Source: Chloroflexota bacterium
Lineage (GTDB): Bacteria; Chloroflexota; Anaerolineae; B4-G1
DNA: 40,952 nt
Reading direction: 5' to 3'
NCBI GenBank assembly: GCA_011048615.1
Contig: DSDT01000198.1
Coordinates: 1-40,952 of the forward strand
A program made the translations under genes and the position numbers. Below the pieces are notes generated by a model. The model was not told the DNA's origin and searched no databases. It was given only the letters and a program-made list of their open reading frames with translations. This document shows positions 1 to 40,952 of the stretch, one piece after another (position 1 is the first letter of the stretch; the number at the start of each line of letters is the position of its first letter).

Positions 1-41
1 AGGGGAGCACCTTTGCCTTTACGATCCCCGTTGTATCATAG
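1..41 (+). CDS. 3' end of a sensor histidine kinase (HATPase_c C-terminus), truncated by the window edge
   Basis: Frame starting at nt 3 reads GSTFAFTIPVVS-stop (TAG 39-41), the typical G-S-T-F-x-F-T-L/I-P ending of HATPase_c domains. Confidence 0.7.
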   Translation, partial: GSTFAFTIPVVS

Positions 42-59
42 CGCCGAGTTGCCTCGCGG

Positions 60-731
60 CTAGGGTTCCTGAAATCGGGCTTCCAGGCGCTCCAGTAATT
101 CGGCTGCTTCGACCAGTTTATCCAACGGATTCTCGTCGCTCGTAAAATAGCGGTAATCGCAGGGCATCACGTCGAGGGAATCAACCAGATGTTGGTGATG
201 GTCCTTGACCGCTTGCTCGCTGACACCGTAAAACTCGGCGATGTCACGCCGTTTCACGGGGCGCAGATTGACCTTGCGGACGGTATAGTCAATGGCCGCC
301 GCCCAGGCCGCTGGCTGCTGCACGATCAGCGGCTCACTGCCCAGAGCGATGCGGTACTCGACCCAGAGGTGAATCGCGGCCCCGATCTCTTCGATAGGTA
401 TCCCCGCCTCTGCCATTTTGTTGGTGAGGAGTGTCTCGACCTCGTCCATACCGGCCCCAAAGAGGGATTGAAACCGGTTCGTCAGGGGGGAATCCGGTTT
501 CAAACGGATAAAGTCGGCCAGAGCCCGCAGGGCTTGGTCAAAGTCACCGCTGCGGGACAGGGCTTGCGCGAGGTGGAGGTGATAAGCCGGTTCGTTGGGG
601 ACCAGGGTAGCGGCTGCCCCAAAGCACTCGATCGCCCGAGTGATCTCCCATTCCTGATAGGCCGCGATTCCTTCCTCTCGATGACTCTCTGCCTTACGGC
701 GGTCCTCTGTGTTGACCCGTTTTGTGGTCAT
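60..731 (-). CDS. Tetratricopeptide-repeat protein with a C-terminal helical/HTH-like domain
   Basis: ATG at 731 with AAGGAG SD. TPR-like helices (GIAAYQEWEITRAIECF...YHLHLAQALSRSGDFDQAL). C-terminal WAAAIDY...DIAEFYGVSEQAV segment. Confidence 0.75.
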   Translation of the reverse strand: MTTKRVNTEDRRKAESHREEGIAAYQEWEITRAIECFGAAATLVPNEPAYHLHLAQALSRSGDFDQALRALADFIRLKPDSPLTNRFQSLFGAGMDEVETLLTNKMAEAGIPIEEIGAAIHLWVEYRIALGSEPLIVQQPAAWAAAIDYTVRKVNLRPVKRRDIAEFYGVSEQAVKDHHQHLVDSLDVMPCDYRYFTSDENPLDKLVEAAELLERLEARFQEP

Positions 732-833
732 GATATGCACTCCTTGGTTGTGAAAATGAGGTCGCCTGCCGGTGGGTAAAACAGTGCAGAGCCCGCCCCA
801 GAGTCCGCTCAACCGATAGCTTGAAGCGGTGTG

Positions 834-862
834 ATTATAGCACAGTCATTCAAGATGAGCAA
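834..862 (-). promoter_or_regulatory. Sigma70-type promoter for the TPR gene
   Basis: Minus strand TTGCTC-17 bp-TATAAT with an extended TG. Confidence 0.65.
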
Positions 863-884
863 CGCGCCGACGGGAAGCGCCAAG

Positions 885-913
885 TTGAGTAAAACAGTCG
901 CCCGTGTTATAAT
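885..913 (+). promoter_or_regulatory. Sigma70-type promoter for the lipoprotein-mtaB-hinT unit
   Basis: TTGAGT-17 bp-TATAAT with an extended TG. Confidence 0.7.
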
Positions 914-958
914 CTCGCCAGTTCAGCCCGCCGCTCACCGGCATGCCAGTAGGAGGCA

Positions 959-1612
959 ATGATGATACGATGGCGCCGTCATTTGAAAAGCTGCTTGATC
1001 GTTATACTGTTGTCTTTGGTGATGTCTGGCTGCGCAGGCATTGATGGCGGTCAAGGAGTGCTTCTCCAGGAGGGCTTTGACGATCCAGGGAGTGGATGGG
1101 GTATCGAGCGACAGCCCGAGTTCGAGCGGGGCTACAGCGGTGGGGCGTACTTTATCCAACTCTACGTGCCGAACTGGTTTGTCTGGACCACTCCTGATCG
1201 CAGCTTTGGCGATGTCATCGTCGAAGTGGACGTTCAACCGACATCCGATTCTCCGTCAGGACATTTTGGGCTGCTCTGTCGCCACACCGATTGGGACAAT
1301 TTCTACTACTTTGCTATCAGCGCCGACGGGTACTATGGCATCTTTCGGCGGGTGGGCGGCGGTAGCCTCGAACTCGTCACCGGCGATGGACGGGGGATGT
1401 CTTTTTCCCCTGCCATCAAGACCGGGGGGGAGGTCAACAGTGTGATGGCGGTCTGTCGAGGAGATCAGCTGACCTTCTATGCCAACGGCGAACTGCTCGA
1501 GTCGGTCATCGACGATGCGCTGAGGCGGGGGGACGTGGGGCTGGGAGCGGGCAGTGATGAGGCGGGAGCCGTTCGTGTTCAGTTCGACAACCTGTTGGTA
1601 ACCAGGCCCTGA
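959..1612 (+). CDS. Lipoprotein with a beta-sandwich (DUF1080 / concanavalin-like) domain
   Basis: AGGAGG SD; lipobox-like MSGC; motifs FDDPGSGW, FYYFAISADGYY, LTFYANG, GDVGL, VQFDNLLV. Confidence 0.7.
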   Translation: MMIRWRRHLKSCLIVILLSLVMSGCAGIDGGQGVLLQEGFDDPGSGWGIERQPEFERGYSGGAYFIQLYVPNWFVWTTPDRSFGDVIVEVDVQPTSDSPSGHFGLLCRHTDWDNFYYFAISADGYYGIFRRVGGGSLELVTGDGRGMSFSPAIKTGGEVNSVMAVCRGDQLTFYANGELLESVIDDALRRGDVGLGAGSDEAGAVRVQFDNLLVTRP

Positions 1613-1638
1613 ACCGGCGTTGGATAGGAGGGGGAAAG

Positions 1639-2277
1639 ATGGCGGTGACAATCAGGCTGAGGACAGCTTGGGTGGGAGCGGCGCTGATGCTGCTGTTAGT
1701 CGCCTGTGGATCGGGCGGCGGAGGCGAAATGCTGCCCTGGAGCGACGATTTCTCTGATCCGACGAGCGGCTGGCGGGCCGAATCGGACGCCACAGCCGAG
1801 GTGGGCTACAGGGATGGGGTGATGCGTGTCTTGGTCGCCGTGCCCAACAGTCTGGCGTGGGCCTCTGCCGAACGCCAGTTCTCCGATTTCCATCTCACGG
1901 TCGAGGCGACCCAGGTCGCCGGTCCTGACGATAACGAGTACGGTGTGTTGGTACGCGTAAAGGATCCCAACCATTTCTATCGTTTCTCCATCAGCGGCGA
2001 TGGTTACTATCAGATCAGCGTGTATGATGACGGGGTGTGGCAAGTGTTGAGCGGTGACGATTGGCTGCCGTCCGACGCGATCAACCACGGCATGGCGACC
2101 AACCGGTTGGAGGTCATCGGTCAGGGTGTGATGATGACCTTTGTCGTCAACGGTGTCCAATTAGCCCAGGTTCAAGATGGCCGGTATGCCAAGGGGGATA
2201 TCGGCCTCTACGCCGGCTCCTTTTTTGAACCCAACGTCGAGGTTTACTTTGACAACCTGCACGTGGACGCGCCGTAG
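1639..2277 (+). CDS. Paralogous lipoprotein with a beta-sandwich (DUF1080-like) domain
   Basis: Lipobox LVAC; motifs DDFSDPTSGW, FYRFSISGDGYY, MTFVVNG, GDIGL, VYFDNLHV, shared with the preceding gene. Confidence 0.7.
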   Translation: MAVTIRLRTAWVGAALMLLLVACGSGGGGEMLPWSDDFSDPTSGWRAESDATAEVGYRDGVMRVLVAVPNSLAWASAERQFSDFHLTVEATQVAGPDDNEYGVLVRVKDPNHFYRFSISGDGYYQISVYDDGVWQVLSGDDWLPSDAINHGMATNRLEVIGQGVMMTFVVNGVQLAQVQDGRYAKGDIGLYAGSFFEPNVEVYFDNLHVDAP

Positions 2278-2286
2278 GATCGGCGG

Positions 2287-3531
2287 ATGAACGTCTATCT
2301 CCACAGCCTGGGCTGCCGGTTGAATCAGAGCGAGTTGGAGGAGTGGGCGCGCCAGTTGACGGTCGCCGGCTACCACATTGTGGACGACGCTGCCCGGGCC
2401 GACGTGGGTATCGTCAACACCTGCGCTGTCACCCAGGAAGCAGAGCGCAAGTCGCGCCGCTCTGTCCGATCGTTATCCCGCGCGAATCCCGAGATCCGCA
2501 TCGCCGTCGTCGGGTGCTATGCGACCCTGGCACCACGCCGCTGCGCTGACCTGCCTGGCGTGGATTGGGTCATCCCCAACGATGAAAAGGAACGCACGAT
2601 GGACGTGGTGGCGCCGCCTCTCCACCTTGCCAGTGCAGGCCCAGATCTGCTCCCCTGGCGCACCCGCGCTTTCGTCAAGGTGCAGGATGGCTGCGACAAT
2701 CACTGTACGTATTGCATCGTGCGCTTGCTGCGGGGTCCATCCCGCAGTCGGCCGGTGAGCGATATAGTGGCCCAGGTCCAGGCCCGGGTCGAGGAGGGCT
2801 GCCAGGAGGTCGTGCTGACCGGCGTCAACCTTGGGGCCTACGGGCGGGAGTGGGGCGAGGAGCGGGGGTTGTACCGGCTGGTGAACGTGCTGCTGGCCCA
2901 GACCGATCTGCCGCGTCTGCGGCTCTCGTCCCTGGAGCCTTGGGATCTGGACGTGTCGTTTTTTGCGTTATGGGAGAATCCCCGTTTGTGTCGGCAGCTG
3001 CACATCCCCCTTCAGGCTGGCTGTGACGAGACGCTGCGCCGCATGGGCCGCCAGGTCACGACCGCCGAGTTCGCGTCTCTGGTGGCAGCAGCCCGCGCCG
3101 GTGTGCCGGATCTGGCCGTGACCACTGACCTGATCGTGGGGTTCCCAGGCGAGGATGAAGCGGCCTTTCGCGCCAGTTACGAGTACGTGGCCGAGATTGG
3201 GTTTGCGCGGCTGCACGTCTTTCCCTACTCGCCGCGACCGGGCACGCCAGCAGCCCGGCTTTCTGACCAGGTGGCGCGCGGTGTACAGGCTGAGCGGGCG
3301 CGTGCTATGCGAAGCCTGGGCGCGGACCTGGCCCGCTGCTTCCGTCGGAGATTTGTGGGCCGGGATATGGTGGTGCTGTGGGAGCAGCAGCGGGAGGGTC
3401 TATGGACCGGGTTGACCGATAACTATTTGCGCGTCGTCACGCGGGCGGAGGGGAATCTGCACAACCATCTCACTCTGACGTATTTGGTCGGCGCTCGGAA
3501 TGGGGTATTGGTGGGGGAGGTATTGTCGTGA
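2287..3531 (+). CDS. mtaB: tRNA t6A37 methylthiotransferase (MiaB/MtaB radical SAM family)
   Basis: N-terminal LGCRLNQSE/VNTCAVT/GCYA; radical SAM KVQDGCDNHCTYC; RLRLSSLEP, HIPLQAG, LHVFPYSPRPGT, GLTDNY; followed by a HIT gene. Confidence 0.9.
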   Translation: MNVYLHSLGCRLNQSELEEWARQLTVAGYHIVDDAARADVGIVNTCAVTQEAERKSRRSVRSLSRANPEIRIAVVGCYATLAPRRCADLPGVDWVIPNDEKERTMDVVAPPLHLASAGPDLLPWRTRAFVKVQDGCDNHCTYCIVRLLRGPSRSRPVSDIVAQVQARVEEGCQEVVLTGVNLGAYGREWGEERGLYRLVNVLLAQTDLPRLRLSSLEPWDLDVSFFALWENPRLCRQLHIPLQAGCDETLRRMGRQVTTAEFASLVAAARAGVPDLAVTTDLIVGFPGEDEAAFRASYEYVAEIGFARLHVFPYSPRPGTPAARLSDQVARGVQAERARAMRSLGADLARCFRRRFVGRDMVVLWEQQREGLWTGLTDNYLRVVTRAEGNLHNHLTLTYLVGARNGVLVGEVLS

Positions 3532-3875
3532 GGAAGCAAGACTGTGTCTTTTGTCGCATCGTGCGGGGCGAGGCCCCGGCGCAGATCATCTATCAGGATG
3601 AGCAAGTGACCGCCTTCCGGGACTTGAACCCTCAGTCGCCCACGCACGTGCTCATCGTGCCGAACCGTCACATCTCTGGCGTGGCCGAGGTGGACCAGGA
3701 GGACGCGGCTGTGTTGGGGCAGTTGTTTGTCGTCGCCCGCCGTGTGGCGGAGCAGGAGCACGTGGCGGATGGCTTCCGTCTGGTGGTCAACAACGGCCGG
3801 CCGGCCGGTCAGTCTGTGTTTCACCTGCACGTCCATCTGTTGGGCGGACGAGCCATGGGGTGGCCGCCCGGTTAG
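3528..3875 (+). CDS. hinT: Histidine triad (HIT) nucleotide-binding protein
   Basis: DCVFCRI start, AFRDLNPQSPTHVLIVP, HLHVHLLGGR, GWPPG end; GTG start overlaps the mtaB TGA. Confidence 0.92.
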   Translation: MRKQDCVFCRIVRGEAPAQIIYQDEQVTAFRDLNPQSPTHVLIVPNRHISGVAEVDQEDAAVLGQLFVVARRVAEQEHVADGFRLVVNNGRPAGQSVFHLHVHLLGGRAMGWPPG

Positions 3876-3897
3876 CCTGGGTTTGGGATGGTAGCCG

Positions 3898-4962
3898 CTA
3901 TAGCTGACGCTCCTCGGTGGGGAGGAGGGCCAACGCTTGGGGGTCCAGGGACAGGGTGATTGGTTCGCCAGGGGCGGGCAGCGGGATGTTGGCCGGAGCG
4001 TTCAGCGTGATTGTGACGCCGCTGGCGTGACGGATCTCGATCCGGTAGTACTCTCCACGAAACGAGCGGTCTGTCACGGTGCCGTGCAGGGGATTGGGGC
4101 CGCCAGCTCCGGGTCGCCCGGCCTCTGGACGGATCAACACCTGCATCTTCCGGCTCGAATTTCTCACCCCAGTTCCCTCTGTTTCGACTTGCAGCCGGCC
4201 GATGGGGGTCTCGACCCATCCGCCCGCCACGATGTCTGCGTCGAGCAGGTTGGTCAGCCCCAGGAAGCGGGCCACCCAGGTCGAAGCCGGCTGTCGGTAG
4301 ACCTCCTCCGGCCTTCCGCGCTGTACCGTCCGACCGGCGTGCATCAGGATCACCTGGTCGGCCAGGGCGAAGGCCTCCTCTTGATCGTGGGTGACGGTGA
4401 TGGCGGTCACGCCGGCGCGGCGGAGAATGACGGGCAGTTCCTCCAGCAGCCGCTCGCGCAGCGTGCGATCCAGCGCGCCCAGCGGCTCATCCAGCATCAG
4501 CAGGCGAGGTTCCGGGGCCAGGCTGCGGGCCAGAGCGACCCGCTGGCGCTCCCCACCCGAAAGCTGATTCACGTCGCGATGCTCGAAACCGGTCAGACTG
4601 ACCCACTCTAGCACCTGGGCCACCCGTTTCGCCACGGCGTCTCGCTCCCAGTTCTGCATCCATAGCCCAAAGGCGACGTTTCCAAAAACGTCCTGGTGGG
4701 GAAACAGGGCGTATTCCTGGAACATGAGGCCAAATCCGCGCCGGTGGGGGGGGACGCGAGTCACGTCCTGGCCAAGGACCAGCACCTGACCGTGATCGGG
4801 TGTCTCCAGGCCAGCGATGAGGCGCAGTAGCGTCGTCTTGCCGCAGCCGGAGGGCCCGAGCAGACAGGCCAGGTCGCCGCTCTCGACGGCAAAGCTGACG
4901 TCTGTCAGCGTCCAGCCATCGGGATAGGATTTGTGCAGGTGGCGGACCTCTAACAGGGGCAT
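3898..4962 (-). CDS. ABC transporter ATP-binding protein (PotA/FbpC-like, C-terminal TOBE)
   Basis: Walker A GPSGCGKTT, signature LSGGERQR, Walker B LMLDEP, VTHDQEEA. ATG at 4962 chosen because it avoids overlap with greA. Confidence 0.88.
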   Translation of the reverse strand: MPLLEVRHLHKSYPDGWTLTDVSFAVESGDLACLLGPSGCGKTTLLRLIAGLETPDHGQVLVLGQDVTRVPPHRRGFGLMFQEYALFPHQDVFGNVAFGLWMQNWERDAVAKRVAQVLEWVSLTGFEHRDVNQLSGGERQRVALARSLAPEPRLLMLDEPLGALDRTLRERLLEELPVILRRAGVTAITVTHDQEEAFALADQVILMHAGRTVQRGRPEEVYRQPASTWVARFLGLTNLLDADIVAGGWVETPIGRLQVETEGTGVRNSSRKMQVLIRPEAGRPGAGGPNPLHGTVTDRSFRGEYYRIEIRHASGVTITLNAPANIPLPAPGEPITLSLDPQALALLPTEERQL

Positions 4963-4969
4963 GAGCGGT

Positions 4970-5443
4970 TCACGCGATGGCGACGATGGTGAAGGCGATT
5001 TCTCCCGCCGGTGCTGCGACAAAGACCGTGTCTCCTACCCGGTGACCCAGCAGGGCCTGGCCCAGCGGCGATTCGTAGGACACTTTGCCATCCATCGGAT
5101 TCGCCTCGGCCGGGCCAATGATGCGAAAGGTCTCGGTCTCCTCCTGGCCTTTCTCCACGACAGTGACAGTGCTGCCCAGGATTACCTCGTCGCTGGTGAC
5201 GTTCTCAGCGATGATTGATACGTGGCGCAGCATGCTCTCGAGTTGCTGAATGCGCCCTTCCAGGAATCCCTGTTCCTCCTTGGCGGCCTGATAGTCGGCA
5301 TTTTCCGAAAGATCGCCCTGCTGAATGGCCTTGTGCAGGCGTTCGGCCAGGGCTGGCCTTCTCACATTGATCAAGTGATCCAGTTCTTGACGCAGTCCCT
5401 CTAACCCCTCGGTGGTCAGATAGACGGGTTGATTGGTGTTCAC
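4970..5443 (-). CDS. greA: Transcription elongation factor GreA
   Basis: GDLSENADY-AAKEEQ, EANP..GKVSYESPLGQALLG; GGAGG SD and GTG start. Confidence 0.95.
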   Translation of the reverse strand: MNTNQPVYLTTEGLEGLRQELDHLINVRRPALAERLHKAIQQGDLSENADYQAAKEEQGFLEGRIQQLESMLRHVSIIAENVTSDEVILGSTVTVVEKGQEETETFRIIGPAEANPMDGKVSYESPLGQALLGHRVGDTVFVAAPAGEIAFTIVAIA

Positions 5444-5549
5444 GTAACTTTTTACCTCCTCTGGTTTTTCACTGTACTGGCGGCTCGTTCGTATCTTTTG
5501 AATGACTCGAGGGCATGTTGCCCTATTTTTGATTCTTTGCCAGGGTATG

Positions 5550-5915
5550 CTAACGGAATCGCTCCAGTAATGGCACTCCCAGCACCAACAGTCCCACGAT
5601 GATGGAAATGATGGCCGTCAGCAAAACTGCTCCGGCCGTCACATCTTTGGCAACTTTGGCCAGGGGGTGGTAGTCGGGACTGATGATGTCTACCACGGCC
5701 TCCAGAGCTGTGTTGAGCAGTTCACTCACCAGGACGAGGCCGATGGTCACCGCCAATATGGCCCACTCGTTCGGTGACAGCTTGAGCCACATCCCGCACG
5801 CGGTCGCGGCCACAGCTATGGCGACCTGGATGCGCAGGTTACGTTGGGTGCGCAGGGCGTATCCAAGACCCGCAAAGGCGAAGCGAAAGCTGTTCACGAG
5901 GTTCGATCTGTGCAT
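5550..5915 (-). CDS. dgkA: Diacylglycerol/undecaprenol kinase (DgkA family)
   Basis: SFRFAFAGL, QRNLRIQ, ELLNTALEAVVD, AKVAKDVTAGAVL; downstream of ybeY. Confidence 0.9.
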   Translation of the reverse strand: MHRSNLVNSFRFAFAGLGYALRTQRNLRIQVAIAVAATACGMWLKLSPNEWAILAVTIGLVLVSELLNTALEAVVDIISPDYHPLAKVAKDVTAGAVLLTAIISIIVGLLVLGVPLLERFR

Positions 5916-6412
5916 TGTGACCGTGCTGGAGGATGTGCCTGGATGCCCAGTGATTGGAGAATCTCGGCCTGGACAGCCCACATACGTGCCCGCTGCTGCT
6001 CGGTGGTATCGTCGTATCCCAGCAGATGCAGTATGCCGTGGACGACGAGCAAGTGAATCTCGGCCAGAGTGTCGTGGCCGGCCTCGCTGGCTTGGACCTC
6101 GGCCCGCTGAAACGAGATGACGACGTCACCCAGGTAGCGCGGCATGCCCGGCGCACCGACGAACGGTCCCCGGGTATCGTCGGGGAACGCCAATACGTCG
6201 GTCGGGGCGTTTACTCCACGATGACGCCGGTTGAGTTCGTACAGCGCGGCATCATCAGACACGACCACGGCCAATTCGCACGGTCCGGGCACCTGTTGGT
6301 GCTCCAGGACGGCTTGGGCGGTCTGGCGCAGCGGTCGGGAGGCCAACTGATCGTCAAACTGTTGGTCAATCTGTACTTCGATGAGGTAAGATAAGGGCAG
6401 TTCCACGTTCAT
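5894..6412 (-). CDS. ybeY: rRNA maturation endoribonuclease YbeY
   Basis: LNRRHRG..PTDVLAF, LGDVVIS, HGILHLLGYD (the third His of the usual motif reads D here). Confidence 0.9.
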   Translation of the reverse strand: MNVELPLSYLIEVQIDQQFDDQLASRPLRQTAQAVLEHQQVPGPCELAVVVSDDAALYELNRRHRGVNAPTDVLAFPDDTRGPFVGAPGMPRYLGDVVISFQRAEVQASEAGHDTLAEIHLLVVHGILHLLGYDDTTEQQRARMWAVQAEILQSLGIQAHPPARSQCTDRTS

Positions 6413-6457
6413 ATCACATTCATTTCAGACTGTCCGGGCTTTTGGTCCAGACGTTTA

Positions 6458-8584
6458 TCACGTACTGGCTTCTTTTTCTGGCGAGGGGTACTGGATGCGT
6501 GGGTGAAAGACCCCTTTCAGGGAGGAGGCAAAGGTCTCCCGTGCGAGATCAATATCGTGTAGTGTCAGGTCGCACTCGTTCAATTGGCCGTCGTTGATGC
6601 GTTGGTTGATGATGCGAGTGACAATTTCCGCCACATCCTCGGCGCTGGACGGGCGCGCAGAGCGCACGGCTGCTTCACAGCTATCGGCCAACATGACCAG
6701 GGCCGTCTCGCGGCTCTGAGGCCTTGGCCCCTGGTAGCGAAACAGGTTCGGGTCCACCGCTTCCGATTCCGTTGTCAATTGTACCGCCTTGTTGTAAAAG
6801 AAGCTGACCCAGTTCGTTCCATGGTGCTCGGCGATGAATGCTTGAACGCGGCGGGGCAGGCGATACCGTCGGGCCAGTTCTATGCCATCCCGGACATGCC
6901 CGACGATGACCTCGGTGCTGGTTTGGGGATCGAGCCGCTCGTGAGGGTTCATACCCTCGACCTGGTTTTCTGTGAAAAAGTAGGGACGTGCGATCTTGCC
7001 CACGTCGTGGTAATATGCGCCGACCCGGGTGAGGAGGGCATCGGCGCCGATGCTCTCGGCGGCCTGTTCGGCCAGGTTGGCGACCACCAGACTGTGGTGG
7101 TACGTTGCAGGAGCTTCGCGTAGCAGACGCTGCAGGAGAGGATGGTTGGGGCGGCTCAGTTCGATGAGGCGCATCGTCGTCGTGAGGTCGAACAGGGGCC
7201 CGATGATGAACAGTCCACCCAGCGCCAGACTGGCCGAGATCCCGCCGCCTGCTACGCCGCTCAATATCGGGGCCAGCAGTGCTTGGGGGCGGGTCATTCC
7301 CAGGGTCAGGCGAAAGATCAGGATGGTGGTCGCCTGTGCCAGGGCGACGTAGGCTCCAGAGCGAAACAGCGCGCTGATGCGCTCCACCCGGCCCAGGGTG
7401 AGAGCAGCCACCAATCCCCCCAGCGTGGCGTAAGCTGTCATCTCCAGGGAGTAGTCGGCGATGACGCCGATCGTGCCGCCGAGAAAGACCGCAGTGGCTA
7501 CTCCTGCGTGAGGTCCCAGAGCGGCTGAGGCCAGCAGAGCAAGCGCTGGGGCCGGGTTGAGATATCGCAGTGCCTCGCCGCCAGGCACCATCAAACCGGC
7601 TATCAGCACCGTGATTGACGTGAGCAGGACGACGAGGGCCCACTGATGTCCCTGCCAGAGGATAGAGGGCTGAAAGCGCGCCAGGTAGAGGCCCAGCAGC
7701 ACGGTGCCGGATGCGGCCAACAGGATGGCGCTGATCCAATCGCTCCACCTGATTTGGGGTTGTCGCAGCCCAAATTGATCCAGGGCCTCGATGTCGAGGG
7801 GATCGACCCGCTCGCCCTCTCGCAGGATGATCTCGTCGGCCCCAAAGGTGCGCAGCGGCGGTTGGACCTGCTCGCGGGCGTGGGAGCGGGCCGCGGCTGT
7901 CGCGTCGGGGTCGAGGAACGAGTTCGGGATCAGAAATTGTCGCGCCAGCTGGATGGTGACGGCGGTCTCCTCATTGGAGAGGTCGAGACTGACTCGCGCC
8001 GGTATGGTCTCCTGGATTTGTTCCAAAGACCCCGGCCTGATTTGTTCGCGCATCGCTTGATCTATCACGTCCAAGGTCTCAAACTTGACCCGATCCCAAT
8101 TGACGTCGGGGAGGGCCAGGAGACGGTCGAGCACGTCGATGGAGAGATCGGACAGTTCGAACACGGCCAGCATCCAGCCGCGCTTTTGGGCAGTGGAGGC
8201 GAGGGAGTCGGCCCGCACCGATCCCAAATAGTCGAGCACCTGGCGGGTTCGGTCGAGCTGTTGGCGCGCCAATGCGGGATTGGGCAGCGTATAGACCGGC
8301 TGCACAGCGGCGGCTGCCCGTTCCTGTTCTTCGGCGTATCGAATGGCGCTTTCGAACGTGATGCTGCGGGGGGCCCGGATGTCTGAAGGGGCGATTTCAC
8401 CCACTTCGAGGGCGACACGGCTGATGGGCAGCAATGAGGTGGGCAACAGCGGGCGGACCATCACGACGCTGGCTGTCCCTGCGAGGATGGTTCCCAGGAG
8501 AAACAAGCGCACCCTATCCCACCACGTGCGGCGAGGTGTGGTGCTTCTCTCATCACTCTGGCCATCGGTTGGGGGTGTGCTCAT
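6458..8584 (-). CDS. pgpH: 7TM-HD family phosphohydrolase (PgpH-like, putative c-di-AMP phosphodiesterase)
   Basis: N-terminal TM plus extracellular domain, multiple TMs, EAPATYHHS, YYHDVGK, YFFTENQ, EHHGT, FRYQGPRPQSRETALVMLADSCEAA; directly upstream of ybeY. Confidence 0.85.
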   Translation of the reverse strand: MSTPPTDGQSDERSTTPRRTWWDRVRLFLLGTILAGTASVVMVRPLLPTSLLPISRVALEVGEIAPSDIRAPRSITFESAIRYAEEQERAAAAVQPVYTLPNPALARQQLDRTRQVLDYLGSVRADSLASTAQKRGWMLAVFELSDLSIDVLDRLLALPDVNWDRVKFETLDVIDQAMREQIRPGSLEQIQETIPARVSLDLSNEETAVTIQLARQFLIPNSFLDPDATAAARSHAREQVQPPLRTFGADEIILREGERVDPLDIEALDQFGLRQPQIRWSDWISAILLAASGTVLLGLYLARFQPSILWQGHQWALVVLLTSITVLIAGLMVPGGEALRYLNPAPALALLASAALGPHAGVATAVFLGGTIGVIADYSLEMTAYATLGGLVAALTLGRVERISALFRSGAYVALAQATTILIFRLTLGMTRPQALLAPILSGVAGGGISASLALGGLFIIGPLFDLTTTMRLIELSRPNHPLLQRLLREAPATYHHSLVVANLAEQAAESIGADALLTRVGAYYHDVGKIARPYFFTENQVEGMNPHERLDPQTSTEVIVGHVRDGIELARRYRLPRRVQAFIAEHHGTNWVSFFYNKAVQLTTESEAVDPNLFRYQGPRPQSRETALVMLADSCEAAVRSARPSSAEDVAEIVTRIINQRINDGQLNECDLTLHDIDLARETFASSLKGVFHPRIQYPSPEKEAST

Positions 8585-8605
8585 GATCGAGATTCACAAT
8601 TGACA

Positions 8606-8632
8606 AGAGGGAGCACGTATCGCGCTCCCTCT
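8606..8632 (-). terminator. Hairpin after yqeY (terminator or processing stem)
   Basis: AGAGGGAGCGCG-ATA-CGTGCTCCCTCT on the minus strand; weak U tract. Confidence 0.5.
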
Positions 8633-8665
8633 AATGATGCGCAGCATCTAATTCCAGTGGATGGG

Positions 8666-9112
8666 CTAACTGGTCAGCAGCTCGCGCACGATTTGGTTCA
8701 CGAGCCGTCCATCTGCCCGGTCTTTTAACTCTTTCATCAACTGGCTCATCACCGGCCCCATCTGCTGCATACCGGTCGCTCCCAGCTCCTCGATGACCCG
8801 CTTCACCTCGCGTGTGATTTCTTCGCGCGAGAGCAGACGGGGGAGATATGTCTCAAGGATGACCAATTCCGCCTGGGCCTCTGCCAGCGCCTCGGACCTG
8901 TTGGCCTTTTCCAGCTCGACAATCGCGTCACGCCGCTGTCGAGCTTCTTGCTGCAGGGCGTTCACCAAGCCAGCATCATCCAGTTCGCCGCCATGGGATA
9001 CTTGGGCATTGGTGATAGCAGCCAGGGCCATGCGGATGACCGACTTGCGCCGCTCGTCGTGGGCGCGCAGGGCATCTTTCAGGTCTTGCTGCAACCGTTG
9101 CTTCAGGTTCAT
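8666..9112 (-). CDS. yqeY: GatB/YqeY domain protein
   Basis: LKQRLQQDLKDALRAHD..RKSVIRM, YLPRLLSREEI, MGPVM..LK.RADGRLVNQIVRELL; follows rpsU. Confidence 0.9.
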   Translation of the reverse strand: MNLKQRLQQDLKDALRAHDERRKSVIRMALAAITNAQVSHGGELDDAGLVNALQQEARQRRDAIVELEKANRSEALAEAQAELVILETYLPRLLSREEITREVKRVIEELGATGMQQMGPVMSQLMKELKDRADGRLVNQIVRELLTS

Positions 9113-9133
9113 GGGCTGCTTGGCCGTTGAGTG

Positions 9134-9343
9134 CTAATGTTGAAAGGACTGCTGATCTTTGATCGTTTGCCGACGGCTCTTGCGCAATTTGGCGGCCTTT
9201 TTGCGCTTACGGATCACACTCGGCTTTTCAAAAAAACGGCGACGACGTACCTCCGACATCACGCGGTCACCTTGTACCTTTTTGTTGAATCGGCGCAGCA
9301 GAGAGTCGAAGGATTCGCCATTCTCAATTACAACTTTAGTCAC
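9134..9343 (-). CDS. rpsU: 30S ribosomal protein S21
   Basis: GTG start at 9343 after AAAGGGGG; (M)TKVVIENGESFDSLLRRFNKKV...EVRRRRFFEKPSVIRKRKKAA. Confidence 0.93.
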   Translation of the reverse strand: MTKVVIENGESFDSLLRRFNKKVQGDRVMSEVRRRRFFEKPSVIRKRKKAAKLRKSRRQTIKDQQSFQH

Positions 9344-9443
9344 CCACTTCCCCCCTTTCTTTGCCCGGCTGTTGGCCGGTTTTTTTATTGCAACCGCATA
9401 ACTGCCTACGCGGTGCGACGCACTTGAGCAGTTACGCAACCGC

Positions 9444-9472
9444 ATTATAATAGTGGGCTGGTGACTTGTCAA
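9444..9472 (-). promoter_or_regulatory. Consensus sigma70 promoter of the rpsU operon
   Basis: Perfect TTGACA-17 bp-TATAAT on the minus strand. Confidence 0.85.
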
Positions 9473-9524
9473 GCAAAGGGGCTCGAGGGGAAGATGAGAG
9501 AGCGTACACTGTCGTGCGTGACGA

Positions 9525-9920
9525 CTAGATCATCGCGGCGGGGCGCACAGAGGCCTGAATCTCGCGCACCAGTTGAGGGGTATCAATATCTTTGAGGATG
9601 TAGCGTACGGCTCCTATGCGTTGGGCTTGCAATCGTTCTTGGGTATCGGGATAAGATGTGAGGACGACGACGCTCGTGGTCGGGCAGTGCTGGGTCAGGC
9701 AGCGCAGTGCTTCTAGCCCTTGACCATCGGCGCGCTTGGTCTCTAGAAGCACGACATCTGGCTTCAGCCTCTCGGTTTCCTGCAAACCGGTCTCCCAACA
9801 CCCGGTGCATCCGACAATATCCACCTCGCTCGTGGCTTGCAATCTTGCTTCGAGGGCTTCTCGCACTGTATCGTGGTCGTCAATAATGAATAGACGTGTG
9901 GATGCCAGTTTCTTTGTCAT
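9525..9920 (-). CDS. Stand-alone receiver-domain protein with Glu in place of the phosphoacceptor Asp
   Basis: IIDDHDTVR, PDVVLLETKRADGQG, VLTSY, YILKD; no output domain. Confidence 0.8.
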   Translation of the reverse strand: MTKKLASTRLFIIDDHDTVREALEARLQATSEVDIVGCTGCWETGLQETERLKPDVVLLETKRADGQGLEALRCLTQHCPTTSVVVLTSYPDTQERLQAQRIGAVRYILKDIDTPQLVREIQASVRPAAMI

Positions 9921-10018
9921 ACGCCGTTCTAGTATAGTGCAACTCTGTACAGGGTATTAGTGTCATCCTTCCCCGATTTGTTCTGACGTTTGTACCGAAC
10001 TCGTTTTCGACGTTTCTC

Positions 10019-10047
10019 TTGCTCAAGCGGCTCATCGCTGGTATAAT
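10019..10047 (+). promoter_or_regulatory. Sigma70-type promoter for the HK-RR pair
   Basis: TTGCTC-17 bp-TATAAT with an extended TG. Confidence 0.65.
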
Positions 10048-10085
10048 CAGGTTGCTGTAGGTCAAAGGAAAGGTGGGATGATTGG

Positions 10086-11477
10086 ATGCTCTGGCTGCGA
10101 GAGACTCTCGTCGCTTATCGTTTGCCGCTGGCTCTCTTTCACGGCCAGGCTTTTTTTGTGCTGAGTCTATCTATCCTCTTTCTGGCCCGCCGCAGTGCCA
10201 GGCTGGAGATCGCCCGCGGGTTGATGCCGTTGGCGGTCTTGGGGTTTTGTGAAGCCCTCTTGGCCTGGTTTCAGTTTGTCCCCCTCAGCCATTGGGGTTC
10301 TGGCTTGGGTGGGGTGCGGTTGCTGGTATTGGGCATCGGGTACACGGCTTTTCTTACCTTTGCTCTTCAGACCTGTGTATCTGAGAAGGACAGCAAGGTG
10401 AAGCGGGTGCTGGTGGGATGGCTGCTTCCCGGAGGGTTGGGAGTGCTGTGGCTGTGTGGGTGGGCTATTGCGTATGGCGTCGGTGTGCCGATTGAGCAGG
10501 TGTTGTTGGGGGGAGAATTGACCGCCCGCTATGGTCTGGTGGCGCCGGGCGGACTGGTAGGTATGTGGGGACTGCGTCGCCAGACGTATCGGACGATTCA
10601 CAGGGCGCAATTGTCATTGGTCAAACCCTACTTGAGAGTGGCTGGGATTGGTCTGGGGTTTTGGTCCCTGTTTGGTGGGCTAATCGGTCCGGCTGTACCT
10701 TTCTTTCCCGGCAGGTGGCTCAATGAGGAGATGATTTTGCAGGTCACCTCTACCCCGGTCTCGCTTTACCGCGGTCTTTGTGGCCTTGCTATCACCTATG
10801 GGATTGTGCAGGCATTGAGGGCGGTGCTGAGCGAGATTGATCTATGGTTGGAGAGCACGGAACGGAACCAGGCCCTGGCTCGCGAACGGGAGCGCATCGG
10901 GCGTGAACTGCACGATGGGATCATCCAATCTATATACGCGGCGGGCTTGATGCTGGAGGGAGCACGGCATAGCATGCTATTGGAGCCAAGGGCGGCACAG
11001 GCCCAGTTGACGCGAGCGATTGAGAGCTTGAATCAGACCATCAAGGATATCCGGCGTTACATTTTTGATCTGCGAGGCGAGTTGCCCAACGATGATTTGG
11101 AGACTGGGTTGCGCAAGATTCTCGAGGATTTTCAGATCAATACCCTGTTGGAGACCGAGTTTGTCGTGGATGGTGAAGGTCTTCCTACGCTGGGGGCCGA
11201 GCGCCGGCAGCACATTTTTCAGATTGCCCGGGAAGCGCTGACGAACACAGCCCGGCATGCCCGTGCCCGTCGAGTGGGGATGAGCCTGCGCCATGATACC
11301 CATACGTTGCAGCTCCGCATCTCCGACGATGGCATTGGGTTGGAGGCTTTGCCGATCAATAGCAAGGGGCAGGGGCTGCGAAATATCCGGGAGCGAGCCC
11401 GGCTGCTTGACGGTGAGCTGGATCTGAGCACTGCCCCGAATGAGGGGATGACTATGACGCTCACCATCCCATATTGA
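10086..11477 (+). CDS. Membrane sensor histidine kinase, HisKA_3 (NarX/DesK-like)
   Basis: About 7 TM helices; [19 protein letters not shown]-box; [29 protein letters not shown]. Confidence 0.9.
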
Positions 11478-11493
11478 TCTGACAGGTAGGGGT

Positions 11494-12144
11494 ATGACAC
11501 TCAAAATCATTATCGTAGACGATCACGAGGTAGTACGGCTCGGGCTGCGCACGCTGCTCGACCGTCACCCTGGTTTTACCGTCATTGACGAGGCGGAGAC
11601 GGCTAAGGAGGCGGTCAAAAAGAGCCTGCTGCTGCAACCCGATGTCGTCGTGATGGACATTCGGTTGTTGGGGGGAAGTGGCATTGACGCATGCCGAAAA
11701 ATTGTCGAACAGATGCCTGACATCAAGGTGATCATGCTCACGTCCTACGCTGAGGATGATATGTTGTTCGATGCCATCGCTGCGGGGGCGTGTGGCTACG
11801 TCCTCAAGCAGATCGGCAGTGACGATTTGATCCAGGCGGTGGAAGCAGTGGGGAGAGGGGAGGCGCTGTTGGACCCCGCGCTGACGCAGCGGGTGTTTGC
11901 CCGCGTGCGCGAGGCGGCCCGCAAGGAACACGCAGAGGCTTTTGTCAATTTGACCAATCAAGAGTTGCGGGTGCTGGCTCAGGTGGCGGAGGGAAAGACG
12001 AATCGAGAGATTGCGGAGGTGCTCTTTCTCGGTGAGGGAACGGTGCGCAATTATGTCAGCAGTATTCTCAAAAAATTGGATCTGACCAATCGGGCCGAAG
12101 CGGCGGCTTATGCCGTGGAGCACAGTCTCAAAGAGTTCCTCTAG
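11494..12144 (+). CDS. NarL/LuxR-family response regulator
   Basis: [16 protein letters not shown], Lux[45 protein letters not shown]. Confidence 0.93.
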
Positions 12145-12160
12145 GTCATTGTTCAGACGG

Positions 12161-12204
12161 AGAGCGGGTTGTGAGATCATTGTCTCACAACCCGCTCTGT
12201 TTTT
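12161..12204 (+). terminator. Rho-independent terminator
   Basis: 16-bp perfect stem AGAGCGGGTTGTGAGA / TCTCACAACCCGCTCT followed by GTTTTT. Confidence 0.8.
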
Positions 12205-12278
12205 CAGCGGTCGGCGCACAGGGTCATGCGCCTAAAAGCCTAACAAAGCTACGCCTCAAACCGACGAGGTTGAAACTC

Positions 12279-12347
12279 ACCGCAGAGCGCGCAGAGCCCG
12301 CTGAGAAAAACACGAGAGAACTCTGCGCTCTCTGTGGGCTCTGCGGT
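12279..12347. repeat. 9-bp-periodic imperfect inverted repeat (CGCAGAG x3 / CTCTGCG x3)
   Basis: ACCGCAGAGCGCGCAGAGCCCGCTGAG-spacer-CTCTGCGCTCTCTGTGGGCTCTGCGGT. Confidence 0.7.
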
Positions 12348-12419
12348 AAAATCTGGTCTCATTTGTAACTTGCCAATGGCCCATTCTACCTTGGGCGGCC
12401 TAGTTCCCGGGCAAGGCCC

Positions 12420-12526
12420 GCCGGGGCATAAAGTGCCCCGGCTACAGAGCTTGGGCCCCGTTCACGGGGCTTCTAAGCCCGATTCATCGGGCGCTGCTCC
12501 GTAGCCCGGCGACTTTATCGCCGGGC
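12420..12526. repeat. BIME-like element: two inverted GTAG-type REP hairpins flanking two TTCA-loop hairpins
   Basis: Left (minus) GTAGCCGGGGCA-CTTTA-TGCCCCGGC; right (plus) GTAGCCCGGCGA-CTTTA-TCGCCGGGC; inner GCCCCG-TTCA-CGGGGC (12455-12470) and GCCCGA-TTCA-TCGGGC (12477-12492). Confidence 0.75.
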
Positions 12527-12576
12527 GTTTGCTAATGTGCCATTGTCAAAGTAAAGCATTTTGGGTGTCAAGGAGT

Positions 12577-14019
12577 CTAGGGTGCGGCCTCTTCCAGGTA
12601 TTCGTTGCACTGTTCGGCTGTCGCGTTGAGCTGGGTTTCGGCATCCGCTCCACTCAGGACAGCAGTGAGCATCTCCTCGACAGCAGCCCGGCACTCGTCG
12701 TAGCCGGCCACTGGGGATTCGATGCCATAGTCCATGGCCATGAAGGTGAATGCCTTTCGATAGGTGGGATGTTCCTCAAAGTAAGCACTGAGCATTTCCG
12801 CGGCCGAATCGCGGGTGGGGAAGTAGCCGGTCCCGCTGGCCCAGGTGGCTTGCTGCTCAGGCTCGCTCATCCACTTGATGAACAGCCAGGCGGCCAACTG
12901 TTCTTCTGGCGTGCTCACAAAGATGGACTGGCTGGCGCCATAGATGTTCATCCGGGGCTCTGAGGTGGTGTGCGGCGGCGGATTTACGCTCCAGTTGAAG
13001 CCCGCTCCCTCGTCCACAGCAGTCTTGTAGTAGGGCAGCCCAGAGATCGAGCTGATGGTGAAGAGGGACCGGCCCGCGCCAAAGTCGCTCTGGTCGCCGT
13101 ATCTCTCGGTCTGCTCCGCGGCGCAGCCCTGGTCTACGAGGTCCTTGAGAAAGAGCAGCGCCTCTAGCCCGGGGTCGTTGTTAAAGGCATACCCGGTGCC
13201 GTTCTCGTTGATGATGTTTCCCCCCCGGCTAAAGACAAAGGTGGCGAATCGAGAGGCGTCAATGGAGTAGACGTAGCCATAGCTGCTGCCCTCACCGGTG
13301 GCGCCGGAGAAGGGTTGTTGAGCGGCGGCGCAGGCCATCTCGGCGAACTCGTCCCAGGTATTGGGCGGCTCGGTGTAGCCGAGTTCTCCCAGCCAATCCT
13401 CGTTATAGTACATGACCTCCATGGATTTGTAGGGCGGCCAGCCATACCGCGCTTCGAACTGGGGCAGAATGTCGGCGCCCAGCGCGATGGGGAAAAAGTC
13501 GTCCAGTTCTTGCTGGCTGTAGCCCCACATTTCGCTCTCCACGTAGGGGTCCAGTGCGACCAACGCGCCCTGCACGGCATAGGTGGCGGCCTGGTTCTGG
13601 TAGGCTACTGCCATACTGGGGAGTTGGTTGGCTGGAATGCCGGCGATGATCTTTTGATACAGATCGTTGTAGCCGCCCTGAGACTCGCCCTGGACGGTGA
13701 TGCCCCACTCGTTGGTGCGGTTGAACTCGTCAATCAGGCTCAGCATCAGTTCGTCGCGGGAGCTCGTGTGCTGATGCCAGTAGACGACGATCTGGCCGCT
13801 GGGGTCCAGGTTTTCCAGATCCCCATAGATCTCGACATCGTAGGAGAGGGGTACCGGGGTCGGCTCGGGCGCTTTTGTCGGTTCTGCGGGCGCTTGAGTA
13901 GGCTGTACCACCGGCGCTTCTGTAGGTTGTGCGGTTTCCTGCGGGCCACACGCAACGGCCAGCGGAAGAACCAGGGCCAAGACGATCAATACGGCGACTA
14001 GCTTTCGGGTGTTCATCAC
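12577..14019 (-). CDS. ABC transporter substrate-binding lipoprotein (family 1, UgpB-like)
   Basis: GGAGGAG SD; lipobox AVAC; PTEAP-rich linker; IVVYWHQH, MYYNEDWL, AAWLFIKWM..PEQQATWASGTGYFP. Confidence 0.88.
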   Translation of the reverse strand: MMNTRKLVAVLIVLALVLPLAVACGPQETAQPTEAPVVQPTQAPAEPTKAPEPTPVPLSYDVEIYGDLENLDPSGQIVVYWHQHTSSRDELMLSLIDEFNRTNEWGITVQGESQGGYNDLYQKIIAGIPANQLPSMAVAYQNQAATYAVQGALVALDPYVESEMWGYSQQELDDFFPIALGADILPQFEARYGWPPYKSMEVMYYNEDWLGELGYTEPPNTWDEFAEMACAAAQQPFSGATGEGSSYGYVYSIDASRFATFVFSRGGNIINENGTGYAFNNDPGLEALLFLKDLVDQGCAAEQTERYGDQSDFGAGRSLFTISSISGLPYYKTAVDEGAGFNWSVNPPPHTTSEPRMNIYGASQSIFVSTPEEQLAAWLFIKWMSEPEQQATWASGTGYFPTRDSAAEMLSAYFEEHPTYRKAFTFMAMDYGIESPVAGYDECRAAVEEMLTAVLSGADAETQLNATAEQCNEYLEEAAP

Positions 14020-14126
14020 TTTTTCTCCTCCAATAGGTAAACTAGAATTTTCGGCCAGTAGATTGTTGGGCAGTAATTTTTCCGAGCATCACCTCCCTTG
14101 TCGTCCGGTGAGTTGCATGGTGTGGA

Positions 14127-15449
14127 TTATCCTTTCAAACCAGTCGTTGCGATGCCTTCGGTAAACTGTTTTTGGGTAAAAAAGTATAGTACCAGGATGG
14201 GAATGGTCGTGATCACGGAACCAGCCATAATCAATTGAGTCTCGGCCCCGGCCTCGGTGATAAAGCCAGATAATCCCACGGTGATAGGGCGCCAATTCGG
14301 AGTGCTGGTGACGATCAGGGGCCACTGGAGCGAGTTCCAGGCCCAGATGCCGTTAAAGATGACGACGGACATGAGCGGGGCCTTGGACATTGGCAGGACG
14401 ATTTGGGTCAGAAAGCGCAAGTGACCGCATCCATCAATGAGCGCGGCGTCGAACAGGTCGTCAGGAATTTGGGCAAAAAATTGGCGGAGTAGAAAGACGG
14501 TAAAGGTATTGACCATGAACGGGATGGTCAGCGCGGTCCAGTTGTTGTACCAAGCGTTGGGGATGCCAAACGTTTGCTTGAAAAAGTCCTCCAGGGCGAT
14601 GATGATCAAATAGTTCGGGATCATGACTACTGTCCACGGGATCATGTACGTCGCCAGGTAGGCGGTGAACAGCAGCCCTTTGGCAGGAAAATTCATTCGG
14701 GCAAAGGCATAAGCCGCCAGTGTACCGGTGATCACGACCCCGGCGATGGTCAATGTGGTGGTGATGATGCTGTTCCGCGTGTATTGCGCGAAATTGGCCT
14801 GTTTCCAGGCCGAGAAATAGTTGCCAAAGAACATGTAGAGCATGTTCCAGCCTTGTTTGATCACGAGATGGTCGGGGTGAGCTTCGATGACCTCGAAATG
14901 GGGGCCCCAGCGTCCTCGCGCGGAACCTTCATAGTTCGGGCCGCCCCATTCTTTCAAATCAATGCGGGTGGAGAACTGTTCGACGATGCGGGAACCCATG
15001 GTCAGAATAAAGCGGTCGTAATTCTGTACCTCGTCGTTCGTCGAGTCCAGGGCCAGGATGAGCACATTGAAGGGCACAGATGTCTCCTTTGCTCGTAGGA
15101 GCTCTTCCACGAACGGAGTCACGGCCTGGACGGGAATGCTGCCCTCTACGTGGGGACTGAAGGATGAGGCGGCTCCGTGCCAGTCGTTAGTTGGGGAGTG
15201 GAGGGGGACGATGATTGTCTGGGTGGCCGGCCGGTTGGCGTAAGGGGCGGCCGTCAATCCCACCGGCCAGAATTTTCTCTGGCTGTGTTCTCCGTACGTC
15301 TTGGACGCCGTCAGGAGCATCCATATAAAGGGAAAAACAGCCACGATAGCGCCCAAGGTGAGGATCAGGTACATCAGGCCACGTGTGACTATGCCGCGAC
15401 TGCGATAGACCTGGGGAATGTGCGTCGGCGTCGTCGGCTCGCTAGCCAT
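14127..15449 (-). CDS. Carbohydrate ABC permease (UgpE/MalG-like) with a large inserted extracytoplasmic domain
   Basis: AAYAFARMNFP, FLLRQFFAQIPDDLFDAALIDGC (EAA loop), WNSLQWPLI, QKQFTEGIATTGLKG. Confidence 0.88.
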   Translation of the reverse strand: MASEPTTPTHIPQVYRSRGIVTRGLMYLILTLGAIVAVFPFIWMLLTASKTYGEHSQRKFWPVGLTAAPYANRPATQTIIVPLHSPTNDWHGAASSFSPHVEGSIPVQAVTPFVEELLRAKETSVPFNVLILALDSTNDEVQNYDRFILTMGSRIVEQFSTRIDLKEWGGPNYEGSARGRWGPHFEVIEAHPDHLVIKQGWNMLYMFFGNYFSAWKQANFAQYTRNSIITTTLTIAGVVITGTLAAYAFARMNFPAKGLLFTAYLATYMIPWTVVMIPNYLIIIALEDFFKQTFGIPNAWYNNWTALTIPFMVNTFTVFLLRQFFAQIPDDLFDAALIDGCGHLRFLTQIVLPMSKAPLMSVVIFNGIWAWNSLQWPLIVTSTPNWRPITVGLSGFITEAGAETQLIMAGSVITTIPILVLYFFTQKQFTEGIATTGLKG

Positions 15450-16647
15450 AGAACACCCGTCCTTCCGACAGCCGGTTTTGAACCCAGGTCAGGCTAAGCA
15501 TGACTCCAGTCAAGATAAAAGCCAGGGCTGAGGCGTAGCCAAACCGGTGGCCCTCCCAAAAGTGTTTGAATATCAGGATGCTGGTCGTCATAGTGGTCCC
15601 CTGAGGAAACCCCAAGGTGTATCCGGTGGTGATGACATAGATGTGATTAAAGGCCCGGAATGTGCCCAGGATGCCCATCATCAGCAAAAAGTAAGTGGTC
15701 GGCGAGACGAGGGGGATGGTGATGTGCCGCAGCAGCTCCCACTGACTTGCGCCGTCTATGCGGGCGGCTTCGTACATCTCTGTGGGCACGTTTCCCAATC
15801 CGGCCAGATAGATCACGGTGTTGTACCCCACATAGGTCCAGATGTTGTAGAGAATGATGACTACCAGGGCCAGGCTGGGCCCGGCGGCCCAGGTGGGTAT
15901 CTCTATCCCCAGCCATTCGCCGATCAGGAGATTGACTCCCCTGGCCTCGAATACCCACTTGGGAAGATTGCCCTCAGCGACGCCAGCCAAGCTGAGCAAG
16001 GTGTTGATCACGCCGCGGCTGGGATCAAAGATGGTGCGCCACACCGCCGCCGAAGCAACCGCGACAGTGACATAGGGCAGGAAATATAGAATGCGCCACA
16101 TCGTCTTGCCGCGAATGTTTTGGAATAGAATGTTAGCCAGTAGGAAGGACAGGACGATCTGCAGGGGAACGGTCCCCAGGGAGTAGAAAAAAGTGGTCAA
16201 CAGGGATTTGAAGAGGTCATCATCTCCGTTCTCCAGCATATTCGGGAATCCGACGATCAGAGCCAGCCCACCAAAGAGTAACATCAGCACGGCGGCGGCG
16301 CGCAGGAGAAACCCCCAGCTGGATGTTCCCGCCGTGATGCTGCGCCACACCATCCAGGCTGCGGCCAACAGGCCCATCCCCCCTACCACCCACACCACGT
16401 CTATCGGTTCTCCAAGGGCCTTGAGGTAGTTTTCGAAGGCGAGGAAATGTCCCTTTTGGATGCGCCACTTGTGCATGCTGATGTAGAGGGCGTAACCGAC
16501 GGGCAAAAGATTGAAGACGATCAACAGCAGAGTGCCTGGGAACAGGAACAGGTAGGCTTGTAGGGCTTCTCGAATGCGTCTGCCACGATACCCTGCAAAT
16601 AGACCGTGGCGGGAGGTATGCGTCATAGATTGGTCAATGGTGGACAT
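15442..16647 (-). CDS. Carbohydrate ABC permease (UgpA/MalF-like) with two extra TM helices
   Basis: AYLFLFPG, RILYFLPYV, GYNTVIYLAGL..VPTEMYEAARIDGA, FGYASALAFIL. Confidence 0.88.
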   Translation of the reverse strand: MSTIDQSMTHTSRHGLFAGYRGRRIREALQAYLFLFPGTLLLIVFNLLPVGYALYISMHKWRIQKGHFLAFENYLKALGEPIDVVWVVGGMGLLAAAWMVWRSITAGTSSWGFLLRAAAVLMLLFGGLALIVGFPNMLENGDDDLFKSLLTTFFYSLGTVPLQIVLSFLLANILFQNIRGKTMWRILYFLPYVTVAVASAAVWRTIFDPSRGVINTLLSLAGVAEGNLPKWVFEARGVNLLIGEWLGIEIPTWAAGPSLALVVIILYNIWTYVGYNTVIYLAGLGNVPTEMYEAARIDGASQWELLRHITIPLVSPTTYFLLMMGILGTFRAFNHIYVITTGYTLGFPQGTTMTTSILIFKHFWEGHRFGYASALAFILTGVMLSLTWVQNRLSEGRVFYG

Positions 16648-16683
16648 ACGCTCCTTTCGCTGAGGCGCTTGTCAGCGCTTTGC

Positions 16684-16712
16684 ATTATATGTCAAAGCCT
16701 GTGGGCTGTCAA
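16684..16712 (-). promoter_or_regulatory. Consensus sigma70 promoter of the ABC importer operon
   Basis: Perfect TTGACA-17 bp-TATAAT on the minus strand, 36 bp upstream of the ATG. Confidence 0.85.
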
Positions 16713-16815
16713 GAATTCGTTTTTAACGCATTCATCCGGGTCCAATTTGGGCCGATCTGGGAGGCTCGCCGCCTTTTCCCGCTGAAATCTCGTTCTGGAG
16801 ATACCGGGTACACGG

Positions 16816-16844
16816 AAAAGGCCGGGCGTTTTTGCGCCCGGCCT
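16816..16844 (-). terminator. Rho-independent terminator after lepB
   Basis: AGGCCGGGCG / CGCCCGGCCT 10-bp stem followed by TTT on the minus strand. Confidence 0.7.
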
Positions 16845-16871
16845 CTTGTCATCTGGAGATGTGCTGGTGTG

Positions 16872-17441
16872 CTATTCTAGGAAGCCGACATGTTCTGTCG
16901 GCCAGTAAGAGAACCAAGCCCGTCCCACGACATCCTCAATGGGCACGGGGCCGAAACTGCGCGAATCGTTGGAAGCGCCGCGGTTATCTCCCAAGACGAA
17001 TATGTGTAGAGGGGGAATGACCTGCGGGCCATAGTTCCTTCCACCGGGATTGACCGTCCAAGGTTCCTCAATCACCCTGTCCTCGATATAGACCTGCCCG
17101 TTGCGCACCTCTATGGTCTCCCCGGGCAGTCCCATGACCCGTTTGATCAGCATTTCGGCCTGGTCCGGCATCTCGATCACGACGATGTCTCCCCGCCGAG
17201 GGCCGTGAAGAAAGCGATAGGTCACTTTTTCCACCACCACCCGTTGATTGGTGTGTAGATTCGGCTCCATACTCTGGCCCAGCACCTGGGTGGCCTGGGC
17301 CAGGAACAGATTGATGATCAGGGCGATGACGACGGCTGGCACGACTGTCTCGGCTAACTCGCGCAGCGCGTGCAGCAGCCAGCGCCAGGCTTGACTGCCG
17401 GGTCGTTGCTCGCTCTCGGATTCTCTGGGTGTGTGTTCCAC
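16872..17441 (-). CDS. lepB: Signal peptidase I
   Basis: One TM; GQSMEPNL (catalytic Ser), LIKRVMGLPGE (catalytic Lys), FVLGDNRGASNDSRSFG. Confidence 0.93.
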   Translation of the reverse strand: MEHTPRESESEQRPGSQAWRWLLHALRELAETVVPAVVIALIINLFLAQATQVLGQSMEPNLHTNQRVVVEKVTYRFLHGPRRGDIVVIEMPDQAEMLIKRVMGLPGETIEVRNGQVYIEDRVIEEPWTVNPGGRNYGPQVIPPLHIFVLGDNRGASNDSRSFGPVPIEDVVGRAWFSYWPTEHVGFLE

Positions 17442-17485
17442 AGTTCCTCTCGTCGGTAGTCAGGGGCGGCCCGTGAACCTGGGGC

Positions 17486-19675
17486 TTATCTCCGCCGGCG
17501 TCCCCGATTGCCCCCGTCTCCTCTCCCGCTGCGGTTGTTCCGCCCGCTTCCCGGTCTGTCGGCGGCCTGAGCTTCCTCCAACGTCCATCCCTCGAGTACG
17601 GCCTGGCGGGAGAGCCGGATCTTGCCCTCGTGATCTATGCCGGTCACCATCACCATGATCTCGTCGCCGACTTCGGCCACGTCCTGAACCGAGTCGACGT
17701 GATAGTCGGCTAGCTGTGAGATGTGGACCAATCCGTCGGTGCTGGGGAGGATTTCGACGAACGCGCCAAAATCGGTGGCGCGCACCACGCGCCCGGTGTA
17801 GATGTGACCGAGCTCGGGATCTTTGGTTAGCGCTTCGATTCTGCTGCGGGCTTTTTCCGCGGCCGGACCGTTGACAGAGGCGATGTAGATGGTGCCATCG
17901 TCCTCGATATCAATGCGCACGTCATACTCGTCCTGGATGGCCCGGACTGTTTTGCCGCCGCTCCCAATCACGGCCCCTAGCTTGTCTGGGTCCACGTGGA
18001 TGATGGTCATCCGTGGGGCATAGGGTGAGAGGTCGGCGCGCGGTTCGGGCATGGCCTGTTCCATCACGTCGAGGATGTGCAGACGGCCCTGGCGAGCCTG
18101 TTCCAATGCCTCGGCCAGTATTTCGTCAGAAAGCCCCGCGATCTTGATGTCCATCTGCAAGGCGGTGATGCCCTGACGTGTTCCGGCGACCTTAAAGTCC
18201 ATATCCCCAATGTGGTCTTCCAGGCCCTGGATATCGCTGAGAATCTGGTACCGTCCGCTCTCCATCATCAGGCCCATCGCGATGCCGGCGACGGGGGCTT
18301 TGATGTGCACGCCAGCGTCCATCAGGGACAGGGTGCTGCCGCATACGCTGGCCATCGAGGTAGAACCGTTGGAACTCAGGGCCTCACTGACCACGCGCAG
18401 GGTGTAGGGAAACTCGCTTTCGTCGGGGATCACTGGCAGCAACGCCCGCTCGGCCAGCGCGCCGTGCCCGATCTCTCGGCGGCGGGGGCCGCGCAGAGGG
18501 TACGCCTCGCCGGTGGAGTAGGGCGGAAAGTTATAGTGGTGGATGTACCGCTTGGTCTCTTCGGGCGATAGATCGTCTAGCATCTGTTCTTCCCGGGGGG
18601 TGCCCAGGGTAGCGACGGAGAGGACTTGGGTCTCGCCTCGGGTAAAGAGGCCGGAGCCGTGAACCCGGGGCAGCAATCCTACCTCGGCGGACAGAGGCCG
18701 GATGGTTTGGGGAGCCCGGCCATCGGCGCGGATGCCCTCCTCGATGGTGCGCTTGCGAATCATCTCGCGCTCCACGTCCTCAAAGGCGCGCCGAATCTCG
18801 GCTTCCTCCCAGTCGGCGCCCAGTTGTGCGACGATTTCATCCCGCAAAGCCCTGACGCGATCTCCTCGATCTGTTTTGTCCTGGGCTTGACAGGTAGCTT
18901 CCTGGATGCGGTGTCCCCACTGCCGGATAATCTGGACCAGTTCATCCGCCGTTTTATACGGTGGGTACTCTTGTTTCGGTTTTCCTACACTTTCACGCAT
19001 GTCGTTCTGAACGCGGATGACATCCTGTATCGCCTCGTGGCTGAGGCGCAGGGCCTGGATGACAATATCTTCGCTGACCTCGTTGGCGCCGGCTTCGACC
19101 ATCAACAGGGCGTCGGCCGTACCGGCCACCCGCAGATCGAGGGCGCTGTTCTCCATCTCGGATATGGGGGGATTGATGACGATTTCACCGTCAATGTATC
19201 CCACCCGGGCCGCTCCGACCGGGCCGTTGAAGGGCACGTTCGAGATGGTGAGGGCGGCCGAGGCTCCGATGATGGACAGGATGTCGGCTTGGTGTTCCTC
19301 GTCCTGGGAGAGAGGGGTGATGATGATCTGCACGTCGTTGCGCATATCCTTGGGAAAAAGCGGCCGGAGTGGTCGGTCGGTCAGCCGCGCGGTCAGCGTA
19401 GCGGACTCGGTAGGACGGCCCTCACGGCGGAAAAAGGAGCCAGGAATGCGGCCCGCGGCGTAGAGTCGTTCTTCAAAATCTACGGTGAGAGGGAAAAAGT
19501 CGATCCCCTCGCGGGGTGTGCGCGACATCGTCGCCGTGATGAGCAGGATGGTTTCTCCATCCTGGATGACGACGGCGCCGCCAGCCTGTTGGGCCAGTTT
19601 GCCGGTCTCGATGACAATAGTGTCATTCCCCAGTGGGGCAGTAAATTTGTGAGTAGTCATATTTTGCACCTCCAT
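17486..19675 (-). CDS. pnp: Polyribonucleotide nucleotidyltransferase (start may be the ATG at 19660)
   Basis: ETGKLAQQAGG, FFPLTVDFEE, RREGRP, HGSGLFTRGETQ, RREIGHGALAERAL, GDMDFKVAG; KH and S1 domains. Confidence 0.97.
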   Translation of the reverse strand: MEVQNMTTHKFTAPLGNDTIVIETGKLAQQAGGAVVIQDGETILLITATMSRTPREGIDFFPLTVDFEERLYAAGRIPGSFFRREGRPTESATLTARLTDRPLRPLFPKDMRNDVQIIITPLSQDEEHQADILSIIGASAALTISNVPFNGPVGAARVGYIDGEIVINPPISEMENSALDLRVAGTADALLMVEAGANEVSEDIVIQALRLSHEAIQDVIRVQNDMRESVGKPKQEYPPYKTADELVQIIRQWGHRIQEATCQAQDKTDRGDRVRALRDEIVAQLGADWEEAEIRRAFEDVEREMIRKRTIEEGIRADGRAPQTIRPLSAEVGLLPRVHGSGLFTRGETQVLSVATLGTPREEQMLDDLSPEETKRYIHHYNFPPYSTGEAYPLRGPRRREIGHGALAERALLPVIPDESEFPYTLRVVSEALSSNGSTSMASVCGSTLSLMDAGVHIKAPVAGIAMGLMMESGRYQILSDIQGLEDHIGDMDFKVAGTRQGITALQMDIKIAGLSDEILAEALEQARQGRLHILDVMEQAMPEPRADLSPYAPRMTIIHVDPDKLGAVIGSGGKTVRAIQDEYDVRIDIEDDGTIYIASVNGPAAEKARSRIEALTKDPELGHIYTGRVVRATDFGAFVEILPSTDGLVHISQLADYHVDSVQDVAEVGDEIMVMVTGIDHEGKIRLSRQAVLEGWTLEEAQAADRPGSGRNNRSGRGDGGNRGRRRR

Positions 19676-19698
19676 GCTTAAAAGTCAGGCACAGAGAT

Positions 19699-19761
19699 CA
19701 GGGACTGGGGAATGTGGCGTAGCCAGGTGTTCGTCGTCTGCGCGACACTCCCCAATTCCTG
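19699..19761 (-). promoter_or_regulatory. Long imperfect stem-loop in the pnp leader (candidate RNase III processing site)
   Basis: CAGGAATTGGGGAGTGTCGCGCAG pairs with CTACGCCACATTCCCCAGTCCCTG (about 21 of 24 positions). Confidence 0.55.
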
Positions 19762-19868
19762 GACTCGTGCCCGAGTGATTGGTGTGCTCACAAACTGGTG
19801 ATCGGTTAGGCTCATCTCGCCTCCGTCTACAGTGTGAGCACGGGTCAATGATTTGCTCAAGTACGCCA

Positions 19869-19907
19869 AACGAGTAGATGTGGAATCCTTACCCACATCT
19901 ACTCGTT
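19869..19907 (-). terminator. Terminator-like hairpin after rpsO
   Basis: 15-bp perfect stem AACGAGTAGATGTGG / CCACATCTACTCGTT. Confidence 0.7.
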
Positions 19908-19931
19908 GGGTGATTCTATGCTAACAATGTA

Positions 19932-20201
19932 TTACCTGCGCAGCCCGAGTCGTTGGAGGATCTCCTTGTACCGTTCGGGGGCCTTGTGACTGAGATAGGT
20001 CAGATGACGTCGGCGCTGGCCCACCATCTTGATCAGGCCGCGGCGCGAGTGCTCATCGTGCTTGTGGGCTTTGAGGTGTTCGGTCAATTGGTTGATACGG
20101 GTGGTCAAGAGTGCAATCTGCACTTCTGGCGACCCGGTGTCATTGGGTGCTCGACCGTATTCTTGAATAATCATCTCTTTTTCGTTCTTGCTTAACGACA
20201 C
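19932..20201 (-). CDS. rpsO: 30S ribosomal protein S15
   Basis: [40 protein letters not shown]; AAGGAGG SD and GTG start; upstream of pnp. Confidence 0.97.
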
Positions 20202-20266
20202 AGTGCCTCCTTAAATCACACCAGGATGGGGTGTCACGTGCTTTATTTCCCCCAACTTGCCGGTGT

Positions 20267-20295
20267 ATTGTACCACGATTCAGCCTCTGACGCAA
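20267..20295 (-). promoter_or_regulatory. Promoter of rpsO
   Basis: TTGCGT-17 bp-TACAAT with an extended TG. Confidence 0.6.
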
Positions 20296-20326
20296 ATGAG
20301 GGGTATCGGCGGGATAGGAGCCAGGG

Positions 20327-20355
20327 TTGTGGTCCTCGTCAAATCAGAGTAGAAT
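20327..20355 (+). promoter_or_regulatory. Candidate promoter of murJ
   Basis: TTGTGG-17 bp-TAGAAT. Confidence 0.45.
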
Positions 20356-20396
20356 GCAGATGGTGCTGGTGGAGCACGTACTTGTCGGAGGGAAGG

Positions 20397-22001
20397 TTGA
20401 ACGAGATATATCGCACGCCATTCAAGCCGCGTCAGCCAGAGGTAGATGTGGCGCAGGCGGCCGGGGTCATCGCGCTGGGGAACGTCGCCAGCCGTGTGTT
20501 GGGCCTGGTGCGCGAGGTGGTCAAAGCAGGGCTTTTCGGCGCGACCGGCTCTGTCGGTGCGCTAGAAGTCGCTATCCGCGTGCCGACGCTGCTGTACGAC
20601 TTTTTGGTGGGAGGGATCATTAGCTCGGCCCTGGTCCCTGTGCTTTCCGATTACACCAGGCCGGAGCGGCGGGATGAGCTGTGGCATCTGGTCAGCACCT
20701 TGCTGACCCTGGCCGTGGTCGTTCTGGCGGTGTGTGTGGTGGTCGGTGAGCTGCTGGCTCCTCAGATTGTGTGGCTGATGGCCGGTGGGTACGACGCCGA
20801 CCTGCAGGCCGAGACAGTCCAGCTGCTGCGCATCATGCTGCCGGCGGTGCTGTTTCTCAACCTGGCCGGCATCGTGTCGGGGGTGCTGTATGCGTTGAAG
20901 CGGTTCGCGTTTCCGGCCTTTACTGCCGCGGCCTATAACGCCGCGATTGTGGTCCTGGCGCTGCTCCTGGGCCGGCGGTGGGGAGTGCGGAGTATGGCCT
21001 GGGGGCTGTTGCTGGGAGCGGCCCTGCAGGTCGCCTTGCAATGGCCGGGATTGCGCGACGGACGTTTGCGCTGGGTGTTCGATTTGCGTCACGTCGCCCT
21101 GCGCCGCATCGGGCAACTCTACGTGCCGATCGCCCTCGGCTTGATTGTGGACACGCTGGGGGTGATTCTCAGTTACAACCTGGCCTCCCGCACCGGCCCC
21201 CGCAGCATCCCCTGGATGCAGTATTCAGCTACCCTGATCCAGTTTCCCCTGGGGCTGGTCTCCCTGGCGATCTCGATCGCGATCCTGCCCACGTTGTCGC
21301 GGCAGGCGACGGATGGACAGTCCGGCCCGTTCAGAGCGACTCTAGCGCAGGGACTGCGCCTGGTGCTGACCTTGACCGTTCCGGCGGCGGTGGGGCTGTG
21401 GGTGCTGGCGAATCCCATCGTGGGATTAGTCTTTGAGCACGGGGATTTCACCTTCATAGACACGTTGGGCACGGTGGAAGCGCTGCGCTGTCACCTGATC
21501 GGCCTGATTTTTGCCGCCGTGGATCAGCCCCTCATCTTTGCCTTTTACGCCCGCAAGGACACCTGGACTCCGGCGCTGGTTGGGGCAGTGACGGTCAGCC
21601 TGTACGGCAACCTGGCGCTGATCCCGACCCTCTTTGCCCCCCTGACGCTGAATGGCCTGATTCTGGCGAACTCGCTCAAGCTGGCGGCTCACGCGTTGAT
21701 CATGCTCGTGCTGTTACAACGGCGCGCGGGAGGGCTGGGAGGGCATGGCGTGTGGCGTCTGGTGTTCAAAACGGCGTGCGCTTCGATCGTGATGGGGGGG
21801 GCGGTTCATCTGCTGATGAGGGGAGTGACACCGGTCCTGCCGGACGGATTCTGGGGGGAGTTGCTGTTGGTCGCTGGCGGCGGTCTCATCGGCACCGCGA
21901 TCTATGGTGTGCTGGCGGTGCTGCTGCAAATTGAGGAAATTCACCTGTTGGGTCAGGCTCTGCGGAGTGGAATGGAGCGCTTGACGGGGGTAACGCGGTA
22001 G
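20397..22001 (+). CDS. murJ: Lipid II flippase MurJ/MviN (start uncertain: TTG 20397 or GTG 20448)
   Basis: SRVLGLVRE..AGLFGA, RVPTLLYDFLVGG..SSALVP, QFPLGL..AISIAILPTLSR, FEHGDFT, AFYARKDTWTP; many TM helices. Confidence 0.9.
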   Translation: MNEIYRTPFKPRQPEVDVAQAAGVIALGNVASRVLGLVREVVKAGLFGATGSVGALEVAIRVPTLLYDFLVGGIISSALVPVLSDYTRPERRDELWHLVSTLLTLAVVVLAVCVVVGELLAPQIVWLMAGGYDADLQAETVQLLRIMLPAVLFLNLAGIVSGVLYALKRFAFPAFTAAAYNAAIVVLALLLGRRWGVRSMAWGLLLGAALQVALQWPGLRDGRLRWVFDLRHVALRRIGQLYVPIALGLIVDTLGVILSYNLASRTGPRSIPWMQYSATLIQFPLGLVSLAISIAILPTLSRQATDGQSGPFRATLAQGLRLVLTLTVPAAVGLWVLANPIVGLVFEHGDFTFIDTLGTVEALRCHLIGLIFAAVDQPLIFAFYARKDTWTPALVGAVTVSLYGNLALIPTLFAPLTLNGLILANSLKLAAHALIMLVLLQRRAGGLGGHGVWRLVFKTACASIVMGGAVHLLMRGVTPVLPDGFWGELLLVAGGGLIGTAIYGVLAVLLQIEEIHLLGQALRSGMERLTGVTR

Positions 22002-22009
22002 ATTATAAT
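21981..22009 (+). promoter_or_regulatory. Internal sigma70 promoter at the 3' end of murJ
   Basis: TTGACG-17 bp-TATAAT. Confidence 0.65.
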
Positions 22010-22814
22010 GCCATCATTCATGTACAACCAGGCGCGATTGGGGAGCGAAGAGAGTCGACCGGTCAGCCCAGAACTGTACGACGAGGCTTATTTCCTGGGC
22101 GCGTGTGAGGGGTATCACGAGTTCATCGCCAGCGAGGGAGAGCTGCTTTCGCGGCGGCTGGAGCAGGCCTTTGCGGCCGCCCAGGTCTCGCCGGGCATGC
22201 GGGTGCTGGACGTCGGGTGTGGACGGGGGGAGATCCTCCGTCACTGCGCGCGGTTGGGGGTGATCGCTTATGGGGTGGACTTTGCGTCGGCAGCGCTGCG
22301 ATTGGCGCGGGACGCGGGCGCGGTCTACCAGGCGGACGCCAAGTGGCTGCCGTTTCCCGCCGCTTGTTTTGATCGGGTGTTGATGTTCGATCTGGTCGAG
22401 CACCTCCATCCGTGGGAATTGCGCCACGCATTGACCCAAGCACGGCGCGTGTTACGGCCCGACGGTCAGCTCATCATTCACACCGCGCCCAACGTCTGGT
22501 ACGACCGGTACGCATATCCCCTGGTACGGCTCGTGCGCGTGTTGATGGGGCAGGGAGTCGGCTATCCGCAGGACCCCCGCTCCGTGATCCCGGCTAACCT
22601 GGACGTGCACGTGAACGAACAGAGCCTGACCAGCCTCCGTCGGGTGTTGAAGCGTACGGGATTCCAGCCGCAAGTCTGGTTGGACACGCCTCCCCAGAAT
22701 CGGCAGGAGGGGGTGATCTTGCGGATCGCGCGGTACATATTGTTCAACTGGCCTCCCTTTCGGTGGTTCTTTGAGCGGGAGGTGTTTGCAGTCGCACGAA
22801 TAGAATCGGGATAG
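22008..22814 (+). CDS. Class I SAM-dependent methyltransferase (true start may be the ATG at 22020)
   Basis: VLDVGCGRGE motif I, GVDFA, ADAKWLPF, FD.V..FDLVEHL, RVLRPDG.LII. Confidence 0.85.
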   Translation: MPSFMYNQARLGSEESRPVSPELYDEAYFLGACEGYHEFIASEGELLSRRLEQAFAAAQVSPGMRVLDVGCGRGEILRHCARLGVIAYGVDFASAALRLARDAGAVYQADAKWLPFPAACFDRVLMFDLVEHLHPWELRHALTQARRVLRPDGQLIIHTAPNVWYDRYAYPLVRLVRVLMGQGVGYPQDPRSVIPANLDVHVNEQSLTSLRRVLKRTGFQPQVWLDTPPQNRQEGVILRIARYILFNWPPFRWFFEREVFAVARIESG

Positions 22815-22815
22815 G

Positions 22816-23784
22816 ATGAAGGATCGGCGCTCGGTTGACGAATTGACCATAGAGGAGTTGGAAGAGATCATGCGCGTCCGCAAACGGGAGGCGCGGTTGG
22901 AGCGTCTGCGCCAGGTGGGCAAGGATGCCGAGGTGAACGGCCTGGATCCCCTGGCGCCCAAGCCGGTTGCTCCTCGACCGCCGCTCTTACCCACCGAGCA
23001 TCGGCGCTTTGGCGAAGTGGGAGCCACGGCTCGGTATCGCCCACGCGCTGTGGATGGGGAGCGCACTGTGGAAAAGGTCCGATCTCCGCGCCGGATTCGG
23101 TGGGATTGGCTGCGGGACAAGAGCCTGTTGGTGATCGAGGTGGTGTTGGTGGTGGGGCTGGTGGCGGTGCTGCTCAGTTCCCTGGATACGCTGCACAACA
23201 TTAACGTCGAATCCAGTCAGGCTCAACAGGCTCAACTGCCCACGCTGCCTGCCCCCACACCGACGCCCCTGATCGACGTGGTCGTGCTGCCGGGAGGTCA
23301 CACGCCCCCAGACTTGGTGGGGACGGCCGAGATTCCCGCTCACCTGCGGGATTTGGTGGACGAGATCACCCCCATGCCGCTGCCGACGCCGGGTCCAGAG
23401 CAGGCCATTCGGATTCAGATTCCTTCTATTGGTGTGGACGCTCCGGTGGTCGAGGGGGACGATGACGAGTCGCTCAAGCAGGGAGCCGGGCATCACGTGG
23501 GCAGCGCCAATCCGGGCGAGAGAGGGAATTGCATCATCTCGGCCCACAACGATATCTTTGGCGAGATTTTTCGGGATTTGCCAGAGGTTGAACTGGGCAG
23601 CGAGGTCTTTGTGCACACCGCCAGCCGGGTGTATCGCTACGTCGTGACCCAGAAACGCTTTATCGAACCCACAGAGGTCAGTGTGATGTATCCGACTTCT
23701 AGCCCGGTGCTGACGCTGATCTCCTGTTATCCATACCGCATTAGCACGCATCGCATCGTTGTCATTGCCGAGTTAAAACCTTGA
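22816..23784 (+). CDS. Sortase (class D/E-like) with a long N-terminal cytoplasmic extension
   Basis: TM anchor, PT-rich linker, IQIPSIGVDAPVVEG, GAGHH.GSANPGE.GN.IISAHND (His), LTLISCYPY (Cys), HRIVV (Arg). Confidence 0.88.
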   Translation: MKDRRSVDELTIEELEEIMRVRKREARLERLRQVGKDAEVNGLDPLAPKPVAPRPPLLPTEHRRFGEVGATARYRPRAVDGERTVEKVRSPRRIRWDWLRDKSLLVIEVVLVVGLVAVLLSSLDTLHNINVESSQAQQAQLPTLPAPTPTPLIDVVVLPGGHTPPDLVGTAEIPAHLRDLVDEITPMPLPTPGPEQAIRIQIPSIGVDAPVVEGDDDESLKQGAGHHVGSANPGERGNCIISAHNDIFGEIFRDLPEVELGSEVFVHTASRVYRYVVTQKRFIEPTEVSVMYPTSSPVLTLISCYPYRISTHRIVVIAELKP

Positions 23785-23811
23785 GCAGTTACGAGGAGAG
23801 TGTGATATCGT

Positions 23812-24045
23812 ATGACAAAGAAAAAAAAGGGACGACCCATACGTCTTTCAGCAGCCCAGATGGTTCGGCCGGACTTGGAAGGTGGGAGCGCGGCAGCTTC
23901 TCAGGTGGCTGCGGTGCAGCCTGAATCTCGAGCAGTTGATCTGCAAGAAGAGTACCACTACGTCATCACCGATCTAAAGCGCATCGGCATCATCGCGGCG
24001 GTCATGTTGTCGCTGTTGATTGTGCTGGCGTTGGTTTTGGTCTGA
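23812..24045 (+). CDS. Small tail-anchored membrane protein, unknown function
   Basis: GAGGAG SD; basic N-terminus; EEYHYVITDLKRI followed by a C-terminal hydrophobic helix. Confidence 0.65.
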   Translation: MTKKKKGRPIRLSAAQMVRPDLEGGSAAASQVAAVQPESRAVDLQEEYHYVITDLKRIGIIAAVMLSLLIVLALVLV

Positions 24046-24106
24046 CAGGGACCGTGAGAGTGGCGCGCCCATGGCCATAGCGCCTGGCCTGTGGCCGATC
24101 AGAGCT

Positions 24107-24946
24107 CTACGCGCTGGCCTGGTCGAGTCGCTGTTCGGTGGGCAGGGGTATCGCTCGCGCCCATGCAGCCACTCCCCAGGAGACCGTCCAGTGGCCGGCC
24201 CACGTCAGCCACAGGTTTTCGGTCAGGGGAAAGAGCAGAGCGCTGAGGACGGCTAATCCGAACCGCATCAGGCGCTCTGGGGCCTGCCGTGGATGGGCCA
24301 GATCGTTTCGCCAGGCCGGGTTGAGCAGGGCCTCCAGAGATACGAGCGCGAGTCCCATCCAGCTTCCCCCATAGGCACCCAGCAGCAGGATGGGGGCATT
24401 GCGGTAAAAGGCCCAGTGTACCTCGTGGTAGGCGGCTTCGCGCGCCAGCAGCCAGCTGGAACTGTTCACACCGGCGACTGTGACATCGCTCTCTGGGACG
24501 GGTTTCACGCCGGAGGCGAGGGCGCGGCGATACGCTAGCCAACCCAATGCCAGCAGTCCCCAGGCTGCGATCCCCAGCGCCGCCGTCCATCCCACGTCAC
24601 GGGTCCAGTCGAGCCAATTGGCGACCAGGTCTGTGCTCACACTGCTGCCCCCTGCATCTAAAGAGGGGGGGAGTTGCAGCCGCTGCAGCCCCAGCAGCCG
24701 CCCGACGAGGGCATCCTGGCCCCACACCAGCGCGGCGAGGGGCAGCCCCAAGTAGTAGAGCAGGCGGACGAGCTGGAGCAACCACGGGGAAAACGGGGTG
24801 GCGATCCAGCGGGTGACGATGCGACCGATGGCGCCGGGACGGGGGTGGCGGAAGAACCAGGCCACGTTGGCCCCTATGACGGCTGCGAGAAGAGAGCCGC
24901 CCAGCCACAGCCAGCCTTGGTTCAGCGTCGGGCCAGGTTCGGGCAT
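24107..24946 (-). CDS. Polytopic membrane protein, divergent CPBP (CAAX/Abi) intramembrane protease-like
   Basis: Multiple TMs; REAAYHEVHWAFYR and FPLTENLWLTWAGHW resemble CPBP motifs 1 and 4. Confidence 0.55.
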   Translation of the reverse strand: MPEPGPTLNQGWLWLGGSLLAAVIGANVAWFFRHPRPGAIGRIVTRWIATPFSPWLLQLVRLLYYLGLPLAALVWGQDALVGRLLGLQRLQLPPSLDAGGSSVSTDLVANWLDWTRDVGWTAALGIAAWGLLALGWLAYRRALASGVKPVPESDVTVAGVNSSSWLLAREAAYHEVHWAFYRNAPILLLGAYGGSWMGLALVSLEALLNPAWRNDLAHPRQAPERLMRFGLAVLSALLFPLTENLWLTWAGHWTVSWGVAAWARAIPLPTEQRLDQASA

Positions 24947-24949
24947 CGC

Positions 24950-26713
24950 TTACCGCCCTCGCAGCGGCGCGATCAACGTGATGCGCGTGCCCTGACCCGG
25001 TGCGGAGGCGATCCTCAACTGGCCGCTGACCAGTTCGGCGCGCTCGTGCATGTTGATCATGCCCAGGCTGCCGCGCTCATCGTAGCGGCTCTGCACGGCG
25101 TCAACGTCAAAGCCAACCCCGTCATCCTCCACCTGGGCGATGAAGGTTTTATCCTGGATGCGAATTCGAATCCAGATGGTGTTGGCCTGGGCGTGTTTTC
25201 GGGCGTTGCCAATGGCCTCCTCGACGATGTAAAAGATCACGCCCTGGGCATTCTGTTCGAGCACCTTGTCTACCTCTGGCTCTGCCTCCAGGCGAATCAC
25301 TGGTTCGGGATCCGCCTCGGCCAGTTTGGCGATGTACTGTTCCAGCGCTGCTCGCAACCCCTGGGTCTCCAGAATGAGCGGGCGTAGGGTAAAGAGCATG
25401 TGCCGGATTTCCTTCGTCGTGCGTCGAGCCAGTTCCTCGATTTTTACCAGTTCCTCGGTCGTCTGCGAGATGTTTTGCTCCCGATCCAGCAGCATCCTGA
25501 CGTAATTGAGCCGCATCGCGATGGCGGCGATGCTCTGAGTGGGCCCATCGTGCAGATCGCGGGCCAACTTTTTGCGCGCGTCTTCTTCCACCTCGACGAT
25601 GCGTTCCTTCTCCTCAATCAGGTTCTGGTAAAGCTGCGCGTTTTGGAGGGCGACGATCGCCTGGTTGCAGATGGCGATGAGCAGGTCTTGTTGATCCTCC
25701 TGGTACGTGTCGGGCTGGTTGCTGGCAAAGACGACGGCGCCATAGTTCTCGAATCCGGCCCGTAGGGGAACGACGATGGCTTGCTTACAACTATGCATGA
25801 CGATGAGTTGGCCAAGCTCCGGATCTGAGGCCGGGTCGTTGGTGATGATCGGTTCGGCGGTGTTCAACGCCTCGGCGATGACCCCTCTGTGGCCCTCGAA
25901 CGTGGTATTCTGATCCCGGTATGGCAGGTGGCGCGAGGAGGCGATGTGCAGATCATTGTGACCGAATAGCATCACCAGGCTGACGTGGGAGGAGGAAGGC
26001 TGCCCCAGTTCTCGAATCCCGGCCTCACCCACCTCCAACACCGTTTCCAGGACCTTGTTATAATTGAGCGTGGCGCTGAGAGTGCTGGCCAATTCAAAAA
26101 TGACGCGAGAGTGCTCTTGAGCAGTGCGCAGTTTTCGAAGCTCGGCCTCCTCCTCGAGCCGGCGCCGGTGGACGATGATCTGTTTCATCTGATGGCCCAC
26201 CAGACCACTGACCAGAGCGGCCAGTACCAGGATCAGAGAACTGGTGGCAAAGGTGAGTATATTGGACCAGGGCGTGAGGGGGTTGATGGCATAGCTAGCT
26301 AGCCCACAGGCTGCGATAATCACCAGCGTATCCAGCAGGCTGATGATCCATGGAAAGCGCAGAGCGGCGGTGATGATGGGAAAGAGGGTAAAGAACAGCA
26401 GTGGACTGGTAAATCCGCCCGACATGACGACAAAACTGATCGTGAATATCGTGTCCACGATCAATGTCATAACCGGCAGAATCCGTCTGAGGGAGCCAGT
26501 GGACAGCAGCAGCATTACGATGAGGTTATAGAGGGCGGTGACAATCAGGAGGATGATTTGCGGGATGTAGCTGAACAGGTCCAAGTCGCCGCCGCGCACG
26601 AGGGGACTGTTCAACAAGTTGACCAGAGCCACGCTGACCAGAAGCAGCCATCGGAGGTTGCTGATCATCCAATCTGCCTGGAATCGTCCTTTGGTACTCT
26701 CGGGTGTGGGCAT
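24950..26713 (-). CDS. Membrane GAF-domain sensor histidine kinase (HisKA_3)
   Basis: About 6 TMs, GAF domain (IVVPLRAG..YGAVVF; ALQNAQLY), RKKLARDLHDGPTQSI, EEAIGNARKHA, DDGVGFD, GMINMHERAEL. Confidence 0.88.
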   Translation of the reverse strand: MPTPESTKGRFQADWMISNLRWLLLVSVALVNLLNSPLVRGGDLDLFSYIPQIILLIVTALYNLIVMLLLSTGSLRRILPVMTLIVDTIFTISFVVMSGGFTSPLLFFTLFPIITAALRFPWIISLLDTLVIIAACGLASYAINPLTPWSNILTFATSSLILVLAALVSGLVGHQMKQIIVHRRRLEEEAELRKLRTAQEHSRVIFELASTLSATLNYNKVLETVLEVGEAGIRELGQPSSSHVSLVMLFGHNDLHIASSRHLPYRDQNTTFEGHRGVIAEALNTAEPIITNDPASDPELGQLIVMHSCKQAIVVPLRAGFENYGAVVFASNQPDTYQEDQQDLLIAICNQAIVALQNAQLYQNLIEEKERIVEVEEDARKKLARDLHDGPTQSIAAIAMRLNYVRMLLDREQNISQTTEELVKIEELARRTTKEIRHMLFTLRPLILETQGLRAALEQYIAKLAEADPEPVIRLEAEPEVDKVLEQNAQGVIFYIVEEAIGNARKHAQANTIWIRIRIQDKTFIAQVEDDGVGFDVDAVQSRYDERGSLGMINMHERAELVSGQLRIASAPGQGTRITLIAPLRGR

Positions 26714-26730
26714 AGAGGGATTCTCGTACT

Positions 26731-26772
26731 AAAATAGCCGCGATGGGTAGGAAGAGCGCCTAACTCGCGGCT
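26731..26772 (-). terminator. Terminator-like hairpin downstream of tRNA-Val
   Basis: AGCCGCGA...TCGCGGCT stem followed by ATTTT on the minus strand. Confidence 0.5.
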
Positions 26773-26800
26773 TGAGACCGATAGGTCAAAGGTCGGGATA

Positions 26801-26874
26801 TGGGCGCGAAGGGACTCGAACCCCTGACCTCTACAATGTGAGTGTAGCGCTCTAACCAACTGAGCTACGCGCCC
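26801..26874 (-). tRNA. tRNA-Val (anticodon CAC); CCA not encoded
   Basis: GGGCGCGTAGCTCAGTTGGTTAGAGCGCTACACTCACATTGTAGAGGTCAGGGGTTCGAGTCCCTTCGCGCCCA: acceptor stem GGGCGCG/CGCGCCC, anticodon arm CTACA-CTCACAT-TGTAG, GGTTCGA T-loop. Confidence 0.95.
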
Positions 26875-26885
26875 CAGATAGATAT

Positions 26886-26914
26886 ATTATAGCATTGAAT
26901 GTTTTAAATCGCAA
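26886..26914 (-). promoter_or_regulatory. Promoter of tRNA-Val
   Basis: TTGCGA-17 bp-TATAAT with an extended TG. Confidence 0.7.
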
Positions 26915-26917
26915 GTC

Positions 26918-26946
26918 TTGACAGTCTAGTATCTCTGTGGTATCAT
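26918..26946 (+). promoter_or_regulatory. Promoter of the SAM riboswitch / mat transcript
   Basis: TTGACA-17 bp-TATCAT with an extended TG; back-to-back with the tRNA promoter. Confidence 0.75.
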
Positions 26947-26974
26947 CGGCGACAAATTGAATAGCCCGGCGATG

Positions 26975-27076
<102 letters not shown>

Positions 27077-27093
27077 GAGGTTCCGTGATGGTG

Positions 27094-27124
27094 CCCCTTC
27101 TATCCTCCAGGAGGGGATTTTTTT
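27094..27124 (+). terminator. Riboswitch expression-platform terminator
   Basis: CCCCTTCT-ATCCTCC-AGGAGGGG then ATTTTTTT; its 5' arm (CCTTCTATC) can instead pair with the P1 3' strand as an antiterminator. Confidence 0.8.
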
Positions 27125-27171
27125 ATCTGGGGCTGCCCCCGTCGGGGAAAATAGAGACAGGAGGTCTTGTT

Positions 27172-28359
27172 GTGACAGAACGAAACGTTGTGGTCGTGGA
27201 AGCGACCGGCCAGTTCATCGAGGATGTCCCCGTCGAAATTGTGGAACGGAAGGGGATCGGCCATCCCGATAGTCTGTGCGATGGGATTGCCGAGCGGGTA
27301 TCGGTGGAGTACAGCCGCTGGTGCCAGGAGAACCTGGGAGTGCTCCTCCATCACAATTTCGACAAGGTCCAGTTGGTGGCGGGAGAGGTGGACGTGACCT
27401 ACGGCGGTGGATGTATGCTGGTCCCCATGCGGATCCAAATCGCGGGCCGGGGTACGCCGGCGTTCCAGGGACAAAAAGTACCCATGGATGATATCGCCAT
27501 TCAGGCGGCCAAGCAGCACATTCGGGATACGATGCGCTGCCTGGACCCGGATCGGCACGTCGTCGTAGATAGTTATGCCGGCCGGGGGGCTGAGGAACTG
27601 CAGTACGTGGTGGATCACGTGACGGCCAACGATACCAGCTTTGGAGTCAGCCATTGGCCTCGCTCCAGGCTGGAGCACGCCGTCTACGAGACTGCCCAGC
27701 ACATCAATTACCGCTTGATAGACGAGTTCCCCATCGGCGAGGACGTCAAGGTGATGGGGCTGCGTCGCAATGGGCACTTGACGCTGACCGTCGCGCTGCC
27801 GTTGATGGCTCAGCGCATTGGTGACGCGGCCGAGTATCAGGAAGTCAAGCGGGCGACCGAGGCGGCGATCCAGGAGTACGCCTCGGGCCTCGACCATCGG
27901 TCGGTCACGGTGATGGTCAACACCGCCGACGACGTCGCCAACGACGCGGTCTACCTGACGTTGACCGGCACCTCGGCCGAGATGGGGGACGATGGATCGG
28001 TCGGGCGGGGTAATCGGGTCAATGGGGTCATCGCACCGTTCCGCTCCGCCAGCCTGGAGGCGGCCTGTGGCAAAAATCCCATCTCCCACGTGGGCAAGGT
28101 CTACAATGTGCTGGCTCTGTTGGCGGCCCAGGACATTGTGGCCCAGATTCCGACGGTGCGGGCGGTCACGGTCTACGTCCTCTCGCAGATCGGCGCGCCA
28201 TTGGACCGGCCGCTGGTGGCGACGGCACTGGTTCATCCCGCCAATGGCCCACTCACGCCCGGCGTTCAAGCTGACGTGGAGAGTGTGCTCGACGAGCACC
28301 TGATCGGAGTCAATTCTATCCGGGAGCGGATGCTAGGCCAGGAGTTGACCTTGTTCTAG
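27172..28359 (+). CDS. mat: Methionine adenosyltransferase (SAM synthetase), archaeal type
   Basis: GGAGG SD and GTG at 27172; EIVERKGIGHPDSLCDGIAE, LHHNFDK, ANDTSFGV, GEDVKVMG, YLTLTGTSAEMGDDGSVGRGNRVNG, SLEAACGKNPISHVGKVYN are archaeal-type MAT motifs. Confidence 0.92.
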   Translation: MTERNVVVVEATGQFIEDVPVEIVERKGIGHPDSLCDGIAERVSVEYSRWCQENLGVLLHHNFDKVQLVAGEVDVTYGGGCMLVPMRIQIAGRGTPAFQGQKVPMDDIAIQAAKQHIRDTMRCLDPDRHVVVDSYAGRGAEELQYVVDHVTANDTSFGVSHWPRSRLEHAVYETAQHINYRLIDEFPIGEDVKVMGLRRNGHLTLTVALPLMAQRIGDAAEYQEVKRATEAAIQEYASGLDHRSVTVMVNTADDVANDAVYLTLTGTSAEMGDDGSVGRGNRVNGVIAPFRSASLEAACGKNPISHVGKVYNVLALLAAQDIVAQIPTVRAVTVYVLSQIGAPLDRPLVATALVHPANGPLTPGVQADVESVLDEHLIGVNSIRERMLGQELTLF

Positions 28360-28369
28360 CTGTTCTCTG

Positions 28370-28408
28370 TCCCGAGACCCTAAAAGGTCTGCTTTTAGGG
28401 TCTCGGGA
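28370..28408. terminator. Perfect 17-bp hairpin between convergent mat and korB (bidirectional terminator or palindromic repeat)
   Basis: TCCCGAGACCCTAAAAG-GTCTG-CTTTTAGGGTCTCGGGA. Confidence 0.7.
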
Positions 28409-28418
28409 ATGGGGAGGC

Positions 28419-29291
28419 TCAGGCCATCTCTGCCTGGAGAGCTTGGAACTGCTCTGCTCGCAGCTTTTCCAACGGTTGATCCACCAGCGGGCCGGCTTGG
28501 AGGGCCGGGATCTGTTCCTCGTAGGTCGGGAGCGGCTCACTGCGGTAAACGATGCCTATGGGGATGCGGTCGCCCCACTCGAACGCTTTCTGCCAAGCGG
28601 CCGGGCGGTCGCTGGGATCGTAACCCTCCTCTTCCTCCAGCTTGTAGACCCGTTCGTTGTAAAAGTCGTAGGCATAGTTCCGGTTAAAGGTCACGCAGGG
28701 CTGGAGGACGTCCACCAGGGCGTAGCCGGGGTGCTGCAGCGCCTCGCCGATCAGCCAGGCCAGGTGTTTTAGCTCGCCCGAGTAGCCCCTGGCGACGAAG
28801 GTGGCGCCGGCAGTGATGGCCAGGGCCAACGGCTGCACTGGCTGCTCGATGGCGCCATGCGGCGAGGTCGGCGTGCGCTTGCCCTGCTCGCTGGTGGGAG
28901 AGTACTGGCCCTTTGTCAGGCCATAGATGCGATTGTCCTGTACCACGTCCACAATGTTCAGATTGCGCCGCACGGTGTTGAGAAAGTGGCTCAGCCCTTC
29001 TCCATAGCCATCCCCGTCGCCGTGGACGGCAATGATCGGCAGGCCGTGGTTGGCGAGACGGGCGCCGGTCGCCACGGTCAGCGTCCGTCCATGGAGGGTG
29101 TGGAACCCGGTTATCTTCATATAGTGGGGCAGTTTGCTGCCGCAGCCGACTCCCGTGACGATAAAGGCCTGGTGGGGGGCGATGTTTTGTTCGACCAGCG
29201 CCATTTTGATCCCGTTGAGGATGGCGTGATTGCCGCAGCCCGGGCACCAGGTGGGTCGTTCCTTTCCTTCAAAGTCTTGGCGCGTCAACAT
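28419..29291 (-). CDS. korB: 2-oxoacid:ferredoxin oxidoreductase beta subunit (TPP-binding)
   Basis: PTWCPGCGN, GVGCGSK, HTLHGR, GDGD, YGLTKGQYSPT, VLQPCVTFN. Confidence 0.92.
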   Translation of the reverse strand: MLTRQDFEGKERPTWCPGCGNHAILNGIKMALVEQNIAPHQAFIVTGVGCGSKLPHYMKITGFHTLHGRTLTVATGARLANHGLPIIAVHGDGDGYGEGLSHFLNTVRRNLNIVDVVQDNRIYGLTKGQYSPTSEQGKRTPTSPHGAIEQPVQPLALAITAGATFVARGYSGELKHLAWLIGEALQHPGYALVDVLQPCVTFNRNYAYDFYNERVYKLEEEEGYDPSDRPAAWQKAFEWGDRIPIGIVYRSEPLPTYEEQIPALQAGPLVDQPLEKLRAEQFQALQAEMA

Positions 29292-29292
29292 C

Positions 29293-31044
29293 TTACACCT
29301 CCTCCGGCAAATGAGCTAGAATGTACTCGGGCGTAAAGGGTCGGCCATCGTAGCGGCGAATTGCACCGGCGACCGAGCGGCCGGTTCGGGTGTGTAGCAA
29401 GGTCTCCAGTTGCCCGGTGCTGTTTCCCTCCACAACGATGGTCCGGTTCGTCTCGGCCAGAGCGGCCTGGGTAGCGGTCAGCGGGAAGGGATGGAGCGCG
29501 CCAAAGTGCAGCAGGTTCGCGCGCCGGGGCTGCTCGGCGTTGAGCCGGTCCACCGCCTCTCGCAGCGGGCCGTAGGTGGAGCCCCAGCACAGCAGGGTGG
29601 TCTCGGCCTCCTGCGGGCCGTACCAGGTTGGCTGCGGCACGTCCTCCTCGGCGCCCTGCATCTTGCGGGCCCGTTTGTTCACCTGGGCCACTCGATTGGC
29701 CGCATCCTCGCTGATGGCGCCGTATTCGTCGTGCTCGTTGGCGGTGGTGGTCCAGACTGCATTGGGGTGACCTGGCACGGCGCGGGGCGAGATGCCGGAC
29801 TCGGTGAACTTGAAGCGGCGGTAAGGCTCTTCCAAACTGTCCAACTGTTCTTTGGTCAGCAGTTCTCCCCGGTCTATTTCCACCGCGTCAAAGTTCAGCC
29901 CGTCCATCTCCAGGGTGCGGTACGCGACGGCCAGATAGTGGTCGCTGAGGACCAGGGCCGGGGTCTGGTACCGTTCTGCCAGGTTGAAGGACTGCCATCC
30001 GCTGTCGAACGCCTCCTCGATGGTGCCCGGGGTCAGGATGAAGCGGGGGAATTCGCCCTGGGAGGCGTGCAGCATGAACAGCAGGTCGCCCTGCTCGGTG
30101 CGGGTGGGCAGGCCGGTGGCTGGTCCGGGACGCTGGGCGTTGTAGACGACGATGGGGGTTTCGGTGATGCCGGCCAGGCCCAGCGCCTCGACCATCAGGG
30201 AGAACCCGCCGCCGGAGGTGGGGACCAGGGAGCGGGCGCCGACGTAGGCCGCGCCCACAGCCATGTTGATGGCCGCGATCTCGTCCTCGGCGTGTTTGGT
30301 GACGACGCTGTACTCGTCGGCGTGGGCGACGAACCAGTGCAGGACGGGCGAGCCGGGGGTCATCGGGTAGGCCGCGACGAAACGACAGCCGCCAGCCAAC
30401 GCGCCCAGGGAGAAGGATTCGGTGCCGTTGAGGCACAGCCGGGGCGGGGCGTCAGGCACGGCCTCCAGTCGGAAGGGGTATTCCTGCTGGAAAGGGCGCG
30501 AGGCCTCGATGCCGGCCTCAACGACGCGCAGATTGGCATTCACCACGGCTTCCCCTTTGGGGGCAAAGTTATCGCGGATGACGCTTTCCATGTACGCGGG
30601 ATCGAATCCGAGCAGGTTGGCCGCAACTCCCAGGATCACCGTGTTGCGCATCACTGGACGACCTCCCTTTTCCTCGGCCAATGCGGTCAAGGGGACGGGG
30701 AAGAAACTGACGTCGGGGCGGCGCAGGTCGTCGGACAGCTCGTCTTGCTGATCCTGGTCGTAGACCACCGCGCCGCCCTCGACGAGAGTGTTTACGTGCC
30801 GCCGGATCGTTTCCACGTCCAGGGCGAGCAGCAGGTGGATCGGCTCGGCGTGGGAGTAGAGCGGCTGTCGAGCGGCGCGGATGGAGAAAAAGTTGTGGCC
30901 GCCCCGGACGCGGGAGTAATAGTCGGGCAGGCCAAAGACATAGAGGCCGCCGCGTGTCAGCGCTTTGGCGAATCCGGCCCCGCTGGATTCCAGTCCCATC
31001 CCCGCCTCACCGCCGATGCGGATAGTGAGGTCGTTCTGTATCAT
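29293..31044 (-). CDS. korA: 2-oxoacid:ferredoxin oxidoreductase alpha subunit (gamma-alpha fusion)
   Basis: IGGEAGMG, YSRVRGGHN, AYPMTP, EDEIAA, TSGGGFSLMVE, RPGPATGLPTRTEQGDL, WGSTYG, VEGNSTGQL. Confidence 0.92.
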   Translation of the reverse strand: MIQNDLTIRIGGEAGMGLESSGAGFAKALTRGGLYVFGLPDYYSRVRGGHNFFSIRAARQPLYSHAEPIHLLLALDVETIRRHVNTLVEGGAVVYDQDQQDELSDDLRRPDVSFFPVPLTALAEEKGGRPVMRNTVILGVAANLLGFDPAYMESVIRDNFAPKGEAVVNANLRVVEAGIEASRPFQQEYPFRLEAVPDAPPRLCLNGTESFSLGALAGGCRFVAAYPMTPGSPVLHWFVAHADEYSVVTKHAEDEIAAINMAVGAAYVGARSLVPTSGGGFSLMVEALGLAGITETPIVVYNAQRPGPATGLPTRTEQGDLLFMLHASQGEFPRFILTPGTIEEAFDSGWQSFNLAERYQTPALVLSDHYLAVAYRTLEMDGLNFDAVEIDRGELLTKEQLDSLEEPYRRFKFTESGISPRAVPGHPNAVWTTTANEHDEYGAISEDAANRVAQVNKRARKMQGAEEDVPQPTWYGPQEAETTLLCWGSTYGPLREAVDRLNAEQPRRANLLHFGALHPFPLTATQAALAETNRTIVVEGNSTGQLETLLHTRTGRSVAGAIRRYDGRPFTPEYILAHLPEEV

Positions 31045-31068
31045 GAGGGTTCTCCTTGTTGCTGCTGT

Positions 31069-31617
31069 CTATCCGATGAAGAATGGGTATTCTTCGTCGT
31101 CCCACCAGGTGCCATTTTGGGTGAGGTAATTGTGGGTGTTCTGCAGCAGGCGGTAGTGGGCATCCTCCTGTTTCACTAGAAACTCGTAGGCCTGGCGGGC
31201 GTGAGAGTCGTCAGTCTCCTCGGCTCCCTGGGCGTAAATCTCGCGCGAGATGCGTTCGGTCTCCAGTCCGAATTCCAGGGCGGCGATGTCCCCTTGCAGC
31301 GAGACCTCCCGCTCAGGGGTGAAGACGGGCATGGGGTCGGGGGGTTCATCACCCGGCAGATCGGGATTGGCCGGATCCAGGGAAAAGTCGGTCTGCATCG
31401 CCTCATCGTAAGGGATCCAGCCCTGTCCTTCTTCCAAGGCACGATACTCGGCCAGCAGCAACCTGAGGTGATCCTCCTCCTGATTGGCCAGGTCGAGGAA
31501 CATGGCCCGGCCCCGTTCACTGGAGGCCCGTTCGGCGGCCTGGGTGTAAAAGTTGTATCCATCTCGTTCCAGGCTCATGCCACGCCGTAGAATACCTTGA
31601 GGTGTGTTCCAGTCCAT
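31069..31617 (-). CDS. Ferritin-like (rubrerythrin-family) di-iron protein without a rubredoxin domain
   Basis: AAGGAG SD and ATG at 31617; E..GYNFY, LANQEEDH, E....EIY, LVKQEDAH give two ExxH motifs. Confidence 0.85.
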   Translation of the reverse strand: MDWNTPQGILRRGMSLERDGYNFYTQAAERASSERGRAMFLDLANQEEDHLRLLLAEYRALEEGQGWIPYDEAMQTDFSLDPANPDLPGDEPPDPMPVFTPEREVSLQGDIAALEFGLETERISREIYAQGAEETDDSHARQAYEFLVKQEDAHYRLLQNTHNYLTQNGTWWDDEEYPFFIG

Positions 31618-31695
31618 CGTTGTTCTCCTTTTATGTTCTATGCACGTGTTGATTGTCCAGTTCAAGTGTTCCGCTCGGCTTTGGGTGTGTGACTG

Positions 31696-32187
31696 TCACG
31701 TGTCCTGCGTTTCGGCCAGGCGGTTCAGGCGGTCCAACAGGGCCAAGACCTGATCGTTTTTTGGGATGTCGGCCATGTCATCGCCAAAGTGGGTGAATTG
31801 TATGATCCCCTGGCGGTCCACGACCAGCATGGCGGGCATGCGTCCCAATTTTAACAGCTTGACCTGCTGCCCATAGAGGTCAGCGACGGTATGCTTATAG
31901 TCCGCGAACCCGACGAAGGGGTACTGCTGCTCGTCCCACACCTGTTTGAAGCGGCGGGGGCCCTCGGGACCGATCACCAGAATCTCGGCGCGTCTCTGCC
32001 TGAAAGCGTCATACGCCTCGCGCAACTGCGCGAGATGCGCTCGACAGTAGGGTCACGTAAACCCCCGGGTAAACACCAACACCACGTTTTCCTGGGCCCG
32101 ATAATCCGACAGCCGGATCGTGCGGCCTTGTACGTCGGTCAGTTCAAAGTCTGGAGCGGCCTGACCCACGGCGATAGAGTCGGTCAT
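31696..32187 (-). CDS. Peroxiredoxin-like (AhpC/TSA/redoxin) selenoprotein, 163 aa, UxxC active site (Sec45)
   Basis: GAGGAGG SD; ATG overlaps the OsmC TGA. Reads MTDSIAVGQAAPDFELTDVQGRTIRLSDYRAQENVVLVFTRGFT-TGA(32053-32055)-PYCRAHLAQLREAY... in frame with ORF 31696..32025; SECIS-like hairpin follows. Confidence 0.88.
32013..32040 (-). promoter_or_regulatory. Putative bacterial SECIS element
   Basis: GCGC(AU)CUCGCGC-AGUU-GCGCGAG-GCGU hairpin; begins 12 nt after the UGA, apical loop 25 nt after it, G at loop position 2 followed by U. Confidence 0.7.
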
Positions 32188-32621
32188 GTCGTTTCCTCCT
32201 CTGCCAGGGATGACTGCACGGTGATCCCTTGGGTGAGCATCTTGTGGATGGGGCAGTGTTTAGAGACCATAAAGAGCCGCCGCTCCTCGTCCGGTGTCAG
32301 GTCGCCGATCAGCCGGATTTTCTCTGTGATTTGCTCGTGATACTCATCAATCCCTTCACACTGCTCACAATCCTCGGCAAAGACGCGGTCGTATGTCAAA
32401 TCGAGTTCCACCTCTTGCAAGGCGACCTCGCGATGCTGGGCATAGGTGTGCAGGACGATGGCCGTGCATGATCCCAGTCCCGACAGCAGCAAGCCGTAGG
32501 GGGTGAGGTGATGCACCTCCGCGACGGGATGGAACCGGGAATCGTCGGGATTGTGGGGGTCCATAGCCAAGACGTGGGTCTCGAATTGGCTGTTCTGACG
32601 GACAATGACTCGTTCTCCCAT
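32184..32621 (-). CDS. OsmC/Ohr-family protein
   Basis: TPYGLLLSGLGSCTAIVL..YA and SKHCPIHKML carry the two conserved Cys; extra EDCEQC. Confidence 0.85.
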   Translation of the reverse strand: MGERVIVRQNSQFETHVLAMDPHNPDDSRFHPVAEVHHLTPYGLLLSGLGSCTAIVLHTYAQHREVALQEVELDLTYDRVFAEDCEQCEGIDEYHEQITEKIRLIGDLTPDEERRLFMVSKHCPIHKMLTQGITVQSSLAEEETT

Positions 32622-32648
32622 GTTGTACCTCCTCTCAGTTGGGATTCT

Positions 32649-33380
32649 CTACTTGGGTTGGCCGACGACGGTCATATAGATGGTGCTTTCTGCGACGCCG
32701 TCCACGTCTAGCAGCGCGTTCGCTTCGTCGTCGTATAGCGCTGCGATCTGACAACTGCCGAGGCCCAGAGCCACGGCTGCCAGGGCGACGTTTTGAGCGA
32801 CATGGCCGGCGTCCAGGTAGATGTAGCGGTAAGCCCGCTGCTTGTACTTCCACTTGGAGCGTTCGAACACTGCCGTCCAGACAAAGACGAGATTCGCCCA
32901 GTACGCGATCTCTTGGTCAAGGGCGGCGTGAGCGATCTGGGTGCGGAAATCGCCGGCAGCCAGTTGTTCCAGGGCGTGCGGCTCGACCGCATAGTGGTAG
33001 ATGCCGGGCTCGATGTCCGCGACGGTGTGCACGACCAGGTAGGTCTCGATGGGGTACAGGGCGCCGGCTGAGGGGGCCGCGCGGAACCCTAACCCCTGGC
33101 TGGTCAGGGTGATCCCCTGTCCGGCCCACAACAGCTGCGACAGCTCGGCTTCTTCCAGCGGGGCATCTCGAAAGCGGCGCACGCTGCGCCGCTGCTGGAT
33201 GACGGTCCAGATCGGCGGCCCGTGCTCCACATGGGGTGCGCTGAGAGCGATCTGGGGGGCCGAGGGGTAGCGCTTGTAGGGCGGCGGCTTGTTTGCCCAA
33301 TCCAATCGCCCGCCGGGCAGATGGCCGCGCTGATATTTTGTCTCGCGTTGGAAGGCGTCTCCAATGTTGGATGAGATCAT
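32649..33380 (-). CDS. SagB/ThcOx-type FMN-dependent nitroreductase-family protein
   Basis: RRSVRRF, LSQLLWAGQG, RAAPSAGALYPIE.Y, KY..RAYRYIYLDAGHVAQN..LAA.ALGLGSC. Confidence 0.88.
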   Translation of the reverse strand: MISSNIGDAFQRETKYQRGHLPGGRLDWANKPPPYKRYPSAPQIALSAPHVEHGPPIWTVIQQRRSVRRFRDAPLEEAELSQLLWAGQGITLTSQGLGFRAAPSAGALYPIETYLVVHTVADIEPGIYHYAVEPHALEQLAAGDFRTQIAHAALDQEIAYWANLVFVWTAVFERSKWKYKQRAYRYIYLDAGHVAQNVALAAVALGLGSCQIAALYDDEANALLDVDGVAESTIYMTVVGQPK

Positions 33381-33426
33381 GCGTCGCTCCTATAGAGAAT
33401 GGCTGTCCCGTCGCTCTGGTGGTCTG

Positions 33427-33786
33427 CTAGAAGGGTTGTTTTTCCCGTGGACGGCGTTCTGGTATAGGCTGGATCGTTTTCTCACCTCGCAGGACCTCGT
33501 CCGAGACATAGAGCGCGCAGTAGCATGCTCCCCAGTCACGCAGATCGGGGTCGCGGTACTCGCACGGGCAGATGATGTCCCGGTCTTTTTCCTTGTCGCC
33601 GACTGCCAGCCGACAGGGGCAGGCCTGGTATCCATACCGTTCTCGGTTGATCAGCAAGCCCTCGACCAGTCCCCAGGTGAACTCGCGGTTGGGATTGAGG
33701 TGGTAGCCGGTAGACTCGGCCCATTGATCCAGGCTCGCGTACACTTGGTCTATTTTTTCTGGGGGGATGATAATCTCTTTAGTCAT
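33427..33786 (-). CDS. Ferredoxin:thioredoxin reductase catalytic-subunit-like protein (FTRc/FDR)
   Basis: ATG at 33786; [41 protein letters not shown] give the CPC/CPC/CxC motifs of FTR. Confidence 0.9.
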
Positions 33787-33788
33787 CT

Positions 33789-34079
33789 CTATAGCTCCAG
33801 TATCTGTGCCAGTTCCTCGGGCTTGAAGCCCACCACGCTCTGTTCGCCGTCCACCACCACAGTAGGGAAGGATGTCGCCGGGTTCCAACGGCGAACTTGC
33901 TCCACGGCCTCTTCTCGCTCGGAGCCGTGAAGCAGGTCTATGTAGATATAGTCGAATGCCACATCCTCGTCTTCGAGAAATTGGCGCGTCCGTTTGCACC
34001 AGATGCAAGTGGACAGGCCGTAGAATGTGATATGGTGCACTTCGTTCGCGCCGGATACATACCCTCTCGCTTGTACCAT
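33789..34079 (-). CDS. Glutaredoxin/NrdH-like protein (CIWC)
   Basis: AAGGAGG SD; [28 protein letters not shown] (cis-Pro), VVGFKPE. Confidence 0.88.
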
Positions 34080-34132
34080 AATTTCCTCCTTGATGACTCT
34101 TGACTATTGGCAGGATTCGGTCGAAACCCGCG

Positions 34133-35245
34133 CTAATCGTTGACGATGGGCAGGCGAATGGTGAACGTGCTGCCCTCTCCGGGAGTGCTCTCCACAGTTA
34201 TTTCTCCTGCGTGCAGGTGGATCAATTCTCTGGCCAGAGCCAGGCCCAGGCCAGCTCCCTGTTGTTCCATTTTATCTCGGTCAATCTGCCGGAATCGTTC
34301 AAATAGATGGGGTATTTCGTTGGTGGCAATCCCGATGCCATAGTCGGTGACCGCTATCTCCACCCAGCCATCCATGACCTGAGTGCTCACCGTCACCCGG
34401 GAGCCCCTGTTTCGGGAGAACTTGATGCCATTCTCGATCAGCCGGCCCAGGGCGTTGGTAAAGATCGGTTCACATATCCGCACCGATGGCAGATCGGGAC
34501 TGGTGATCAATTCCAGGGCGATGCCCTTTTCTGCGGCGGCCGCCTTGTGCCGTTGGATAGTGGCCTGCAAGACGGCCTCCAGGTTGGGATGGATGCAGAC
34601 CAGCATGTGGTACTCGTCAGCCGCTCGACCGGTGTCTATTTGGACCATCATCATCAAGTCCTCCACCAGCCGGTTCAGACGGTCGGCTCCACGCTTGATG
34701 CCCTGCAAATAGTCCGTGATGCCCTCGACCGAGTCGGGAACTTCTTCCAGTGCCAGTTCGGTGTACCCCCGGACGTAGGTGAGGGGGGTCCGCAGTTCGT
34801 GCCCTAACACATTGGCGATCTGCTGCTTGAGTTTTTCGAACTGCTCCTCTGAGGCTTCCTGAATGGCCTGAGCGCGCCCCAGCCGACTGCTGACTGCCAC
34901 GACCAGCTCCTCGGGATCAAAGGGCTTGGTGAGGTAATCCTCGGCTCCCATCCCCTTCCCCTTTAGTTTGTCCTCCCGCTCGGCCTTGGCGGTCAAAAAG
35001 ATAAACGGCACGGTTATCCACTCTGGATGGATGCGGATGGCCTCGTAAAGGGCGTACCCGTCCATGCGGGGCATCATAATGTCGGCGATGATCAGATTCG
35101 GCTTGATCTCCTCCATCAGCTCCAGCGCATTGATGCCATCGGTAGCAGTAAAGACGGTGTAACCCTCTCCTTCCAGAATACCCTGGATGGCTGCCAGTAG
35201 AGGCTCGTGGTCGTCTACGACCAGGATGCGTTGTTTGTTCATCAT
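34133..35245 (-). CDS. Hybrid response regulator-histidine kinase (REC-HisKA-HATPase)
   Basis: [32 protein letters not shown]; [30 protein letters not shown]. Confidence 0.9.
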
Positions 35246-35262
35246 CTCCCTCCGATTGTAAC

Positions 35263-38262
35263 CTAAGAGGTGTGGCTTAAGGGCAACCAGACAGTAAACG
35301 TGCTGCCGTGGTTTACCTCGCTGGTCACTGTGATCCGTCCACCGTGCAATTCTACGATTTCGCGGGCGATGGCCAATCCCAGCCCTGTTCCTGAAATCTT
35401 GAGCTTTCGGGGATGAGAGCCCCGGAAGAATCGCTCAAAGATATGCGACAGCTCCTGTGGGGGGATGCCCAATCCTGTGTCCACCACCGTCGCGACGGCC
35501 CAGGTCCGGTCATCCAGGTAATCGCTTCCCGTGGAAACGACCACTCGACCCCCGGCCGGGGTATAGTGAAGGCTGTTTTCCACCAGATTGTTCAGCACTT
35601 GCATCATCCGTTCTGGGTCTACCTGCACGATGGGGCCTGGATTCGCCGGATGATGCTCTAGCGATAGCTGTTTGTCGTGGGCCAAGATTTGATGTCCCAG
35701 CACGGCATTCTCGGTCAGCTCATTGAGATCGAGCCTTCGAGTCGCCAGTTCCATTCGCCTCCCATCTATTCTGGATATCTGCAAGATATTCTCCACCAAC
35801 CTCGCTTGCCGATCTACCTCTTGTATCAGCGCGTCCAGGTATTCCCCCCGTTTTTCCATCGGCGCTTGTTGGATCAACGTGGCGTACAGTTTGATCGTCG
35901 TGATGGGATTGCGCAACTCGTGAGAGACATCGGAGACGAAGCGGTTCTTCATCCGGTCCAGCGCTTTGAGGTGTGTGACGTCGTGGACGACGATGACGAC
36001 GGCAGCGGCGGCATCTTCTCCATCCAGATACCCGATCGGCGCGGCCACGAGTTCCAGATCGAACCCGGACAGCTCCAGTATGGTGACCGGCTGCTCGGCG
36101 GCTCGCAGGGCCAACTCCTGAACCGCATCGTAGAACTGCTGCCCATCCTGCGGCCTCAGGATGTGGGTGAGCCACGATTGGGCGATGGGGTTCGTTTGCA
36201 GGATCTCCCCCCGAGCGTCGGCGACGATGATCCCATCGGTGGTGCTGCTCAGGATCGCTTCCAGGCGGGCGTTCTGGGCTTGAAGTTGGGCAGTGCGGCG
36301 CTGCACCCGTTCCTCCAACTGGACAGCGTGGGTTTGGAGCTGACGGTACAGTTGAGCGTTTTCGATAGCGATGGCGGCCTGGGCAGCAAAGGCCTCGGCC
36401 AGGCGGGCGTGTTTCTGGGTGTAGAATCTCGACTCCTGTTTGTCCAGGGTGATCATGCCCACCAGGTGCTCGCCGACTTGCATAGGCACGCCCAACCAGG
36501 AACAAATCCCGGCCTGGGCGTGGGGTTCACGGCGAAACTCGGCATAGTCTGCCATCGCATTCTCGACGATAAAGGGTCTCCGGGTGCGGATCACCTGGTC
36601 GTTCGGACTTTCTTCTCCCAGGGGGAAGGAAAGACCAATGATCTCCTCCAAGTTGGGGAAGCCGCGCCCTCCCACGATCCTGGTTTGGTCACCTTCGAGC
36701 AGTTGGACCGATGCGCTGTCGTAGGGCACGACCTGCTGCAGTTGGGCCAATATCCGTTCGATCACTTCCTCTCGATCCAGAGTTGTCGCCAGGGCCAGCG
36801 CCGCTTTGCGTAACGTCTCTGCCTCCTGGCGTTGTTGGCGCTCTGCCTCGAATAGACGGGCGTTGACGATGGCCGCCGCCACGGCGGCGGCGGCTGATTC
36901 CGCCAGACGGAGATGCTCGACGGTGAAAAAACCAACCTGGTCGCTGTAGATGCTCATCCCGCCGACCAACTCCTCCCCGCTGATGAGGGGCACGCTGAGG
37001 GCCGAATAGACCCAATCATCCAATCCGGCTATCGTGATCCATCGCTCGTCCTGCATCACGTTGCTTACCAGAGTTGGGCGTTGGTGTGCGGCTGCCCAGC
37101 CGAGCAATCCCTTGCCTACCCGCAGGTTGATCCGGCGATCCAGAATCTCGACCGACTCGGCGTCGTAACCGGAGACGGCCACCAATCGCAAGCGATCGTC
37201 CTGCGGTGCGCGGACCATCACGACGCCGCGCAGGGCCCCCAACACGTGGCATATCTCGTCCAGGGCCCACTGAGCCACGTCGTGTACGTCCAGGCTCTCT
37301 GCCAGCCGCTGACTCAGCCGGTAGAGCAGGTCCATGTGCTCTTTTTCCTGTTCCAGCGAGTCCAACAGCAACCGGTTCTCCACCGCAGTAGCGACCTGAT
37401 CGGCGTAGGCCCGAATCCGACGCAGGTGTTGGTCCGGCATATCCCGTAGCGAGTCGGCGCTGCCAAAGTTCAAAAATCCGATGGGACGGCCCCGGGGATT
37501 CAGTCCGGTTATCACCAGACCCCGTACGTCCACGGCCTGCAACATCACGTGAATGTGATCGGGAATAGGCCCCGGAGGGTCATGAATGTCGGCATAGACC
37601 AGCACAAAATCGGGTTCATGCAGCAAGCGGTGGACGATGGGCGAATCGGGCACCGAGATGTCAACGATGGGCGGCTTTGCGTTCCACGTATCTCCTTGCA
37701 CGTATCCGCTGAACGCGTCGCATCGTGTGGGCGCGCCTCTCGCGTCGGTGGCCGAGACCAGGACCAGGGAACAGTAGAATAACCCCAGCGTAGCGGCTCC
37801 CTCCGCGGCTGCTCGTACAATATCATCTAGCGAGGTGGCTTCGCCGATGGCGCGGATGGCCCGGTAGAGGGATTCCATCTCTAGCGTCAGGTACTGCTTT
37901 TCCAGGGCCTGTTTGATCGTCGCCAGGACGTATTCTATGTTCAAAGGCTTGGTGACGTAGGCGTATGCGCCCTCGTTGAGCGCGCGCACAGCCGTTTCCA
38001 TGGATGCGTGAGCGGTCACCATGATCACCATCATAGGGGGATATGTCTTTTTCAAGGTGCTCAACAACTCGGTCCCCGCGATGTCCGGCAGCCGGATGTC
38101 TAGCAGCGTCAGGTTGAATGGATGTTCGTGGGCTTTGTCCAGGGCCTCGTATCCCGTTCCAGCCGTCTCTACCTCATACCCTCGTTTTTTGAGTATAAGG
38201 GATAGACTGTCACGGACCCCTTCATCGTCATCGACGATGAGGATGTGCTGGCCTTTGTTCAT
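35263..38262 (-). CDS. Cytoplasmic hybrid sensor kinase REC-GAF-GAF-GAF-PAS-HisKA-HATPase
   Basis: LLDIRLPD receiver; three GAF segments ending AVENRLL, AIVNARLF and AIENAQLY; PAS-like DGIIVAD.RGEILQTNP; SHELRNP; DTGLGIP, GTGLGLAI; no TM helix. Confidence 0.88.
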   Translation of the reverse strand: MNKGQHILIVDDDEGVRDSLSLILKKRGYEVETAGTGYEALDKAHEHPFNLTLLDIRLPDIAGTELLSTLKKTYPPMMVIMVTAHASMETAVRALNEGAYAYVTKPLNIEYVLATIKQALEKQYLTLEMESLYRAIRAIGEATSLDDIVRAAAEGAATLGLFYCSLVLVSATDARGAPTRCDAFSGYVQGDTWNAKPPIVDISVPDSPIVHRLLHEPDFVLVYADIHDPPGPIPDHIHVMLQAVDVRGLVITGLNPRGRPIGFLNFGSADSLRDMPDQHLRRIRAYADQVATAVENRLLLDSLEQEKEHMDLLYRLSQRLAESLDVHDVAQWALDEICHVLGALRGVVMVRAPQDDRLRLVAVSGYDAESVEILDRRINLRVGKGLLGWAAAHQRPTLVSNVMQDERWITIAGLDDWVYSALSVPLISGEELVGGMSIYSDQVGFFTVEHLRLAESAAAAVAAAIVNARLFEAERQQRQEAETLRKAALALATTLDREEVIERILAQLQQVVPYDSASVQLLEGDQTRIVGGRGFPNLEEIIGLSFPLGEESPNDQVIRTRRPFIVENAMADYAEFRREPHAQAGICSWLGVPMQVGEHLVGMITLDKQESRFYTQKHARLAEAFAAQAAIAIENAQLYRQLQTHAVQLEERVQRRTAQLQAQNARLEAILSSTTDGIIVADARGEILQTNPIAQSWLTHILRPQDGQQFYDAVQELALRAAEQPVTILELSGFDLELVAAPIGYLDGEDAAAAVVIVVHDVTHLKALDRMKNRFVSDVSHELRNPITTIKLYATLIQQAPMEKRGEYLDALIQEVDRQARLVENILQISRIDGRRMELATRRLDLNELTENAVLGHQILAHDKQLSLEHHPANPGPIVQVDPERMMQVLNNLVENSLHYTPAGGRVVVSTGSDYLDDRTWAVATVVDTGLGIPPQELSHIFERFFRGSHPRKLKISGTGLGLAIAREIVELHGGRITVTSEVNHGSTFTVWLPLSHTS

Positions 38263-38315
38263 CTCTTGTCGCTTGGTGATCTGATCTCTAAGGGTTGACC
38301 GAATACGCTTATTCT

Positions 38316-38344
38316 ATCCTATCACCTTATTTGACAAACGTCAA
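38316..38344 (-). promoter_or_regulatory. Candidate promoter for the kinase pair, with a TTGAC-N4-GTCAA palindrome over the -35
   Basis: Minus strand TTGACG-17 bp-TAGGAT; palindrome at 38331-38344. Confidence 0.5.
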
Positions 38345-38370
38345 GACGTTCCGGCGTGGGGTAAAGCCAA

Positions 38371-38401
38371 GCGCCCGGCGACTAGAGGAGAGGCCGGGCG
38401 C
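38371..38401 (-). terminator. Hairpin after leuS
   Basis: GCGCCCGGC / GCCGGGCGC 9-bp stem followed by TTGGCTTT on the minus strand. Confidence 0.5.
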
Positions 38402-38426
38402 CTGACGGCTGGCAGAATTCGCGACG

Positions 38427-40952
<2,526 letters not shown>

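Follow-up and report, generated by a model that had tools for sequence, protein, structure and literature searches.

The window analysed here, a stretch of 40,952 nucleotides from a Chloroflexota genome of the class Anaerolineae, carries on its minus strand a genuine selenoprotein gene that has been mis-annotated. When the in-frame TGA is read as selenocysteine (Sec, U), the minus-strand ATG at 32185-32187 opens a frame of 163 codons that ends at the TGA at 31696-31698. From all of this gene, the mechanical table-11 ORF list recovers a single 109-aa piece, starting at the TTG at 32025. The features of the gene, and the basis on which each was assigned, are as follows.

31696..32187, minus strand: complete selenoprotein gene for an AhpC/TSA-fold UxxC redox protein, 163 codons plus stop (read-through translation, Pfam, AlphaFold2)
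32195..32201, minus strand: Shine-Dalgarno-like GAGGAGG, 7 nt 5' of the ATG (sequence reading)
32185..32187, minus strand: ATG start; the upstream OsmC-like ORF stops at the TGA of the same ATGA (sequence, ORF list, starts of relatives)
32053..32055, minus strand: in-frame TGA, codon 45, predicted selenocysteine (TGA column in related loci, Cys in the rest)
32044..32046, minus strand: TGT, Cys48, second residue of the UxxC pair (invariant in alignments A1 and A2; aligned to PDB 2cx3)
32017..32034, minus strand: putative SECIS hairpin CUCGCGC-AGUU-GCGCGAG with a 7-bp stem, loop at 32024-32027 (folds and comparison)
32023..32025, minus strand: TTG used by gene callers as start of the 109-aa fragment, lying in the hairpin loop and the first 3' stem base (ORF list)
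31696..31698, minus strand: terminal TGA, the true stop (ends of relatives, sequence downstream)

Codon 45 is the only in-frame TGA and lies in the motif RGFT-U-PYC. The predicted N-terminus is of the redoxin type (MTDSIAVGQAAPDFELTDVQGRTIRLSDY...VVLVFTRGFT), and the protein around the Sec codon reads VVLVFTRGFT-U-PYCRAHLAQLRE. The closest relatives share the start site (M-x-x-x-I/V-A/S-V/I-G-Q/K). Beyond the terminal TGA a recognisable continuation is absent, and related genes end within a few residues of this point, with TGA, TAA or TAG. Elsewhere in the window TGA serves as a normal stop, terminating 10 of the 32 long high-GC3 frames. The initial annotation had described an ATG at 32187 with a GAGGAGG Shine-Dalgarno sequence and an ATGA overlap with the OsmC stop, a single TGA at codon 45 in the place of the first Cys of CPYC, the ordinary use of TGA as a stop elsewhere in the window, and an ORF track that offers the 109-aa TTG fragment only, and all of these observations were reproduced.

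The gene forms part of a run of redox genes on the same strand, in which the following neighbours were assigned with Pfam.

33789-34079, same strand: glutaredoxin-like
within 33427-33750, same strand: ferredoxin-thioredoxin-reductase (FTR) catalytic-chain-like
32649-33380, same strand: nitroreductase
32184-32621, same strand: OsmC-like (Pfam OsmC, E 3e-12), followed by the selenoprotein gene
31069-31617, same strand: rubrerythrin-like

This local gene context fits an oxidative-stress duty. In a tblastn search of six window neighbours against 34 related loci, the OsmC-like gene was found at 4 loci, the rubrerythrin-like gene at 3, the nitroreductase at 2, and the FTR-like and glutaredoxin-like genes at 1 each, and clustering of GC3-filtered flank ORFs in search of a conserved neighbour yielded no cluster present in more than 5 of 35 loci. 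Since the neighbourhood is not conserved, no partner gene is claimed. A role of the selenoprotein as dedicated reductant of the OsmC-like protein was considered and dropped, as OsmC lies beside the gene in only those 4 of the 34 related loci.

The TGA column in related genes and the selenocysteine machinery

Among 401 genomes searched from the window's class, 143 contain a match to the gene (E <= 1e-20), and of the 150 matches listed class-wide, 141 have TGA within the match; these class tallies include one unpublished genome, G389, which is itself one of the nine TGA-free matches among the 150 listed. Thirty class-genome loci, the window's own included, were compared at the Sec column: 29 carry TGA, in the context R-G/S-F-x-U-P-x-C, and one (L049, genome G034) carries Cys, encoded by TGC. 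TGA also occupies the column in 5 of 5 further loci of the genome collection, which come from assemblies named Anaerolineae or Anaerolineales (52-77% identity), and in 25 of the 26 closest loci of a metagenome scan that was seeded with 11 Cys forms. The same scan returned one Cys form, identical to L049 in the hairpin stretch, plus six distant Cys genes of 39-41% identity. The protein is conserved on both sides of the TGA, down to approximately 47% identity. In protein databases, 17 full-length relatives (46-56% identity) occur among the best 120 of 358 matches; Cys occupies the column in 11 of them and W in the other 6. An alternation of Cys and TGA in homologs had been proposed as a check on the initial reading, and it was observed: Cys stands at the column in 11 of the 17 full-length relatives and in L049, and nearly all other relatives have TGA. 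Judged from this comparison of sequences, the TGA at codon 45 is a selenocysteine codon.

The table-11 gene call, which gives the C-terminal fragment only, could also be taken at face value, with the TGA as a real stop in a broken or split gene, or as an assembly error, and with the 109-aa fragment or nothing as the product. This is extremely improbable, as TGA is fixed at the column in dozens of sequences from genomes and metagenome contigs, at 47-77% protein identity and with both halves of the gene conserved in frame, and as the fold's first three strands and the active site are missing from the 109-aa piece. Neither decay nor assembly error nor chance can account for a stop that is fixed at one active-site column across such wide divergence and whose only alternative is Cys.

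The initial annotation had further supposed that the organism possesses the Sec machinery, and its own genome (G000) bears this out, with selA, selB, selD and tRNA-Sec all above curated cut-offs. The gene for tRNA-Sec matches Rfam RF01852 with 74.2 bits (cut-off 47) and is called by ARAGORN as tRNA-SeC with anticodon TCA; selA scores 547.5 bits (cut-off 267.9), and selB scores 355.4 bits (cut-off 242.25) over its full length (model positions 2-580 of 581). The selD gene scores 385 bits (cut-off 125) and itself contains one in-frame TGA, at SAAG-U-AAK; in a 2026 review of prokaryotic selenoproteomes the Sec motif of selenophosphate synthetase is given as UxxK (PMC13188914). The assembly of G000 is 92% complete with an estimated contamination of 3.9% and consists of 425 contigs, and its Sec genes sit on contigs other than the window's.

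In the class as a whole, selA was detected in 350 of the 401 sampled genomes, and selenocysteine use is thus the rule in this lineage. This tally includes, besides G389, the unpublished genome G346; nothing else depends on either of the two. The sole close full-length Cys form comes from G034, one of the 51 genomes without a selA match, yet four genomes with the TGA form (G168, G169, G382 and G399; 90-94% complete, 230-910 contigs) have no selA match either. With a base rate this high, the association of gene form with selA carries little weight.

The W recorded at the column in 6 of the 17 full-length relatives would agree with a decoding of the UGA as Trp, Cys or Gly, by near-cognate read-through or local recoding without SelB. 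The W-bearing entries come from short contigs of 638-984 bases and are presumably TGA codons that were translated with a different genetic code, which is the simpler account; when the DNA for these six entries was sought among the related loci, the best match had 64.7% identity. Apart from these entries, the residue found at the column is Cys, within a CxxC redox site whose chemistry would not survive a Trp, and the full Sec machinery, a conserved hairpin at SECIS distance and the location of the sole close Cys form in a genome without a selA match likewise speak against such a decoding, which is therefore considered very unlikely.

The in-frame hairpin as a putative SECIS element

Bacterial SECIS elements are hairpins inside the ORF whose apical loop contains a G and lies approximately 16-37 nt past the UGA. 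In the window, the hairpin CUCGCGC-AGUU-GCGCGAG lies within the coding region, its stem beginning 18 nt and its four-base loop 25 nt after the UGA; it spans 18-38 nt past the UGA and codes for H-L-A-Q-L-R-E of the first helix. With a GC stem of 6-7 bp and the loop AGUU, its position and shape fit, by analogy, the features of bacterial SECIS elements. A search of Rfam (E up to 1) over 31600-32300 gave 0 matches; to our knowledge, Rfam is without a general bacterial SECIS model.

Folding of the 71 nt after the UGA alone is not better than that of shuffled sequences (z = -1.3; 22 of 200 shuffles at least as good), so that the case for the hairpin rests on comparison. The AGUU loop on a GCGC/GCGC core is present in 51 of 54 distinct TGA-form sequences, and the three others (L025, L078 and L085), which are divergent and without the AGUU hairpin, show by eye alternative stems in that position or close to it. 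In the gap-free alignment A3, standard pairs fill 85.7% of the helix cells, versus 18-57% after a shift of the 3' partners by 1-3 columns, and RNAalifold on the same alignment gives four outer pairs of the same helix and nothing more. The covariation score of 0.148 exceeds the maximum of 0.098 for the slid versions and was reached by 0 of 500 shuffles. Pair 24-37 shows a compensatory change, being G-C in 44 and C-G in 7 sequences, and at pair 25-36, 38 sequences have G-C and 13 have G-U. The swap from G-C to C-G changes two amino acids (Met to Leu, Gln to Glu) and marks the window's own clade. A both-sided change occurs in only 2 of the 7 pairs, a count that shuffles match in 378 of 500 trials, and the apparent covariation is thin.

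A second comparison concerned codon choice in 59 distinct TGA-form genes, in which the four codons beneath the inner stem and the loop of the hairpin were set against usage elsewhere in the same genes, with the following result.

Ala GCG: hairpin 56/59, elsewhere 26%
Gln CAG: hairpin 56/56, elsewhere 72%
Leu UUG: hairpin 56/59, elsewhere 14%
Arg CGC or CGU: hairpin 55/56, elsewhere 55%

The Arg codon CGG, which would break a pair, occurs once at the hairpin versus 28% of Arg codons elsewhere. As far as sequences can tell, this synonymous-site constraint is a stronger argument for the hairpin than the covariation. The peptide H-L/M-A-Q-L-R is conserved in Cys forms too, and in the one distinct close Cys-form DNA (L049, to which L060 is identical) the stem is preserved and the loop is changed to GCUU, so that the nucleotide conservation of the hairpin could partly arise at the protein level. 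The six distant Cys genes are without the hairpin; with one distinct close Cys-form DNA and these six distant genes, the Cys forms make a weak control.

Fold, active site and predicted chemistry

The initial annotation had spoken of a peroxiredoxin-like active site, and of this the fold stands. Pfam AhpC-TSA (PF00578) matches residues 7-131 with E 6.7e-28 (97.6 bits, cut-off 26) and Pfam Redoxin matches with E 3.3e-19, while none of the NCBIfam models reaches its own cut-off with this protein. An AlphaFold2 model built from an 18-sequence alignment has a pLDDT of 94.2 and a pTM of 0.90, and the PDB structures nearest to it are BCP/PrxQ, AhpE and Prx1 (TM 0.81-0.86, 17-28% identity). U45 ends the loop after strand 34-39 in this model, immediately before helix 46-57.

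The site itself is not that of a peroxiredoxin. When the protein is aligned with HMMER to Aeropyrum BCP (2cx3), Cys48 lines up with the peroxidatic Cys and U45 with the Ser of S-P-V-C; Arg41 falls at the Pro of the motif PxxxT/SxxC, of which only the Cys is retained, and Pro118 falls at the catalytic Arg, two residues after Arg116, which is invariant. As Sec takes the place of the Ser/Thr of T/SxxC, the site is best described as a thioredoxin-type UxxC in a peroxiredoxin scaffold. The placing of Sec at the first Cys of CPYC in the initial annotation agrees with this, U45 being the first residue of the UxxC. The TxxC of peroxiredoxins is considered to derive from CxxC, and their catalytic Arg corresponds in position to the cis-Pro of thioredoxin. 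If this Arg/cis-Pro correspondence is right, Pro118 favours oxidoreductase over peroxidase chemistry. ResA/TlpA-type thiol-disulfide oxidoreductases are also significant matches (E 1e-6 to 2e-8).

Two kinds of activity may be considered for such a site. A role as thiol:disulfide or sulfenate reductase is predicted and seems somewhat favoured. A true selenocysteine peroxidase of the GPx-like or PrxU-like kind, which would keep the Sec reading, with U45 forming a selenenic acid that C48 resolves, is rather unlikely, though it can draw on several observations: the fold and the nearest solved structures are those of the peroxiredoxins BCP, AhpE and Prx1, the invariant Arg116 lies two residues before the position aligned to the catalytic Arg, and the genes on either side, OsmC-like and rubrerythrin-like, belong to peroxide-stress families. 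However, the PxxxT/SxxC signature is lost, with Arg41 for Pro and Sec for Thr/Ser, the PrxU model gives 24 bits versus a cut-off of 270, the ResA/TlpA-type oxidoreductases match significantly as well, and the OsmC neighbour recurs in 4 of 34 related loci only.

Taken as one explanation, an intact gene for a 163-residue cytoplasmic redox protein, with Sec decoding and a U45-P-Y-C48 chemistry inferred from the site, very probably accounts for the locus. UGA codon 45 would be read as selenocysteine by the cell's own SelA, SelB, SelD and tRNA-Sec, the parts of which were found in the genome, and SelB would bind the in-frame AGUU hairpin and bring the Sec-tRNA to the UGA. The selenolate of U45 would then sit at the N-terminus of the helix, in the place of the attacking Cys of a thioredoxin-type CxxC, and could attack an oxidised substrate, be it a disulfide, a sulfenate or a hydroperoxide. 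Reaction with Cys48 would resolve this intermediate as a selenenylsulfide, after which the U45/C48 site may be recycled by a reductant of the thioredoxin or glutaredoxin type. In annotation, gene callers would halt at the UGA and restart at the UUG in the hairpin loop, giving the 109-aa fragment.

Relation to known families and truncation in databases

A "Prx-like thiol:disulfide oxidoreductase" family, with PF00578 and a UxxC/UxxU motif, is listed in Table 1 of the 2026 review as predicted with high confidence and of unknown function (PMC13188914), and is reported from Geobacter, Syntrophus and Desulfotalea in a 2006 survey, in which only 3 selenoproteins are counted for all Chloroflexi sequenced by then (PMC1794560). 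The gene of the window matches this family of selenoproteins as its features are described in these publications. The family features PF00578, a UGA at the first position of UxxC and the existence of Cys homologues were all found. Shared as well are the place of the Sec, which is that of a thioredoxin-type CxxC, an in-ORF hairpin after the UGA, and a function that is predicted. The family was reported from Deltaproteobacteria, whereas the hosts here are Anaerolineae-type Chloroflexota, in which the Sec form is nearly universal in the class sample and the hairpin almost invariant.

Other families resemble the protein less closely. The SelL-related redox protein NF040769 is the best NCBIfam match (E 2.9e-21, residues 10-99, including the redox motif), but at 75.9 bits versus a cut-off of 120 and over model positions 2-92 of 173; SelL we take to be a peroxiredoxin-fold protein with a UxxU motif, whereas here the motif is UxxC with one Sec. 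BCP/PrxQ and AhpE (PDB 2cx3, 3drn, 3hjp and 1xvw) share the fold and have their peroxidatic Cys opposite Cys48, but the identity is 21-28%, and Arg41 for Pro, Sec45 for Thr/Ser and Pro118 opposite the catalytic Arg set the window's protein apart. PrxU (TxxU, NF040737) is likewise a peroxiredoxin-fold selenoprotein; its Sec is peroxidatic, whereas here Sec lies three residues upstream and a Cys occupies the peroxidatic position (24.1 bits versus 270).

Peroxiredoxin-fold UxxC selenoproteins have been predicted since the mid-2000s, and there is little that is conceptually new here. What is new is that, with 143 of 401 genomes, this is a common gene in the class, one that is nearly always in the Sec form and routinely truncated in databases, and that its putative SECIS is, at the level of sequence, unusually uniform, with clear synonymous-site constraint. 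A description of the class-wide Anaerolineae form was not found in the literature searched, although supplementary selenoprotein catalogues may list it; the strings "chloroflex" and "anaerolin" have 0 occurrences in the main text of the review (PMC13188914). It is possible, if uncertain, that the gene represents a distinct class-wide UxxC subfamily, almost always with Sec and with a near-invariant GCGC-AGUU-GCGC SECIS that contains a false-start UUG, which curated models and catalogues have not captured. If so, the false-start UUG would lie behind hundreds of truncated database entries, the UxxC protein would be among the commonest selenoproteins of the class, and the class, 350 of whose 401 sampled genomes have selA, would count as a large lineage of selenium users outside the review text searched (PMC13188914). 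The near-invariant hairpin also offers a clean and easily searched example of a putative SECIS for a Chloroflexota lineage, and a ready test case for SelB-SECIS recognition beyond model organisms.

The practical value of the finding lies in annotation. The window's gene and over 100 database clusters of relatives are recorded as fragments of 95-118 aa without the active site, and with re-annotation a third of the class genomes sampled would regain a complete redox enzyme. The prediction that standard pipelines split or pseudogenise this gene proved accurate, in that 103 of the best 120 of 358 protein matches are pieces of at most 120 aa that start just after the TGA (63-99% identity). By their first residues, most of these 103 short entries start with L/M-RE(D/E)..., and the database fragments are explained if the UUG in the loop of the putative SECIS acts as a false start.

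Selenocysteine use in the class and in the genome itself

Across the class to which this contig belongs, selA is present in 350 of the 401 sampled genomes (347 above the curated cut-off), a tally that takes in the unpublished genomes G346 and G389. The lineage thus makes near-universal use of selenocysteine. In the genome itself, selD (locus L018 on contig C42, positions 1303-2238) carries an in-frame TGA within SAAG-U-AAK; selD is therefore a second selenoprotein gene, and table-11 gene calling would split it.

Neighbourhood and distribution of the selenoprotein gene

The gene lies in a run of redox genes on the same strand:

31069-34079, minus strand: glutaredoxin-like, ferredoxin-thioredoxin-reductase (FTR) catalytic-chain-like, nitroreductase, OsmC-like, selenoprotein and rubrerythrin/ferritin-like genes

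The FTR-like and glutaredoxin-like genes of this run use Cys, although a 2026 review (PMC13188914) lists selenocysteine-containing members for both families. Further downstream, two large ORFs at 28419-31044 look by eye like 2-oxoacid:ferredoxin oxidoreductase genes.

The closest relatives of the selenoprotein gene (75-77% identity) belong to families other than that of the contig, and in several cases OsmC-like and nitroreductase genes are neighbours there too. In the two sampled genomes of the contig's own family, no match to the gene was found at E <= 1e-20, and selA is present in both. This patchy distribution (class-search rows G272, G353 and G065; loci L021-L024 and L031) suggests that the small gene cluster was lost or transferred.

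Variation at the TGA codon and in the putative SECIS hairpin

The only close full-length Cys form is locus L049 of genome G034 (also seen as L060), and G034 has no selA match. The L049 and L060 hairpins retain the stem and carry a GCUU loop instead of AGUU. Judged from these sequences, L049 looks like a recent Sec-to-Cys conversion that would have followed loss of the selenocysteine trait.

In the class-wide search, two TGA codons occur within the matches from G284 (locus L041), G398 and G116; in L041, the second TGA lies upstream of the active site and may be another Sec codon, the stop of the adjacent gene or a disruption. Loci L025, L078 and L085 form a divergent sub-clade (C-R-A-x-L-A-R-L) that retains the UGA. 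By eye, their hairpins differ from the common form but occupy the same position or one close to it: one is displaced two codons upstream, and the other two have 5-6 bp stems and 7-nt loops.

The TTG at 32023-32025, where the 109-aa fragment starts, falls within the putative SECIS, partly in its loop and partly on the first base of the 3' side of the stem. Fragments of this type make up 103 of the best 120 of 358 database matches, and most of these entries open with L/M-RE(D/E).
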